A stretch of DNA of 64,000 bases from NCBI GenBank assembly GCA_050949565.1, contig JBMNFY010000017.1, positions 1,632,001 to 1,696,000 on the forward strand, written 5' to 3'. The notes under the pieces are model-generated. The model was given only the letters and a program-made list of their open reading frames with translations, ran no database searches and had not been told where the DNA came from. Positions 1 through 64,000 of the stretch are shown here, one piece after another (positions within the stretch are counted from its first letter, which is position 1; each line of letters starts with the position of its first letter). The stretch comes from Kiritimatiellia bacterium. GTDB lineage: Bacteria > Verrucomicrobiota > Kiritimatiellia > RFP12 > UBA1067. The position numbers and the translations under genes were made by a program.

Positions 1-142
1 CAAGCATGGTGAAAATCCCTTCCTCTCGCCAATTCGTCATAAAGGTACCAAATTGCCGAATAGCCGTCAATTACCCCCAGAAAAAATTTTTGTGGTAAAC
101 GTTTGCTGCTTGGCGAGCGTTTAATAGAGCAAAGGAGATGCC

Positions 143-979
143 ATGACGATCATTGAACCGCACATCCACATGCTGTCGCGCACCACGGACGAGTATCAGG
201 CCATGTACCGGGCTGGCATCCGCGCCTGCGTGGAGCCCTCGTTCTGGCTGGGCACGAACCGCCGTTACGCAGGGTCGTTCTTCGACTACTTCCGGCTGAT
301 TTTGGAGTTCGAGACCGTGCGCGCGGCGCGTTTCGGTATCGACCACTTCTGCGCGATCGCCATGAACCCCAAGGAGGCTGATGACCGCGGTCTGGCCGAC
401 GAGGTGATCGACGGCCTGGACGAATATCTCGACCATCCGCGCTGCGTGGCCATGGGTGAGGTCGGGCTCAACCTCAATACACCCAATGAGGAGTACGCGA
501 TGATCCGCCAGCTCCGCATGGCCGAGGAGCGTAAAATGCCGGTGATCCTGCACACGCCGCACGTGGACAAGCTGCGCGGCACGTTGCGCATTCTGGAGAT
601 CATCAAGGCTGAAGGGTTCACGGTCGAGCGTATCGACGTTGACCACAACACCGAAGAGACGATCAAGCACACGCTGGACTCGGGGTGTTACGCCGGCATG
701 ACTGTTTATCCGTATTCCAAGCTCACCCCGCAGCGCGTTTCGGCCATGGTCAAGCAGTACGGCCATGAGCGCGTGATCGTCAACGGTTCGGCCGACTGGG
801 GCGTTTCCGACCCGCTTTCGCTCATCAAGGTGGTGGCGTACATGCGCGGCGACGGCCACAGCGATGAGGTGATTCGCGATTTGGTCTTCAATACGGCCAT
901 GCGTTTTTACAGCGCCTCGCCCAACTGGAACCCCAATCTGGACATCCAGCCGCTTGATCCCAGCACCTATCAGCGGTAA
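143..979 (+). CDS. TatD-family metal-dependent hydrolase (EboB-like)
   Basis: N-terminal xEPHIHMLSRTTDEY (HxH), AMGEVGL, ILHTPH and VDHNTEE amidohydrolase motifs; AAGGAG RBS upstream. Confidence 0.85.
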   Translation: MTIIEPHIHMLSRTTDEYQAMYRAGIRACVEPSFWLGTNRRYAGSFFDYFRLILEFETVRAARFGIDHFCAIAMNPKEADDRGLADEVIDGLDEYLDHPRCVAMGEVGLNLNTPNEEYAMIRQLRMAEERKMPVILHTPHVDKLRGTLRILEIIKAEGFTVERIDVDHNTEETIKHTLDSGCYAGMTVYPYSKLTPQRVSAMVKQYGHERVIVNGSADWGVSDPLSLIKVVAYMRGDGHSDEVIRDLVFNTAMRFYSASPNWNPNLDIQPLDPSTYQR

Positions 980-1038
980 AACGCCGAACGCTGAACGCCC
1001 AACGAAGGATGGAACTTGAAACCAGAAACCAGAAACCA
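980..1038. repeat. Heptamer tandem repeats (AACGCYS x3, GAAACCA x3)
   Basis: aacgccg-aacgctg-aacgccc-aacg and gaaacca x3 directly after the stop codon. Confidence 0.8.
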
Positions 1039-1041
1039 AAT

Positions 1042-1063
1042 GAAACGGGACGCATTCCCGTTT
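1042..1063 (+). terminator. Hairpin, possible terminator
   Basis: gaaacggga...tcccgtttc inverted repeat downstream of the TatD-like gene; weak U-tract. Confidence 0.4.
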
Positions 1064-1177
1064 CGCAATTGGCGCGAAGCTACGGTTGACTAGGGGGGCG
1101 GCGTTGGTTTAATATGTACCAATCTTCTCTAATTGCAGGAGAGTTTTTTAACCCGCATGAACAAGGGAGCAGTCCCC

Positions 1178-2164
1178 ATGATGGAGCAAGCAGGAGTGAT
1201 TCGGGCGAGAGTGTGTGTGTTGGCCGCTGTCTGGATGACGGCTGCCTATGCGCAGGAAGAGGCTCAGCCGGCCGCAGCCGATGAGCAGGCACCAGCCGCT
1301 GTGCAGCAGGAGGAATCCGCAAAAACTTTCATGCCGATGGTGCGTCTGGTTCAAGTTCGCGGTAAGTGCGAGGTGCTGAATCCTGACGTGGGCTCGTACG
1401 AGTCGGCCGTCGAAAACAAGGTGTACCCGCTGGGAACGCGTTTCCGTACCGGTCCGGACAGCTTGGCGACTTTGGTGTTTTCGCGGCAAGAGAGCGCGCA
1501 ACTCGCCAGCAGTACGGAGGTTTGCGTAGAAGCGCCTGACAAGCAGTCGGACAGCCGCGTGTTGCGGTTGATTGCCGGGACCGTCAAAACCAGTCTGCGT
1601 GAAAATCTGCCCGAGGGTAGTTTCAGCATCTGCACGCCCAACGCTGTCAGCAAAAATGTTGAGGGCCGTGGTGAATACACGCTGTTCACCGATGCGGTAA
1701 CGGAGACCCTGCAAATTGCCACCATCACGGGGGCGGCACGCATTGAGGGGCCCCAGTACCACATCCCCGCGTTGCGTGCGGCTAACACCGTCAACATCCA
1801 AACTTCCGTCGACCGCTCATTCAGCCGGTTGACCAGTGTGTCGGGCGATTTTGTGATTATTCTGAATAAAGGCGAGGAGGAGCCGGTTAATTACGGCATG
1901 TCGCCCAAGGCGGTTGTCAAAATCTGGCGCGAGAACGCGCCGGTGGGTGGGCGCCCGGTGATCGCTGCGCTCGTGATCAGCCCTACGGGTATCGCCAAGC
2001 ACCGCTTCGCGTATGCCGAAGGACGTTCGGGAGTCGCGACTGGCGAACTCGTCCAGCCGGGCGCGGAAGAGGATGAGGATCTGCCGGTTCTGCTTTCGAA
2101 AGACAGCGAGAAAGAGAAAAAGGAAGAAGAGGCGGAGAAGAACGAGGCCAGCACCGAACAATAA
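1178..2164 (+). CDS. Exported FecR-domain-like protein
   Basis: Signal peptide (AAYA-QEE); 'GTRFRTGPDSLATLVF...LRLIAGTV...FSICTPNA' matches the FecR beta-domain pattern; AAGGGAG RBS before ATG 1178. Confidence 0.7.
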   Translation: MMEQAGVIRARVCVLAAVWMTAAYAQEEAQPAAADEQAPAAVQQEESAKTFMPMVRLVQVRGKCEVLNPDVGSYESAVENKVYPLGTRFRTGPDSLATLVFSRQESAQLASSTEVCVEAPDKQSDSRVLRLIAGTVKTSLRENLPEGSFSICTPNAVSKNVEGRGEYTLFTDAVTETLQIATITGAARIEGPQYHIPALRAANTVNIQTSVDRSFSRLTSVSGDFVIILNKGEEEPVNYGMSPKAVVKIWRENAPVGGRPVIAALVISPTGIAKHRFAYAEGRSGVATGELVQPGAEEDEDLPVLLSKDSEKEKKEEEAEKNEASTEQ

Positions 2165-2187
2165 CTGACTCAGAAAAGGTTCTCGGA

Positions 2188-2219
2188 AAAACCGGCGGCC
2201 TGCGCAGCCTCCGGTTTTT
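2188..2219 (+). terminator. Rho-independent terminator
   Basis: aaaaccggcggc-tgcgca-gcctccggttttt stem-loop with U-tract. Confidence 0.6.
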
Positions 2220-2269
2220 CGCGTCAAAAGAGTGTTTGCGCGAGTGTTAATTCTTTTGGACTATTAGCT

Positions 2270-3940
2270 GTGTTTATTTACCACTTTAACCGACTCATCC
2301 GTAACCGCATCCTGTGGGGATTCTTTGCCATCATTATCGCAATAGCATTCGTGGCGGTTGATTCGTGTTTTCAGAGCCCACAGGACGCGCAGTCCGCCGG
2401 AATGATCAATGGCAAAAGAATTCCGTATGACCAGTTCGAACAGACGGTCCGGGCGATTCGTGGATTTGGGCGTGACCGTGACAACGAAACCCCCGTGAGC
2501 GTCGTGGACCGCCGCGCGTGGGAGCAGATCGCAGCCCGGCAGACCGCTGAGAAAAACGGCATGGGCGCAGTTGACGATGAGATCCGTAGCGTATTGCGCG
2601 AAGTGCCCGGTTTCCAAGGGCCTAATGGGTTCGACATCAACCGTTACCGCATGATGCTCGCCGAACAAGGCCTCACGCCCGCAATGCACGAAAGCCTGGT
2701 CGCGCATCAGCTCGCGCTGATGAAAAGTGCCGCGCTCGTGGATTCGGCCTCTTGGGTCTCCCCGATGGAACTGAACGATGAACTCGCCGCCATGACGGAC
2801 CGCTTCACGGTGCAGACAGTCACGATCAGTAACCGCTTTGCCCAGACAGAGATGCGCCTCAGCGAAGAGGACCTGCGCAAGTTCTACGAGGAGAACAAGG
2901 ACTCGTTCGCCCTCCCCGACCGCGTTGCCGTGCGTTACATCGCGATTCCGGTCTCGAACTATCTGGCGCATGTCTCGGTGCCCGAGGATGACCTGCTGGA
3001 GTATTACGATAGCCATGCGGACACCTACACCCGCACAACTACCAACAACACGACGGAACCGATCCCTTTCGCCGAGGTGCGTGACAAGATCTTGGCTGAG
3101 CTCCAGCTCGAAGAGGCCCGCTATTGCGCCTCCACGGCAGTCACCTTCACGATCTATGGCAAACTCGCTGATGCCGGCGACAACGCGATGGAGGTCGCGG
3201 CGAAGCAGGCCAAGGTCACGCTCAAGACCTCGCCGCTCTTCGCGGCCGACGAAACCCTGTACTGGGCTGAAAACAGCAAGGAATTCGCAGACGCCGCTTT
3301 TGAACTGGAGCCCGACCGTTCGGACTCGCGCTTTGGCATCGTCAAGGGTGACCAGTTCATCTATGTCATTGAGCGCAAGGATTTTTCAGCCGCTCACACG
3401 CCGGCATATGAAGACGTCCTCAACGATCTGCGGCCGCGCGCACAGGCCAAAGCCCGCAGTGATGCTTTCCAGGATTACGTGAAAGAGCTGCGCACGGAGT
3501 TGAGCACCCTGATGGAACAGGGCAAGAGCTTCGCTGACGCGGCCAAAGCCAAGACGCTTAACGTTTCCACCTCACTCACCTACTCGGTGAACGAGGTTCA
3601 GAACCAGAGCTTCCCCAACAGTTTCTCGATTGCCTATGGTGCCATGTCCCTCCAGAAGGGCGAACTGTCAGAGGCCATCCCGACATCGACCACGCAGTCG
3701 TTGCTGGTTTATGTGCAGGAGCGTCAGCCGGGCGATGCACTGGCCGCCGAGATGATGCGTGCTCAGGTGCGCGCGGGCATCGCGCGCCGCCGCTCGAGTA
3801 ATCTCTTCTCGGACTGGTTGACGTGGAATCTCGCGCAACAGGATTTCAATCCGGCCCGCCCACTCAGTGACGGCGACGGCGATGACGACGAGGACGACGG
3901 AGCCTTCACGGATCCAGATGCGCCTGCGGAGAAAGAATAG
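2270..3940 (+). CDS. PpiD/SurA N-terminal-domain periplasmic chaperone
   Basis: N-terminal TM anchor, 'INGKRI', 'FQGPNGFDINRYRMML', 'VPEDDLLEYYDSH', 'PFAEVRDKI' motifs typical of PpiD. Confidence 0.8.
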   Translation: MFIYHFNRLIRNRILWGFFAIIIAIAFVAVDSCFQSPQDAQSAGMINGKRIPYDQFEQTVRAIRGFGRDRDNETPVSVVDRRAWEQIAARQTAEKNGMGAVDDEIRSVLREVPGFQGPNGFDINRYRMMLAEQGLTPAMHESLVAHQLALMKSAALVDSASWVSPMELNDELAAMTDRFTVQTVTISNRFAQTEMRLSEEDLRKFYEENKDSFALPDRVAVRYIAIPVSNYLAHVSVPEDDLLEYYDSHADTYTRTTTNNTTEPIPFAEVRDKILAELQLEEARYCASTAVTFTIYGKLADAGDNAMEVAAKQAKVTLKTSPLFAADETLYWAENSKEFADAAFELEPDRSDSRFGIVKGDQFIYVIERKDFSAAHTPAYEDVLNDLRPRAQAKARSDAFQDYVKELRTELSTLMEQGKSFADAAKAKTLNVSTSLTYSVNEVQNQSFPNSFSIAYGAMSLQKGELSEAIPTSTTQSLLVYVQERQPGDALAAEMMRAQVRAGIARRRSSNLFSDWLTWNLAQQDFNPARPLSDGDGDDDEDDGAFTDPDAPAEKE

Positions 3941-3991
3941 GACGCGAGCGCAAAAACAGGTGTCTCGCGTCTCTCGTCGGCAGTGCCGGCG

Positions 3992-4152
3992 CGGCTCGCG
4001 GGGACGCTCGCCCTCCCGTCCTATGATCGGGCTCGCGGAGCACTGGGAGGGACGAGCGTCTGCTCGTCCGGCGACGTGAACGCCGCCCACAGAACTGGAC
4101 GCGAAAAATTTGGAGTGCGGCGGCAAGCGGTATTCCGCGCGACGCCGCTTTT
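3992..4152. repeat. Cluster of REP-like palindromes
   Basis: GGGAGGGACGAGCGTCTGCTCGTCC (4045-4069), an inverted relative (3992-4017) and GGAGTGCGGCGGCAAGCGGTATTCCGCGCGACGCCGCTTT (4112-4152); copies recur elsewhere in the window. Confidence 0.8.
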
Positions 4153-4943
4153 TAGCGCAGCCGGTCCAGCCGCAACCGCTCGCGGTTGTCGAACAGGCGG
4201 CGTGCGCAGAGTTGCACCGTCAATAGGCTGCCGAACCCCGCGCCGGTCGCGATCAGGTACATGATCATCATCTGATAGCGCACCGCCGCAAGGGGATCGC
4301 TGCCCGATAGAATCTGGCCGGTCATCATGCCCGGCAGACTCACGATGCCACAGACCGCCAGCGAGTTGATGATCGGCGTCATGGCGGTGCGCACGCTTTC
4401 GCGCCGCAGGTCGGCTACCGCCTCGGATGCAGACTGGCCCAGCGCCAGCCGGTTTTCGATCACGGCGCGTTGCTTCCAGGCATTCTGCGTCAACGTGTCC
4501 ATCCCCAAGGCGATGCCGGTCATGGTGTTGCCGAGAATCATGCCGAGCAGCGGGATCGCATATTGCGGCGACCACCAAGGCCGGACGCCCACCAGCGCCA
4601 CCAACGCGAACACGGTCACGGTGAAACCGGCGGTGAACAATCCCAGCGCGGCCAGTCCGACCGTCCAGCCCGCCACGAAGCGCCGGTGCTGCCGCCGTGT
4701 AACCTCCCAAGTGCCGGCCGCCAGCATCACCATCGAAAAACAGAAGGTCCAAAGCGGACGCGCATTTTGGAACACGCCTTTTAGGACCACACCTACCAGC
4801 GCAAGCTGTATGAAAGTCCGCACTGCACCGATCATCAACGCGCGGCTCAGCCCCAGACGCTGCCAGGCGAAGAACACGGCCAGTGCGGTCAGTGGCAATG
4901 CGGCCAGCAAGATATCGCTCCACGACAGCGCGATCACATCCAT
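4152..4943 (-). CDS. fetB: ABC transporter permease, UPF0014 (FetB/YbbM-like)
   Basis: 'RTFIQL', 'IPLLGMILGNTM', 'GIVSLPGMMTGQILSG..P..AVRYQ' family signature. Confidence 0.88.
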   Translation of the reverse strand: MDVIALSWSDILLAALPLTALAVFFAWQRLGLSRALMIGAVRTFIQLALVGVVLKGVFQNARPLWTFCFSMVMLAAGTWEVTRRQHRRFVAGWTVGLAALGLFTAGFTVTVFALVALVGVRPWWSPQYAIPLLGMILGNTMTGIALGMDTLTQNAWKQRAVIENRLALGQSASEAVADLRRESVRTAMTPIINSLAVCGIVSLPGMMTGQILSGSDPLAAVRYQMMIMYLIATGAGFGSLLTVQLCARRLFDNRERLRLDRLR

Positions 4944-5542
4944 GTATCCACCTCTTTCCACACACCGCCCGCCGCCATGCGGTAACCGCGCGACGCCACG
5001 CGCGTGAGCTGCTCGGGGTCATGCGTCACCCAGAGTGCCATCATACCGGTTGCGCAACGGCCCGCGACCAGTGCTTCAAGCGCCCGCGTGTGCGCCGCAT
5101 CAAGATGTGCCGTAGGCTCGTCCAGCAGCAATACCGCCGGTTGATTCATCAGCGAGCGCAACAGGCCGAGCCGCTGTTTCTCGCCACTGGAGAGACGCGC
5201 CACCGGCCATCCGAGTACCCCGGGCTCAAGTCCTAACGCACGCAAATCAGCATCTTCAGGAGCGTGAGAAAAGTGTTCGTCCACGCCGTCAAACCACCAC
5301 TGGCTCTCGGCGGGTACGTACGCCACGCGCCGCCGCCAATGGTTGGCGGGAATCGTGGCCGGCGCAACTCCTTGTAGCGCGATGGTTCCCTCCCAAGGAT
5401 CCATATCAGCCAAAGCACGCAACAGGCGCGTCTTGCCACAGCCGGACGGACCGCTCACGCCGACGATCTCGCCTTCGCGCATCGCAAACGTCACCGGCCC
5501 GAAACCGCCATACGATAGATCTTTTACCTCGAACGCTGTCAC
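4934..5542 (-). CDS. fetA: ABC transporter ATP-binding protein (FetA/YbbL-like)
   Basis: Walker A GPSGCGKT, LSSGEKQR signature, LLLDEPT, VTHD; overlaps fetB start. Confidence 0.88.
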   Translation of the reverse strand: MTAFEVKDLSYGGFGPVTFAMREGEIVGVSGPSGCGKTRLLRALADMDPWEGTIALQGVAPATIPANHWRRRVAYVPAESQWWFDGVDEHFSHAPEDADLRALGLEPGVLGWPVARLSSGEKQRLGLLRSLMNQPAVLLLDEPTAHLDAAHTRALEALVAGRCATGMMALWVTHDPEQLTRVASRGYRMAAGGVWKEVDTWM

Positions 5543-5679
5543 ACCACTTTCCCTTCACCCTTGGCCTTGAAGTGTATCACCCGGCGGGTGAACGCTCAAC
5601 TGCTCTTATTGCGACCACGCAGTGGCTCGCAATCTTGAGAGTAAAAGCGCTGCTCGGCTTTTCGCCGCGAAGCGATGGA

Positions 5680-6062
5680 GTAGGGCGGGGCGTCTCGAAC
5701 CGCCCCGCCGCACTTTGTCCCGCGCAAGTCCAATCACCCGTCTCGCGCAGCGCTGGGAGGGACGAGCGTCTGCTCGTCCTTTGCTCTATTCTTTTCAGCA
5801 TTGCGCAAGTCTGGCAAATGGATCCAGTGCGGCGGCAAGCGGTATTCCGCGCGACACCGCTTTTTGAGCATGAGTGTGGTGGCAGGACGGCGCGCAAAAG
5901 CGGTGCCGCGACCCGCGCACAGCGCGGTTCTTGTCACCGCATTCCAAAGGGTGCGCTTGAAAATAACGTCAAAGCCCCGAAGGGGCGGTTTCACCCTAGC
6001 CCAGGGCAAGCGAAGGCGCAGCCCTGGGTCGCGACGCCAACAGTCGCGTGGCCTGAAGGGCC
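5680..6062. repeat. Intergenic mosaic of REP/REPIN-like palindromes
   Basis: GTAGGGCGGGGCGTCTCGAACCGCCCC (5680), GGGAGGGACGAGCGTCTGCTCGTCC (5755), a CAGTGCGGCGGCAAGCGG...CACCGCATTCCA doublet (5825-5946) and GCCCCGAAGGGGC...CCCAGGGC..GCCCTGGG (5974-6062). Confidence 0.78.
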
Positions 6063-6115
6063 ACCTCAAAGAAACGACCGACAGCGGATTTAAAAGACAT
6101 CCAATGCCCCCCTCC

Positions 6116-6143
6116 AGGGTCACATATTCGAATATGTGACCCT
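6116..6143. repeat. Perfect 28-bp palindrome
   Basis: AGGGTCACATATTC|GAATATGTGACCCT. Confidence 0.9.
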
Positions 6144-6227
6144 CTGCCCGCCGCCCTTTTCACCAGCAACACATTGTCTTCGCACATCCCTGTCAATAAC
6201 CGACTACCGCGCTCCGCCCGTTAAACA

Positions 6228-6257
6228 TTGACCATTCGGCGGCTGTATCGGTATGCT
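6228..6257 (+). promoter_or_regulatory. Putative sigma70 promoter of argS
   Basis: TTGACC-18 bp-TATGCT about 40 bp upstream of the ATG. Confidence 0.45.
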
Positions 6258-6298
6258 GGACAGTTAATTCAACACGTTGTGAAAAGGTTGGTTTGGGC

Positions 6299-8029
6299 AT
6301 GCATGAGACAGTAAATAGGTGTGAAGAGATTTTAGCGGAGTGGCTGAGACAAGCGTTTCAGGCCGCGTTCGGTGAAGTGCAGGATTGGTCTGGCATCCGC
6401 GTTCAGCCTGCGACCGATGCGCGTTTCGGCGATTTCCAATGCAACGACGCCATGCAGGCGGCGAAGACGCTGCGCCGTCCGCCGCGCGCCGTGGCTGAGG
6501 CGGTGCTCGCCGCCCTGCCGTTGCCGCCGATGTTGACGCGCGCTGAAATCGCCGGCCCCGGTTTCATCAACCTGACGGTCGCGCCGGAATGGCTGGCCGA
6601 GCAGGTCGCCGTGCTCTCTGCCGCGCCGCGCTTCGGTATCCCGGACGCTGGACAGGGGCGCACCGTGGTCATCGATTACTCCAGCCCCAACGTGGCTAAG
6701 CCGATGCATATCGGTCATATCCGCTCGACCGTGATCGGCAATGCGCTCGACCGTCTCCACCGTGCTCTCGGTTACCGCGTGATCGCCGACAACCATCTGG
6801 GCGACTGGGGGACGCAGTTCGGCCTGTTGATTCAGGGCTACCGCACTTTCTTGACCGAGGCCGAACGCGAGGCCTTGACTATCGAAGCGCTTGAGCGCGT
6901 CTACGTGCAGAGCTACAACCGCTCCAAAGAGGATCCCGCCTGGCTTGAGAGCTGTAAGTCCGAGTTGGTTAAGTTGCAGCAGGGCGATGCAGAAAACCGC
7001 GCGATCTGGGAGCGCTTCATCGCCATCAGCCGCCGCGAGTTTGATCGCGTCTACGGACGGCTGGATGTGGCATTCGATCTCACGCGCGGCGAAAGCTACT
7101 ACAACGACATGCTGCCCGAAACCATCCAAGTGTTGCAGGACAAGGGTCTAGCCGTCGAAAGCGAAGGCGCGTTGGTGGTGAATCTGGAAGACGAAGGCAT
7201 GCCGGTCTGCATCGTGCGTAAAAGCGACGGCGGCTTTAACTATGCCGCCACCGACATCGCTACGGTGCGCAGCCGCGTCGCCGAGTTCGATCCCGACCGC
7301 ATTATCTACGTCACCGACGAACGGCAGCAGCTTCATTTCAGACAGTTCTTTGCGGTGTGCGCCAAGTTGGGCTATACCACGCATCTTGAACATGTTTGGT
7401 TCGGCCTCATGCGCCTGCCCGAAGGCACTTTCTCCACGCGCCAAGGCAACGTCATCAAGCTGGAGTCGCTACTGGACGAGGCGGAGCGCCGTGCGCTGGA
7501 GATCATCAAAGCCTCGAACAGCGAGATGCCGGAAGACGAGCAGAGGGAACTGGCCGTAGCGATTGGCATCGGTGCCATCAAATACACCGATCTTTCGCAT
7601 GATCCCCAGACCATGATCGTCTTCACGTGGGAGAAGGCCCTTGCGCTGGAAGGCAACTCGGGGCCTTATCTCCAATACGCCTACGCGCGCGTTTGCAGCC
7701 TGTTGGACAAATATGCCGAACAGGTGCCGGATCGCGACCCGCTCACCAACGCCCTGTTGCTGGACGAGCCGGTAGAAAAGGCGTTGGCGCTCCAGCTTAT
7801 GCGCTTCCCGGCCACCGTGCTACGCGCCGCTGAAGTCTGCAAACCTAGCGTACTGGCCGATTATCTCTTCAGCCTTTCGCAAACCTACAGCAGCTTCTAT
7901 CAGCGCTCGCCCGTGCTCAAGGCCGACGCGGCGGTGCGCGACAGCCGCATCCGCCTCTGCGCGATGGTCGCCCAAGTTCTGGCCGAGGGTCTCGGCCTGC
8001 TCGGCATCTGCACGCCGCGCAGGATTTAG
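6299..8029 (+). CDS. argS: Arginine--tRNA ligase
   Basis: FGDFQCN, IAGPGFIN, DYSSPNVAKPMHIGH (HIGH), NHLGDWGTQFG, GNSGPYLQYAYAR. Confidence 0.98.
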   Translation: MHETVNRCEEILAEWLRQAFQAAFGEVQDWSGIRVQPATDARFGDFQCNDAMQAAKTLRRPPRAVAEAVLAALPLPPMLTRAEIAGPGFINLTVAPEWLAEQVAVLSAAPRFGIPDAGQGRTVVIDYSSPNVAKPMHIGHIRSTVIGNALDRLHRALGYRVIADNHLGDWGTQFGLLIQGYRTFLTEAEREALTIEALERVYVQSYNRSKEDPAWLESCKSELVKLQQGDAENRAIWERFIAISRREFDRVYGRLDVAFDLTRGESYYNDMLPETIQVLQDKGLAVESEGALVVNLEDEGMPVCIVRKSDGGFNYAATDIATVRSRVAEFDPDRIIYVTDERQQLHFRQFFAVCAKLGYTTHLEHVWFGLMRLPEGTFSTRQGNVIKLESLLDEAERRALEIIKASNSEMPEDEQRELAVAIGIGAIKYTDLSHDPQTMIVFTWEKALALEGNSGPYLQYAYARVCSLLDKYAEQVPDRDPLTNALLLDEPVEKALALQLMRFPATVLRAAEVCKPSVLADYLFSLSQTYSSFYQRSPVLKADAAVRDSRIRLCAMVAQVLAEGLGLLGICTPRRI

Positions 8030-8060
8030 GAATTCCTAACTCCTAAATCCTAACTCCTCC
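8021..8060. repeat. TCCTAA(A/C) heptamer repeat overlapping both convergent stop codons
   Basis: aggatttaggaattcctaactcctaaatcctaactcct; same family at 49748-49830 and 58547-58590. Confidence 0.8.
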
Positions 8061-11000
8061 TTCGCGCTCGGCGCGTACCGTGCGCCGCGCGCTCAGGCGC
8101 CAGACCGCCGGCAGCACGAGCAGGTTGAGCAGCGTGGCGCTGATCAACCCGCCGAACTGCACGATCGCCAGCGGCGCCAGCAACTCGCCGCCCGGCTGGT
8201 CGTACGCCAGCACGATCGGCACCAGGCCGAAGAGTGTTGTCAGCGAGGTCATCAGGATCGGCACCATGCGTTCGAGCGAGCCTTCGATGAGCGCTTCGTG
8301 CAAACTGTATCCCTGCGCCTGCAAGCTGCGGTAGCGGTTGAGCAACAGCAACCCGTTGCGGATGACGAAGCCGGCGACGGTTACGAAGCCTACCATCGCC
8401 GCCACCGAGAGCACCGGCGCGACATAGTTGCCGTCTCCGCAGACCAGTGCCCGCAGGTTGGCCCAAAGCGGCGCGGGCGCCGCTATCAGCATCGCCATTA
8501 CGCCGCCGATCAGACAGAGCGGCAGATTCACCAGCACCACCAGCGCGGCGCGGAAGCTGTCCAATGCGTAACCCAACAGCAGGACAATGATCAGCAGCAA
8601 TCCCAGCGCCAACCACGTCAGCCGCCGCGATGCGGATTGCTGCGCTTCGTAACTGCCGCCGTAGCTGACGGTGCAGCCGTGGGCGTGAACCACCGGTTCG
8701 ACATGCTCGCGCAGCGCCGCGACCAGATCGCCGACGTTGGAACCGGGCGCGACATTGCAGGAGATCAACGCCTTGCGCCGCGTGTTGTCGCGCACGATCA
8801 GGTTCGAGGCCTCTTCGCGGTAGACATCCGCCACCTCGTCCAGCCGCACGCGTGCGCCGTTCGGCGCGGTGAGCAGAAATGCGCCCACGTCGGCCAGCTC
8901 CTTGCGCTGGGTCTCATCCAGCCGCACTACAATGTCCCAGCGTTGCTGGTTACGCGCGACCTGCCCTGCGGTCACGCCGTCGAAAGCCGCCGAGACCTGT
9001 TCGCCGGCGTCCTTCAGTGTCAGCCCGGCACGCGCCAGCGCATCCAGGCGGTAACGGATGCGCAGGGTGTCCACCATGATCTCGCGGTTCGCGCGCGCGT
9101 CGGCCACCTGCGGCAGGGTGTCGAGCACCTGCTTGACTGCGGCGGCGGCGGTGCGCAGCGTAGCCAGATCATCGCCGAAGACGTTGATCGCCAGCTCGGC
9201 CTCGGTGCCGGAGAGTACCGAACTGATGCGATGCGCGATTGGGTAGCCGATCATTGTCGCCACGCCGGGGATCTGCCGGATCACGCCGTTGATCGCGTTC
9301 CGCAATTTCAGCGGATCGGCTTGCATGTCCACGCGCACCAGCAGTTCCGAAGCGCTGACCGGCTCGGCGTGCTCATCGCGTTCGGCACGGCCGGTGCGGC
9401 GCGTCACGCTCTTGACGCCTTCGATACGCTGAATCTCCTCCATCGCGCCCTGCGTCACGCGTTCGGTCTCCTCCAGCGAGGTGCCGACCGGCGTGTTCAC
9501 AAAAACGGTGTAGCAATCTTCATGGAAAGGCGGCAGGAAACTGGTGCCGAAGGTCGATGCCAGCCAGAGCGCGCCAAGGGTGACGCCCGTCATCACGAGG
9601 CACACCAGCCACGCATGCCGCACACAGAAATACAGCAGCGGTCGATAGCAGGCCTTGAGCACTCTCACCGTAAATCCATCGACTTTCGCTTTTTCATTCT
9701 GACCTTTGCGGATGCGCCGTGAGCGTGAAAAGAGCAGCAGGCAGAGCACCGGCGTCACCGTGAGCGCCACCAGCAGCGAAGCGCCGAATATTAGCAGATA
9801 GGCCATGCCCAGCGGTCTGAAGAACTGTCCTTCCAAACCGGAGAGGAACAGTAGCGGCAAAAAGACCAGCACGATGATCAGCGTCGAGAAGGTGACGGAC
9901 TGCAACACTTCGGCACCGGCCGCGCGCAACACGGTCACTTTGGGTACGCGATCTTCCGGCGGCCGGAGCGCGTTTTCATCCAGCTTCCGCCAGGCGAGTT
10001 CCACAAAGATGATCGCATTGTCCACCACGTCGCCTACCGCGACCGCCAGTCCGCCGAGCGTCATGATGTTGACGCCCAGACCGAGCGCCGGGAAAAAGAG
10101 CAGGCCGACGGCCATGGAAAGCGGCATCGCCAGCAGCGTGATCAGCGTGGTGCGTACGCGCAACAGCGTCAACCCCAGCACCAGCACCACGATGATCGCG
10201 GCGTCGCGCACGATGAGCCCGCCCTTGTCGATCGAGAGCCGGATGAAGTCGGCCTGACGGTAGGCGTCGCGATGCAGCACAGCGCCGGCCGGCAGCCGGG
10301 AGGCTTCGAAAGCGTCCAGCACCTGTTCGATGCGGTCGGTCAACTCGAGTGTGTTGCCACCGGGCGCCTTCTGCACCGCGAGCACCACGGCGTCATGCCC
10401 GTTGTAGGAGGCCGAGCCGCGTCGCTGCGCACCGCCCAGCCTGACGTCCGCCACCTGCCCGAGGCGCAGCTCGCGTCCGTCGTCGACCGGCACCTGTACG
10501 CGCCGCAGCTCGTCGATCGTCTCGACGCGGGCGGTTTGGCGCAGCGGGATTTCCTGCCCCTTGACGTCCGCCAGATATCCCGCGCTGGCCATGGTGTGCG
10601 ACGCGGTGGCGGCCTCGATCACATCGTTGAGCGTGACACCGTATGCGGCCAGGCGCTCTGGGGTGACATTGACCTGAAACTCGGGCAGGCGCCCGCCGAT
10701 CACCACCACCTGGCCGATGCCGGGGATCGCCATCAGTTGGGTGCGCAGCTCGTATTCGGCGAGCTGGCGCAGCTCCAGTTCCGATACCGTGCCGTCGGGA
10801 CTGGTCAGCGCCAGCATCATGATCTCGCCGGTTACCGAAACGATCGGCGTGATCTCGGGCTCGATGCCCTCCGGCAGGAGCGCGCGCGCAGCAGTAAGCC
10901 GTTCCGCTACGATCTGACGTGCGCGGTAGATATCGATGTCCCAGTCGAAATCGACCCACACAAACGAGAGACCGCCGCCTGACGAGGAGCGTACCGCCTT

Positions 11001-11237
11001 CACGCCGGGCAGTCCGTTCATGGCGGATTCGATCGGCACCGTGACGAACTGCTCGACCTCTTCCGCCGTCAGTCCGCCGGCTTCGGTCTGCAGCACCACA
11101 CGCGGCACCTTGATTTCGGGGAAGACATCCACCGGCAGACGCCGTGCTGCCACGACAGCCAGTGCCACCGCGATCGCGGTCACGCCCAGCGTCAGCCAAG
11201 GATTCTCTAAACAAAAATCAATCAGTTTTTTCAACAT
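8043..11237 (-). CDS. czcA: CusA/CzcA-family heavy-metal RND efflux permease
   Basis: 'LPVDVFPEI', 'EEVEQFVTVPIE', 'MTLGGLAVAVGDVVDNAII', 'GLEGQFFRPLG', 'PILMTSLTT'; 1064 aa. Confidence 0.93.
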   Translation of the reverse strand: MLKKLIDFCLENPWLTLGVTAIAVALAVVAARRLPVDVFPEIKVPRVVLQTEAGGLTAEEVEQFVTVPIESAMNGLPGVKAVRSSSGGGLSFVWVDFDWDIDIYRARQIVAERLTAARALLPEGIEPEITPIVSVTGEIMMLALTSPDGTVSELELRQLAEYELRTQLMAIPGIGQVVVIGGRLPEFQVNVTPERLAAYGVTLNDVIEAATASHTMASAGYLADVKGQEIPLRQTARVETIDELRRVQVPVDDGRELRLGQVADVRLGGAQRRGSASYNGHDAVVLAVQKAPGGNTLELTDRIEQVLDAFEASRLPAGAVLHRDAYRQADFIRLSIDKGGLIVRDAAIIVVLVLGLTLLRVRTTLITLLAMPLSMAVGLLFFPALGLGVNIMTLGGLAVAVGDVVDNAIIFVELAWRKLDENALRPPEDRVPKVTVLRAAGAEVLQSVTFSTLIIVLVFLPLLFLSGLEGQFFRPLGMAYLLIFGASLLVALTVTPVLCLLLFSRSRRIRKGQNEKAKVDGFTVRVLKACYRPLLYFCVRHAWLVCLVMTGVTLGALWLASTFGTSFLPPFHEDCYTVFVNTPVGTSLEETERVTQGAMEEIQRIEGVKSVTRRTGRAERDEHAEPVSASELLVRVDMQADPLKLRNAINGVIRQIPGVATMIGYPIAHRISSVLSGTEAELAINVFGDDLATLRTAAAAVKQVLDTLPQVADARANREIMVDTLRIRYRLDALARAGLTLKDAGEQVSAAFDGVTAGQVARNQQRWDIVVRLDETQRKELADVGAFLLTAPNGARVRLDEVADVYREEASNLIVRDNTRRKALISCNVAPGSNVGDLVAALREHVEPVVHAHGCTVSYGGSYEAQQSASRRLTWLALGLLLIIVLLLGYALDSFRAALVVLVNLPLCLIGGVMAMLIAAPAPLWANLRALVCGDGNYVAPVLSVAAMVGFVTVAGFVIRNGLLLLNRYRSLQAQGYSLHEALIEGSLERMVPILMTSLTTLFGLVPIVLAYDQPGGELLAPLAIVQFGGLISATLLNLLVLPAVWRLSARRTVRAEREGGVRI

Positions 11238-11258
11238 GAGGGTTCCCTCCCAGACGGC

Positions 11259-12869
11259 TCAATGCTCGCCTTCATGAAATTGTCCGTCCGCGTGGAAGTG
11301 CCCCGCCGCGCGCCGCGTGGTGCCGGAGGAAGGCGCGGCCAGTTGCAGCTCGTATGCGCCGTCCAGCACCACCGCCTCGCCGGCGGCCACGCCCTCTACC
11401 GCCACCCAGCCGCCGTCACGCGCACCGAGTGTGACGCCCCGTCTGATCAGGCGCTGTGCGTCGTGCGGGTCATGCACGAAAACGATCGACTGCAAACCGT
11501 CCGTCACCACGCACGCTTCGGGCAGGGCGATCTGTTCCGGCGCGCTTTCTGCGATCACCACGCTCAACACGCCCGCCCGGCCCGGCCCGGCCCAATCCGG
11601 CCAGGCGTCCGATGTCAAGTACAACGGATGGATTCGTAGCGCGTCGTCCGTGGCAAACCCCATCTCGATGCGTCCAGTCGCGGACGGCTGTTTGGCGTAC
11701 GCCGTGACCGGCTCGACAAATCCGGCCTGTCCGTCGCGTACGGATGCCAACTCAGCCGGAACGCCGTCGGCGTGGAACCAGAGTCGGTCGGCGCGTACGA
11801 CCGCTGCCACTTCGGCGCCGGCATCGACCCATGCGCCGGAGACAACCGGTACCCGCTCAACCACACCGGCCTCGCGGGCGACGACCGTCAACACGCCATC
11901 CTGCTCGCGGCAAAGCGCCAGAATGGCGGCGCGTGCGGCCTCGGCGTTCTGGCGCGTCTGTTCGGCGCGTGCGGCTTCGGCCTCCTTAACCGCGAGTTGC
12001 TGTTCCAGTTCGGCATGGCGCACGCCGGCCTCGCGAAGCTGCGACAGCCGTTTGCGCAACGCCTCGCTTTCAGCCTTGAGCAGCGTGAGCGCGGCCGCAG
12101 CATCGCGCACCTCGCCGTTCATTCGCACCCACTCCGGAGCGTGCAGCGTGAAGAGCGTTTCGCCGGCGGCGACACGCTGCGGCGTGCGGACGCGAACCTC
12201 GATCACGCCCGGCAGTGGCGCACTGTATGCGCGGCGCGCGTCCGGCATCAACTCGAAGCGGCCGGGGAAGCGCACGGTGCCGGTGACGCGGCGCGGCATC
12301 GCCGTCACGACACTCAACCCAAGCAGACGCTGGGCACTCTCCGGCACTCTAAAGGCTTCTTCGCCGTGGGCATGGTCGCACGTCGCATCATGCGCGTGAC
12401 CCTCACACGCCTCGCCATGTGCATGCCCTTCGCATGTCTTGTCGTGCTTGTGCTCCTTTCCTTGAGCGCTGAGCGTTGAACGTTGGGCGTTGGGCGTTCC
12501 GCACGCCGCGCCATGCGCATGTCCTTTGCACGCCTTGGCGTGCGTTTGGTCATGTGCGTGTTCTCCGCAGCCGGTCAGCCAGAGTAGAACCGCAAACAAG
12601 GCAATGAGTGCCTTGCCGGTTGATAATGGCAATGAAAAACAGGTTGTTTCCCGTAATCGGTTAATGACAGGAAACATGCGAGTCGGGCGCGTGCTTGGCG
12701 TGTGCGCAGTCGGGAGCGCGGGCGTCCCCGCCCGCAGAGCGTTGAGCGTTGAGTGTTTTTTTAACGCAGAGACGCGGAGACGCGGAGGTTTTGATGCATG
12801 CGGCGTGACCGCCGCCGGGAGGGGCAAGCGTCTGCTTGCCCGCGGACGAGCAAAAGTAAAACGGTTCAT
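11259..12869 (-). CDS. RND efflux membrane-fusion (periplasmic adaptor) lipoprotein, His/Cys-rich N-terminus
   Basis: ATG 12869 has AGGAGG RBS and overlaps the TolC stop (ATGA); alternative start 12677; LTGC lipobox, HAHG repeats, coiled hairpin, 'GVAAGEAVVLDGAYEL', C-terminal GHFHADGQFH. Confidence 0.85.
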   Translation of the reverse strand: MNRFTFARPRASRRLPLPAAVTPHASKPPRLRVSALKKHSTLNALRAGTPALPTAHTPSTRPTRMFPVINRLRETTCFSLPLSTGKALIALFAVLLWLTGCGEHAHDQTHAKACKGHAHGAACGTPNAQRSTLSAQGKEHKHDKTCEGHAHGEACEGHAHDATCDHAHGEEAFRVPESAQRLLGLSVVTAMPRRVTGTVRFPGRFELMPDARRAYSAPLPGVIEVRVRTPQRVAAGETLFTLHAPEWVRMNGEVRDAAAALTLLKAESEALRKRLSQLREAGVRHAELEQQLAVKEAEAARAEQTRQNAEAARAAILALCREQDGVLTVVAREAGVVERVPVVSGAWVDAGAEVAAVVRADRLWFHADGVPAELASVRDGQAGFVEPVTAYAKQPSATGRIEMGFATDDALRIHPLYLTSDAWPDWAGPGRAGVLSVVIAESAPEQIALPEACVVTDGLQSIVFVHDPHDAQRLIRRGVTLGARDGGWVAVEGVAAGEAVVLDGAYELQLAAPSSGTTRRAAGHFHADGQFHEGEH

Positions 12870-14203
12870 GGTGTCCTCCTGGGATCGGGTTCGGTAGAAG
12901 AATCGACATACAGCAACGCGAGGCGGATACGGGCTTCGTTCAATCCGCGTTCGGCTTCGATCCACGCTTCGTGGATGTCATAGACGGCGGCTTCGGCTGA
13001 GATCAGTTCGGTCAGGGTGGCTTCGCCCTGACGGTAGAGGCGCTCGGCGCGGTCGACCGCCGCCCGTGCGGAGGCCAGACGCTCTTCGCGCAAGCGTCGT
13101 TCCAGAGTCTCGGTGGCCTGCAGCGCGGCACGGGCTTCGTGCCACTCCGCGACCAACGTGCGCCACTCCGCGACCGCCTCGAAACGCGAGGAGTCACGGG
13201 TGCTTTCGGCCTCGGCGATAGCCTGCCGGTTGCGGTTCCAGAGCGGTAACGTGAAACCCACGCCCACACCCGCGCGTGCGCTGCCTTCTTCGTGTCCGAA
13301 CTGCGGGCCGATCTCTAGTTCGGGATACTGGCGACGCAGTTCGGCACGCAAGGCCTCTTCGCTGCCTTCGAAGCGCGCCAGCCGTTCCTGCACGCGCGGA
13401 TGGCGTACAAGATCCAGGTCGGTCGCGGGTGCAGCACCGAATGCGGCGTACAGCGCGTCGGGTTGCGGCGCGGCCGCGAAATCCAGCTCCACCGGCGCGT
13501 CGGGATGCAGGCCGAGCGTACGCAACAGGGCGTGTCGGCGTGCGATTGCTTCGGCTGAACAACAGGGGCAGGCCGTTTCCAGCGCCAGCCGTTCTTGCGC
13601 GAGGCGTTCGCGTTCGTCGGGCGGCAACTCGCCGACCGCCACCAGCGCGGCGACCTGCCGCTCGCGTTCGGCGAGGCGCGCCAGATAGGCTTTCTGCGCG
13701 GCGGCGTTGCGGGCGTCGGTCGCGCAGGCGAGCCAGCGTTGCCCGACCTCCGCCAGCAACTCGCGTTCGGCGGCGGCCACGGCCAGGGCATCGGCGCGCG
13801 CGTAGGCGAGAGCGGCGCGCTTTTCGAGGCCGGGGATGCCGGTCAGCGGCAGGCTGAAGCGCAAGCCGCTGCCGAGGATCCAAGGGTGCGGGCCGCCGCG
13901 CAGTATGCGCAGCGATTCCAGATCAAAGGCGGGATCTTCCCACCAGCCGGCGGCGAGCGCCTCGCGCTCGGCGTTCTGACGGCTGAGACGCAGCGCGTTG
14001 ATCTCGGGGTTGAGGATCAGCGCGAGGTCGCGTGCCGACGCAGCCGAGAGCGTGACGCGGTTCGTGACGGCGTCCGACCAGACAGCGGCCTCGTGCGGCC
14101 AGTCGATCGGCGCGGGGGCGACATTGCGGCAGCCGGCATAGATTCCGGCGCCTATGGACAAAATGAGCGAAACGGAAAGGCTCCGTTGGACAATGCGGAA
14201 CAT
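12866..14203 (-). CDS. TolC/CzcC-family outer-membrane efflux protein
   Basis: AGC lipobox, 'LALILNPEI', 'QYPELEIG', 'FTLPLWNRNRQAIAEA'; upstream of MFP and RND genes. Confidence 0.88.
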   Translation of the reverse strand: MFRIVQRSLSVSLILSIGAGIYAGCRNVAPAPIDWPHEAAVWSDAVTNRVTLSAASARDLALILNPEINALRLSRQNAEREALAAGWWEDPAFDLESLRILRGGPHPWILGSGLRFSLPLTGIPGLEKRAALAYARADALAVAAAERELLAEVGQRWLACATDARNAAAQKAYLARLAERERQVAALVAVGELPPDERERLAQERLALETACPCCSAEAIARRHALLRTLGLHPDAPVELDFAAAPQPDALYAAFGAAPATDLDLVRHPRVQERLARFEGSEEALRAELRRQYPELEIGPQFGHEEGSARAGVGVGFTLPLWNRNRQAIAEAESTRDSSRFEAVAEWRTLVAEWHEARAALQATETLERRLREERLASARAAVDRAERLYRQGEATLTELISAEAAVYDIHEAWIEAERGLNEARIRLALLYVDSSTEPDPRRTP

Positions 14204-14291
14204 GAAAACCTCCTCGTGTGAAACGGCGTTCGGTAACTTCCGCCGAGCCCGAACGGGCGGCGGGAGACGAGAGATCCGTCACAGGGAGGTT

Positions 14292-14714
14292 TCAGCAGAG
14301 GAATTGCGTCGAGCGCGCGAGAAAGAGAAGTTGCGGTGCCGGTACCCCCGGCGGTCGATCACTGTGGCATCGCGGCGCGGTCTGCGGCGCGACAGGCGCA
14401 CAGGCAGGAGGCGGCATTGCGGCGAGAGCCAGTAGCAGGCCGTTCAGTTCTTTGACTGCGGCAGGCACCGGCTCGCCCGGTGGCGGGCCTTCAAAAATCA
14501 GGTGGTTGCAGAGGTGTTCGAGATGCGTTTCAGACGGGGCAGGCGGCGTTCCGCAGTCGTGGCAGTGTCCGCCGCAGCCGTCGGGATCCGGGGCACAGAG
14601 ACAAAACGTCAGCCCTTGGAGAACGGTCAGCGCGAACAGGCAAAAAGCCACCGCCAACCGCACGCTCCGTGCAGCCCAATGCAAAACGCTGGTACTATGA
14701 CACTTGAAGAACAC
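14292..14714 (-). CDS. Small Cys/His-rich exported protein (CzcI-like position)
   Basis: Hydrophobic N-terminus, CLC..CGGHCHDC..HLEHLCNH, Pro-rich tail; leads the czcCBA-like operon; start uncertain. Confidence 0.55.
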   Translation of the reverse strand: MFFKCHSTSVLHWAARSVRLAVAFCLFALTVLQGLTFCLCAPDPDGCGGHCHDCGTPPAPSETHLEHLCNHLIFEGPPPGEPVPAAVKELNGLLLALAAMPPPACAPVAPQTAPRCHSDRPPGVPAPQLLFLARSTQFLC

Positions 14715-14780
14715 AACGGCATAGTATCAACGCGCCGTTTCCCGTGCAATAGGGATTATGCGGGTTGCGCGTAATCGGGT

Positions 14781-14825
14781 GACAACTAAGGGACAGGTAT
14801 TTAGACGGCTGGTATTTAGACGGCT
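14781..14825. repeat. Isolated copy of the RAYT-island motif followed by a 15-bp tandem duplication
   Basis: GACAACTAAGGGACAGGTATTT (14781-14802); GGTATTTAGACGGCT x2 (14796-14825). Confidence 0.88.
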
Positions 14826-14969
14826 CACACCCCTGTCATCAACCGATTACGATTACGAAATTACGAAATGTGCTACCGTGGGGCTTGTTTCTATGGGCCG
14901 GGGTGTGTAAGCTATGTTGTGTCCTGTATGACCGGAATCGGTTTATACGCAACAACCTTGGAGGCTCCT

Positions 14970-16346
14970 ATGAAACGTTACTTGATGCCGTGTGTTCTTA
15001 TTGCTTGTGCCGCGCTCGCGTTGCGCGCTGAACCGTATAAGGCGGAGTGGGAGTCGCTCGACAAACGCCCGATTCCGCAGTGGTGGCAGGAGGCCAAGTT
15101 CGGCATCTTTATCCATTGGGGCGTTTACTCGGTACCGGCCTACGCGCCGACCGACGCGGCCAATGTCTACGCCAAGTATTCGGAGCACTACGACAACCGC
15201 ATGCGCTCCAACAACGCGGCCTTCACCAACTTCCATGCCCGCACCTACGGCACCAACGTCACCTATGCGGACTTCGCCACGCAGTTCCGCGCCGAGCACT
15301 TTGATCCTGTCCAGTGGGCCGATCTCTTCAAGAAGTCCGGTGCGCGGTATGTGGTGCTTACGTCGAAGCACCACGACGGCTTCGCGCTTTGGCCGAGCGC
15401 TTACAGCCCGCGCTGGAACGCGCAGGTGCTCGGACCGCACCGCGACCTTGCCGGCGAGCTGACTGCGGCGGTCAAGCAGGCCGGTTTGCGCATGGGCTTC
15501 TACTACTCGCTGCTCGAGTGGGGCAACCCGCTCTACAAGGAGAATATCGGCCGGTGGGTCGCGGAGATGAACCTGCCGCAGATGAAAGAGCTGGTCACGC
15601 GCTACGAGCCCGATATAGTCTGGGCCGACGGCGAGTGGGACTACTCCGACGAAGAGCTGCGCAGCGTCGATTTCTTGGCCTGGCTGTACAACGAATCGCC
15701 GGTCAAGGAGAGCGTGGTGGTCAATGACCGCTGGGGCAAAAAGACGCGCGGCAAGCATGGCGACCACTACACGACCGAATACGATCTGGTTCATTCGGGT
15801 AGCTCGCTTGATACCCAGTTCACGCATCCGTGGGAGGAGTGCCGCGGCATCGGCGGTTCGTTCGGCTTTAACCGTTTTGAGACCACCGCGCATTACATGA
15901 CCAGTGCACAGTGCGTGGAGACCTTGATCGAGAAGGTCAGTCGCGGCGGCAACCTGCTGCTCAATATCGGTCCGCAGGCCGACGGCCTCATCCCGGTGAT
16001 TATGGAAGAACGCCTGCTTGATATGGGGCGTTGGCTGAGCGTCAACGGCGAGGCGATTTACGGCACCACCGCCTGGCGGCACCGTCCCAAGAACATGCGC
16101 GAAACCAAGGTCTATTTCACTCAGAAACCGGATGCCCTCTATGTGATCTGCGCGCGCTGGCCGCAAGCGCCGCTGGTGGTCAACCACATCGCCAAGGCCG
16201 ACTCGGTTTCGCTGCTCGGCAGTCCTTTGCCGGTCACGTTCACGTGCAGCGACGGGGTGCTCACGATCAAACCGCCCGTGGTCAATCCCGGCACCCTGCC
16301 CTGCGAGTACGCCTGGACCTTCAAGATTGCTCGTCCGCAGGAGTGA
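14970..16346 (+). CDS. Alpha-L-fucosidase (GH29)
   Basis: 'WESLD..P.WWQEAKFGIFIHWGVYSVP', 'TSKHHDGF', 'VWADG', 'VVNDRWG', 'VSRGGNLLLNIGP'; signal peptide; GGAGG RBS. Confidence 0.95.
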   Translation: MKRYLMPCVLIACAALALRAEPYKAEWESLDKRPIPQWWQEAKFGIFIHWGVYSVPAYAPTDAANVYAKYSEHYDNRMRSNNAAFTNFHARTYGTNVTYADFATQFRAEHFDPVQWADLFKKSGARYVVLTSKHHDGFALWPSAYSPRWNAQVLGPHRDLAGELTAAVKQAGLRMGFYYSLLEWGNPLYKENIGRWVAEMNLPQMKELVTRYEPDIVWADGEWDYSDEELRSVDFLAWLYNESPVKESVVVNDRWGKKTRGKHGDHYTTEYDLVHSGSSLDTQFTHPWEECRGIGGSFGFNRFETTAHYMTSAQCVETLIEKVSRGGNLLLNIGPQADGLIPVIMEERLLDMGRWLSVNGEAIYGTTAWRHRPKNMRETKVYFTQKPDALYVICARWPQAPLVVNHIAKADSVSLLGSPLPVTFTCSDGVLTIKPPVVNPGTLPCEYAWTFKIARPQE

Positions 16347-16467
16347 GCGCCGTGTGGCACGGTCGAGGGGATTGCAGAGGATATGGGTGCCCGATTTCGG
16401 TTATTGTCGTCTGAACTTCAAACCGCTAAGATGACGGTGTTTGTGGATTGGTACGGGGTTAGACAAA

Positions 16468-17580
16468 ATGAGTACTTACCATCTTAATTCCTTTACAATC
16501 GGGGCATTCCGTGGGCTTCAAGGTATGACTTTTGAGCGGCTGGGGCGCTTCAACCTTTTGATCGGCGGCAACAATTCAGGTAAAACCTCGGTGCTTGAGG
16601 CCCTGCAAGCCTTTTGTAATCCGGAAGACCCGGCTGATTGGGCTAGAATAGCAAACGCCAGAAACACAAGTTCACGTTTGTTTTCGACCCATTCGTTGAA
16701 CGACTGTTTGGTGTGGATGTTCCCGCACACGAAACAAACGGATACTGGTAGCTCTGGTTCGATTCAGCTTTCCAGTACTGGGGCATGTCCTGTCCGAGAG
16801 GTCAAGGCAAGTGTTCAACCTGTCTTCGGTATGCCAGATGAAGAGGATCTTAGGTATTTGGCGAAACGACCCCTAGACTCTAATCCCGCAACAGGTGGAA
16901 CCTATGAGGGGATTGAGATCAAATTGGACTCTATACGTGCTCAGGACGGCTCGTCGACCGTTGCGGAGTCCGTTACCCGCCGTTTTTGGCAAGACGTCCC
17001 CTTTATTCGGAGACGCGCTAATTCATTCGCGTTTCCTGTGGCCGCAGTTTTGGGATTCGAATACCGTTTTGCTGAACGCTGCGCCGACAAGTATTCAAAG
17101 TTGAAGGTCGATCAACAAAAAGACCTTCTCGAACTTGCGCGAATGTTTGATTCCGGCATAGAGAGTATCAGTGTTGCGTCCGAAAACCGCCGACCTTACC
17201 TGAGGGTTGAACACAAGGATTTTGGCGAGGCGCCGCTCATGGTTTTTGGAGACGGCATGAAGCGTGTGCTTTTCATAGCGACGGGACTCGTTACAGCCAA
17301 AAATGGCCTCTTGCTTTTGGATGAGATCGAGAGCGGCATCCATGCGTTCGTTTTGCCGGAGATCATGAAATGGTTGTTCAAGGCGGCACGGGAGAACCAC
17401 ATTCAGATTTTTGCAACAACTCACAGCCTTGAGGCTGTAGATGCTGTGCTCTTATCTGCAAAAGAGACGCCCGATGAATTTGTCACGTACCGTCTGAGCA
17501 AAGAAGATCATCTCGCTAAACGGTTGAACTATAACCTGCTGACAGACCTTCGGGTTCATGGTGGCTTGGAGATCAGGTAA
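16468..17580 (+). CDS. ABC-type AAA ATPase (AAA_15/AAA_21-like), putative defence component
   Basis: 'FRGL..RFNLLIGGNNSGKTSVLEAL', signature FGDGMKR, LLLLDEIESGIH, QIFATTHSLE; visibly more AT-rich than its flanks. Confidence 0.85.
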   Translation: MSTYHLNSFTIGAFRGLQGMTFERLGRFNLLIGGNNSGKTSVLEALQAFCNPEDPADWARIANARNTSSRLFSTHSLNDCLVWMFPHTKQTDTGSSGSIQLSSTGACPVREVKASVQPVFGMPDEEDLRYLAKRPLDSNPATGGTYEGIEIKLDSIRAQDGSSTVAESVTRRFWQDVPFIRRRANSFAFPVAAVLGFEYRFAERCADKYSKLKVDQQKDLLELARMFDSGIESISVASENRRPYLRVEHKDFGEAPLMVFGDGMKRVLFIATGLVTAKNGLLLLDEIESGIHAFVLPEIMKWLFKAARENHIQIFATTHSLEAVDAVLLSAKETPDEFVTYRLSKEDHLAKRLNYNLLTDLRVHGGLEIR

Positions 17581-17583
17581 TCC

Positions 17584-18409
17584 ATGCGTGTCGATCTCAT
17601 CGCAGTTGAAGGTGCACACGACCTTGCTTTTGTTCAGAGACTACTCAGCGCTTTCGGTTTTGAACAGAAGAGAAAATTGGATAACCCGGAAAACCCCTCG
17701 GAAAACATCCCGTCCGAGGTTCGAGAGTTAGTTCCTAAGACATTCCCAACAAACGAAGAGCGTGATATCCACAAACGCTCTGACGTTCCTGCTTTCCATG
17801 TCAAAGACGAACAGTGTGTGGTTCTGATTTCTACTGGAGGTGACTCCAAGCTTGTTGGGGGGGGTGTCTTCTGCGATTGTAATTCTGGACAAAACTGATA
17901 TTCGCCCGTCATCGATTGGTTTCATTTTGGATGCAGACAGTAATCTGCCTAAGCAATTTGATAAACTGAAAACTGAGTGGGGCGAAAAAAGTAAAGACAA
18001 TGAATTACTCGGGACGTACTCGTTCCCTTCACATGTCGGCGTTTGTACCACAGGCACATGTCCGTTTGGCGTGTTCGTTATGCCCGACAATCAGAGCAGC
18101 GGCTCTTTAGAAACGCTCCTCCTGCAACGGGCGAAAGGTGTTTATCCAGTCCTGCATAAAAAGGCTGACGACTTTATTCAAGTCGTTAAGAACACCAAAG
18201 ACGCGATTCCGCCCGGATCAGAACTGGGCTCGAAGGGGCAAAATGAGGGCAAGGCCGTCCTCCACGCCATGACCAGTGTATTGAAACCTGGGAAGACCCT
18301 TCAGGCCAGTATCAGCGATAATGAATGGGTTCCTCAAGCCCCGGATCAATTTCCAGATTTTTTTCTACCACTTGTGAAGTGTCTCTCGCAACTTCTCGAT
18401 CTGAATTAG
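17584..18409 (+). pseudogene. TOPRIM-like / DUF3226-like protein split by a +1 frameshift at a G8 run
   Basis: VEGAHD in ORF 17584-17898; IGFILDAD and GVFVMPDNQSSGSLETLL in ORF 17840-18409; removing one G at 17857-17864 joins them (..KLVGGVSSAIVILD..). Confidence 0.72.
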
Positions 18410-18460
18410 AAAGGGAAGAAGAGTCCGGGCATCGAACAGAAATGATGAAAGGCGACCGCG

Positions 18461-19911
18461 ATGCAATTGGGATGGAGCAAAATCAAGCAGAGTATTGGAA
18501 GGGGTGCACGGGAAGAGGCCGGAGAGACAAGCTCGGGGGCCGAGTATGAGCGGGAGCCGGTTCCGGAGCACGCTTGGCTGGGGTTGAAAAGCTATGTGGG
18601 GCAGTTCGCGGGCGAGCATGTCGCCGGGACGGAGCTGATGATCGGGCCGCTCTTTCTCGCGGCGGGGGTCAGTGCGTTCGACTTTTTTGCTGGCCTGTTC
18701 GTCGGCAATCTGCTGGCCGTACTGAGCTGGACGCTTTTCACTGCGCCGATCGCCACGCGCGTGCGGCTGACGCTCTACTACCACCTCGAAAAGATCTGCG
18801 GCCGCAGACTGGTGGTGTTCTATAACATCGTCAACGGCGTGATGTTCACGGTTCAAGCCGGGGCGATGATCACGGTGTCGGCCACGGTGCTGGGGTCTTC
18901 TTCAAATTCCGCATGCCGGAGTTGAGCGACACCCTGCCGACCGGCTTCGGTTGGATTGTGGCGGTATTGGCGACCGGCGTGCTCTTTTCGATTGCGGCGG
19001 TGAAGGGCTACCGGGTCGTGGCTGCCTTCGCCAATCTGGTCGCACCGCTGATGGTCGTGATGTTCGTGGTCTTCGGCGTGATCGGTTTTCGCAAGATGGG
19101 CGTGACCGGACTCGACAACTTCTGGGAGATCGCTTCGACGCGCATCTGGATCGGCGGCGAACCGCAGCCGGGGCAGGTGAAGTTCACGTTCTGGCATGTG
19201 ATGTTTTTCTCCTGGTTCTGCAACATGGTCTGGCATATCGGCATGGCCGACCTCTCGCTTTTCCGCTTCGCCCGTAAATCGTGGTATGCGCTCTCTTCGG
19301 CGGCGGGGATGTACCTCGGCCACTTCATGGCGTGGATCGCAGCCTCGACCCTCTACGCGGTTCAGCTTCAGGCCGATCCGACCAATACCGCCGTGCTGCC
19401 CGGTCCGCTGGCTTACAACGCCTGCGGTGCGTTGGGCCTGCTGGTTGTCGTGATCGCCGGCTGGACCACGGCCAACCCCACGCTGTACCGCGCGGGTCTC
19501 GCTTTCCAGGCGCTGGTTCCCGAGGCATCGCGTGCCAAGGTTACGCTGATCACTGGACTCGCGGCCAGCGTCACCGCGATCTTCCCGGTCGTGATCATGA
19601 AGCTGATGGGATTCGTGGCGATGTGGGGCATGATCCTGATGCCGATGGGCGCGGTGATCTTCGCTGATTACTGGCTGTTGCCGCGTTTCGGCATGCGGCG
19701 GTTTATCGCCGAGCATGTGCGGTTACCGATGAATTGGGCGGCGGGCGCGGCCTGGCTGGCCAGCGTTGTCTTCAGCGTCGGACTGTTGGCGGCCTTCGGC
19801 GCGGACAAGATCTTCTTCGTCAGCTTTCCCAGTTGGTTCGTCGCGGTACTCGTCTATGTCGCGCTGAGCCGTTCCCTTCAGCGCTCCTGCCCATCTGATA
19901 TCAATGCCTAG
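18461..19911 (+). pseudogene. NCS1 (purine/cytosine permease-like) transporter with a -1 frameshift at a G4 run
   Basis: 'EYEREPVP','AGEHVAGTE','DLSLFRFA','GWTTANPTLYRAGLA'; adding one G at 18892-18895 gives ..LGVFFKFRMPE.. as one ORF; may be an assembly error. Confidence 0.72.
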
Positions 19912-19947
19912 GACGAAAGAAACGGAAGCGGACGATCCCACACACAG

Positions 19948-19998
19948 GGGAGGGACGAGCGTCTGCTCGTCCAGGGCAAGCAGACGCTTGCCCCTCCC
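19948..19998. repeat. REPIN-like inverted doublet
   Basis: GGGAGGGACGAGCGTCTGCTCGTCC-a-GGGCAAGCAGACGCTTGCCCCTCCC. Confidence 0.85.
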
Positions 19999-20066
19999 GC
20001 ATGTCCGTGCCAGCCTTATGGCCTTTTTCAGGTGAGATATAACCTCTAAACGGAGATAACACACTT

Positions 20067-20381
20067 ATGCACAGACACGCCTTTAAGATGAAACTCAAGC
20101 CCGGTACTATCGCCGAGTACAAACGCCGCCACGACGAGATCTGGCCTGAACTGGCCGAGGCGCTGAGCGCGGCAGGTATCTCCGACTACTCGATCTTTCT
20201 CGATGAGGAGAGCCTGACGCTCTTTGCCGTGCAGAAGCTCAGCGAGACAAACACCGCCGCTCAATTGCCGCAGACCGCGATCATGCAGAAGTGGTGGGCC
20301 TACATGGCGCCGTTGATGGAGGTCAACCCCGACAACTCCCCGGTTTGTACGGAGCTGCCGGAGATTTTCCACCTCGCGTGA
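20067..20381 (+). CDS. rhaM: L-rhamnose mutarotase
   Basis: 'AFKMKLKPG..EYKRRHDEIWPEL..AGISDYSIFLD..IMQKWWAYMA'. Confidence 0.95.
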   Translation: MHRHAFKMKLKPGTIAEYKRRHDEIWPELAEALSAAGISDYSIFLDEESLTLFAVQKLSETNTAAQLPQTAIMQKWWAYMAPLMEVNPDNSPVCTELPEIFHLA

Positions 20382-23300
20382 TCCGCAGCCAGACCCGTAG
20401 CAGTTCGGACACGCCCCACGCCTGTGCGCAACAACCGCGTGCCGCGTGCGGCGCGTCGCCATCGCAGATCTCCGGCGGATGCCCCAGACAGCCGCGGTTC
20501 AACTGTTCGATCGCCGACCCCAGCAGCGAGAGCCCGGTGGCGCGCGCGGAGTCGCCGTACAACTGAACCAGCGCCTCGACGTAGAGCGGGAAGGGCCAGC
20601 TCCACGCCGTGCCGTTGTGGTAGGCGGGTTTGCGCCGCGTGTCCTCGTCGCCCAGATAACGCCCTTGATAAGGCCGGTGCGGATCGTTCAGCAGGGTGCC
20701 GTTGTGCCAGACGGCGCAATCCGCCAAAACCGGTCGATCCGCCAAGCTGCGGATCGCGCCCGGCACCAGTAGCCGCTCGCACGCGCTGATCATCGTACGT
20801 GCCAGTTCGGGTGCCAGCGGCACGCCCAGCGTGAGTGCCAGCAGTTGGTTCGGGCGCAGCGTATCTTCCTGCAACGCCCGCTCGGCCGGTTCGCCAGCCT
20901 TGGCGCGCAGACAGTCCGCCAGCCACCCCTCCTTGACCACGTAGAGCCGCGCCAGCGCCGATGTCGCACGTTCGGCCAGCGCGTTCCATTCGGCGTCGAT
21001 CTTGCGTGCCACCAGCCGCAGGCTTGCGATCCAGAGCGCCTGAATCTCGACCGGATACCCTTCGCGCGGCGTGGCCGCCGGATAGTTGGTGTCCATCCAG
21101 GTGAAGTGCGACGGACTGTAGATCAGCCCGCTCGCCGGATCCATGTGGATGCCGTTGGGCGTACCGTCGCGATAGTACGTGAGGATCGACACCAGCACCT
21201 CGCGCAGCGTACGCGATCCGCAGGCCACATCAAGCACCTTGCGGTCGCCCATCGCCTCCATCAGGTCGCCGGCCGCCACGCAGAACCAGAGCGGCGCGTC
21301 AGAGGTGTCGCGGTTGCCCACCGTGTTGCCGTGGATGATATTCGGCAATGTGCCGCGTTCTTCAAAGCGACCGAACTCGCGCAGGATTTCCAGCGCGTCA
21401 TCGTGCCGGCCGTCGGCGATCAGCCCGCGCAGCACGATCAGCGTGTCGCGCCCCCAATCCAGAAACCACGGATATCCCGCGATCACGGTCTTCAGCGCAT
21501 CGCGCCGCACCACGTAGAGCGACAGTGCCTGCGACAGCGTTTCCGGTATCGTCGCCAGCGCACCCGTCGGCGTTGCATGTTGGGCGTTGAATGTTGCGGA
21601 TTGCGGATTGCGGATTGCGGATTGCGAGTTGTCCCCCGCCTTAAGCGTGATCTCGCCGCCGTCATCCAGGAGCAGATCGAACCAGCCGGGACTGAAAAGA
21701 TCGCTGTGTCCGTCAAGCCCGCGCTCCTGCTCTTCGGGATGCGCCACCATATACGCCCACGACGGCTCGATGTGGAATGCTCCCGCTGTGGCTTCGATGC
21801 CCAGCCGCATACCGTCGGTCGGCTCGAAAGTAAATCCGCGCGCCAAGGGATGCACCGCCGCCGGCCACTCATGCTCCGGCCCCATAAAAGCTTTGGTCTT
21901 GTGGTGGAAGCTGCGCCACTCGATGTCCGGACGCACGATCACCTTGACCGGTTCGTCGGCTTCCAACAACCCGGCCTGCGCCGCATCCAATCCACACGCG
22001 CCGACCGCCGGTCGCGACACGCGCAGCCGCGCGCGGTTGACGCCCGGCTCCAATTCGAGCCGGAAGCGCAGCGGCACCCAGCGTCCGATGCCGCACGGCA
22101 CCTTGAAGCACCACTCGGCGAAGCGTCCCGCCGGATCAGTCGTGAAGGCGTCGAGGCAGGCCGCCTCGATTGCATGCGAATAGCCGCGATAGCGCAGCCA
22201 AGTGCGGCAGCGCGTCCAGAAAATCATCTTGTCGGCCGGCACCCGCGGATCGGGATTGACGGCGAGCAGGCAGTCGTACTGGCTGCGCACTTCGCCCCAC
22301 GCGGCACGCGCCTGCGCCATCGCGCCTGCGCTGTTCGAGAGCACGGTACAGAAGTCCGGCTCATTGCGCACACGTACGCCGCTGACACGCGATACCGCCC
22401 GCGCCGCACCGGCGGGCGGCAGCACCAGCAGGTCGGAGACGGCGCGTTGCACGCCTGCGTCGGTGAAGACCGTCATCACCAGCGAGCGCTGTTCGGCGCG
22501 TGTGCCGTCCAACGCCGCGTCGTACGGTGGCACGATCAGGAACGCGCCCCATGTGCTGTCGTCCAGCCGCACCGCGCGCTCGCGTGCCTGCGTGTACCGT
22601 CCGCTCTTCAACTCGGCGCGGAAGGGCGCATCGGCCCGCGCCAGCAACACATGGCCTTCGGGCAGCATCACCTGCCGACGCTGATCCTCGGGCCAATACC
22701 ACACCGTGCGGCGCGGCAGTTGGTTCGGCGCGTCGGCGCAGAAGGCATCGGGATCAGCCGTCATGGCCGCGCCCAGCTCATCAGGCTCGCAGGTGCAGGC
22801 AAAGCGTTCGTCATCGTCGCCGTTGTCTACCGCCGCGAGGTGCAACTTCACCCGCAACGCCATGAGATTCCGCCGGCGGCGCGACAGCGCGGCCGGTTCG
22901 ACGACCGCCGCCGCTGCGGCGTCGACCGCCGCGACATCTTCTGCGCACAGCGTCAGGCAGCAGGCGCGTCCCGGTGCAAGCGCGAGACCCGCGCCGGGCG
23001 TGAGTGCAAAGGCTTCGCCGGTGACGAGATCCCACGCCTTCGTTCCGTGAAAGGCCGCCTCGTCCCAGTGCGCCGTCTGCGGGTGCGCGCAATCGAGATT
23101 GACCAGCACCAATAACGCGCTTCCGTTGGCCGCTGCATCTGTGTCGATGTCGCGCAGCACCGCCAAGAACGGCCCGTCGCCGCGCTGCACCGGCCGCAGG
23201 CGCGTACCGGGGCCGAAGGCCGGATGCGTTTCCAGCAGGGCGTTCAGGCGCGCGATCTCCGCCACTTGATTGTGCGGCGCGTCCCAGTTGAGCGCCGAGG

Positions 23301-24690
23301 CGCCGTGTACGTCCACCTTCTCCGTGGCGAACCACTCGACGCCCGCCGTGATGCCGAACGCGCCTTGGTGCGAGAGCAGAGCCGACAGCGCCACGCGCAT
23401 ACGGGCATAACATTCGCCGCGCGCGGCCAGGCGGTTGTTGTCGTGCGTCTCGGCGAAGTGGATCAGCGGGCCGCAGCGTTCCGCCAGCGGGATCGCGCGC
23501 GGCAGGTACCAGTCGAATGCGCCGCGATCTTCGGTCTGGAACAATTCGGAGTAGGCCCAGTCCAGATTGGCTACGGTGAGCAACTCTTCGGTCACCTCGA
23601 CCTTGCCGCCCAGCCCTTCCAGCATGAAGATGGTGTCGGGGAACTCTTTGCGCACACGGGCCACGATATAGGTCCAAGTCTCGACCGGGATCATGTAGCC
23701 GGCATCGCAGCGGAAACCGTCCACGCCTTGGCTGCACCAGAAGAGAAACACCTTGGCCATGTAGGCGCGCAATCGTGGGTCGCTGTAATCCAACTCCACC
23801 AAGTCGGCCCAGGTCACGCCCCACGCGCCCGGCGAGATGAACTCGCCGTCGGGTCTACGCCGGAACCAGTCCGGGTGGTGGGTATGGAGCGTCGCGGCCC
23901 AGCCGGTGTGGTTGGCGGGCAGATCCATAAAGAGACTGCCGCCGCGACTGTGTACGGCATCGATCAGCTCGCGGAATTGATCGAGCGGCGTGGCGTACGT
24001 ATCGAACTCCGCCAGCGCGGGATCGACCGAAAAGAAATCGAGCGCCGCGAAGGCCGACCCGTAGCGGCCCATGCGCGCGTAGGTGGTCGGCACCGGATGC
24101 ACCGGCAGAAGCTGCAGGATGCGGAAACGCTGGCGCCCCATGATGGTGTCGAGCTGGCGGATAAGATCGCGGAACGTTCCCGATGGCGGGATGACGGTGT
24201 AGCCTTGCCGGTCGAGCGCGGCCTCGTGTTCCCTGAGTTCCGGCGTGCTCGGGTTGCGATGCCGTGCCGCGCCGAACTGGCGCACGAAGGCGGTGTACAT
24301 GGTATTGGCGCAGGCGGTGTGGGCGGGGCCGACCTTGATGCGCAGGTTGTCGCCCGCCGGCCACTCCGGCACCGACGAGCCCTCGGCAAAGAAACAGGCC
24401 TTGCCCTCAAAGATGCCGACTTCGGTCAACGGCACACGCACGCGGAACACGCCCGGCGCTTCCTCGCGCATCGGGATATCGTGCCAGTCGCGTGCCAGCA
24501 CCGGCTCGCCCGATTCAGTGCTGGCGATCAACTCGCGGCGTCGCACGCGCGCCATGCCGAGGTTGGTGCGGAAGACGGCGCGTCCCGGCCGGGGCCGGTC
24601 GAGCCGCAGTGTCACTTCAAAGAGATCTCCGGCCCATTTCAAATGAGGCGTGTCGGCTGATGGGGTCTGTTGCATAGTGGTGTACAGCAT
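20323..24690 (-). CDS. Fused glycogen-debranching enzyme: GH13 amylase-like domain + amylo-alpha-1,6-glucosidase (GDE_N/GDE_C)
   Basis: GH13 motifs DLPANHTG, GVDGFRCDAG, ETHDN; GDE_C motifs IAGYPWFLDWGRDT, FTWMDT, AYHNGTAW, QAWGVSE. Confidence 0.9.
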   Translation of the reverse strand: MLYTTMQQTPSADTPHLKWAGDLFEVTLRLDRPRPGRAVFRTNLGMARVRRRELIASTESGEPVLARDWHDIPMREEAPGVFRVRVPLTEVGIFEGKACFFAEGSSVPEWPAGDNLRIKVGPAHTACANTMYTAFVRQFGAARHRNPSTPELREHEAALDRQGYTVIPPSGTFRDLIRQLDTIMGRQRFRILQLLPVHPVPTTYARMGRYGSAFAALDFFSVDPALAEFDTYATPLDQFRELIDAVHSRGGSLFMDLPANHTGWAATLHTHHPDWFRRRPDGEFISPGAWGVTWADLVELDYSDPRLRAYMAKVFLFWCSQGVDGFRCDAGYMIPVETWTYIVARVRKEFPDTIFMLEGLGGKVEVTEELLTVANLDWAYSELFQTEDRGAFDWYLPRAIPLAERCGPLIHFAETHDNNRLAARGECYARMRVALSALLSHQGAFGITAGVEWFATEKVDVHGASALNWDAPHNQVAEIARLNALLETHPAFGPGTRLRPVQRGDGPFLAVLRDIDTDAAANGSALLVLVNLDCAHPQTAHWDEAAFHGTKAWDLVTGEAFALTPGAGLALAPGRACCLTLCAEDVAAVDAAAAAVVEPAALSRRRRNLMALRVKLHLAAVDNGDDDERFACTCEPDELGAAMTADPDAFCADAPNQLPRRTVWYWPEDQRRQVMLPEGHVLLARADAPFRAELKSGRYTQARERAVRLDDSTWGAFLIVPPYDAALDGTRAEQRSLVMTVFTDAGVQRAVSDLLVLPPAGAARAVSRVSGVRVRNEPDFCTVLSNSAGAMAQARAAWGEVRSQYDCLLAVNPDPRVPADKMIFWTRCRTWLRYRGYSHAIEAACLDAFTTDPAGRFAEWCFKVPCGIGRWVPLRFRLELEPGVNRARLRVSRPAVGACGLDAAQAGLLEADEPVKVIVRPDIEWRSFHHKTKAFMGPEHEWPAAVHPLARGFTFEPTDGMRLGIEATAGAFHIEPSWAYMVAHPEEQERGLDGHSDLFSPGWFDLLLDDGGEITLKAGDNSQSAIRNPQSATFNAQHATPTGALATIPETLSQALSLYVVRRDALKTVIAGYPWFLDWGRDTLIVLRGLIADGRHDDALEILREFGRFEERGTLPNIIHGNTVGNRDTSDAPLWFCVAAGDLMEAMGDRKVLDVACGSRTLREVLVSILTYYRDGTPNGIHMDPASGLIYSPSHFTWMDTNYPAATPREGYPVEIQALWIASLRLVARKIDAEWNALAERATSALARLYVVKEGWLADCLRAKAGEPAERALQEDTLRPNQLLALTLGVPLAPELARTMISACERLLVPGAIRSLADRPVLADCAVWHNGTLLNDPHRPYQGRYLGDEDTRRKPAYHNGTAWSWPFPLYVEALVQLYGDSARATGLSLLGSAIEQLNRGCLGHPPEICDGDAPHAARGCCAQAWGVSELLRVWLRITRGGKSPAAPYKPGSCRG

Positions 24691-24756
24691 AGCCGAACAC
24701 GCAGCGGAAGGCTATGCGATTCCGGAGTGAGGTTTTTTGAGACGGTGATGTCCCCG

Positions 24757-24785
24757 TTGACAACACTACGCCAATGGCGTACACT
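24757..24785 (+). promoter_or_regulatory. Sigma70 promoter with overlapping palindromic operator (higBA)
   Basis: TTGACA-17 bp-TACACT; palindrome TACGCCA-A-TGGCGTA at 24767-24781. Confidence 0.8.
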
Positions 24786-24791
24786 TTTCGC

Positions 24792-25115
24792 ATGGTAATT
24801 GTGGAGACCAGCGTGTTCACTCGCCGTATCGGAAGCTGCATGTCCGACGAGGAATATCGGGCGTTGCAGATGTTTCTTGTCGGGAACCCCTGTGCAGGAA
24901 GTGTTATTCCGGGCGGCGGAGGCCTGAGAAAATTACGCTGGTCAAGTTCAGGAAGAGGTAAACGCGGTGGGACGCGCATCATTTACTACTGGTGGGTTCC
25001 AGAAACGCTATTCATGCTGTTTCCATACCGTAAGAATGAGACAGAAGACTTAACAACGAACCAGGTACGACAGCTTAAAGCGGTCGTCGAGGAGTGGCTT
25101 CATGAAGAAAAATGA
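24792..25115 (+). CDS. higB: RelE/HigB-family toxin
   Basis: 'IVETSVF..DEEYRALQ..NP.AG.VIPGGGGLRKLRW..GKRGGTRIIYY..Y.KNE.EDL'; toxin-first order. Confidence 0.9.
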   Translation: MVIVETSVFTRRIGSCMSDEEYRALQMFLVGNPCAGSVIPGGGGLRKLRWSSSGRGKRGGTRIIYYWWVPETLFMLFPYRKNETEDLTTNQVRQLKAVVEEWLHEEK

Positions 25116-25392
25116 TTTTAACGAGTTGCTCGCTAGTGTCAAAGAGGCGGGAAGCATCAAGAAGGGCGAAAAGCCTGCAAGCCGCCGCTTTGAGTTTTCG
25201 CCACCCGACATCAAGAAGGTGCGGCGGTCGCTGAACGTCACTCAAGAGGTGTTCTCGCGCATGATCGGTGTGAGCGTTGGCACCCTTCAGAACTGGGAGC
25301 AGGGGCGGCGAGAGCCGGAAGGTCCCGCGCGGGCACTCCTCACTGTGGCCGCAAAGAATCCGCAAGCCGTACTATCCGCCCTTCACGAATAA
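25102..25392 (+). CDS. higA: XRE-family HTH antitoxin (HigA-like)
   Basis: 'FNELLASVKEA','LNVTQEVFSRMIGVSVGTLQNWEQGRREPEGPARALL'. Confidence 0.9.
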   Translation: MKKNDFNELLASVKEAGSIKKGEKPASRRFEFSPPDIKKVRRSLNVTQEVFSRMIGVSVGTLQNWEQGRREPEGPARALLTVAAKNPQAVLSALHE

Positions 25393-25417
25393 ACGCATAA
25401 CCGCAGTCAGTTGGTGA

Positions 25418-25478
25418 CAGTGCGGCGGCGAGTGGTATTCCGCGCGCCGCCGCTTTGGAAGCACAAGTGTGGTGGCGA
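25418..25478. repeat. Truncated copy of the REPIN at 5825-5946
   Basis: cagtgcggcggcgagtggtattccgcgcgccgccgcttt..agtgtggtggc matches the first half of the 5825 element. Confidence 0.75.
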
Positions 25479-25492
25479 GGCGGCGTGTCCCC

Positions 25493-25515
25493 AAATTACC
25501 TGTCCCTTAGTTGTC
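25493..25515. repeat. RAYT-island motif
   Basis: AAATTACCTGTCCCTTAGTTGTC. Confidence 0.9.
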
Positions 25516-25581
25516 CCGCAGGGCACTGGGACTGGACCGGCCTTGCCGGGTGGGGCAGCGCACCCGGCGCTTATTCCAATT

Positions 25582-25914
25582 CTACGCCTTGCTTCCCCAT
25601 ATGGCTTTGACGTATTCGTTTGATTCGGCATATGGACCGTACAGCGTTTCGCGGAGACCTCTTGGTGCCTTCTTGTCACAAGACGTCCATTCCACAAAAA
25701 CCAACCGATATGGTTTCAGACTTGTGGTATCTACAACGATCCCTGTGGCAATGATACGCCCGCCAGTCTTGAGTGCGATACCATCGCCCTTTTTGATCTG
25801 TTCGAGACGACCTTGAGTCGTTTCCGCATTCGCAAACCAGATTCCATGTTTGCGGCACAATTCATGAACAGGCCGGTTGTCCACCTTGGCGTGGGCGATC
25901 CAATACTGAGTCAT
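25582..25914 (-). CDS. Hypothetical protein, possibly EVE/PUA-like fold
   Basis: 110 aa; 'YWI..IKKGDGIALK..IIATGIV' pattern; start abuts the upstream stop. Confidence 0.6.
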   Translation of the reverse strand: MTQYWIAHAKVDNRPVHELCRKHGIWFANAETTQGRLEQIKKGDGIALKTGGRIIATGIVVDTTSLKPYRLVFVEWTSCDKKAPRGLRETLYGPYAESNEYVKAIWGSKA

Positions 25915-26411
25915 TACTCGGCCCAGCCTTTCTCTGTTTTCGACAGCGACATAGATGAGTTGAATCCAAGTGTTTTTTCTTTATATCCAGCCTCGGAAAA
26001 GCCGTGCGCATTTGCAATTCCTTCTGCTATTTCAGGAGGCAACATTTTTCCATCCTTCTTCCAGCCGTAATCCCCTTTGACTTTGGAATCGTTGGGGACA
26101 GGGGCCGCGCTAAACCGACCTCCGGAGCCTCCGAACACAGCCATTGCTCGGCGGTCCCACATACAATCATCTGTGAAGGTGATTTCGTACGTGAAATCCA
26201 TCTCGTAGAATTTCTCCCCGGTCATCGGCACCTTCTTCATTGCCCCGTTTGTCTTCTGAAACGCGGTCAACTTGTTCAAGCCCTTTGACTGTGACTGAAT
26301 CTTCGATTCGAGTATCTTCTTCGCATCGATCTCCGAAGGTTTTCCCGAACAACCTGTGAGAACCAGTGCACTTGTTAGTACCAGCAACAAAGATCTGATT
26401 CCGTTCATCAC
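25914..26411 (-). CDS. Hypothetical lipoprotein
   Basis: Signal peptide with LTGC lipobox; GGAG RBS; AT-richer codon usage. Confidence 0.7.
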   Translation of the reverse strand: MMNGIRSLLLVLTSALVLTGCSGKPSEIDAKKILESKIQSQSKGLNKLTAFQKTNGAMKKVPMTGEKFYEMDFTYEITFTDDCMWDRRAMAVFGGSGGRFSAAPVPNDSKVKGDYGWKKDGKMLPPEIAEGIANAHGFSEAGYKEKTLGFNSSMSLSKTEKGWAE

Positions 26412-26653
26412 TCATCTCCCAACCGCTTCTGCGTTTTTTAGTATCGGACCGTGCGGTTTACGGCTCCGACAGTGGATAAGATAATGCGTTTGATCTGTTA
26501 CGCACGCATGGTGCATACCATTCAGTCGCGTTCGGATTGCCGACACGACTTCTTCCGCTCATTGTCGCTTGTTCATGTTGATCCTTTCTCCGGTCGACGC
26601 TAAGACACGAAGCGTTGTGCGACCGATATTGCCAACGCCATTTAATAAGTGAA

Positions 26654-26845
26654 TTACTGTTTTTTTATGAGCAACAGTTTTGAAATCAAGTAAACGCCAA
26701 CAGCCGTCAATATAATGCCGAACCCGCCATCATCGAAGCGATATAAGTTCATTCCTTCAACTTCACTCAAATTTTGCTTAATGGTCAAAGCAACGATTAC
26801 CGCGCCCGCAAGACTTGCAATTGCGTAATGAACGGATTCCTTCAT
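26654..26845 (-). CDS. Small two-TM hypothetical protein
   Basis: 63 aa with two hydrophobic segments; AAAGGG upstream of ATG. Confidence 0.5.
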   Translation of the reverse strand: MKESVHYAIASLAGAVIVALTIKQNLSEVEGMNLYRFDDGGFGIILTAVGVYLISKLLLIKKQ

Positions 26846-27085
26846 AGTGTGCCCTTTCTATGACAATGACATGTTCTCACAGTAGTGAAATCACTACCAT
26901 CCCACAGGGTAAACCGGCAACTCACCGGCTCCCATGGTTGGCACGCATTGTGCGGGGGGGGGGTAAAAGTCAACCCAAAACTTTCTAACTTTCTACCCAG
27001 AACGCCACCCACATTACCAACAGATTTTTTTGGGGGCAGGGCTGGCCGCAAGTCGCAAGTCGCGGGTCGCGAGTCAACCTTCGTA

Positions 27086-27262
27086 GACAACTAAGGGACA
27101 GGTATTTTGAACCAAAAGGTTGTGTTTCCGATCACCGGTTTTAAGGTTCGATTCAAACGCTTTTATCTCTGATCCTCTGCTCATATGATTCTCTCACCCA
27201 ACGTTGCTCCTCACCAAACACCGCCTACCCTCCGGAGTTTTTAAAATACCTGTCCCTTAGTT
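27086..27262. mobile_element. MITE/REPIN-like unit bounded by inverted copies of the RAYT-island motif
   Basis: AACTAAGGGACAGGTATTTT (27089-27108) ... AAAATACCTGTCCCTTAGTT (27243-27262), perfect 20-bp inverted ends. Confidence 0.7.
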
Positions 27263-27321
27263 AGTAGTTAGTTAGTAGTTAGTTCAGTTGGTTGTCCGTT
27301 AGTTTTTGTGGGAAATGTTTG

Positions 27322-27364
27322 TTGACACCCATTCCATACTTTTCGATCATGCTTCCATACTTTT
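27322..27364 (+). promoter_or_regulatory. Promoter/operator of the abrB-vapC module
   Basis: TTGACA at 27322; direct repeat TTCCATACTTTT at 27332-27343 and 27353-27364; GGAGG RBS. Confidence 0.6.
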
Positions 27365-27375
27365 GGAGGTGAAGT

Positions 27376-27600
27376 GTGTTGACTGCGACCGTTGCTGAAC
27401 GAGGGCAAGTGACGATTCCCAAGGCCTTGCGTGACCGTTTGGGTATCAAGCCGGCGACCGTGTTGGCGTTCAGTGTGAAAAATGGCGTTCTGACGGCTGT
27501 GAAAGTCGTGCCGAATGATCCCGTGGCCGATGTCACGGGATGTCTGGGGGCGGACAGGCGTACGGATGAATGGGTGGCTGAACTGCGAGGCGCACCGTGA
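27376..27600 (+). CDS. AbrB/MazE/SpoVT-family antitoxin (VapB-like)
   Basis: 'ATVAERGQVTIPKALRDRLGIKPATVL'. Confidence 0.9.
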   Translation: MLTATVAERGQVTIPKALRDRLGIKPATVLAFSVKNGVLTAVKVVPNDPVADVTGCLGADRRTDEWVAELRGAP

Positions 27601-27783
27601 TCACCGCTGTCGACACGAATGTGCTGTAACAAGACGCCGCGCAGTGATCGAGTGATCGCCGATTTTTTGGTCGCGGCTCATGCGGCCGAGTGCGCAGACC
27701 GTTTGTTGACGCGTGATCGCGGATTCTACCGCACACACTTCAAAGGGCTCTCCCTTGTCGATCCACTGCGTTTGAGCGACTAA
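27597..27783 (+). pseudogene. vapC: PIN-domain VapC toxin remnant with internal deletion
   Basis: GTG start overlaps the antitoxin stop; MITAVDTNVL* then, in another frame, RVIADFLVAAHA..ADRLLTRDRGFYRTHF..*. Confidence 0.85.
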
Positions 27784-27800
27784 ATATCTGCCCCTTAGTC
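27781..27800. repeat. Degenerate RAYT-island motif
   Basis: TAAATATCTGCCCCTTAGTC, overlapping the vapC stop codon. Confidence 0.7.
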
Positions 27801-27837
27801 GTGGTTCCGGTTGTGGTCTGCCGCACCGCCACTGCTA

Positions 27838-28848
27838 CTATGCGCAAGGAAGCTGAACCGGCGCGATGCGGAGCGCGCGTGCCGTCCGCAACTCGCCCCA
27901 TTCGGCGAAACGCATCCTGCGCGCGCCGTCCTTGCGCTTCGGGCCGAAGAGCCGCCGGTTCTGTTCGAACACCCCGTCGACAAACGCCCTGCTGCCCAAT
28001 GCCATCCCGTCCGTGAAGTAGCGTACCCGGCAGTGCAGCACCTGCGGGAGCGTCAGCCTCCCGCCCTCATCGAGCACGTGCGCCACCTCCGCCGCACTGA
28101 ACCCGGGCCGGACGACCTGCCCGCTCTCCTCGACCGCGCGCCGTTCCTCCCCGGCTACGTAGAGCAGCTCACGGCAACTCTTCTGAACCTGCCGCCACTC
28201 GCCAACCCCCGCGCCGTGGACCGCCGCCAGTCCTTCACGCGCCAGTCTGCCGCCCGCGCATGCCTCGCCGTAGCCGCCCCAGCGGTAATCCTTGGGATCC
28301 ACGACAATCCCCGCGCGCACCGGGTTCAGGTCGATATACGCCGCCACCGCCGCCAGCGCCCCCATGGCGCCCTCGATCAGCACGCTTTTGAAGCGGTCTT
28401 CCCAAAGCGTCCCTTTGCGCCCGTGGCGGCCGTTGTAGGACATGCTGTAGCGTTGCTTGAGCGTCTTCACGAACGCGCTCAGGTCGTACATCCGCGCCCG
28501 CAGCCGCTCCTGCTGCTCCTCGACCAAGTGCGCCAGCCCCATCCGCCGCCACTCCGCCCACTGCCGCTGGACGCCCGCGACATGCTTCTTGCCGTAGAGC
28601 AGCGTCATGCGCCGTACCAGTTCAGCCTCGTCCACCTCAGTCCGCTCACCCACCTCGACCAGCAGGTGGAAGTGGTTCGACATCACTGCATAGGTTAGTA
28701 CCCGCACCCCGCAGAACGCCTCCGCGCGCCGCATGATCCCGCGGAAAATCTCTTTCTCCACATCATCCATCTTGAACGCCCGATCCACGATCCGGCTCAC
28801 CACGTGGTAATACCCCGTACCCTCAGCCTTCACCCTCGCCTGCCGCAT
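27838..28848 (-). mobile_element. HUH Y1 transposase, REP-associated tyrosine transposase (RAYT)-type with C-terminal extension
   Basis: MRQAR..YYHVVSR, HUH motif NHFHLL, GTLWEDRFKS, catalytic Tyr in AYIDLNPVRAG, DYRW; AAGGAGG RBS before ATG 28848. Confidence 0.9.
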
Positions 28849-29077
28849 GCCTTCCTCCTTCCCGTTCGAACCCCATACCCACATCCGCTCCCATCGGAGC
28901 CTCGCCCTGCCCGTCCGGCCGCGCACCCCCCAAAAAGCTCTCTCAGACAAAAACGTCCGAAAAGCACCGTCAAAAAAACACGCTTCCATTCCCAGAAGCA
29001 CCTCGGCGCTGCCCCGAGCACAGAACACCGTACACTTTACCACCTTCCGCATCTGAGCTACAAGCCTCATTTCTACT

Positions 29078-29225
29078 AAATACCTGTCCCTTAGTTGCAG
29101 AAGAGCCGCCGGTTCCGTTCGAACTCCCCGTCGACAAACGCCTTGCCGCCCAAGCACCATCCCGTCCGTGAAGTAGCGCACTCGGCAGCGCAACACCTAG
29201 TTACAAAATACCTGTCCCTTAGTTG
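29078..29225. repeat. Two identical 20-bp direct repeats enclosing a RAYT gene fragment
   Basis: AAATACCTGTCCCTTAGTTG at 29078-29097 and 29206-29225; 29100-29198 aligns to 27946-28043. Confidence 0.92.
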
Positions 29226-29318
29226 AAATTGTCGAGACTTGGCAAGATGAAACCAAGTACGTATACTGGTGCTCTTACTGTCTGGATTAGCCATTCTGTA
29301 AGCCGATACGACACAACC

Positions 29319-30203
29319 ATGACCTTTTTCGAAAAACTTCAGAGCGGTCACCCGACCATTTCGTTTGAATTCTTTCCGCCCAAGACGCCGGAAGGCTGGG
29401 CGCGGCTGTATGCGACGCTGGCCGAAACCGCACGTCTGAACGTGGATTTGGTCTCGGTGACTTACGGTGCTGGCGGCAGTACGCGCGAAAACACCGTGGA
29501 CTTGGTGGCGTCGTTGCAGAACAATCTGGGGTTGCACGCCATGGCGCATCTCACTTGCCTCGGCCATTCGCAGGTGGATCTCTCCAGAATCCTCGACCGG
29601 CTGGCGGAAAAGAACGTGCCGGCCATCATGGCTCTGCGCGGCGACCCGCCGCAGGGGGAGAGCAGTTTCCGCCCGCATCCGTATGGATTCGCCTATGCCA
29701 GCGACCTGATTGGCTTCATCCGTGATGGCTGGCCGCAGTTCAAGATCGGTTGCGCCGCCTACCCAGAGGGCCACCCAGAATCTTTTGCGGAGGGCCAGCC
29801 GCGTTCGCCGGCGCGCGACATCACCTTCTTGAAGCGCAAGCAGGAGAACGGCGCGGACTTTGCGGTCACACAGCTCTTTTTCAGTAACTCGGCTTACCAT
29901 GACTTTGTTGCGCAAGCTCGTGATGCGGGGGTCACGATCCCGCTGCTGCCCGGCATCATGCCGCTGAGTTCGGCCAAGCAGATCGAACGCTTTGTCGAGC
30001 TTTCCGGTTGCTCGATCCCGGACGCCCTGCGGCAGGCGGCCGCCGCCGAGGATGTCGAAGAGGCCGGTTTCTGTTTTGCGCTCGATCAATGTCGCGACCT
30101 GCTGGCGCATGGTGCGCCGGGCATCCATCTCTACACACTCAATCAGTCCTCGCTCTCCGGCCGTATCTTCGCTGCGCTGCGTGCGGAAAATGCCGGTTTG
30201 TAA
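29319..30203 (+). CDS. metF: Methylenetetrahydrofolate reductase
   Basis: 'ISFEFFPPKT','SVTYGAGGST','AHLTC','ALRGDPP','AAYPEGHPE','TQLFF','GIHLYTLN'. Confidence 0.96.
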   Translation: MTFFEKLQSGHPTISFEFFPPKTPEGWARLYATLAETARLNVDLVSVTYGAGGSTRENTVDLVASLQNNLGLHAMAHLTCLGHSQVDLSRILDRLAEKNVPAIMALRGDPPQGESSFRPHPYGFAYASDLIGFIRDGWPQFKIGCAAYPEGHPESFAEGQPRSPARDITFLKRKQENGADFAVTQLFFSNSAYHDFVAQARDAGVTIPLLPGIMPLSSAKQIERFVELSGCSIPDALRQAAAAEDVEEAGFCFALDQCRDLLAHGAPGIHLYTLNQSSLSGRIFAALRAENAGL

Positions 30204-30275
30204 AAAATTGTGTGCGTCACGATGTGCGTGATGTGGTAACCTCGTGGAAAACTCTTCAGCAACAGGGTATTGTGC

Positions 30276-31262
30276 ATGCGTGTTGTCTTTATGGGATCTT
30301 CGGACGCGTCGGCGGTCACCTTGCGCGCGCTGCTGCGCGCGCCGCAGGTGAACGTGGTCGGCGTCGTGACCCAGCCGGACCGTCCTTCGGGCCGGCGGCA
30401 ACGCTTCACACCCTGTCCCTGCAAGGCGTTCGCGGTTGAGAGGCAAGTCGAGCCGATCATCACGCCCGAGAAGGTCAATGCGCCCGAAGTCTTGGAGCAA
30501 CTCGAGCAACTCAAGCCTGACGTGATCGTTGTGGTCGCCTTCGGCCAGTTCCTTGGCCGACGGTTGCTGGCGTTGCCGCCGCACGGCTGCATCAACGGCC
30601 ACTTCTCGCTGTTGCCCAAGTATCGGGGCGCCGCGCCGGTTCAGGCGGCCATCGCTTCGGGCGACGAGGTCACCGGCGTAACCGTTATGCAGATGGCGGA
30701 GGGCATGGATGACGGCGACATTCTGCTCAAGGCCATCGAGCCGATCTGCTCGGACGATACTGCGGTCACCCTGATGGAGCGCCTCGCGATCCTCAGCGCC
30801 GTCACGATCGTTAAGGCACTGCGCTTGATGATCGCTGGTACGTTGCCGCGCGAACCGCAGGACCACTCGCAAGCGACCTACGCCCCAAAGATGCGCAAGG
30901 CCGACGGCCAGATCGACTGGTCGTTCCCGGCCAGACTCATCGAACGGTGCACCCGCGCTTTCGAGCCATGGCCCGGTGCGTTCACGTTCTTGCCAGTACG
31001 TATCGACAAGACGGGTGCGCCGGAGCGCATCAAGATCTTGCAGGCGGAGATGGTGAGTAATGAGGAGGTGCCCGGGTTTGAGCAGGCTGCGCCCGGCACG
31101 GTCTGTCTGCTCTCACCGACTGGCCCGGTCGTTGCCACCGGCAACGGCCTGTTGCGTCTGACGGCATTGCAGCCCGACGGCAGCCGCCGCATGGACGGGA
31201 AATCCTTTTTGAACGGCCACCCCATGGAGCCGGGTGACCGCTTTTGTAGTGTGCCGCTGTGA
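30276..31262 (+). CDS. fmt: Methionyl-tRNA formyltransferase
   Basis: 'MRVVFMGS','VVTQPDRP','VVAFGQ','INGHFSLLPKYRGAAPVQ','ATYAPK..IDW'. Confidence 0.96.
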   Translation: MRVVFMGSSDASAVTLRALLRAPQVNVVGVVTQPDRPSGRRQRFTPCPCKAFAVERQVEPIITPEKVNAPEVLEQLEQLKPDVIVVVAFGQFLGRRLLALPPHGCINGHFSLLPKYRGAAPVQAAIASGDEVTGVTVMQMAEGMDDGDILLKAIEPICSDDTAVTLMERLAILSAVTIVKALRLMIAGTLPREPQDHSQATYAPKMRKADGQIDWSFPARLIERCTRAFEPWPGAFTFLPVRIDKTGAPERIKILQAEMVSNEEVPGFEQAAPGTVCLLSPTGPVVATGNGLLRLTALQPDGSRRMDGKSFLNGHPMEPGDRFCSVPL

Positions 31263-31314
31263 GTGCGCGGTGTATGATGACGCTTACTACAACCGAATTA
31301 CGAAGAGAGACAAG

Positions 31315-32664
31315 ATGAAAAAAATACGCATTGAGGCTGTTTTGGTTTCCGTCCTGGGCGCGATTCTGCTAATCAGCGGTTGCGTCACAAATCCCATTAC
31401 CGGCAAACAGCAGTTCAGCCTGTTGCAGGGCGAGAGCGGCAAGAGCCAGCTCATCTCGCTCACCAAGCAGGCGGCACCGTCGCAATTTGCGTCGGACTAT
31501 GGCGAGGTAAGTGATGCGCAGGTTGTCGCCTACGTCAATCAGGTCGGGCGCAAGCTGGTCGCCACCCTCACGCCCGCCGATACCGTCTTTCCGGACATGC
31601 CCTTCAACTTCCATGTGGTCAACGCGGTCTACGTCAACGCCTACGCCTTTCCGGACGGCACGATCGCCATCACGCGCGGCATGTTGGCCGAAATGGAGAA
31701 CGAAGCGCAACTCGCGGCGGTGTTGGGCCATGAGATCGCCCACGTCAACTGCGGCCACACGGCCTCGGCCATGAGCAAGAGTACCGTCTACGACATGTTG
31801 ATTACCGGCACACAGGGATACCTCGCCAGTCAGGGCAGTTCATGGGCGGATCTCGCGGGCACGGCCGGCCAGCTCGGCAGCGCCGTGGTGCTGGCCAGCT
31901 ACAGCCGTGCACAGGAGCGCGAGGCCGACGAGGGCGGCATGCTCTACATGGTGCGCGCCGGCTATGACCCGCAGGGCATGGTGCAATTGCAGCAGTTGCT
32001 GGTACGGCTCAGCGGTGCCAATCCTTCCGCGCTCGAGCAGATGTTCTCCACGCACCCGATGAGCACCGAGCGCTTGCAGACGGCGCAGGAGCGCGCCCGC
32101 ACGCAGTACGCCGGCCAGAACAGCGGCGTGCTGAACCGCGAAGCCTACCTCGCTGCGACCGCCTCGATCCGAAAAAACAAGGAGGCGTTCAAGAGCTTCG
32201 CCGCCGCCGAGGCGCAACTCGCCCGCAAGCAGTACGCTGCGGCCAAGGCCTCGGCCGAGCAGGGTCTGCGCCTCGCGCCCAACGATTATGTTGGCCTGAT
32301 GCTGGTGGCGCGGGCTCACCAAGGAGCCGGCAACACCGCTGCTGCGCAGCAGGTCGCTGCGCAGGCCGCGCGTCTCTATCCCTCCGGGGCGCGTGCGCAG
32401 AGCGTGCTCGCCCAGTGCGCGTTTCAGCGCAAAGACTACACCGGAGCATTGCAGCACCTCAACGCCTTCGAGCGTCAGGTGCCGGGTGAAGCCGCTACCG
32501 CCTTTTACAAGGGACTGGCCTATGACGCACAAGGACAGCACCCGCAGGCTAAGCAGGCCTATTCTGCCTTTGTGCGCCGCAGCGGCACCGGTTCGAATCA
32601 AGGCCGCTACGCCGCGCAGCGCTTGCAGCAGTTGCAGCCCGCCGCGCCGACGCAGCGTCGCTAA
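31315..32664 (+). CDS. M48-family metalloprotease lipoprotein with TPR repeats (BepA/YfgC-like)
   Basis: 'GCVTNPITGK','VNAYAFPDG','LGHEIAH' (HExxH),'YSRAQEREAD','STHP'; C-terminal TPR-like helices. Confidence 0.9.
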   Translation: MKKIRIEAVLVSVLGAILLISGCVTNPITGKQQFSLLQGESGKSQLISLTKQAAPSQFASDYGEVSDAQVVAYVNQVGRKLVATLTPADTVFPDMPFNFHVVNAVYVNAYAFPDGTIAITRGMLAEMENEAQLAAVLGHEIAHVNCGHTASAMSKSTVYDMLITGTQGYLASQGSSWADLAGTAGQLGSAVVLASYSRAQEREADEGGMLYMVRAGYDPQGMVQLQQLLVRLSGANPSALEQMFSTHPMSTERLQTAQERARTQYAGQNSGVLNREAYLAATASIRKNKEAFKSFAAAEAQLARKQYAAAKASAEQGLRLAPNDYVGLMLVARAHQGAGNTAAAQQVAAQAARLYPSGARAQSVLAQCAFQRKDYTGALQHLNAFERQVPGEAATAFYKGLAYDAQGQHPQAKQAYSAFVRRSGTGSNQGRYAAQRLQQLQPAAPTQRR

Positions 32665-34037
32665 TCGCGCATGCCGTATTTGCGGATCAGGCGCTGGAGG
32701 TAGGCGCGTTCGATGCCGGCTTCACGGGCGGAACGCGAGATGTTCTGCTTGTTGCGGGCGAGCAGGTCGTTGAGGTAGGTTCGCTCGAACTCCTCGATCA
32801 GGTCGTTCTTCGCGTCCTTGAAGGGACGGTCGGTCACGAAGTTGACCTCGGGCTCGGCAGATCTGCGTCCGGCGCGTAGGCTACCGAGGCTGAGGAAGGC
32901 GCTGAGGTCCACGGGGCGGCGTTCGCTGTAGAAGGCCAGCTCGATCAGGTTGCGCAGCTCACGCACATTGCCGGGCCATTCGTGGCGCTTGAGGACGTCC
33001 ATGGTGCTGTCGAAGTCTGCGAGTTGGTTGATGGCGTCCTCGCCGTGTAGGTCGGTGAGGAACTTTTTGACCAGTAGCGGCACGTCCTCGCGGCGGCGGC
33101 GCAGCGGGGGCAACTCAAGATGGACCACTGAGAGGCGGTAGTAGAGGTCTTCGCGGAAGCGGCCTTCGTTGACCTCGTTGGCGAGGTTGCGGTTGGTGGC
33201 GGAGATGATGCGGACATCGATCTTGCGCACCTTGTTGCAGCCGACGCGCTTGATCTCGCGCTTTTCGAGCACGCGCAGCAGCTTAGGCTGGAGGTCGGGC
33301 GAGAGGTCGCCGATCTCATCGAGGAAGACGGTGCCGCCGTCGGCCAGCTCGAAGGCGCCCTGACGGTCGGCGTTGGCGCCGGTGAAGGCACCTTTGACGT
33401 GACCGAAGAGTTCGCTTTCGATCAGTTCCTTGGAGATGGCAGCGCAGTCGATGACGATAAAGGGCTTGTCGCGCCGACTGGAGTGGTTGTGGATCTCCTC
33501 GGCCAGAATCTCCTTGCCGGTGCCGGTCTCGCCGGTGATCATGACGGTCACGTCGGCGGGGGAGTAGGTCTCGGCCAGATAGAAGATGCGGCGCATCGGC
33601 ACCGAACGGCCGAGCATGGCGCCGAAAGCCTCGTTACGCGAAAGCGGGATGTCAGCGGCCTCTTGGAGCGGGCAGAAGACGATGCGGGTCTTGCCAAGCT
33701 GGATTTCGGAGCCCGGGGCGAGGTGGGCGGAGGAGACGCGTACGCCTTGGACAAAAGTGCCGTTGGTGCTGTCGCGGTCACGGATCAGGTAGCCGGACTG
33801 CTCGACCACAATTTCGCAATGGCGCTTGGAGACGGTGGAGTCTTCGATAATCAGGTCGTTGTGATTGCCGGAGCCGATCGTGAAGGTGTCACGGTTCAGG
33901 ACAAACTCCCGTCCCTGCAGCGGGCCGCTGATCACCAGTAGCTTGGTGCGGCGGACGCGGAAAAGGTTCTCTTGGTTTTCGCCGTCAGCGAGTACGAGGG
34001 TCCCGGAGGCGACGTTGTTGGTTCGGTCCTCAGCCAT
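32661..34037 (-). CDS. FHA-domain sigma54-dependent transcriptional activator
   Basis: FHA motifs ([15 protein letters not shown]), [31 protein letters not shown], Fis-type HTH. Confidence 0.93.
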
Positions 34038-34209
34038 AAGTGTGTCCACTATAACGCATGCCTACGGGAGTATGCAACCCGAAAGGCGCGGCGCGCGGAG
34101 TTTTTTCGAAATTTTTTAACGCAGAGACGCAGAGGCGCAGAGATTTTTTATGGGGTGGCGGCGTGAGCGCAAGCGCGACGAAAGAATTACGTTTTTTTTC
34201 AAAATGGCC

Positions 34210-34239
34210 TTGCCCGTCCGGTTTATCTCGTGCTACCAT
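34210..34239 (+). promoter_or_regulatory. Putative extended -10 sigma70 promoter of the surface-protein operon
   Basis: TTGCCC-18 bp-TACCAT with TGn extension. Confidence 0.4.
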
Positions 34240-34318
34240 CGAAAAATGACGGGGCTGTATGCACATCAATTTTAGCGGAGTGAGGCAGACGCCTTGATTT
34301 GACCTGAAAGAGACGGTT

Positions 34319-34867
34319 ATGGTTGGGTTTTTGAGTGGAAAACGCATGACAGGTGCTACCGAGCGGGCGGTTTGCGCGGGCAAGGCCCGAACTGTGTCAA
34401 TGCTTTTCGTGTGCTTGCTAACGGTGATGGCGGGCTGCAAGCGCCGCGCCGGACAGGGCGAGGGGCAGGGGGAGCAGAGCACCGAACCCGTTCTTGAGAC
34501 CGTCATCACCAATCGCATGCAGGACCCCGTTTACGTCAAAGCGTTGGTCGAGAGCCGCCGTGAACAGACCCAGGCGGCAGCGGCACGCTCGGTGGTGGTC
34601 GAGAAGATGGAGGCGATGATTGCGGAAGCCCGCGCGTCGCTACCGCCCGGAGCCGATGACGAGGCAGTTAAAAAAGAATTGGCGAAGCGTCCCGAGTGGA
34701 AGACGCTTGAGGCTGAGAACGAGCGCGCAATGGCCGAGATCAAGAAAGCGATGCAGGCAGCGCGGGAAAAGGTCCGCCGACGCATGGAGGCTGAGGCGCG
34801 CGACGTGAAGGCGGTGGCGGAAGGCCGGGCGGTTCCGGCGACGCCACAGGGGCAACAAAAGGAGTAG
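34319..34867 (+). CDS. Hypothetical helical lipoprotein (start uncertain)
   Basis: MAGC lipobox, coiled-coil character; first gene of the operon. Confidence 0.65.
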   Translation: MVGFLSGKRMTGATERAVCAGKARTVSMLFVCLLTVMAGCKRRAGQGEGQGEQSTEPVLETVITNRMQDPVYVKALVESRREQTQAAAARSVVVEKMEAMIAEARASLPPGADDEAVKKELAKRPEWKTLEAENERAMAEIKKAMQAAREKVRRRMEAEARDVKAVAEGRAVPATPQGQQKE

Positions 34868-34929
34868 GTTTTCTGCGCCGGGCGGTTCCGGACGACGTTT
34901 GATTTACGTTGAGAATCAGGAGAATACGC

Positions 34930-37900
34930 ATGAACATGAGCTGCATGAAAAATGTGTTTAAGAGGCTGTCGGTTCCGTTCGCGGCCTGCGGGATGTTGAT
35001 GGTCGCCACGGCGGCCTTGGCGCAAGATTACGGAGACATCCAGCGTATCTTCAAACACGAGGAGGGGGATCCCAAATATGCGGCACCGATCACAACGCCC
35101 GGTGAGACGGTGAGCTTCCGTATCCGGTTGTTCAGCCTCGCCGGGAATTTCGACAAGGTGTATATCGGCGGCGGCAGCGTAACTTACGATGAGGTTTACA
35201 ACCCGCTCATGATACGAATCGTGACCGGGCAGGGGCTGACGTACGCCAGGTTGTCTGGTATCAGCGCGATCAACGGTGAGCAGACCGACCTCGAGTTCAC
35301 CTACACGGTGCGTCCCGGTGACATGGCGCTACCGATGACGCTGTTCGGCAGCGCGGGTGCCGCAGGCACAGGTGACGCTTATCAGTTCTTGAACAACCAA
35401 AAATGGGCCATCCGTAATACGTCCGGCAGTAATGTTGTCTGGCGCTTCGTCCAGAGCCCGGTCAATGCCGATCCTACATTTGCCAAAGCCAACGTCCGTC
35501 TGCAGACGGTCGAATTCGAGCATGCGGATTGGGAGGTCCAGAAGACCACCACGCGACTGAACTGCTTGGTGCGGACCTCGACGGGCCAGCCGGTCTCCAA
35601 CACCGTGCCGCTCTACGTGTGGTCGGGTAACACCAACATCGCTCGGATCGTCGAGCAGCAGCCGGGGCAGCCCTCGGCGGCGGTGACGTTGCAACCGGGG
35701 CAAAGCGAGCGCGCTTTCCGTATTTACGGTCAGAACGAAGGAACGACGCTCATCTACCTCAGCCCCGTGCCGACCATGACGCCCGGCGTCACCAACTATA
35801 TCACCAAGACGGTCACTGTGACCCCGCCCCCGCCGCCGACGGTGGGTATCGCTCTAGACAGCTCGCTAGAGCCGGACGAACTCGGCTACGTGACGCTCAC
35901 AGAATCAGACGCGATGGATAAGCCGCTGTGGGTCACGCTCTCTGAACCTTATCCGCAGGACATCACGGTGCAGTTGGATGTCTCGCCCAATGCCGGCAAT
36001 ATCGCGTTTGACGCCTCACCCAAGACGGTCGTGGTTCCCAGTAACACGACCCAGTCGGCTGCGATCGCCTTCGCTGCCGCCGACGGCACCCCCCTGACGA
36101 GTTCGGCAGGGGTTACCATCACACCGATAATCCTTGGGGCAGCCGCCAGCAACTATTTCTACAACACCCCGTCCGTGGCGAAGATCAAGATCCGTAATGC
36201 GGCACCGACCTTCGACATACCGGTCGACGGATCGACCAGAAACGTGTACACCATGCGAAACATCCCGTTCGACTGGCAGATTCGGGACGTTGCGGCCGAC
36301 GTGGCCGCCGGTATAACCAACATTTGGGACTTCGGCGATGGCTCCGCCGATGTCGTGCAGGTCGGTGCCTCGGGGACGCACACCCACATGTATCTGAGCC
36401 CCGGCACCTACACGGTCAGGGTGTACGCCAAGGATAAGGACGGCGGCATCTCATCCACTGCCGTTTTCACGGTGAACGCCTCCCCCGCCCAGCCCGCGCC
36501 TTACGTCGAACCGGTGCTCAGTCGGCCCAGTTTCGATGAGACCAACGGCATCGGCGAGGTCTCGTTCGGGCTGTCACGCGACTATCCCGAGGATGTCTAC
36601 GTCCGGCTGGAAATTGAGCCCGCCGACCAGAGTAACGTGGTCTTTGAGACGTTGGGGCCGATCCCAATCTGGCAGGGCGAGACGAATTCCGTTGCCCTGA
36701 GGTTCCAAATTCTGGACGGCAATAGCCTCAGCAGTGGAGGCAACCTTATCTTCAAGCCGGTCATCACCAATGAGGCCGCTTTCGGATTCTTCACAGCGCG
36801 TTCGCGCCGTGTGCCGATCGAAAACGTACCGCCCATTGTCACGCGCGTTTTGGGTCAGCGCGTCGGCCAGATCACGAACAACGTTTCGGTGCCGGCTTCG
36901 GTGCCCAAGGTCTTCCCCTTTGAGGTCGCGGACGTCAACGCCGACCTCAATCCGGTCAGGACCTACTGGGATTTCGGTGACGGCACCTCCGAGGTTGAGG
37001 CGTTGGCTGTCTCCAATCGAAACGGCTTTGCCATCGGTTCGATCACCCACACCTTCACGACGCCCGGTGTCTACCCCGTCACCGTCCGTGCGGAAGACAA
37101 AGATGGCGGCTCCTCAGAAATAGAGTTCTATGTCTATGTGGCCGGTGCGCCTGCGGTCCGCATTCTGCCGCCTCCCGGGCCTATCTCCGAGAAGCCGAAC
37201 ACCGGCGAGAAGGACTATATCGTTGTGCAACTCACGTCGGCATACACCAACGCCGTGACGGTACAGTTGGATGTGGCACCTAGCAATTCGGCTGTCAATG
37301 GCACTCTGACCTTGATCCAAGATCAGGTGGTCTTCCCTGCCGGTATGATCGGTCAGGTCCGCGAGCAGAAGGTCTATATCGCCGACATCAAGGACGGCAC
37401 TGACCGATCGGCGGGTTACGGGTTCACGATTACGCCTTCCGTGATCGCGACGCCCGGAGCGGTCGCGTTTTACGACGGCAATTACTCTCCCGCCATTGTG
37501 CAGGTCCTGAATGAGGCTCCCGTGATTACAGCGCCGGTGGCGTCGGACATTCACGGAACCACCGTGGCCTATACCATCGCCCAAGATACCGACCATGCCT
37601 TCTACTGGAACATCAACGATGTGCAGCCAGACTGTTCCGGCACCAACATGCGCGTCACGTGGCAATGGGGTGATGGTTCGTCCACCGTCGTGTACGGCAA
37701 GAGCGGCAGTGTCGTCCATAACTACACGGGCGTCGGCGACAAGATCATCCATGTGATTGCCGAAGACAAGGACGGCGGGCGCGATGATGTCTACTTCAAG
37801 ATCCGCGTGGCCCCCTCCAAGCAGGTCAACGTTTCGCCGATCGGACCGATCATCGGCGCCGACTACGCCAGCGCACCGGGCCTCGGCTACGGCATGATCT

Positions 37901-40900
37901 TCTCGCCGGACGCGGCTTCCCGCTACATCGAGAACAACGTTTACCACTTCCGCTATGATCCGACGGCAACCTCCGCCGAGCTTGTGGCGGTACCCTACAA
38001 GACGTCATTTGACGGCGATGGCAACATTGTGCCTTATCGGGTCACGAACTATATCGCCCGGGTGACGGGCCTTCCCGGCAAGACCGCCTTCGGCCAGCCG
38101 AACGGACCGGAGATGCAGTACGACAGCTTCGTGTACGTGTGGCGTGGCTCTACCGAGGCACTGGGGCCTCAGGCGTTCATCTCCGTCGCGAAGCCGAGCG
38201 TGCTGGTCAACCTTCCTGAGGGTGGTGAGACCAGTGGCGAAGGCAACGCGCCGGCTCCTAAGGCGCTCGAAGTGGATGCTATCTTCAGTCGCGAATGGCG
38301 TCCCTCCGACAACTGCGGTGACATCAGTAATGACGGCATTCCCGATCTCATCGCCAACTATTACGGTCTGCCCGCGCTGGTCGGCGGCGATATGGCGAAC
38401 GCAGCCGATTACAACGGCGATAACGATTTCCTGCCGGGGGCGGCGGCTGACGAAGGCGGTATCATCGGCGGTATGGGGAATGTGTTCGGAACCGTCGGAC
38501 GGCCCTTCACGGCCTACTTGGAAGTACGCGGTTTCCACCCCGGCCTGAACCGGATCGATTACGGTTCGGACGATGACATGTCGCCTGAAGAAGAGGCGGC
38601 CGGTGCCCTGATCGGCCCGCAGACACAACCGGCGACCAAGGGTGCCGAGCGCCCGACCGACCCGACCAAGGAGGATACGGACGGCGACGGTTATCCGGAC
38701 GGTTGGGAGTACTTCTTCTGGTACAATTCGCTGGTGAATAGAATCAACGGTGTGCGTTACAATCCGTTGGATATCGCGACCGGCATAGAGATCCCGTGGA
38801 CGGATATCTATCTGAAGTTCGACCCGCTCGTCGCGGCGACCGATAAGCTTGAGGAGCGTGACCTTGATGGTGACGGGCTCACCGACTTCGAAGAGATGGT
38901 CATCGGTACCAACCCGATCCACTGGGATACTGATGGCGACGGTATATGCGACGGATGGGAGATCATGCGCGGTCTCGATCCGACCGATGCCCGTGATGCG
39001 CTTAATCCCGTCTATAACAATCCGGACGGCGACTATATGGCCATCTCGGTGGTGAAGCGCGATCTGGTGACCGCGCTGGACGGCGAGACCTATCTGGAGG
39101 ACGCCGACGGCAACCTGACGACGTGGTACCGCTACGGTTCCACGAACGAAACCACGCCGATCGCCGTGGGCCGCCCTGTTACGGGCGTGAATCTGGACGG
39201 CGATGTCGAAGCGGTCCCGGTCAATGCGCTCATCCTGCACTTCCAGGTCTATCACGAGTTTGGTTTTGATCCGCGCACGGCTTGGTGCGGTTCGGTCGGG
39301 CGCATGCCGGACTACGCGCGCAACCATCCCGTACCGGAGGGCTGGGCCGAGATCAGCAGCGCGCCGGGCTTCGAGCGCTTCGGCGCTTGGCTTGAAAGCG
39401 ATGCGGCCAACACGCGTCCCTTCACGTCGCTCGACGAATACTTGCTGATGAAGTTCATGTCCGAGCTACGTCTTGCCGGAGCGGGCGAGAGCATCGGCGG
39501 ATCCCGTAGGATCGCCGAAAAGACGGCTGATTGGGCGCGTTGGTCAACCCATCCGCTCACGCCGGACACGGACGCCACCGCGACGCGGATGGACGGTGTG
39601 CCAGACGGCTGGGAACTCTATGTTGCGTGCAGTCCTGGCACCTATGAGATGGGCATCTCGCCGTGGTCGCCTGAAGACGGCGATAACGATTCAGACGTAG
39701 GAGATCCGGTGGGCGACGGACTCACGGTCCAGCGTGAATTCGCGGGTACGGACTCGGTGGTCGGCTATGCGAACCCGGCGCTTTACGGCGCGGGGCTGGC
39801 AACGGTCTCGATCACGCGCCCTGCCATTGACGCGAACTGGATCAACAAGTTCTGGCCGACCGATCCGTGGGCGAAAGACACCGACGGCGACAAGCTGAAC
39901 GACGCCGCCGAGCGCGCCTTCATGTATGGCACGCCGGTCGACAACGGTTCGACCTGTATCGTCGGCGGTGGGCTGAACCCCTGCTCGATGGACACCGATC
40001 TGGACGGCCTGCCCGATGCCTTTGAGGTTGAATTCACGGGTACGTACCCCGCCGCTTCCGACGGAGCGATCACCGACGGCATGAACGGTACCGTCGCTGA
40101 CGCCAGCGAGGACTGGGATAAGGACGGTCTCTTGAACTATCAGGAGTATTATGTCCAAGCGGTGCGTCACTTCCGCTATGACGTTCCGACCAACGACCTC
40201 ACCGCCGCCAATTCAAGGTCGGGGATGGCTCAGGTCGGCGTGCCGATCGATGCCACGTTCCATCCTTCCAGCCTCTTCACGCGTGTCGACAATACGTGGG
40301 ATGTCGCCCGCTATCCGTGGGGTGACAAGAACCCGCAGCTCTGGGTGCTGCTGCCGGTAGGCCACGCCAACCGGTATATCTGCACCGACCCGCGTGATCA
40401 CGATACCGACCAGGACGGCATGGACGACTACTACGAGATGTTCCACGGCCTCAATCCGATTCTCGGTGCGGGTATTTTGGGCAGCGGTCTGGACGACCGC
40501 GTCGGTCGGGCGTACATTCAGGACGGTGGTTGGACCATCGACTACGGTTCACTGCTCATCGGCAACGACTGGGGCGCTGGTCTGCCCATGGACTTCGTGA
40601 ACTATCCGTGGCTGGCGGGTATGCCGTATGCTGATCCGGATGCCGATGGCTTGAATAACTTCGAGGAGATGCTTCTGGCCAACACGTCCGCGCCGGCGCA
40701 CTCTAATACCGACCCAACGCCGCTCTGGATGACCGATCTCGGCTTCTTCCCGCTCATGGGCTTTAGTCCGGAGAGTCTGACGGTGCGCTTCTATGGGCCG
40801 AACGGTGCCAGCTTTAGTGGACCGCGCATGTTCTTCTGGCCCGGTACGCGGATGCTACCGGATAACTATCAGATGTTTGACTTTGAGATGACGGAAGGGT

Positions 40901-43900
40901 TCGATACGGACAACGACGGTATCTCTGATAAGGCCGAACTGCTACAGGGCCCCAGCGGCAAATCGGATCCTCAGGATCATGACGATCCATTCCGCCGTCA
41001 GGCACTGTGGCTGGACGGTGTTCAGTCGGCTGCGCAGACGCTTACCGGGTTCAGCTACGATCCGTGGTCGTTGCTGAGCTTCACGGTGGAGCTGTGGGCC
41101 AAACCGGAAGACCTCAAGAGCGACACACAGGTGCTGATCGAGCGTCCTATCGTCTATACGCAGTCGGATCTCAGCACACCGTTGGCGTTCGTCCGCCGTA
41201 ACTTCCAGATCGGCATCCAAGGCGGCTCCGGGCGTGTTTTCGCCCGCTTCGAAAACGCCGGCATGCACGATGACGAAACCGGCATGGTCATTGCCGAAGG
41301 CCGCGCTCTCAAAATCAACGAGTGGGTGCATATCGCGGCCCGCATGGATGGTAATACGGGACGCTTTACGTTGTTGATCAACGGTGAAGAGGAGCAGATT
41401 GTCGACACGGATCTGTTGCCGGCCAATGGCGTGGTCAATCTGGCGATCGACCCCACCCCAGGTACCTCTGAACAGAGTGTTTATGATGTGGTAACGCCCG
41501 GTGTCATCGTTGTTGGTGCGGCCAATAACGATCCGGAGGCCCTGCCCGATTGGAGTGTGTACTCCAGTTTCTATCAGGGTTACGTGGACGAGGTCCGAAT
41601 CTGGGACGGCGCCCGTACCACCGAAGAGATTCGGGCTAACTACCGCAAGCGTTATCTCAAGGCTGATCTCCTCAGCAACCGCGAGGCGGTCGCGCGGCAG
41701 CGCGGCAGCGGTTACTCGCGTGTGATTGGTGATTCGCGGCAGTTGATGCCGGAGTTGCTCTACCACTACACGTTCGATAACCTCTTCAGCGCCGCGAGCA
41801 CCGCGCATGTCGCGACGGCGCCGCGCGGGTTCACCAGCCCCGACGTGACGATCAACAAGCCCAACGGCGGCGTGCCCGTGCCGTGGTGGGATTCCGTCTA
41901 CGGCATGGTGAACAGCCAGGTCTACACGGAGTACTCATATATCCCGTGGATCGAGAACGGTGTCCACCACCTGCCTGCTAGGTCGGGTCAGGTGCTCAGC
42001 TCGGTCTATTGGGCGCTCAATAGCACGGCCGGTGTGCCGGCGGACAACCGCTTCCCGTTCAGCAACGATCCCCACACGATGTGGTATCGCTCGCAGCCGA
42101 CAGCAGGTGCCAACGTTCAGATCAAGAGCGACCTGTTGCCGCTGGGTATGGCTTGGGCTAAGCAGACCGACGTGATGTGGGATGACCAGGGGGCCAGCAG
42201 CAACTGGACGGACTCCTCTGTCGATACCGACAATGACGGGCTGCCCGACTGGTGGGAGGATCTCTACGGACTGGATCCCAACAATGCCAACGGCGCGAAC
42301 GGCTGGTACGGCGATCCGGGTGATACTGGCGTGTCCAACGGTGAGCGCTATCTGCGTGATCTGGCCGCAGGTTACCTGCCCGGCGACACGCTGGGGTCGC
42401 CGAGCGGCCCGGTCCAGACTGCCGACTCCGATGATGACGGCATGCCCGATTGGTGGGAGCAGTTGTACGGGCTCGACCCGAACGACAGAACAGGCGAAAA
42501 TGGTACGTACGGTGATCCGGACGGCGACGGGCTCAGCAATTATGCTGAATATCTGATCTCCAGCACCCCCGGATATCCCATGGTCAATCCGCGCCTGTTC
42601 AGCACCACACGAACGGTTTCGGATTACTTCCTGAAGAAGGGCTCGCTCTATCTGGGCGAAATCTTCTCGGACCATGACTTCATGGAAGATACGTGGGAAA
42701 ATCAATACAACAAGGTCTCGCCTTGGGCTTACGATCCGCATCTTGATGATGACGAGGATGGTTGGTCGAATTGGGCTGAAGCGCGTTACTCCGCGGCGTT
42801 CGTGCCTGTCAGCCCTGACATTGGTGCGAGCCTGGAGCCGCTCGGCACGGACAAGTATGAGTTCCCCGTGCCGGTGGTCGAAACATTGCTGCGTTACAAC
42901 GGCCTCAGACTGAACAGCGGTAATGAGACAGACTATCAGGTTGTCATTCAGGCTTATGATAATCCTTCTATGGACGGGCCGCCGGACGCCGTCTTTAAGT
43001 TGGATCGTACGGCAACCCCGAGAAGTCTGCCGCTCGGTGCCTGGTCGGCCCGCGTGGTGTCAGGGACATTGTCGCCGGGCAACGTGGAGCCTGGGACCCT
43101 CGCGTTGGCCTTTACAGATAGCTGGACGCAACAAACTATGGAGACCGGTTTTGACCATGATGGTATCATCTATTCCGGTGCGATTACGGGCGCTAGAACT
43201 CCGATCGGGAAGATCAACTACCTGACAGGCGAGTTTGAGATTGATCTGACCTTCTACATGAACGACATTATCGTGCCGACAGGGACTCAGGATCCCTCAA
43301 CGGTGACGCGCGATCAGTACATCGATTGCGAAGTGTCGACGATTACCGTCAGCTACACCTCCAAGATGAGCGGGGTGTGGCCGCAACACCTCTACTTGGG
43401 CCGTGCCGACAGTGGTTACCTCCGTGAAGGTGAGAACTACTTCTTTGCCTTCTTGGACATCGATGGCAACGGCACATGGGACCCCGGCGAGCCTTGCGGG
43501 ATGCCTCATCCCTTCGCGACGCAGATCGGCTGGGACCGCAACGAGATCACCATTGAGCTGACCGATTACATGCAGGGATATGTGCGGATGGCGATCCCCT
43601 CGGGTGTGCGCTCTGAGGACGTCTTCCGTGGGGCGGCGGGTGAAGAAGGCGGCGGGTTTGGCGACGGGCAAGCAAGTGGTGCGTTTGAACAGCGCGTACG
43701 TATCCTTCGGACCGGTGTTGACGGCCTGAAGCAGTACCAAATGCTGGTCTTCGATAAGGTGGTTCGTGCACCCAACGCGTGGCTGAATGAAGCTTCCTTC
43801 TGGGCTCAGGGCGACCTCACCTTGGACTGGGGCCTGCCCAACGTGAATCCGCAAGAGGACCGCACACATCTGTCATACGAAGTGTTCTTGGGCGAGACCA

Positions 43901-45324
43901 CCACGTTCACGAATGGTGCGGTTGCGTCCTTCACCAACACGTTTGACGCGACGCGAGCCAAAGCCGTGGCAGTCGCTCCGATCGGCGGTGCGCATGTGCC
44001 CTCGGCACGGCCGACCTTCAGGTGGCGTCTGCCGGACGGGTCTGAGACCAAGTACCCGGTGTTCGCGCTCGAGATTCGTCTCGGCTCGCAGCAGGGTACG
44101 GTGATGTACGAGTCCGGTCCGATGCCTGTGCCCCCGCGTAATGAGGAGGGCGAGTTCGTCTGGGAGGCGCCGATTTACGCAAATTCGCGCCTGCCGAACG
44201 GACAGGTCTTCCAGTCGGGCAAGGTGTATTATTGGCGCGTGATTGCGATGAACGCTAAGTTCAGCAATACCAGCAGCAACTGGTCGGATTGGAAGGTCTT
44301 CCGTCTGAACGTGAACGCACCGATGCAATCCTACGGATATGGCGCGGCGGAAGCGCGTGTCAAATACTACGGGCCGGCCACGGCCATGCTGACGGGCCGC
44401 GTCAGGGTCCAGGCTTACCGTACAGCCTCGTTCACGGGGCTGCCGGATGCGGAGTATACGCTGGCCGGAACCGATCTCGCAGCGCTCACAACGCTCGCGG
44501 CGCCGGTTGTCAATGCACGCCTCTACGGATTGCGGCAGAGCAGCGCGGTTGGCCCCTACTACCTGCGTGCCTACATTGATCACAACAATAACGGTGTGCG
44601 CGACCCGTGGGAGTCGTGGGGCTACGCGAACTACTATGGTGCTGACGCGGAAATGCCGTACACGGCGCGTCCCGTGGAAGTGCACTACGGCACGATTGCG
44701 CCATGTGTGGACATCGTGATCGAGGATGCCGACACCGATCAGGACTGGGTGCCGGATGCCTGGGAGTACGAACAGAACCCGACGGGTGATTTCCTCGGCC
44801 ACATTGGGCCAGCACCCGCCGGTGCGACAGGCGATCCCGAATACGATCCGGCGGCCGCCGGCGTATCCTCAGGCACGGGATTCTTCGCGGTGCTCGCGCT
44901 GGGCACGACGGACCAGGACGGCGACGGACTGGGTGACCTGCACGAGCTGTTGCTGGGGTCGGACGCGAATTCGGCTTCGACCGCCGCCGACGGGTTTACC
45001 GACGGCGCCAAGGTGGCTCTGGGGCTTAACCCGGCCGACAAGCTAAGCCTGAATCTGACGGATCTCTCGTTCACCGATGGCCAGTCTGTAGTGGAGTGGT
45101 CGGTCGAGGTCGAAAAGAGCACTGCTACGAGGACACAAAGCCTCGCGCCGATGGTGACCTACGAGTTGCTGTATACGCCGAGTCTGGCGAATCCGCAGTG
45201 GCAGGTGGTGCAGAGCGGCACAGTGAGTCTTGATGGCGGCCTGCAGAGGCTGACCAATCAGGTCAAGGCGGCGGTGTCTGTCGATCCGACGCAGGGCTTC
45301 TTCCGCGTGCGGCTGAGAAAGTAG
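34930..45324 (+). CDS. Giant (~3,460 aa) secreted/surface protein: PKD domains, DxDxDG Ca-binding repeats, LamG-like domain
   Basis: Signal peptide (ALA-QD); three WDFGDG/WGDG PKD motifs; many D(T/S)DGDG..D.WE repeats; 'SFTVELWAKP..WVHIAA..YVDEVRIWDGART' LamG; ends GFFRVRLRK; AGGAG RBS. Confidence 0.88.
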   Translation: MNMSCMKNVFKRLSVPFAACGMLMVATAALAQDYGDIQRIFKHEEGDPKYAAPITTPGETVSFRIRLFSLAGNFDKVYIGGGSVTYDEVYNPLMIRIVTGQGLTYARLSGISAINGEQTDLEFTYTVRPGDMALPMTLFGSAGAAGTGDAYQFLNNQKWAIRNTSGSNVVWRFVQSPVNADPTFAKANVRLQTVEFEHADWEVQKTTTRLNCLVRTSTGQPVSNTVPLYVWSGNTNIARIVEQQPGQPSAAVTLQPGQSERAFRIYGQNEGTTLIYLSPVPTMTPGVTNYITKTVTVTPPPPPTVGIALDSSLEPDELGYVTLTESDAMDKPLWVTLSEPYPQDITVQLDVSPNAGNIAFDASPKTVVVPSNTTQSAAIAFAAADGTPLTSSAGVTITPIILGAAASNYFYNTPSVAKIKIRNAAPTFDIPVDGSTRNVYTMRNIPFDWQIRDVAADVAAGITNIWDFGDGSADVVQVGASGTHTHMYLSPGTYTVRVYAKDKDGGISSTAVFTVNASPAQPAPYVEPVLSRPSFDETNGIGEVSFGLSRDYPEDVYVRLEIEPADQSNVVFETLGPIPIWQGETNSVALRFQILDGNSLSSGGNLIFKPVITNEAAFGFFTARSRRVPIENVPPIVTRVLGQRVGQITNNVSVPASVPKVFPFEVADVNADLNPVRTYWDFGDGTSEVEALAVSNRNGFAIGSITHTFTTPGVYPVTVRAEDKDGGSSEIEFYVYVAGAPAVRILPPPGPISEKPNTGEKDYIVVQLTSAYTNAVTVQLDVAPSNSAVNGTLTLIQDQVVFPAGMIGQVREQKVYIADIKDGTDRSAGYGFTITPSVIATPGAVAFYDGNYSPAIVQVLNEAPVITAPVASDIHGTTVAYTIAQDTDHAFYWNINDVQPDCSGTNMRVTWQWGDGSSTVVYGKSGSVVHNYTGVGDKIIHVIAEDKDGGRDDVYFKIRVAPSKQVNVSPIGPIIGADYASAPGLGYGMIFSPDAASRYIENNVYHFRYDPTATSAELVAVPYKTSFDGDGNIVPYRVTNYIARVTGLPGKTAFGQPNGPEMQYDSFVYVWRGSTEALGPQAFISVAKPSVLVNLPEGGETSGEGNAPAPKALEVDAIFSREWRPSDNCGDISNDGIPDLIANYYGLPALVGGDMANAADYNGDNDFLPGAAADEGGIIGGMGNVFGTVGRPFTAYLEVRGFHPGLNRIDYGSDDDMSPEEEAAGALIGPQTQPATKGAERPTDPTKEDTDGDGYPDGWEYFFWYNSLVNRINGVRYNPLDIATGIEIPWTDIYLKFDPLVAATDKLEERDLDGDGLTDFEEMVIGTNPIHWDTDGDGICDGWEIMRGLDPTDARDALNPVYNNPDGDYMAISVVKRDLVTALDGETYLEDADGNLTTWYRYGSTNETTPIAVGRPVTGVNLDGDVEAVPVNALILHFQVYHEFGFDPRTAWCGSVGRMPDYARNHPVPEGWAEISSAPGFERFGAWLESDAANTRPFTSLDEYLLMKFMSELRLAGAGESIGGSRRIAEKTADWARWSTHPLTPDTDATATRMDGVPDGWELYVACSPGTYEMGISPWSPEDGDNDSDVGDPVGDGLTVQREFAGTDSVVGYANPALYGAGLATVSITRPAIDANWINKFWPTDPWAKDTDGDKLNDAAERAFMYGTPVDNGSTCIVGGGLNPCSMDTDLDGLPDAFEVEFTGTYPAASDGAITDGMNGTVADASEDWDKDGLLNYQEYYVQAVRHFRYDVPTNDLTAANSRSGMAQVGVPIDATFHPSSLFTRVDNTWDVARYPWGDKNPQLWVLLPVGHANRYICTDPRDHDTDQDGMDDYYEMFHGLNPILGAGILGSGLDDRVGRAYIQDGGWTIDYGSLLIGNDWGAGLPMDFVNYPWLAGMPYADPDADGLNNFEEMLLANTSAPAHSNTDPTPLWMTDLGFFPLMGFSPESLTVRFYGPNGASFSGPRMFFWPGTRMLPDNYQMFDFEMTEGFDTDNDGISDKAELLQGPSGKSDPQDHDDPFRRQALWLDGVQSAAQTLTGFSYDPWSLLSFTVELWAKPEDLKSDTQVLIERPIVYTQSDLSTPLAFVRRNFQIGIQGGSGRVFARFENAGMHDDETGMVIAEGRALKINEWVHIAARMDGNTGRFTLLINGEEEQIVDTDLLPANGVVNLAIDPTPGTSEQSVYDVVTPGVIVVGAANNDPEALPDWSVYSSFYQGYVDEVRIWDGARTTEEIRANYRKRYLKADLLSNREAVARQRGSGYSRVIGDSRQLMPELLYHYTFDNLFSAASTAHVATAPRGFTSPDVTINKPNGGVPVPWWDSVYGMVNSQVYTEYSYIPWIENGVHHLPARSGQVLSSVYWALNSTAGVPADNRFPFSNDPHTMWYRSQPTAGANVQIKSDLLPLGMAWAKQTDVMWDDQGASSNWTDSSVDTDNDGLPDWWEDLYGLDPNNANGANGWYGDPGDTGVSNGERYLRDLAAGYLPGDTLGSPSGPVQTADSDDDGMPDWWEQLYGLDPNDRTGENGTYGDPDGDGLSNYAEYLISSTPGYPMVNPRLFSTTRTVSDYFLKKGSLYLGEIFSDHDFMEDTWENQYNKVSPWAYDPHLDDDEDGWSNWAEARYSAAFVPVSPDIGASLEPLGTDKYEFPVPVVETLLRYNGLRLNSGNETDYQVVIQAYDNPSMDGPPDAVFKLDRTATPRSLPLGAWSARVVSGTLSPGNVEPGTLALAFTDSWTQQTMETGFDHDGIIYSGAITGARTPIGKINYLTGEFEIDLTFYMNDIIVPTGTQDPSTVTRDQYIDCEVSTITVSYTSKMSGVWPQHLYLGRADSGYLREGENYFFAFLDIDGNGTWDPGEPCGMPHPFATQIGWDRNEITIELTDYMQGYVRMAIPSGVRSEDVFRGAAGEEGGGFGDGQASGAFEQRVRILRTGVDGLKQYQMLVFDKVVRAPNAWLNEASFWAQGDLTLDWGLPNVNPQEDRTHLSYEVFLGETTTFTNGAVASFTNTFDATRAKAVAVAPIGGAHVPSARPTFRWRLPDGSETKYPVFALEIRLGSQQGTVMYESGPMPVPPRNEEGEFVWEAPIYANSRLPNGQVFQSGKVYYWRVIAMNAKFSNTSSNWSDWKVFRLNVNAPMQSYGYGAAEARVKYYGPATAMLTGRVRVQAYRTASFTGLPDAEYTLAGTDLAALTTLAAPVVNARLYGLRQSSAVGPYYLRAYIDHNNNGVRDPWESWGYANYYGADAEMPYTARPVEVHYGTIAPCVDIVIEDADTDQDWVPDAWEYEQNPTGDFLGHIGPAPAGATGDPEYDPAAAGVSSGTGFFAVLALGTTDQDGDGLGDLHELLLGSDANSASTAADGFTDGAKVALGLNPADKLSLNLTDLSFTDGQSVVEWSVEVEKSTATRTQSLAPMVTYELLYTPSLANPQWQVVQSGTVSLDGGLQRLTNQVKAAVSVDPTQGFFRVRLRK

Positions 45325-45375
45325 TACGGGCGCGGCTGGCGTCAAACGCCAGCCGCCTCCCCTTCCCGGAGTGGT

Positions 45376-48300
45376 ATGGCACAGATGCAACACAGAGTTT
45401 TAACTGTCTTGTGTATCGGGGCGCTGGTTGCCGCCTGCGCGTCGGCTGCACCCTTTGCCAAAACCTTCCGTTTCACGCAGCCGGACGGCACGCGGATAGA
45501 GGTGTGGGGTGAGGGCGATGAGTTCCGTGCGGTCTTCGAACATCAAGGCTATACGGTCGTATGGGACGAAGCAACCAAGGCCTATGCCTATGCGCGGCTG
45601 TCGGCGGACGGTACCGAGTTGATACCGACTCAGTTGTTGGTCGGTCGCGATGATCCGGCCCTGAACGGCCTGCCGCAGCATCTGCGTGTCGATCCCGAGG
45701 TGGCCGCCGAGCAGGCGCGGCAGCGGTTCGAGCGCTGGGATGCCGGCATGCAGATCCGGCGTCGTTGGCAGGAGCGCAAGCGTCGGTTGCAACTGCTGCG
45801 CGCGCAGGCGGCCGGAGGGATCTCGGTGATGGCTCCGCCCGGTTTCACTACGACCGGCACCAAGGTCGGGCTCTGCTTGCTGATCGACTTTCCTGACGCA
45901 GAGGCGGTCGTACCGCGCGAGGACGTCCACGAATTCTGCAATGGCGACGGTTACACCGGGTACGGCAACAACGGCTCGGTCAAGGAGTATTTCTACGATG
46001 TGTCCGGCGGATTGTTGACCTATACCAACGTGGTCACTGCATACGTCCGCATGGAAAGGCCGCACAGCTTTTACTGCGACATTTCCAAGGATGCTGGCGA
46101 ACAAGCCAATATCCTGATCAGGGACGCCATCGCGATCTTAAAGGCGCAGCCCAATTACGAAGCCGAGATCCTGCCCACCTTCGAGTCGTTGTCGCTAGAA
46201 GATGAGGGCGAGCTTGTCGCGTGCAACGTCTTTTACGCCGGTAGTAACGGTGGGCGGTGGTCGTATGGCTTGTGGCCCCATTCATGGAGCTTGTATGACG
46301 TGGGGGCGCAGAACCTTGGTAACGACCAAAAAATCTTTAAATACCAGATCACCGACATCGGGGCGGGGCTGGAAATCGGTACTTTCTGTCATGAAAACGG
46401 TCACATGTTGTGTGGATATCCCGACCTCTATGACTATCAATATGACTCAGAGGGGGGGGCCGGCGGGTTCTGCCTGATGAACTCGGGCGGGCACGGCAAC
46501 AACCCGGTTCAGATCTGCGCGTACCTCAAATACGCTTCGGGCTGGGCTGAAATTGAAGAGGTCTCATGGCGGAAATACGTCGAGGCCACCTTGACCGCCA
46601 CGCTTGGCGAGCCCGGCTTCAACAAGTTTTATCGCGTCGTCAAACCGGGTGTGGACACCGAATACTACCTCTTCGAGAACCGCCAGCAGGAGGGACGTGA
46701 TGCCCTCATCCCGGGCTCCGGTATCGCGATCTGGCATATCGACGAGTTGGGAGACCGCGACAACCAGAGTTTGGCCTACAACACCGAGCATAGGAACTAC
46801 GAGTGTACGCTGATGCAGGCTGACAACCTCTGGCATTTCCAGAACAATATGAACAGCGGCGACGAGCAAGACCTGTACTACGAAGGCAATCCCGCATCCG
46901 GCTACCAAAACCGCTTTTCCGATCAGACAGAACCCAGTGCGCACTGGTGGGACGGTACTCCTTCACGGATTAATGCTGAACGGTTTAGCGCCAGCGGTCC
47001 GGTCATGACGTTTGTCTTTCAGGTAGACCCGCCGGATATCGTAACGCCGTCGCAGTTGCCGACGGGCCGGGTCGGGACGCCGTACGAGCTTAAGCTGGGC
47101 GCGACAGGATACGGCGTGCCGTTCGTCTGGGGTGTTTTGGAAGGCTCCTCTCTGCCGCCTTGGCTTAATCTGAGCGAAACCGGGGTGCTTAGCGGCATGC
47201 CCGATACCGAACAGACCGTGCAGTTTGACGTCACGGTGACCGATGCTGGCGGCCAAGCCGACACCAACACCTTCCATCTTGCCATTCTCCCCGCTTGGCA
47301 GGTACCGGTTCTTGAAACGTTTGAAGAATCGCCCGCTAGTTCTTTGTCCGGATGGCAGCAGGAATTTGTGACAAACTCCCTGCGCTGGACGTACCGTAAT
47401 GGTACCACCCATCCGCCGAGCGCCTACCGCGGCACCAACAGTGCGGTCTTGGTTACGGACAATTTTGGACCGTGTGTGACTCGTCTGATCTCGCCGCGTA
47501 TCGTGTTCCCGGCGGATGTCAGGCTCCCGCAGCTTAGTTTCTGGCACGCTATGGCCCCGAAGAGTGTGTTCCAGGATCATCTGCGCGTCTACTACAAGAG
47601 TGCGCACGAGGATGAATGGACCCTGTTGAAGACGTATCTGTCAGCCGTTAACCAGTGGCGGCAGCAGACGATCACCTTGCCGAATCCCTCGGCCACCTAC
47701 TATCTCTGCTTCGAAGGCGTCGCGCGTAATGGTTACGGCGTCCAGATCGACGATGTCCGCGTCGAGGAAGCATACTACCCGTTGGCTTGGCAGACCCCCG
47801 ACCAACTGCCTGACGCTTTCGCCAGAGAGCCGTATCAGTATACCTTGAGCGCGGAAGGCGGGATCGGACCGTACTCCTTCGAGCTGGAGGCGGGGTCGGA
47901 ATTACCGCAAGGGCTTTCGCTGAGTACCAATGGCGTCATCAGCGGAATCGCCTCAAACTTGGAAACCCGCGTGTTTAATGTGGTGCTCACGGATGTCGGC
48001 GATGCTGTGCCGCCGCTCGTGAAAACCTTTACCCTTGAAGTCGCGATGCCGCGTGTGGCACTGTTCAGCGAGACCTTTGAAACGGGTGGCATGACGCCGC
48101 AGCGGTGGATACAGCAGGCCGTGTCCAACACGCTGCTCTGGGCGTTCCAGAATGGCGGCGGCAATGGTGACAGCATCCATCTGCCCGAGCAGGCGTACGA
48201 GGGGGCCGGTAACGCTGTGCTGTGGGATGATCGAAAGATTGACCAAGTGGCCCGCTTGATAACGAAAAACGGTATCAATCTGGGGGCGGCGCCCGCCACG

Positions 48301-49731
48301 CCGCGGCTGGAATTCTGGCACTATATGCGCGAGTTGTTTGACGGCGTATCAACGCAGCAGGATGAGTTGCGTGTGTACGTCAAATCCTCCGCAACGGCAG
48401 ACTGGACGCTACTGGCTACCTATACGAACAACGTGCCTGAGTGGACCCTGCGCACGCTGGACCTGCCCAATCCTTCTACCAACTACTTCTTGGCCTTCGA
48501 GGGTACTTCGCGCTTTGGTCATGGCGTGTGCATTGACAATGTACGCGTGACGGACGGCTCTCTCGCGCCGATCATCACGACGCTTGAGGTGTTGCCGGGT
48601 GCCAATCTTGGCGTGGCGTACACGCAAACGCTGCGGGCCGTCGGCGGTGTCGAGCCGTATACCTGGGAGCTTGTCTCCGGGACGTTGCCTCCGGGATTGT
48701 CGCTGGCCGCAGATGGCGTGCTGGATGGTGTGCCGACAGCGGCGGGACAGAAGGCGGTGACAATCCGCGTGGTTGACGCCATGGGGCTGGCGAGTACCAA
48801 CGCCTTCTCGCTCGCTGTGGCCAACTTCCGTCGCCTGCCTCTGGTAGAAGACTTTGAGGGCAGTTCAGAGCTGCCGCTTGGATGGACACAATCGACTGAG
48901 TACCCCCCTAGCGGTAGGTTGGAGTGGAAAGTCGGAAACGGCAGCCCGTCTGGTACGCCGTCCAGTGCGCACAGCGGAACCCGCAACCTGTGCTTGCAGT
49001 CGATGTCCACAGTTGCACAACGGGTAAGATTGATCTCGCCCACCTTGGACATGGGTGAGAACATGACCGATCCGCAGCTCTCATTCTGGCTGTGTATGGC
49101 ACCCGATAAAGGCCGGGATGAGGTGCGCGTGTTGGTCAAGACCAATGCCGCCGAAGAGGTATGGACGACGATCCTTACGATCAAGACCTCCGTGCCGGCA
49201 TGGAGCAACGTGGTGGTGTCGCTGCCCTCGCCCTCGCCCTCGTACGTCATCGCGTTCGACGGCGTGGCCGAGTGGGGCAAGGGAGTTTGCCTGGATGACA
49301 TCGAGATTACCGGAACCTATGCGTCAACCGGCGGATACACGGCCTGGCAGCTCGATAATTTCGGCCCCGGGATGACCGATGAAGCGATTATCGGCATGAC
49401 TGCTGATCCGGACGGCGATGGCCTCGCGAACTGGCTGGAGTACGCCATGGCACTTGATCCGAACACGCCCGACAGCGAGTTCGCCATGGACGGCGGCGTC
49501 ACGGCTGGATATCTGACGCTCTCCTACCGCAAGAACCCGCTGGCCACCGACGTGATTTTCACCGTCGAGGCATGCGACGATCTGCTGGTTCAGGATTGGA
49601 CAGAGGTGGGTGTTTCGAGTCCGTACCCTGCCGAAGATCACGGCACATGGCTCTGGCACACCTTCCGCCACGATATACCAGTGACCGATGCTCCGCGCCG
49701 CTTCCTGCGGCTGAAGATCTCGATGCCCTAG
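45376..49731 (+). CDS. M6 (immune inhibitor A-like) metalloprotease with Ig-like and MAM-like repeats
   Basis: 'TQPDGT..GDEF' prodomain, 'NNGSVKEYF', HENGH..GYPDLYD zinc motif, 'LPPGLSL..GVL.G.P' Ig repeats, three MAM-like jelly-roll units; ends RRFLRLKISMP. Confidence 0.88.
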   Translation: MAQMQHRVLTVLCIGALVAACASAAPFAKTFRFTQPDGTRIEVWGEGDEFRAVFEHQGYTVVWDEATKAYAYARLSADGTELIPTQLLVGRDDPALNGLPQHLRVDPEVAAEQARQRFERWDAGMQIRRRWQERKRRLQLLRAQAAGGISVMAPPGFTTTGTKVGLCLLIDFPDAEAVVPREDVHEFCNGDGYTGYGNNGSVKEYFYDVSGGLLTYTNVVTAYVRMERPHSFYCDISKDAGEQANILIRDAIAILKAQPNYEAEILPTFESLSLEDEGELVACNVFYAGSNGGRWSYGLWPHSWSLYDVGAQNLGNDQKIFKYQITDIGAGLEIGTFCHENGHMLCGYPDLYDYQYDSEGGAGGFCLMNSGGHGNNPVQICAYLKYASGWAEIEEVSWRKYVEATLTATLGEPGFNKFYRVVKPGVDTEYYLFENRQQEGRDALIPGSGIAIWHIDELGDRDNQSLAYNTEHRNYECTLMQADNLWHFQNNMNSGDEQDLYYEGNPASGYQNRFSDQTEPSAHWWDGTPSRINAERFSASGPVMTFVFQVDPPDIVTPSQLPTGRVGTPYELKLGATGYGVPFVWGVLEGSSLPPWLNLSETGVLSGMPDTEQTVQFDVTVTDAGGQADTNTFHLAILPAWQVPVLETFEESPASSLSGWQQEFVTNSLRWTYRNGTTHPPSAYRGTNSAVLVTDNFGPCVTRLISPRIVFPADVRLPQLSFWHAMAPKSVFQDHLRVYYKSAHEDEWTLLKTYLSAVNQWRQQTITLPNPSATYYLCFEGVARNGYGVQIDDVRVEEAYYPLAWQTPDQLPDAFAREPYQYTLSAEGGIGPYSFELEAGSELPQGLSLSTNGVISGIASNLETRVFNVVLTDVGDAVPPLVKTFTLEVAMPRVALFSETFETGGMTPQRWIQQAVSNTLLWAFQNGGGNGDSIHLPEQAYEGAGNAVLWDDRKIDQVARLITKNGINLGAAPATPRLEFWHYMRELFDGVSTQQDELRVYVKSSATADWTLLATYTNNVPEWTLRTLDLPNPSTNYFLAFEGTSRFGHGVCIDNVRVTDGSLAPIITTLEVLPGANLGVAYTQTLRAVGGVEPYTWELVSGTLPPGLSLAADGVLDGVPTAAGQKAVTIRVVDAMGLASTNAFSLAVANFRRLPLVEDFEGSSELPLGWTQSTEYPPSGRLEWKVGNGSPSGTPSSAHSGTRNLCLQSMSTVAQRVRLISPTLDMGENMTDPQLSFWLCMAPDKGRDEVRVLVKTNAAEEVWTTILTIKTSVPAWSNVVVSLPSPSPSYVIAFDGVAEWGKGVCLDDIEITGTYASTGGYTAWQLDNFGPGMTDEAIIGMTADPDGDGLANWLEYAMALDPNTPDSEFAMDGGVTAGYLTLSYRKNPLATDVIFTVEACDDLLVQDWTEVGVSSPYPAEDHGTWLWHTFRHDIPVTDAPRRFLRLKISMP

Positions 49732-49747
49732 CCGCGCTCTGCGCGGA

Positions 49748-49830
49748 GTTAGTAGGTAGGATTTAGGAGTTAGGAGTTTTTCCACTTCGGCAGACTAAAA
49801 TCCTAAATCCTAAATTTCAAATCCTAAATC
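49748..49830. repeat. Inverted blocks of TCCTAA(A/C) heptamers between convergent genes
   Basis: taggatttaggagttaggagtt ... aatcctaaatcctaaatttcaaatcctaaatcc. Confidence 0.8.
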
Positions 49831-50930
49831 CGCGCGCGGCGCGGAAGTTCGCGTGGCGTGCGGGTGAGCACCTCGCAGCCGTCCTTGGTGACGAGGATCA
49901 CATCTTCAATGCGGATGCCCAGCCGTCCCGGCAGATAGATGCCAGGCTCGACCGTGAGTACCATGCCGGGCGCGAGTTCGGTCGTACACTCTGTGCTGAA
50001 GCTGGGCGATTCGTGCACCTCCAGCCCGAGCCCGTGTCCTAGGCTGTGCCCAAAGTAAGCGCCATATCCGGCCTGCTTGATCACATCGCGCGCCACGGCA
50101 TCAATGGCCTTGCATGGTACGCCGGGACGGATCGCGCGTATTGCCGCGCGGTTGGCGGCCAACACGATCTGGTAGATCTCGCGCCAGAGTGGGGTTGGCG
50201 TTCCGAATGACACGCAGCGGGTCATGTCCGCGCAGACATGGTCCAGTTTCAGCCCCAGATCCACCAGCAGCGGCTGGCCGCGACGCAGCACGGTGTCGTC
50301 CGGCTGATGGTGGCACTCAGCGGCATTGCGTCCCACGCAGGCGATGGCGGGAAAAGCCTCGCCCTGTCCCAGTCGCTCAGCCTCTCGGCGTATGATCGCG
50401 CTGATCTCCCATTCGTTCATGCCGGGCGCAGTCTGTTGCATCGCTTCCGCGAAAAGGCGGTCGTTCGCTGCAATCGCGGCACGCATGCGGCGCTGTTCTT
50501 CCGACGATTTGATGGCGCGCAGACTTTGGATCAACGCGGTGGCGTCGACCCATTCGACATCCGGCAAGGCAGCCTGCAGCTTCAGAAAGCGCGAGGCGGG
50601 CATGGCTCCTTCATAACCGACACGCCGCCAGGCGTGTCCCATCCCCGCCACGACCTCCGGCTCCAGCGCGGGTCGCCAGAGCTCGTGCGTGGGCAGCCAC
50701 GATGCCACACGCCGCGCCATGGTGAGATAACGGAAATCGGTGTAGAAAGCAGGTGGCGCGCCGCGTTCGCTCAGCAGCACACCGTTCGAGGCTATCAGTC
50801 CGGTGAAGTAGAAGCGGTTGATGGGAGTGGTTATCAGCAGGGCGTCGAGCCGTTGCCGCCGCTGCGCGGCGTGCAGCCGCCGCAGGCGGCGCTGAATCTC
50901 GGATGGGGTGAATGGCTTGGGAGTAGGCAT
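49824..50930 (-). CDS. Xaa-Pro aminopeptidase (M24B)
   Basis: 'TDFRY','RAIKS..E','DLG..ADMTR','HSLGHGLGLEVHE','TVEPGIY..GIRIED'. Confidence 0.93.
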   Translation of the reverse strand: MPTPKPFTPSEIQRRLRRLHAAQRRQRLDALLITTPINRFYFTGLIASNGVLLSERGAPPAFYTDFRYLTMARRVASWLPTHELWRPALEPEVVAGMGHAWRRVGYEGAMPASRFLKLQAALPDVEWVDATALIQSLRAIKSSEEQRRMRAAIAANDRLFAEAMQQTAPGMNEWEISAIIRREAERLGQGEAFPAIACVGRNAAECHHQPDDTVLRRGQPLLVDLGLKLDHVCADMTRCVSFGTPTPLWREIYQIVLAANRAAIRAIRPGVPCKAIDAVARDVIKQAGYGAYFGHSLGHGLGLEVHESPSFSTECTTELAPGMVLTVEPGIYLPGRLGIRIEDVILVTKDGCEVLTRTPRELPRRARI

Positions 50931-51001
50931 ACTTGTCACTCGCGTCAACACGTCAATCGTGTCAATCACGTCAAAAAATTGGGTTGCGGACTCTGCCCGC
51001 G

Positions 51002-51940
51002 TTAGATGTTGTCGTCGTCTTGACCCGGATAGCCGGATCGAACTATCGGTTTCGGGGTTCGGTTATAGACCTTGGAGCCGGGCGGTACCGAGTGGATCAG
51101 CCAGACGTTACCACCGATCACGGCGTCGTGCCCGATCACGGTGTCACCGCCTAGGATGGTGGCGCCGGCATAGATCACCACATTGTCCCCAACATCGGGG
51201 TGGCGCTTGGTACCCTTGACGAGCATGCCGGTGGTTTCGTCTTTGGCGAAGCTGAGCGCGCCGAGCGTGACGCCCTGATAGAGCTTGACGCGCCGCCCGA
51301 TGCGGCAGGTTTCGCCGATCACAACGCCGGTGCCATGGTCAATGAAGAAGCCTGGGCCGATGGAGGCGCCGGGATGAATATCGATGCCAGTGCGCGAGTG
51401 CGCGTGCTCACTCATCACGCGCGGGATCAACGGTACGCCCTCCCGGTAGAGCGCATGGGCAATCCGGTGCACGGTAATCGCGTAAAGGCCGGGGTAGCTC
51501 ATCACGACCTCCATGGTCGAGACGGCGGCGGGATCGCCTTCATACGCCGCCTGAATATCCTCTTCCAGCATGTCGCGGATGGCGGGCAGACCATCCAGAA
51601 GCGCTGCCACGGCCTGACGCGCTTTGGCTTCACATTCGCGGCAGTCTTCGCATTTGGCCCGCTTGCAGGCGTATTCGAAGGCACGGTGGGCCTGATCGAA
51701 CAGCCGCAATGCGATGCCGCCTAGTGCGTCCTTGATGTGGTTGCTGCAGGCGTCATGCGCGATTGGCGTCTGTCCGTGACAGCCGGGAAAGAGCACAGCC
51801 AGCAAGGCGTCCAGCACGCCGATCACCGCGCCGGTACCCGGCAGGTTGACGTCGCGTTCGGTGTTGGCGATCGGGCAGTTCTTGCAGGGCGAGAGCGCCT
51901 CGGCCAGCGGGTTGAGGTTTTGTTCCAGCCACTTTTCCAT
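51002..51940 (-). CDS. cysE: Serine O-acetyltransferase
   Basis: 'AAYEGDPAA','YPGLYAI..HRIAH','[23 protein letters not shown]','KRHP'. Confidence 0.93.
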
Positions 51941-51949
51941 GATGGACTC

Positions 51950-53752
51950 CTAATCGTCTCTTCCGATGCGCACGATTACCTTCGACGCACCGAGGTTTTT
52001 CCAGCCCAGCGCTAGCAATGCGCGCTCGGCAAAGCCGCGGCCCTGGCAGATCAGATCCAAGATACGGATGTTATCTTTGCGGCATAATTCGAGGAAATCC
52101 TTGAGGGTGAAGAGATGGATATTGGGCGTGTTGTACCACTCGAAGGGAAGCTGCTTGCCCTTGGGCATGCGCCCTTTAAGGAGCAGTTCACGCCGCACTT
52201 CAAGGCAGGCGAAGTTCGGGAAAGAGATCACCGCTTCGGGTGCGACACGCAGGATCTGGTGCAAGAGTTCGCGCGGCCGTTTGATCGTCTGTAGCGTTTC
52301 ACTGAGCACGACAATATCGAAGCTGTCGTCCGGGATCATGGACAGGCCGTCGTCGATGTCTTCGAGCAAGATGTCGCAACCCAAGCCGATCGCATTGATG
52401 ACCTGATGGAGGTCGATTTCGACACCGTTGCCCGTGCAGTTCTGGTGCTGATGCAGAATGTTGAGTAGCGAACCATTGCCGCACCCGAGATCCAGCACGC
52501 GACTGCCCGGCGGAACCAGATCAACCACCTTCTGGTAGTGGCGCAACTGCCATTGGCGGATCACGCCGCACTCTGGCGCGTCTTCGGGCGGCAGAAATGC
52601 GCGCATCACGCGCTTCAACTCTTCGACATGGGTCAGAAAGGCATCATGGCCCGCCGTGATTTCGAGATGGCAGTACGAGACCCGTTTTTTCTGGCGCAAC
52701 AGCGCGGTTACGATCTCCTCCGACTGATCGGGCGTGAAGAGCCAGTCGCCGCTCAGCGAGACGATCAGCACACGCGCATCGACCTTTTCAAAGGCGGCTT
52801 CAAGGCTACCGTAGCTCTCCTCGATATCGTACTCATCCATGGCCAGCGTGATGTGCAGGTAGGAGTTGGCGTCAAAACGCTGAATGAACTTCTCGCCCTG
52901 GTGCTGCAAATAGCTCTCGACCTGGAAGAAGGTGCCGAAATTGCGGTCGATGGCATCGCGGAATTCTGAGTCGGCGGCCAACCACTCCGGACGTTTGTCG
53001 CGGCCGAACTTGGCTTTCATGAGTTGCTGTGAGAGGTAAGTGATGTGGGCCAACTTGCGTGCGCTGGAAAGCCCCATACTGGGCAGGCTCTCACGGTCGT
53101 AGTAATCTCCCGCGTTCCAGTTGGGATCCGCGACGATTGCATGGCGGCCGACGATGTCAAAGGCGAGCGCCTGCGAATTGAGGCTGGCGGCCGAGGCGAC
53201 CACAATCCCTTTGTCAATTTCGTCGGGATAGCGGATCAGCCATTCGAGCACCTGCATGCCGCCAAAGCTGCCGCCGATCACTGCCGCGAGCCGCGTGATG
53301 CCGATCTGTTGCAGGCAGAGGCGGTGCACTTCAACAATATCGCCCACCGTGATTTTAGGGAAAGCCGAGCCGTAGGGCTTGCCGGTTTCCGGATTGATCG
53401 AAGAGGGGCCGGTCGTGCCTTTGCAGCCGCCGAGAATGTTGGCGCAGACGACCTGATAGCGTTGCGTGTCGATGCCCTTTCCTGGACCGACCATGCCTTC
53501 CCACCACCCCGAGGGTTGGGTCTCGCCCGGCCGCACACCGGCTACGTGGGCATCGCCGGTGAGCGCGTGACAAACAAAGACCACGTTGTCGTTGGCGGCA
53601 GTGATCGCGCCGCAACGCTCGAACGTCACTTCGATTTCAGGCAATACGCCGCCCTTCTCAAGCTTGAAGCCTCCCGGCGGGAGTTTCAACTTGAGAGTCT
53701 GCGGCACGACAATTTCAGCCGTAGGTTTAGAGTGTTGTGTGTCCTTGAGCAC
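51950..53752 (-). CDS. metX: Homoserine O-acyltransferase MetX fused to MetW methyltransferase-like domain
   Basis: 'CHALTGDAH','GGSFGGMQ','RFDANSY','GHDAFL' followed in frame by 'GSRVLDLGCGNG..ISFPNF..LPFEWYNTPNIH' (MetW). Confidence 0.93.
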   Translation of the reverse strand: MLKDTQHSKPTAEIVVPQTLKLKLPPGGFKLEKGGVLPEIEVTFERCGAITAANDNVVFVCHALTGDAHVAGVRPGETQPSGWWEGMVGPGKGIDTQRYQVVCANILGGCKGTTGPSSINPETGKPYGSAFPKITVGDIVEVHRLCLQQIGITRLAAVIGGSFGGMQVLEWLIRYPDEIDKGIVVASAASLNSQALAFDIVGRHAIVADPNWNAGDYYDRESLPSMGLSSARKLAHITYLSQQLMKAKFGRDKRPEWLAADSEFRDAIDRNFGTFFQVESYLQHQGEKFIQRFDANSYLHITLAMDEYDIEESYGSLEAAFEKVDARVLIVSLSGDWLFTPDQSEEIVTALLRQKKRVSYCHLEITAGHDAFLTHVEELKRVMRAFLPPEDAPECGVIRQWQLRHYQKVVDLVPPGSRVLDLGCGNGSLLNILHQHQNCTGNGVEIDLHQVINAIGLGCDILLEDIDDGLSMIPDDSFDIVVLSETLQTIKRPRELLHQILRVAPEAVISFPNFACLEVRRELLLKGRMPKGKQLPFEWYNTPNIHLFTLKDFLELCRKDNIRILDLICQGRGFAERALLALGWKNLGASKVIVRIGRDD

Positions 53753-53954
53753 GTTCCTTTCGCAAAGAGGTTAAAATAACATGCGTCCCCCTCTTGTGCC
53801 AGTGCAAACTGATTCCGTGTCGCGCGCGGTTTATCGGTCCTAGGTAAAATTTAACAGTTTTCTTACCAAAATAACGTGTTCGCCTAACGAGAATAAGGTT
53901 CACTGTACGTCTGGCGGGGATATGGCGAGAGTGTTGGAAAAGAGGATGGTTAAA

Positions 53955-55358
53955 ATGAGGGGTACCGTGCTTACACAAAGACTTGGGCTGTTGGTAATCT
54001 TTTGTTTGGTCACGCTGGGCACAACGGGCGCAAGGTGTGCCGAGACGTTGCCCAAGTACATCTTTCTTTTTATCGGGGACGGTATGGCCGAGACGCATGT
54101 GCGGGCCACGGAGTGTTATTTTAAAGATGCTCAGGTTCAGAGAGGTCTTGCCGCTGAAAAGGTAGCGGGGCTGACCATGCTGACGTTGCCGATGCGGGGC
54201 AGGGCGACGACCTTTGCAAAAGACAACGTGGTGACTGATTCAGCGGCTTCGGCTACGGCCTTTTCGTCGGGCTACAAGACCGATAACGGCGTGCTGAACA
54301 TCGATCTTGAAACGGAGCGCAAATTTGATGTCATGGCGCAATTTGTGAAGCGTCACGGCATGAAAGTGGGCATCATTTCAAGTGCTGCGCCGAACCATGC
54401 CACGCCCGCCGGTTTTTATGCCCATGCGAAAAGCAGAAACATGTATCCTGAGATCGCCATGCAGTTGGCGGCATCCGCTCTTGATTATGTGGGCGGCCCG
54501 CCCGTGTTGGGTGCCGAAGGCACGGATGACAAAGCTACGGATGCCAAGGCGAGGGAAGCTGCTTTGCAGAACGGGTACACGGTTGTGGAAGACCGCAAGA
54601 GCTTCGATGCTCTGAAGCCCGGCGTGCAGCGCATTTGGGTCAGGAGCGCCATGCCGTTGGCCATCGATGGCAAGCATGAGATTCCGCTGGCGGATCATGT
54701 GAGCAAGGCGATCGAGTTGTTAGCGGGGCCGGAAGGTTTCTTCATGATGGTCGAGGGGGCGGCCATCGATTGGGCCAGCCACTCCAATGACGGTGCCGCC
54801 ATGGTGCAGGAGTTGCTGGAGTTCGACCGTGCCATAGCCAGGGCAATCGAGTTTTACCGAGCACGGCCCGACGAGGTTTTAATTGTCGTGACGGCGGACC
54901 ACGAGTGCGGCGGGCTGTCGCTGATTGAGGGGCGGCTCACTGCGCCCGGCATGAGCAAGATTCTGGACGGCCAGAAAAAGTCGCGGAATGCCTCGGTCGA
55001 CATGTTCGAGACATTCGAGAAAGAAAAGATCTCGTTTGACGAGGCGCTGCCGCAGATGAAGGCGTTTTTCGGCATACAGTATCTGAGCGATGAGGAGTTG
55101 GCGGAGTGCCGTAAAATCTTCAAAAAGGGCGGCGGTGCGCAGGGGCAATACGCGTATGGCGACGAGCGCAGAATCAGCCTGTTCTGGTCGCGCCTCGTCA
55201 GTGCCCGGGCAGGACTCATTTGGGGTAGCTTGAACCATACCGCCGACCCCGTCCCGGTTTATGCGGTCGGTGCGCAGGCGGCGCGCTTTGCCGGCAATAG
55301 CGACAACGCGCTGATCGGCCGCTATATCCGCGATCTTATATCGGAGAGGAAGAAGTAA
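53955..55358 (+). CDS. Alkaline phosphatase
   Basis: 'FLFIGDGM','TDSAASATA','HATPAGF','MVEGAAIDWASHSND','VTADHECGG'; signal peptide. Confidence 0.93.
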   Translation: MRGTVLTQRLGLLVIFCLVTLGTTGARCAETLPKYIFLFIGDGMAETHVRATECYFKDAQVQRGLAAEKVAGLTMLTLPMRGRATTFAKDNVVTDSAASATAFSSGYKTDNGVLNIDLETERKFDVMAQFVKRHGMKVGIISSAAPNHATPAGFYAHAKSRNMYPEIAMQLAASALDYVGGPPVLGAEGTDDKATDAKAREAALQNGYTVVEDRKSFDALKPGVQRIWVRSAMPLAIDGKHEIPLADHVSKAIELLAGPEGFFMMVEGAAIDWASHSNDGAAMVQELLEFDRAIARAIEFYRARPDEVLIVVTADHECGGLSLIEGRLTAPGMSKILDGQKKSRNASVDMFETFEKEKISFDEALPQMKAFFGIQYLSDEELAECRKIFKKGGGAQGQYAYGDERRISLFWSRLVSARAGLIWGSLNHTADPVPVYAVGAQAARFAGNSDNALIGRYIRDLISERKK

Positions 55359-55370
55359 TCCTAAAAAGAT

Positions 55371-55438
55371 GGTTTTTCATGAAGTTTCATGTGTTTCATG
55401 GTTAAAAAACTCAAAACCCAGAAACCAGAACCAGAAAA
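55371..55438. repeat. Short tandem-repeat modules
   Basis: ttttcatgaagtttcatgtgtttcatggtt (identical to the module in the 57-kb mosaic) followed by GAAACCA-type units. Confidence 0.8.
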
Positions 55439-55511
55439 AGCTATCCCATCCAGCCGCGATACGGTACCCTGTCCACGTTTGATAAGTATCTGCGTGTAAG
55501 AGGGAAGATCC

Positions 55512-57074
55512 ATGGCTAAGAGAGTTCGCGACGCCTGGGGCAGCCGTATCGGTGTCGTTCTGGCGGCTGCCGGCGGTGCGGTCGGTCTCGGTAATTTCCT
55601 GCGTTTCCCCGGCGTGGCCGCCCGCAATGGCGGCGGCGCCTTCATGATTCCGTACTTCGTCGCTTTTCTGTTTCTCGCTCTGCCGCTCTGCTGGATGGAG
55701 TGGGTCATGGGGCGTTACGGCGGACGCTTCGGTCACGGCAGCGCGCCGGGCGTGTTCGATGCGGTCAGCGGACGCCGTCGTCCTTGGATCAAGTATCTCG
55801 GCGTGCTCGGCATCACCGGTGCGTTGGGCATCTTTTTCTACTACATCTATATCGAATCGTGGACGCTCGCCTACAGCGTTTTCGCGATTACCGGCCGCTA
55901 TGCCTCAATAGAAACACCGGATTGCATGGGTGCTTTTCTCAGCAGCTATCTGAGTGGCAGTGGCGACTTTTTCCAGAGCCGGCTCCCCGCCTACATCTTT
56001 TTCCTGGTGACCTTTGCCGCTAACTTCTGGGTGGTTTATCACGGCATCAGCCACGGTATCGAGCGTTTCTGCAAAATTGCCATGCCGCTGCTCTTTATTA
56101 CGGCCATTGTGTTGGTGGTGCGCGTCTTTACGCTCGGTGCGCCGGTCAATCCGGAGTGGACGCTCGACCGCGCTCTGGGGTTCCTGTGGAATCCAGATTT
56201 CTCCGCGCTCAAAAATGGCCGCGTCTGGCTCGAAGCCGCCGGACAGGTCTTTTTCTCCACCTCGGTCGGCATCGGCGTGCTGCTGACCTATGCCACCTAT
56301 CTGAAGGCGAATGACGATGTCTTGCTACCGTCCTCGTCCGCCTCTTTTTTGAACGAGTTCTGCGAGGTCGTGCTGGGCGGGTCGATCGTCGTGCCTGCCG
56401 CTTATCTCTTTTTCGGCCCGGAAGGCACCGCGCAGGCCGTCGAGGGCGGTACGTTCGGTCTCGCCTTTCGCACCACGCCGCTGATTTTCAATCACATGGC
56501 GGGTGGTGCTTGGGTCGGTTTTGTCTGGTTCGTACTGCTCTTTGTCGCCGGCATCACCAGCTCGGTCTCGATCCTGCAACCTTCAGTCGCCTTCCTCGAA
56601 GAGGAGTTCGGCTTCAATCGCAAGCGCTGCGTGATTGTCATCGGGCTCATCTGCTTCGCTGCGGCGCATCTCGCGATTTTTGGCGACGGCGTTGTGGATG
56701 AGATGGACTTCTGGTTCAGCTCATTCGGGCTGCCGATGTTCGGCCTCTTCGAGGCGCTTGTCTTCGTCTTCTTTTTCGGTCCGGAGCGCGGTTGGCGGGA
56801 GTTGCACTTCGGCTCGTCACTGCGCTTGCCGGCCTTCTTCAAGCCGATCATGATCTTCGTGACGCCGGTCTTCCTCTTTGTGATCTTGGCCGGCTGGCTG
56901 GTTACCGACGGCTGGCAGACGATCATCATGAAGAAGTGGGTCGACGGCAAACTCGTGCCGCTCTATAGCGAGGCGCAGGTTCCGTGGGTCATCGCCACGC
57001 GCCTGCTCTGCCTCGCTATGATTGCGCTCACCTGCTTCTTCATCCACCGCGCTTGGAAAAAGCGTCGTTATTAA
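55512..57074 (+). CDS. Sodium-dependent transporter, SNF/NSS family
   Basis: 'RDAWGSR..AAGGAVGLGNFLRFP..NGGGAFMIPY','AAGQVFFS','AGITSSVS'. Confidence 0.95.
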   Translation: MAKRVRDAWGSRIGVVLAAAGGAVGLGNFLRFPGVAARNGGGAFMIPYFVAFLFLALPLCWMEWVMGRYGGRFGHGSAPGVFDAVSGRRRPWIKYLGVLGITGALGIFFYYIYIESWTLAYSVFAITGRYASIETPDCMGAFLSSYLSGSGDFFQSRLPAYIFFLVTFAANFWVVYHGISHGIERFCKIAMPLLFITAIVLVVRVFTLGAPVNPEWTLDRALGFLWNPDFSALKNGRVWLEAAGQVFFSTSVGIGVLLTYATYLKANDDVLLPSSSASFLNEFCEVVLGGSIVVPAAYLFFGPEGTAQAVEGGTFGLAFRTTPLIFNHMAGGAWVGFVWFVLLFVAGITSSVSILQPSVAFLEEEFGFNRKRCVIVIGLICFAAAHLAIFGDGVVDEMDFWFSSFGLPMFGLFEALVFVFFFGPERGWRELHFGSSLRLPAFFKPIMIFVTPVFLFVILAGWLVTDGWQTIIMKKWVDGKLVPLYSEAQVPWVIATRLLCLAMIALTCFFIHRAWKKRRY

Positions 57075-57123
57075 CCCGGCCGCAAACAGTGTTTTTTCTC
57101 ACACGAAGGCACAAAGGGCACGA

Positions 57124-57728
57124 AGGTTTTTTGGGGGCAGGGCTCGGGTTTTTACATCCACAGATTACAGATTACGCAGATTTTTTGAGGCGCGGGCGGT
57201 GCGCGGGTTTGTTTAACCTAAAAAGAGCAGTTGAACCTTCAACTCTCTTTGGTTTCTGGTTTCAAGGTTTCATGGTTTCATCCAAATCGGGATCGGGATC
57301 GCTATCGGGATCGATTGTTTAACCACGGAACACACCGAACACACGGAAAGGCATGGCATGATTTTTCATGAAGTTTCATGTGTTTCATGGTTCAGGTTTT
57401 TTTAACGCAGAGGCGCAGAGGTTTTTTGGGGGCGGGGCTCGGGTTTTTACATCCACAGATTACAGATTACGCAGATTTTTTGAGGCGCGGGCGGTGCGCG
57501 GGTTTGTTTAACCTAAAAAGAGCAGTTGAACCTTCAACTCTCTTTGGTTTCTGGTTTCAAGGTTTCATGGTTTCATCCAAATCGGGATCGGGATCGCTAT
57601 CGGGATCGATTGTTTAACCACGGAACACACCGAACACACGGAAAGGCATGGCATGATTTTTCATGAAGTTTCATGTGTTTCATGGTTCAGGTTTTTTTAA
57701 CGCAGAGGCGCAGAGGTTTTTTGGGGGC
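57124..57728. repeat. 295-bp tandem duplication (2 copies + 15 bp) built from short-repeat modules
   Basis: Units start at 57124, 57419 and 57714 (aggttttttgggggc); one mismatch seen between the two copies. Confidence 0.92.
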
Positions 57729-57735
57729 GATTGGC

Positions 57736-58491
57736 TTAGAAATAGCCGCCCTTGTCGGTGATTTCTTTGACGGTCTCGCCGCTGGCGACCCAGCCGAAGA
57801 TCTTCTTCTCGTTCTCGCGGATCTCTTCGGCGCGCACCAGCACTTGGTAGGCGATGTCGCGCGGTATGCAGACCACGCCGTCACAATCCGCAAAGATCAC
57901 GTCGCCGGGCTTGATCACGACATCACCGATGATGATCGGGATCTGATAGTGCGTAATCAGGCAGCGGCCGAGCGAGCCGTTGGGGATGCGGTAGCGGTAA
58001 TAGATCGGGAAGGGCTTTTCAAGAATCTGCTTGGTGTCGCGGATGCCGCCGTCGATGCAGGCTGCCTTGACGCCCTTGCCGTAGGCGGTCGCCGTCATGA
58101 CGCCGCCCCAGAGGGTGGCCTTCATATCGTTCGAGGTGTCCCACACCACAAAGTGATTCTCGCCCATCTCGTCGAGCATCTGGCCGCGGAAGGTCATCTC
58201 GCCCGTGATCTGGACATTCGGCGCGCTCTTGACGGTGAAGGCGATGCCGGCGACCACGTCGCTGTCGCGCAGCGGCCGCAGGTGGCCGGGCAACGACTGA
58301 TCCAGCAGGGCAAGCTCGCGCAGCACGTCGCTGATCGCGCCGGTGTAGAGCTGCTCATAACGGGCCAACAACTCTTTCTCCGGCACTGGGAACGGTTTTG
58401 TTGAAACACCCTCGCGCACCGCAATCAGGTGCTCGAGATTCATCATCTTCGCTTCTTTCTGAAGCATGCCTTCTTCTCGCTTCTCTTGCAT
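57736..58491 (-). CDS. RraA-family protein (HMG aldolase-like)
   Basis: 'TGAISDVL','VAGIAFTV','WGGVM','DGGIRD','PGDVIFADCDGVVCIP'; AGGAGG RBS. Confidence 0.88.
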   Translation of the reverse strand: MQEKREEGMLQKEAKMMNLEHLIAVREGVSTKPFPVPEKELLARYEQLYTGAISDVLRELALLDQSLPGHLRPLRDSDVVAGIAFTVKSAPNVQITGEMTFRGQMLDEMGENHFVVWDTSNDMKATLWGGVMTATAYGKGVKAACIDGGIRDTKQILEKPFPIYYRYRIPNGSLGRCLITHYQIPIIIGDVVIKPGDVIFADCDGVVCIPRDIAYQVLVRAEEIRENEKKIFGWVASGETVKEITDKGGYF

Positions 58492-58508
58492 ATCGCCTCC
58501 TATTGTGC

Positions 58509-58668
58509 GGACGAGCAGACGCTCGTCCCTCCCGAATGGTGAAAAAAACTCCTAACTCCTAAATCCTAAATTTCAACTCTTAACTCCTGAGGGTCTCGCA
58601 AAACCCCTTACCTACAGATGTGGCACGGGCATCTTGCCCGTGTTTCATGGGCGGGACGCCCATGCCAC
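58509..58668. repeat. REP palindrome, heptamer block and REPIN doublet
   Basis: GGACGAGCAGACGCTCGTCCCTCCC (58509-58533); TCCTAA heptamers; GTGGCACGGGCATCTTGCCCGTG..CATGGGCGGGACGCCCATGCCAC (58620-58668). Confidence 0.85.
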
Positions 58669-58691
58669 GAGGGGGTTTGCAAGAGCCTCTC

Positions 58692-59480
58692 CTATATCCC
58701 CATGCCGCCATCCACACGCAGCGTCACGCCGGTAATATAGCGCCCAGCCGCCGAACAGAGCAGAACCGCCGCGCCGGCTGCATCTTCCGGCATCGCGAAG
58801 TCGCGCAGGGGAATGCCGGCGCGCACCTTTTCGGCGTAGGTGGGGTTGTTGAGCGCATCGGCGTTGCGGTCGGTCGCGAAAACGCCGGGGCAGAGGTTGT
58901 TGACCGTGACGCCGTCGGGGGCGCACAGCTTGGCCAGATTGCGAACGAGGTTCTCGAGCGCCGCCTTGCTGGCCGCATAGATCGGCATGTCGGGATGAGG
59001 CCGTACTTCTTGTACGCTGCCAACCGAGATCAGGCGTCCCCAGCGCTGTTGGCGCATCGCGGGATAGGCAAGCTGGAAGAGCTGGTACGTCGCATGGAAG
59101 TTGACCTGCATCTGGAGCAACGCCTCGGATTCCGGCACTTCTAGCCAAGGACGCCGCACCTGGACCGAGGCGTTGGCGATCACGATGTCCGGCGCACCGA
59201 TTGCGGATGATGTCGCCTCGAACAACATCTGGGCGCATCCCGGCTCGCCGAGGTCGCCGGTCACCGCCGTACTCTCCGGCGTAAAGGCGCGCACATCGGC
59301 GAGCGATTGCTCGAGCGCGTCACTCGGCCGCACACCGTGAACGGCGACGGTCGCGCCGCACTCCGCGAGGGCGCGGGCAATCGCCCGGCCGATCCCGCGC
59401 GCCGAACCGGTGACCAGTGCGCGACGCCCTGCCAGCGAAAAAGATTCCATTACGCTTTTCTGATTTTCTTGCTTCATCAT
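58692..59480 (-). CDS. SDR-family oxidoreductase
   Basis: 'ALVTGSARGIG', YAASK, 'YITG..LRVDGG'. Confidence 0.93.
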   Translation of the reverse strand: MMKQENQKSVMESFSLAGRRALVTGSARGIGRAIARALAECGATVAVHGVRPSDALEQSLADVRAFTPESTAVTGDLGEPGCAQMLFEATSSAIGAPDIVIANASVQVRRPWLEVPESEALLQMQVNFHATYQLFQLAYPAMRQQRWGRLISVGSVQEVRPHPDMPIYAASKAALENLVRNLAKLCAPDGVTVNNLCPGVFATDRNADALNNPTYAEKVRAGIPLRDFAMPEDAAGAAVLLCSAAGRYITGVTLRVDGGMGI

Positions 59481-59520
59481 CTTCTCCCTTTGACTTCTTG
59501 TCCGTTCAAAACGATGCGTT

Positions 59521-60804
59521 TCATGCTTTTACCTCTTCACATTCACAATCTTTTCTGAAGAACAGGGTACACGCTATCAGAATGATCACGCCGCCCAGCA
59601 GATATGAGAGCGAGAGCGAGGCGAGCCCGAACGACAGCCCGAAGCGCGATTTCAGATAGCCCAACATCGTCGGCGAGAACGAGCCGACCAAAAAGGCAAA
59701 CGAGAGCATCAATCCGGTTGCGGTCGCACGGTATTGCGGCTTGATCACGTCAAAGAGCGATGCGAATAGATTGGAGTCGTAGATCCCGCGGAAGAATCCA
59801 AAGAGCCCGAGCATCGCGAAGCAGAACCACTCGGAAGAACCGCGAGTCATCAGATAGATAAAGGGTGCGCCCAAGAGCAGCCCCAGGATGTTCGCCTCGA
59901 AGCGGATCGTCTTGCGCCGCGCAGCCAGGCGGTCGGTCAAGCGCCCGCCCGCCATGACGCCGAAGAACGCGCACACGAAATGGAAGAAAACGGCTGAAAA
60001 GCCGGCCTTTTCCGGCGTGAAGCCGAATTTCTCAATCAGAAACGTTGGTGTCCAGGTTTTGAAGCCGACATCGACATAGACCATACAGCCGAACGCCAGC
60101 GCCAACAGCAGGGCCGAGCGCTTGCTCAGGATATGGCTCAACGTCTCGCGCACTGTCACGCGCGCGGCGCTACCCGCTGTCTTCTGATTGGGCGTGTCAC
60201 GCATGAAAATCAGCAGGACGAGCGACCAGAGAATACCGACCGCACCAAAGAGAACGAACGGCGCACGCCACTGCATCGAAGAGGTGCGTGAGAGATAACC
60301 GGAGAAGTAGCCGCTGAACATGATGCCGACATAGAGCGCGGTCTGATGGATCGAGAACGCGGTCGCGCGGCTCTTCTCATGGAACTGGCTCATGAGCGAG
60401 GTGGCCGGCGGATAATAGAATGCCTCGCCGACGCCGAACACCACTCCGTAGAAGAGGATCAGCGCGACAAGACCGCCGCTAAGGCCGGTCAGCAAGGTGC
60501 CGATGCTGAATATCAGGACGCTGAACAGCAGTTGCCATTTACGGCGCAGGCGGTCGCCCAGAAAACCGGCCAGCGGCACGCACAGCCCGTAACATGCGGT
60601 GAAGACCGAAGCCACCATGCCGGCCTGCACGTCGCTCAAACCCAACCCGCCGGCATCGGCGGCCGCCTTGATTTGTGTCAGGACCGTGCTGTAAATCTGG
60701 CGGTTGCCTTGGTTCAGAAAAAACGCCACGTACAGCAGGCCAACCAATTGCCATTTATATGACGGTGGAACCTGTTCGTTTGCCGCAATGCGGTCTTGCC
60801 CCAT
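59521..60804 (-). CDS. MFS transporter
   Basis: 'AGFLGDRLRRK', 'GVGEAFYYP', 'GGRLTDRL'; ~12 TM segments; AGGAGG RBS. Confidence 0.92.
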   Translation of the reverse strand: MGQDRIAANEQVPPSYKWQLVGLLYVAFFLNQGNRQIYSTVLTQIKAAADAGGLGLSDVQAGMVASVFTACYGLCVPLAGFLGDRLRRKWQLLFSVLIFSIGTLLTGLSGGLVALILFYGVVFGVGEAFYYPPATSLMSQFHEKSRATAFSIHQTALYVGIMFSGYFSGYLSRTSSMQWRAPFVLFGAVGILWSLVLLIFMRDTPNQKTAGSAARVTVRETLSHILSKRSALLLALAFGCMVYVDVGFKTWTPTFLIEKFGFTPEKAGFSAVFFHFVCAFFGVMAGGRLTDRLAARRKTIRFEANILGLLLGAPFIYLMTRGSSEWFCFAMLGLFGFFRGIYDSNLFASLFDVIKPQYRATATGLMLSFAFLVGSFSPTMLGYLKSRFGLSFGLASLSLSYLLGGVIILIACTLFFRKDCECEEVKA

Positions 60805-60920
60805 GATGAACCTCCTACGTGTGATGTTCTGTCGATTCCTAAAACGGCCCACTCACCTTAGCGCAAAAAGGGGGAAAAAACCAGTGGCAAAGTGACTTAT
60901 TACCCATTACATCTTACCTA

Positions 60921-62183
60921 TTACTTGCTTTTACCTGCCAGCCGACCGGATGCGAACGCCCAAGTGAGATTGTACCCGCCGCAATGTCCATCAAGGTCGA
61001 CAACCTCGCCGGCACAGAAAAGGCCGGGGCGGCGGCGGCAGGCCAGCGTCCGGGGATCCAGTTCGTCGAGAGCCACGCCACCCCGCGTGACCATGGCGCG
61101 ATCCCAAGATTCGGTCGCGGTGACCTGTATCGGGCATTCGGCACAAAGGGAGGCGAGCGTTTCCAACACGTTCTTTTTGGCACGGGCAACGGCAAGGTCT
61201 TTCGCCTCTGCCAGCGTGCAGAGCGCGACGGCGAAGGCGCGCGGGAACTCTCCGGACAATAAGTTGTGCAACGCCCGGCCACCGTGGCGCTGTCGCCACG
61301 TCTCGAAACAGGCGCGCCAATCGGCTGCACGGCGTCCGGCCTGGCCGGCGAGACGAAGTGTAACGGTATGAGGGGGCGGCTGACCGGCGTCGCGCGCGGC
61401 GGCCAGCAGGGAGTTGACCGTGCCCGAAAGATCGAGAGCCGGAACGCCGCTGACCCCTTTGTGGGTAAAGAGTACGGGACCAGTAAGCCAGGCTTTCGGG
61501 TGGCCCGGCACATCAAGTCGCAGGGCGGCGTGTTCCAGCACAATGCCGGACAGAGTTGCGGGCCAACTCTCCAGCGTGTGGAGGCCGGCAAGCGCGGGCA
61601 ACGGCGGCGTGACCGTCAGGCCGATATCGCGCGCCAACGCAAAGCCCGATCCATCTGCGCCGAGCATGGGATACGACTGGCCGCCTGTCGCCAAGATCAC
61701 GCGACGGGCATGAAGAGTGCCGTGGGACGTCACCGCACCGATCACGCGCGGGGTATCGGTAGCCTCGTCGTCCGTCGCAAGAAGCAGACGTTCGGCGCGG
61801 ACACCACAACGCAGCTCGGTACCGGTGTCGCGCGCGGCTTGTTCGAGCGCCTGGCAGACGTCTGTGGCGCGCTGCGAAACCGGAAAGACGCAACCGTCTG
61901 GGTCGGCTTGGGTCTCGATATCGAGCGCATCGAAAAAGTCGCGGATCGCGTCGGGCGGAAAGGCGTTCAACGCGGCGGCCATGAAGCGCCCTTGGCGACC
62001 GAAAGCCGCCATGATCCCCGCCACATCGGTCGCGTGCGTCAAATTGCAGCGGCCGCCGCCGGTGGCCGCGAGTTTGCGGGCGGGGGAAGCCAGCCGTTCG
62101 ACAACGATAGCGGGCTGGGCACAAAAACAAGCGGCGGTCAGCCCCGCAGGGCCGCCGCCGATAATAAGCGTGGAATACGTCAT
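60921..62183 (-). CDS. HI0933/BaiN-family flavoprotein
   Basis: 'IIGGGPAG','KLAATGGGRCNLT','ATGGQSYP..GADGSG','LFTHKGVSG','GHCGGYNLTWAFASG'. Confidence 0.93.
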   Translation of the reverse strand: MTYSTLIIGGGPAGLTAACFCAQPAIVVERLASPARKLAATGGGRCNLTHATDVAGIMAAFGRQGRFMAAALNAFPPDAIRDFFDALDIETQADPDGCVFPVSQRATDVCQALEQAARDTGTELRCGVRAERLLLATDDEATDTPRVIGAVTSHGTLHARRVILATGGQSYPMLGADGSGFALARDIGLTVTPPLPALAGLHTLESWPATLSGIVLEHAALRLDVPGHPKAWLTGPVLFTHKGVSGVPALDLSGTVNSLLAAARDAGQPPPHTVTLRLAGQAGRRAADWRACFETWRQRHGGRALHNLLSGEFPRAFAVALCTLAEAKDLAVARAKKNVLETLASLCAECPIQVTATESWDRAMVTRGGVALDELDPRTLACRRRPGLFCAGEVVDLDGHCGGYNLTWAFASGRLAGKSK

Positions 62184-62190
62184 CCGCTAA

Positions 62191-62706
62191 TTAGAGCTGC
62201 TGCTCTTCGCCGATCAGGGCGATCATGCGGTTGAGCGTGTTGGTCATATCACCTTGCAGCTTCAAGCCGCTCTGGCACATGCCCACCAGTTCCGCGCAAC
62301 GGTGAAGGGTCGTCATGCGGGACTTTTCCAGCTCCGTCCGACGCAACTTGACGCCAGCGAGCATCTCCTCCAGCTCCGTGATACGCTGTTCGCTTTTGAC
62401 CAGCATGCGCCTCGTCTGGAAGAGCTGCGTCAGCAACTCCCCGGGCGAAAGATCGAGATCGTCGATCTTCATACCGTCGGGAATAGGCACCAGCGACGCC
62501 TCGCCGCAGGCCACACAGTTAATCTGCAAGCCGGCACCGCGGTAGTCGATGGCGTGGTTATGGCCGCAGTGCGGGCAATCGAAAACGATGTCCGTTGGAC
62601 GGATCTCATCGCCTTCCGATTCTTCAGACTGGACATCCGCCGAAATCAGGACATCCTCGCCTTCCAACTCCTCGAGAATTTTCGCATCGTCCGTATCGTT
62701 CGTCAT
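62191..62706 (-). CDS. Zinc-ribbon plus coiled-coil hypothetical protein
   Basis: FDCPHCG..INCVACG followed by a heptad-rich helix. Confidence 0.75.
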   Translation of the reverse strand: MTNDTDDAKILEELEGEDVLISADVQSEESEGDEIRPTDIVFDCPHCGHNHAIDYRGAGLQINCVACGEASLVPIPDGMKIDDLDLSPGELLTQLFQTRRMLVKSEQRITELEEMLAGVKLRRTELEKSRMTTLHRCAELVGMCQSGLKLQGDMTNTLNRMIALIGEEQQL

Positions 62707-62785
62707 GCCGTTCCCCTCTCTTTATGAGGTTCCGTGCCCGTGTCACATTCGCAGGCTCAAGGCCCGCACCCGCCGTTACACCGCT

Positions 62786-63016
62786 TCAGCCTTTGACAAC
62801 CTTGCCCTGCCTAATGCAGGCTGCGCAGACTTTCATGCGACGTACGCCGCCGCCGTCGACTTTTGCGCGGACACTCTTAATGTTCGGCAGAAAGCGACGT
62901 TTCGAAATTCCCGTCGTATGCAGACCAATCCCGCCTTTATGCTTCTCGAGGCCGTGGCGGATGATCCGACTTCCTGTACGTGGCCCCTTGTTGCAAATCT
63001 CACAAACTCTGGACAT
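62786..63016 (-). CDS. rpmB: 50S ribosomal protein L28
   Basis: 'MSRVCEICNKGPRTG..KRRFLPN..RMKVCAACIR'; AAGGAGG RBS. Confidence 0.96.
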   Translation of the reverse strand: MSRVCEICNKGPRTGSRIIRHGLEKHKGGIGLHTTGISKRRFLPNIKSVRAKVDGGGVRRMKVCAACIRQGKVVKG

Positions 63017-63332
63017 AACCAACTCCTCCTTAGGAAAAGGGAAGAAAGATTAACATCTGGCACCCCGCTAGACAAGCGTAAACCTAACGAAAAAGATCCA
63101 TTTGAGAGGTGACGCTTTCAATCTCGCCTTGTATAATCGCACTCAACAACGGGACGTCGGGCTGTTTTCAGTGTTGTCCAAGGGACGGTAGCGGGGTGAG
63201 GTTATGAAAAAACGCTCATGGCTTTGCGGGTGCGCGGCGCTGCTTGTCGCATCCCGGGAAAGAGAAGCGCGACTGGTTCCGTTGCTGCAAAGGACGCTAC
63301 GTCTGCTAGAGAAAGAATGATGGAGGACTGAC

Positions 63333-64000
63333 ATGATGAGGGCATTTGCGATTGCCGTTTTCGGGGTGTGTGTCGCCTGTGCGGCGCAAGCCGGGAACGG
63401 GTGGCTCAAATATGAAGGGAACCCTGTGATGGGTGATCCCGTGAACCTTGGCACGTGTTTCGACGTGAACGTCATCAAGGGGAGCGATACGGCGTTCAGC
63501 ATGTACTTCTCGTGGCGACCGAAGAAGGCAATCGCGCTTGTGAAGGGCGATGACGGGGCGACATGGTCGAAGCCGACGATCTGCCTGGCGGCTGATCCGG
63601 TGTCGGGTTGGGAAGACGATCTCAACCGCTCATGTACCGTATTCAAAGACGGCGTCTATCACATGTGGTACACCGGTCAGGCGCGCGGATACTCGAAGAT
63701 CGGTTACGCAACTTCGCGGGACGGCGTGGCGTTCACCCGGGTCTCGAAGCTGCCGGTCATGATCTCCGAACATCCGTGGGAGGGTTTCTCAGTGATGAAT
63801 CCCTATGTCCGTTGGGATGCGGCGCGCGGGGTGTGGCGGATGTGGTACGCCGCGGGCGAAACCTACGAGCCAAACGTCCTCTGCTATGCGGAGTCGAAGG
63901 ACGGGCTCAAGTGGGAGAAGTCGCTCCTGAACCCGATCTTCGTGAAGGGCGCGAAGGACTCATGGGAGCAGGATCGCATCGGCGGTTGCGAGGTGCATCC
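63333..64000 (+). CDS. Exported five-bladed beta-propeller glycoside hydrolase (GH43/GH32/GH130-like), runs off the window
   Basis: Read manually: MMRAFAIAV..WLKYEGNPV..YHMWYTG..IGYATSRDG..MWYAAGE..YAESKDGLKWEK..NPIF; GGAGG RBS. Confidence 0.8.
   Translation, partial: MMRAFAIAVFGVCVACAAQAGNGWLKYEGNPVMGDPVNLGTCFDVNVIKGSDTAFSMYFSWRPKKAIALVKGDDGATWSKPTICLAADPVSGWEDDLNRSCTVFKDGVYHMWYTGQARGYSKIGYATSRDGVAFTRVSKLPVMISEHPWEGFSVMNPYVRWDAARGVWRMWYAAGETYEPNVLCYAESKDGLKWEKSLLNPIFVKGAKDSWEQDRIGGCEVH

Follow-up and report, generated by a model that had tools for sequence, protein, structure and literature searches.

The window analysed here, a stretch of 64,000 nucleotides from a Kiritimatiellia bacterium, holds an interval between GDE and metF (Pfam on the flanks: GDE and MTHFR) that carries toxin-antitoxin (TA) genes, orphan open reading frames (ORFs) and the gene of a RAYT-like nuclease, with copies of the 20-base motif AAATACCTGTCCCTTAGTTG in and outside it. 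The features are the following:

14783..14802, - strand: solo repeat copy, exact, preceded by a truncated 5' half-copy
24691..29318: island of 4.6 kb between the starts of GDE (- strand) and metF (+ strand)
24774..25115, + strand: higB/RelE-family toxin gene (Pfam RelE, 1.5e-7), promoter-like site at 24757-24785
25102..25392, + strand: higA-type HTH antitoxin gene (Pfam HTH_3, 6e-9)
25494..25513, + strand: repeat copy, 1 mismatch
25582..26845, - strand: three AT-richer orphan ORFs (110, 165 and 63 aa), no Pfam family
27021..27081: other multi-copy repeat of ~60 nt (TTTTTTGGGGG... with cgcaagt word repeats), abutting the motif copy at 27088
27088..27107, - strand: repeat copy, exact, sole inverted partner of the copy at 29078 (20/20 inverted repeat)
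27244..27263, + strand: repeat copy, 1 mismatch, with a tagttagt micro-repeat and the promoter-like site of abrB after it
27376..27600, + strand: AbrB/MazE-type antitoxin gene (Pfam MazE_antitoxin, 6.6e-8)
27601..27783, + strand: remnant of a vapC (PIN) gene with an internal deletion (PIN E 0.0078, under the Pfam cut-off)
27782..27801, + strand: degenerate repeat copy, 3 mismatches, directly 3' of the RAYT stop, kept in G002
27838..28848, - strand: intact RAYT/TIRYT-type HUH-Y1 nuclease gene, 336 aa (Pfam Y1_Tnp, 5.8e-11)
29078..29097, + strand: repeat copy, exact, 230 nt upstream of the RAYT start and antisense to the gene, a position conserved in the family
29098..29196, - strand: fragment of a second RAYT copy, boxed between two repeat copies
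29206..29225, + strand: repeat copy, exact, metF-side border of the island

Pfam confirmed the order of modules given in the original prediction (RelE, HTH_3, family-less ORFs, MazE_antitoxin, PIN remnant, Y1_Tnp), and no integrase family was detected among the island ORFs. A comparison of the interval in relatives, proposed together with that prediction, supports its view: because the starts of GDE and metF lie ~50 bp apart in two genomes of the same genus (G005 and G003), both of which lack the island, the 4.6-kb interval is a true inserted island of foreign or accessory modules. The orphan ORFs were rightly called AT-richer (41-51% G+C vs 60% for the window); the DNA between 25582 and 26845 has no match in five same-genus genomes, and the 165-aa ORF has an N-terminus with weak, sub-threshold lipoprotein matches only. 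The C8/G004 paralogue of vapC has ~240 nt more at the deletion point of the island remnant. The RAYT fragment, also correctly recognised beforehand, is 88.9% identical to the intact gene over 99 nt and is a relic of an older gene copy; G002 has 14 nt in its place. In metagenome contigs, the summed depth in the bin 27015-27195 is 180-460, compared to 17-38 beside it. The island is unchanged in the contigs of three independent metagenomes (DNA runs of 2016, 2019 and 2025), where neither joined nor alternative forms were found; rare forms can be hidden in contigs.

The seven motif copies in the window (at most 3 mismatches; none expected, with 0 matches in 100 shuffles) lie within 1-2 nt of the positions predicted. 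As had been claimed, the motif is not a self-complementary REP: it has no GTAG tag and no hairpin potential, the DNA minimum free energy (MFE) of the consensus being 0.0 on either strand and the mean of 70 copies -0.93 vs -1.37 in shuffles. Neither a terminator shape nor an Rfam match was found for it. The TGTCCCC half-sites thought to bracket higBA do not exceed chance (5 in the window vs 8.1 expected, with at least 5 in 90/100 shuffles); the one at 25486, which abuts a full copy, may be a partial duplicate of it, and the one at 24749 is without support.

The nuclease contains H59-F-H61 and Y171-I-D-L-N175-P, as expected of the HUH Y1 RAYT that it had been taken for, and H59, H61, Y171 and N175 are invariant in an alignment of 34 homologous sequences. 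The top PDB match of its AF2 model (pLDDT 87.3) is E. coli TnpA-REP, 4er8_A (Foldseek E 2e-5, TMt 0.73; VIA Z 16.7, rmsd 2.5, 160/165 residues aligned). Sequence and model thus identify a RAYT-fold, RAYT-type HUH/Y1 nuclease with predicted single-strand DNA activity. It scores below the cut-offs of both NCBIfam NF047646 REP_Tyr_transpos (58.6 bits, cut-off 80) and NF033573 of IS200/IS605 (16.7, cut-off 55). The C-terminal part has a conserved RCRVRYF.DG..LGS block in the 34-sequence alignment; a search for a DNA-binding family in residues 197-336 gave no Pfam match at E up to 10, and fold searches barely covered this part. The genome contains one full copy of the gene, and its dN/dS of 0.17 against the G002 orthologue points to purifying selection; the catalytic residues are intact.

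The motif accompanies this gene far beyond the island. It lies antisense and 85-300 nt upstream of the gene in 7 of 12 relatives' loci. With up to 4/17 mismatches allowed, 18 of 47 loci have it 64-190 nt upstream, including homologues with as little as ~45% protein identity; we estimate that ~0.1 would be expected. The same GGGACAGG-core is found upstream of homologous genes across Verrucomicrobiota/Kiritimatiellia, a TCTGT lineage variant flanks the genes of G007 and G010, and in these two relatives and G001 the motif is almost limited to the flanks of the gene. Homologues are multi-copy in some genomes (52 matches in G032, 34 in G038); inverted motif copies end the units of G032 and L084/L086, and in G032 the left repeat contains the -35 of a promoter-like site, as read from the alignment. 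By its conserved placement, the motif is the nuclease's putative cognate, a non-palindromic repeat of the GGG(A/T)CA type. The expectation that homologous RAYT loci would also have variable cargo was not borne out: in five multi-copy genomes, the homologue units are 1.1-1.5 kb long and hold no gene besides the nuclease. Nor are TA modules, which had been assigned a role in stabilising the array, a family feature, as no TA-family match was found beside seven close homologues (ORFs of at least 60 aa).

Genome-wide mapping, another check proposed at the outset, gave 70 motif copies in 4.66 Mb, placed non-randomly relative to genes: 54 are intergenic, 10 lie at ORF edges, 5 lie in doubtful ORF starts and 1 overlaps the last codons of an ORF; ~87% of the genome is coding. 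Neighbouring pairs within 6 kb number 29 vs 5.8 at random, and 25 of them are direct, a number reached in 0 of 20000 orientation shuffles, and 4 inverted; flanks are common to both members in three pairs only. The GTTG end lies at most 40 nt from a gene 3' end in 22 of the 70 copies and from a 5' end in 3; the overall polarity is only 44/70. By our own count, copies on the two strands are balanced along the replichore (12 + and 12 - in 0-1.6 Mb of C17). The clusters contain TA, restriction-modification, nucleotidyltransferase and orphan genes, and core biosynthetic genes (leuA-like, aspartate kinase, homoserine dehydrogenase) are bracketed as well. Motif junctions are mosaics with at least three other repeat families and low-complexity word repeats, and the break positions of partial copies are scattered (~9 informative cases).

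Genomes that are 97-99% identical differ at motif copies by synteny breaks, gene presence or absence and one relocated 1-kb module. At 5 of 20 G004 loci, synteny with G000 ends at most 6 nt from a motif end; many indels lie 30-370 nt away from the motif, with other repeat families, and the replacements are untidy. G000 has [motif-ADP-ribosylglycohydrolase-motif] where G004 has a single motif, and G004 has an additional motif plus a 204-aa ORF. The 1-kb orphan module is flanked by direct copies in G004, and in G002 it has a degenerate partial copy on one side and a full copy on the other; in G000 it is at a different site with no motif on either side, and the site at which G000 lacks the G004/G002 insertion is also motif-free. 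Truncated abrB, vapC and RAYT pieces border on motif copies in G000 and G002, which bears out the proposal that copies fall at module borders. G004 has 42 motif copies and no RAYT match in an assembly that is 78% complete and from which the metF locus is also missing.

The unit belongs to the TIRtron/TIRYT class with a dispersed TIR family, which has already been described, and is not a new integron-like system; of the capture array originally proposed, the inserted island, its accessory modules and the copies at their borders stand. According to Di Nocera, De Gregorio and Rocco (2013, PMC3733652), TIRYTs are TIR-associated tyrosine transposases and the TIRtron repeat core has the consensus GGGGWSAS. 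In the classification of Quentin et al. (2018, PMC6006769), subclass 2.1 equals RAYT group 1 of Bertels et al. (2017), the Y motif of class 1 is Y----Q, and subclass 2.1.2 has a C-terminal HTH domain (Bac_DnaA_C, HTH_23 or HTH_28); the nuclease described here is probably in subclass 2.1. Like TIRtrons, our system has a low-copy RAYT-like HUH/Y1 gene with a Y---NP signature and a long protein with a C-terminal extension, long non-REP repeats that flank the gene with a GGGGWSAS-type core at a set upstream distance, and a moderately abundant repeat dispersed as singles, pairs and groups. AGGGACAG matches the consensus at 7/8 positions and GGGGACAG of relative L105 at 8/8, and the 20/20 inverted pair 29078(+)/27088(-) encloses the gene, as in a TIRtron, and also the abrB-vapC remnant. 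Unlike in TIRtrons, the copies nearest the gene (27782 and 29078) are direct and dispersed neighbours are co-oriented. Further differences are that copies lie against the 3' ends of genes and at the edges of accessory genes and strain differences, that the C-terminal part gave no match to a DnaA_C or HTH family, and that the host is of the Kiritimatiellia/Verrucomicrobiota lineage.

The system shares with REP/REPIN-RAYT systems and BIMEs a Y1 nuclease gene that is present once, looks domesticated and has its own dispersed extragenic repeat on its flanks, intergenic mosaics of several repeats and, with the E. coli REPtron, the TnpA-REP fold; it differs in that the repeat lacks a palindrome and the tag, inverted doublets are not the rule, and the REP_Tyr_transpos score is under its cut-off. 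With the peel-and-paste elements of IS200/IS605 (IS608, ISDra2) it shares the HUH/Y1 catalytic core and homologues that are multi-copy in some relatives, but not subterminal hairpins, a qualifying NF033573 score or a replichore strand bias, and it has the Y---NP motif and one genome copy. Integron arrays are similar in having short co-oriented sites between small accessory genes (TA, orphans) that often carry promoters, a site 3' of many genes, and single modules present or absent between strains; unlike integrons, the system has neither an IntI tyrosine recombinase nor attC-like imperfect palindromes as sites, and its copies, which bracket core genes too, are spread through the genome instead of forming one array.

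Taken together, the locus is probably a TIRtron-type unit, a nuclease with its cognate repeat in an accessory island, in which the nuclease would recombine the repeat. The repeat is a non-palindromic sequence of ~24 nt, GTCTAAATACCTGTCCCTTAGTTG, whose core GGGACAGG is of the GGGGWSAS class. The nuclease would recognise the repeat, cut and rejoin it; this would spread copies, each of which would be a preferred point of breakage and joining, and therefore DNA beside or between co-oriented copies could be gained, lost or moved. The island would be a patchwork around the enzyme's home site, made up of higBA, three foreign orphans, a decayed abrB-vapC, the gene and the relic of its older copy, with joins made by the enzyme itself or by host recombination. 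What is new here is that neighbours are co-oriented and that copies are often at gene 3' ends and mark strain differences.

It should be noted that several observations speak against a TIRtron-type unit. These are the lack of a hairpin, the direct copies at the gene and the C-terminal part without a detected DNA-binding family; the 42 copies in RAYT-less G004 and the indels 30-370 nt off the motif; and the scattered breaks of partial copies and the motif-free G000 site of the relocated module.

We consider it rather unlikely that the copies are passive, that is, relics or hitch-hikers of an old burst that accumulate in permissive, recently acquired DNA, with rearrangements caused by host recombination, slippage or independent insertions and the enzyme domesticated for another task. 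The mosaic junctions, the untidy replacements with many breaks off the motif, the stability of the island over years and the near restriction of the motif to gene flanks in G007, G010 and G001 would agree with this, but not the breaks within 6 nt of motif ends, the strong co-orientation with so few shared flanks, or the selection on a catalytically intact gene; moreover, a 24-nt repeat is a short substrate for homologous recombination. Dedicated cassette capture is improbable. Here, the nuclease would cut the same strand of two co-oriented copies and release a circle that contains a single copy with its cargo and enters the genome again at a further copy; integron-like arrays of accessory genes would grow in this way through an HUH enzyme, without a tyrosine or serine recombinase. 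The home array would be the GDE-metF island, and sister genomes would show its cassettes in different states, namely the ADP-ribosylglycohydrolase gene bracketed by motifs, the orphan modules and the RAYT relic. Co-orientation, the bias to gene 3' ends, the G000/G004 difference, the module between direct copies in another context, the boxed relic reduced to 14 nt in G002 and the accessory content of the clusters all fit such a process. Against it are the homologue units with the nuclease alone, the lack of TA-family matches beside the seven close homologues, the bracketed core genes, the two motif-free G000 sites, the modest overall polarity and the lack of joined forms in the contigs of the three DNA runs. 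It is very improbable that the motif has no role in DNA mobility and serves only in regulation or protein binding, as an operator of the nuclease gene or an element at the 3' end of transcription units: its fixed place and orientation upstream of the gene, the -35 in the G032 repeat and the many copies just past stop codons would suit it, but there is no hairpin, terminator shape or Rfam match, inverted copies bound multi-copy units, and breakpoints and presence/absence differences lie at copies.

TIRYT/TIRtron elements, whose repeats spread in some genomes only, were reportedly named in 2013, and we know of no biochemical test of any TIRYT. Both PMC3733652 and PMC6006769 call for such tests. 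This lineage offers unusually good material: its single gene is intact and under selection, the 70 copies are non-palindromic, and sister genomes of 97-99% identity differ exactly at these copies, in places by whole genes that lie between two copies in one genome and are missing from another. Joins made by the enzyme would amount to a new way of moving single genes. Otherwise, the repeats would still mark hot spots of accessory-gene turnover in the Verrucomicrobiota/Kiritimatiellia of anaerobic digesters.

The 20-nt repeat AAATACCTGTCCCTTAGTTG, which the original prediction had placed at the borders of modules in a RAYT island, occurs in seven copies in the window (at most three mismatches), where none is expected from 100 shuffles. 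This observation was sound, with the exception of the accompanying 'TGTCCCC half-sites', of which 5 were seen against 8.1 expected in the window, which is not above chance.

Repeat copies in the window, from a motif search
14783, minus strand, repeat copy
25494, plus strand, repeat copy
27088, minus strand, repeat copy
27244, plus strand, repeat copy
27782, plus strand, repeat copy
29078, plus strand, repeat copy
29206, plus strand, repeat copy

The conserved part of the repeat spans ~24-25 nt, (C)GTCTAAATACCTGTCCCTTAGTTG, and conservation stops there. A hairpin or REP reading is ruled out by a DNA minimum free energy of 0.0 on either strand, and a known RNA was rejected because Rfam gave no match between 14000 and 31000 (E up to 0.1). 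Following the copy at 27244, the tagttagttagtagttagtt micro-repeat (27257-27285) is 11 nt shorter in a contig of X12, a sequencing run of 2016. An extension of the 105-nt type (~105 nt, with a GC-rich hairpin repeat) is common to only eight copies in the source genome, which carry the same 55-105-nt stretch on their 3' side, ending in the GC-rich hairpin (…GTGGCACGGGCATCTTGCCCGTG…); in these copies the motif forms a composite with a palindromic repeat of a second family.

Repeat copies with the 3' extension, by contig of the source genome
C1:41493, extended copy
C1:242698, extended copy
C6:55326, extended copy
C11:11519, extended copy
C17:227000, extended copy
C17:1207321, extended copy
C17:1480100, extended copy
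C17:1732787, extended copy

The source assembly (4.66 Mb, 21 contigs), in which the window is C17:1632001-1696000, contains 70 copies with up to three mismatches, of which 11 are exact and 20, 27 and 12 have one, two and three mismatches, respectively. The genome-wide count and map proposed in the original prediction showed a largely intergenic repeat with clustered, co-oriented neighbours. As judged with a rough gene caller built for this analysis (87% coding), 54 copies are intergenic and 10 touch an ORF edge; a further five fall within small ORFs or doubtful long-start extensions, and one lies in the final codons of an ORF. Neighbouring copies within 6 kb form 29 pairs, whereas 5.8 are expected at random (maximum 15 in 2000 trials), and 25 of these pairs are direct versus four inverted, a number reached in none of 20000 orientation shuffles. 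Only three direct pairs, among them the adjacent pair C4:28669/28692, have flanking sequence in common. The GTTG end is directed towards the 3' end of a gene in 44 of the 70 copies, and lies within 40 nt of a gene 3' end in 22 copies compared with three for 5' ends. A replication-strand bias as in IS200/IS605 was rejected, there being 12 plus and 12 minus copies in the first 1.6 Mb of C17, a stretch of one skew sign. The cumulative GC skew of C17 is minimal at ~1.60-1.65 Mb, around the start of the window at 1.632 Mb, which points to a possible origin or terminus of replication within or close to the window. A fixed cleavage point was rejected because the ~9 informative partial copies, which break at consensus positions 10-18, are too few and too scattered; most 9-mer partial copies are chance matches. 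Near-tandem 'words' of 6-8 nt (cgcaagt cgcaagt cgcgggt cgcgagt; gatccc gatagc gatccc; ttgagcg ttgaacg ttgagag) flank many motif copies and also occur at the junctions of indels that distinguish the source genome from the same-genus genome G004.

Word tracts
Window 27045-27075, word tract
Source genome C8:215000-215060, word tract
Extracted locus L148:2975-3040, word tract
Other motif flanks, word tracts

The gene order of the island as originally read was confirmed by Pfam, and is given here with the flanking genes.

Genes in order, from Pfam
Minus strand, GDE
RelE/HigB-like toxin
HTH antitoxin
Three ORFs without a family
MazE/AbrB-type antitoxin
PIN remnant (E 0.0078, below the cut-off)
27838..28848, minus strand, Y1_Tnp gene (5.8e-11), the intact RAYT gene
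MTHFR (metF)

In G005 and G003, two genomes of the same genus, the starts of GDE and metF are ~50 bp apart, and the stretch 24691-29318 is therefore an insertion. The GDE-metF interval, whose comparison among related genomes had been suggested, is thus empty in these two genomes and occupied in the closest relative, G002, whose contig stops inside the island. Starting from metF, G002 has two motif copies separated by 14 nt, with no RAYT relic, then the RAYT gene, a degenerate copy and vapC'. Beyond these, an abrB is truncated at its 5' end by a pair of copies, and a second abrB-vapC' by one further copy. The relic in the window (29098-29196) belongs to a second RAYT copy and is 88.9% identical to the intact gene over 99 nt. 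The orphan ORFs have 41-51% G+C versus 60% for the window. Between 24691 and 27840, higB and the three orphan ORFs have no DNA match in five same-genus genomes; a single 67-nt match lies inside higA, and the other matches are short multi-copy repeats and paralogous abrB-vapC. The abrB-vapC match in G004 was rejected as a moved module, being a paralogue common to both genomes. The PIN gene vapC (27601-27783) has lost its middle; the paralogue at C8:~215100-215900 and its G004 counterpart have ~240 nt more at this point. A separate ~60-nt repeat (27021-27081; …TTTTTTGGGGGCAGGG… followed by cgcaagt/cgcgggt word repeats) has at least 15 matches in G004 (88-98% identity).

Comparison between strains places copies at variable borders. 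When 20 G004 loci were mapped on the source genome (identity mostly 95-99% over matched stretches), only one was fully colinear; the match breaks within 6 nt of the motif end in five of the 20, and in the remaining break loci 13-370 nt from the motif, amid other repeats. The source genome has motif, ADP-ribosylglycohydrolase gene and motif where G004 has one motif, and beside secY G004 has an extra motif and a 204-aa ORF, with the break inside the motif. A 4-kb insert near secY, absent in the source genome, carries a defence-like pair (DUF4276 and an AAA_15/AAA_21 ATPase) between an orphan gene and secY (L057:6440-8348, on G004 contig C81). A 1-kb module with a 236-aa orphan, at C17:9367 in the source genome with the motif on neither side, lies in G004 between two direct copies beside C17:530057, and at the same site in G002 between a degenerate partial and a full copy; this site is empty and motif-free in the source genome. 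Most differences are untidy replacements, and no target duplication was readable; a 125-nt G004 insertion was rejected as a clean filled/empty pair for a minimal mobile unit, having the motif at one end only. Other clusters contain a HigA-like antidote, nucleotidyltransferases, HsdS and HsdR fragments, an Eco57I-like gene, an XhoI system, MazE, a DDE transposase and orphans, as well as plain intergenic sites and core genes (leuA-like, aspartate kinase, homoserine dehydrogenase). The XhoI-family endonuclease gene (L050:1440-2173, C1:241439-242172), which lies beside its methylase and has two motif copies just upstream, is split into two overlapping ORFs, likely by a frameshift. Upstream of different small orphan genes lies a conserved promoter-like element of ~45 nt (GTTGACGG…TACGAT…).

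Positions of the ~45-nt element
Source genome C17:9367-9410, promoter-like element
Source genome C17:10485-10545, promoter-like element
Extracted locus L179:1340-1400, promoter-like element

The nuclease (336 aa) has HFH (H59, H61) and Y171-IDLNP, residues that do not vary among 34 aligned homologues. Its nearest NCBIfam family, REP_Tyr_transpos, scores below the cut-off (58.6 versus 80), as does IS200 (16.7 versus 55). The best structural match of its AF2 model (pLDDT 87.3) is E. coli TnpA-REP, 4er8_A (Foldseek E 2e-5; VIA comparison: Z 16.7, rmsd 2.5, 160/165 residues), followed by the IS608 and ISDra2 transposases. The catalytic core took up the fold-search results and the C-terminal part was barely represented; this C-terminal third has a conserved block, RCRVRYF.DG..LGS, and no family in the Pfam search. 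The gene (67% G+C versus 60% for the window) shows a dN/dS of 0.17 against the G002 orthologue (97% amino acid identity). Besides one full copy and the relic, the source genome carries a 27%-identical paralogue on C8 and, on C4 (C4:29775-30254), a decayed Y1 gene, which was rejected as a second RAYT: it belongs to another subfamily (35% identity over 66 aa), and its tyrosine region is missing. This Y1_Tnp gene (160 aa), which retains the HUH motif, is part of another motif cluster (C4:29172-30254, L038:7173-8255), beside a DUF6036 nucleotidyltransferase pair.

The expectation that homologous loci have their own motif held in part. In seven of 12 relatives' loci, a motif copy antisense to the gene is located 85-300 nt upstream, and G002 also has a degenerate copy after the stop codon, as in the window. 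In a collection of 80 loci (MAG titles: Verrucomicrobia, Kiritimatiellia, Lentisphaeraceae, Akkermansiaceae and others), 47 were checked, and 18 of these have the core in the same orientation 64-190 nt upstream (at most 4 of 17 mismatches; an estimated ~0.1 by chance). Genomes G007 and G010 have a lineage variant (…CCCTCTGT) beside their genes. The predicted variable cargo was not found in the multi-copy homologues (52 matches in G032, 34 in G038), whose repeated unit of 1.1-1.5 kb has the nuclease gene as its sole gene. In G032 and in the relatives' loci L084/L086, the unit ends are formed by the repeat of the lineage itself, in inverted orientation (AGGGACAGGTTAT… and …ATAACCTGTCCCT in the latter).

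The idea that the enzyme moves genes between co-oriented copies, as in a cassette-capture system, is kept alive by the co-orientation of the copies, their location at gene 3' ends and their presence at strain-specific borders, although these features do not show the enzyme moving genes. Against it, island contigs of three runs from different studies match with 0-4 differences, and no joints of excised forms were seen in them, though contigs can hide rare forms; furthermore, no TA-family hit (ORFs of at least 60 aa) lies beside seven close homologues, whose neighbours are unrelated to one another. We consider this idea unlikely. Of the words sampled from the island, 96-99% are present in each of at least 14 DNA runs from digesters, bioreactors and wastewater (2016-2025). 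The only point at which island contigs break is the multi-copy 60-nt repeat, in whose bin the summed contig depth is 180-460 versus 17-38 beside it. Contig matches with two repeats were rejected as junctions, since they are other genomic loci carrying two repeats. RNA contigs of one metatranscriptome cover 24799-26644 and 27484-28931; DNA carry-over is possible in these, and we therefore make no claim of expression.

RAYT-like genes with long flanking inverted repeats have been named TIRtrons, and their proteins TIRYTs, by Di Nocera et al. (2013, PMC3733652), who describe a GGGGWSAS motif that recurs at a comparable distance from the genes, report 'moderately abundant families of TIRs' occurring singly, as dimers or in groups, and call for in-vitro tests. 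TIRYTs have been equated by Quentin et al. (2018, PMC6006769) with their subclass 2.1, which is group 1 of Bertels et al. (2017, PMC5581495); the subclass is characterised by long proteins with Y---NP and a C-terminal domain, and by the absence of REP hairpins (PMC6006769). We saw no biochemical study of a TIRYT among the full-text papers found under that name. The motif core in the window, AGGGACAG, agrees with GGGGWSAS in seven of eight places, and the relatives' locus L105 carries GGGGACAG.

In summary, the nuclease gene is of the TIRtron type, is accompanied by a non-palindromic repeat family that has proliferated, and lies in an accessory island specific to the strain; the system belongs to an already described class. 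What is new is that the repeat copies are co-oriented, that they are positioned at gene 3' ends, and that they are found at strain-specific borders.
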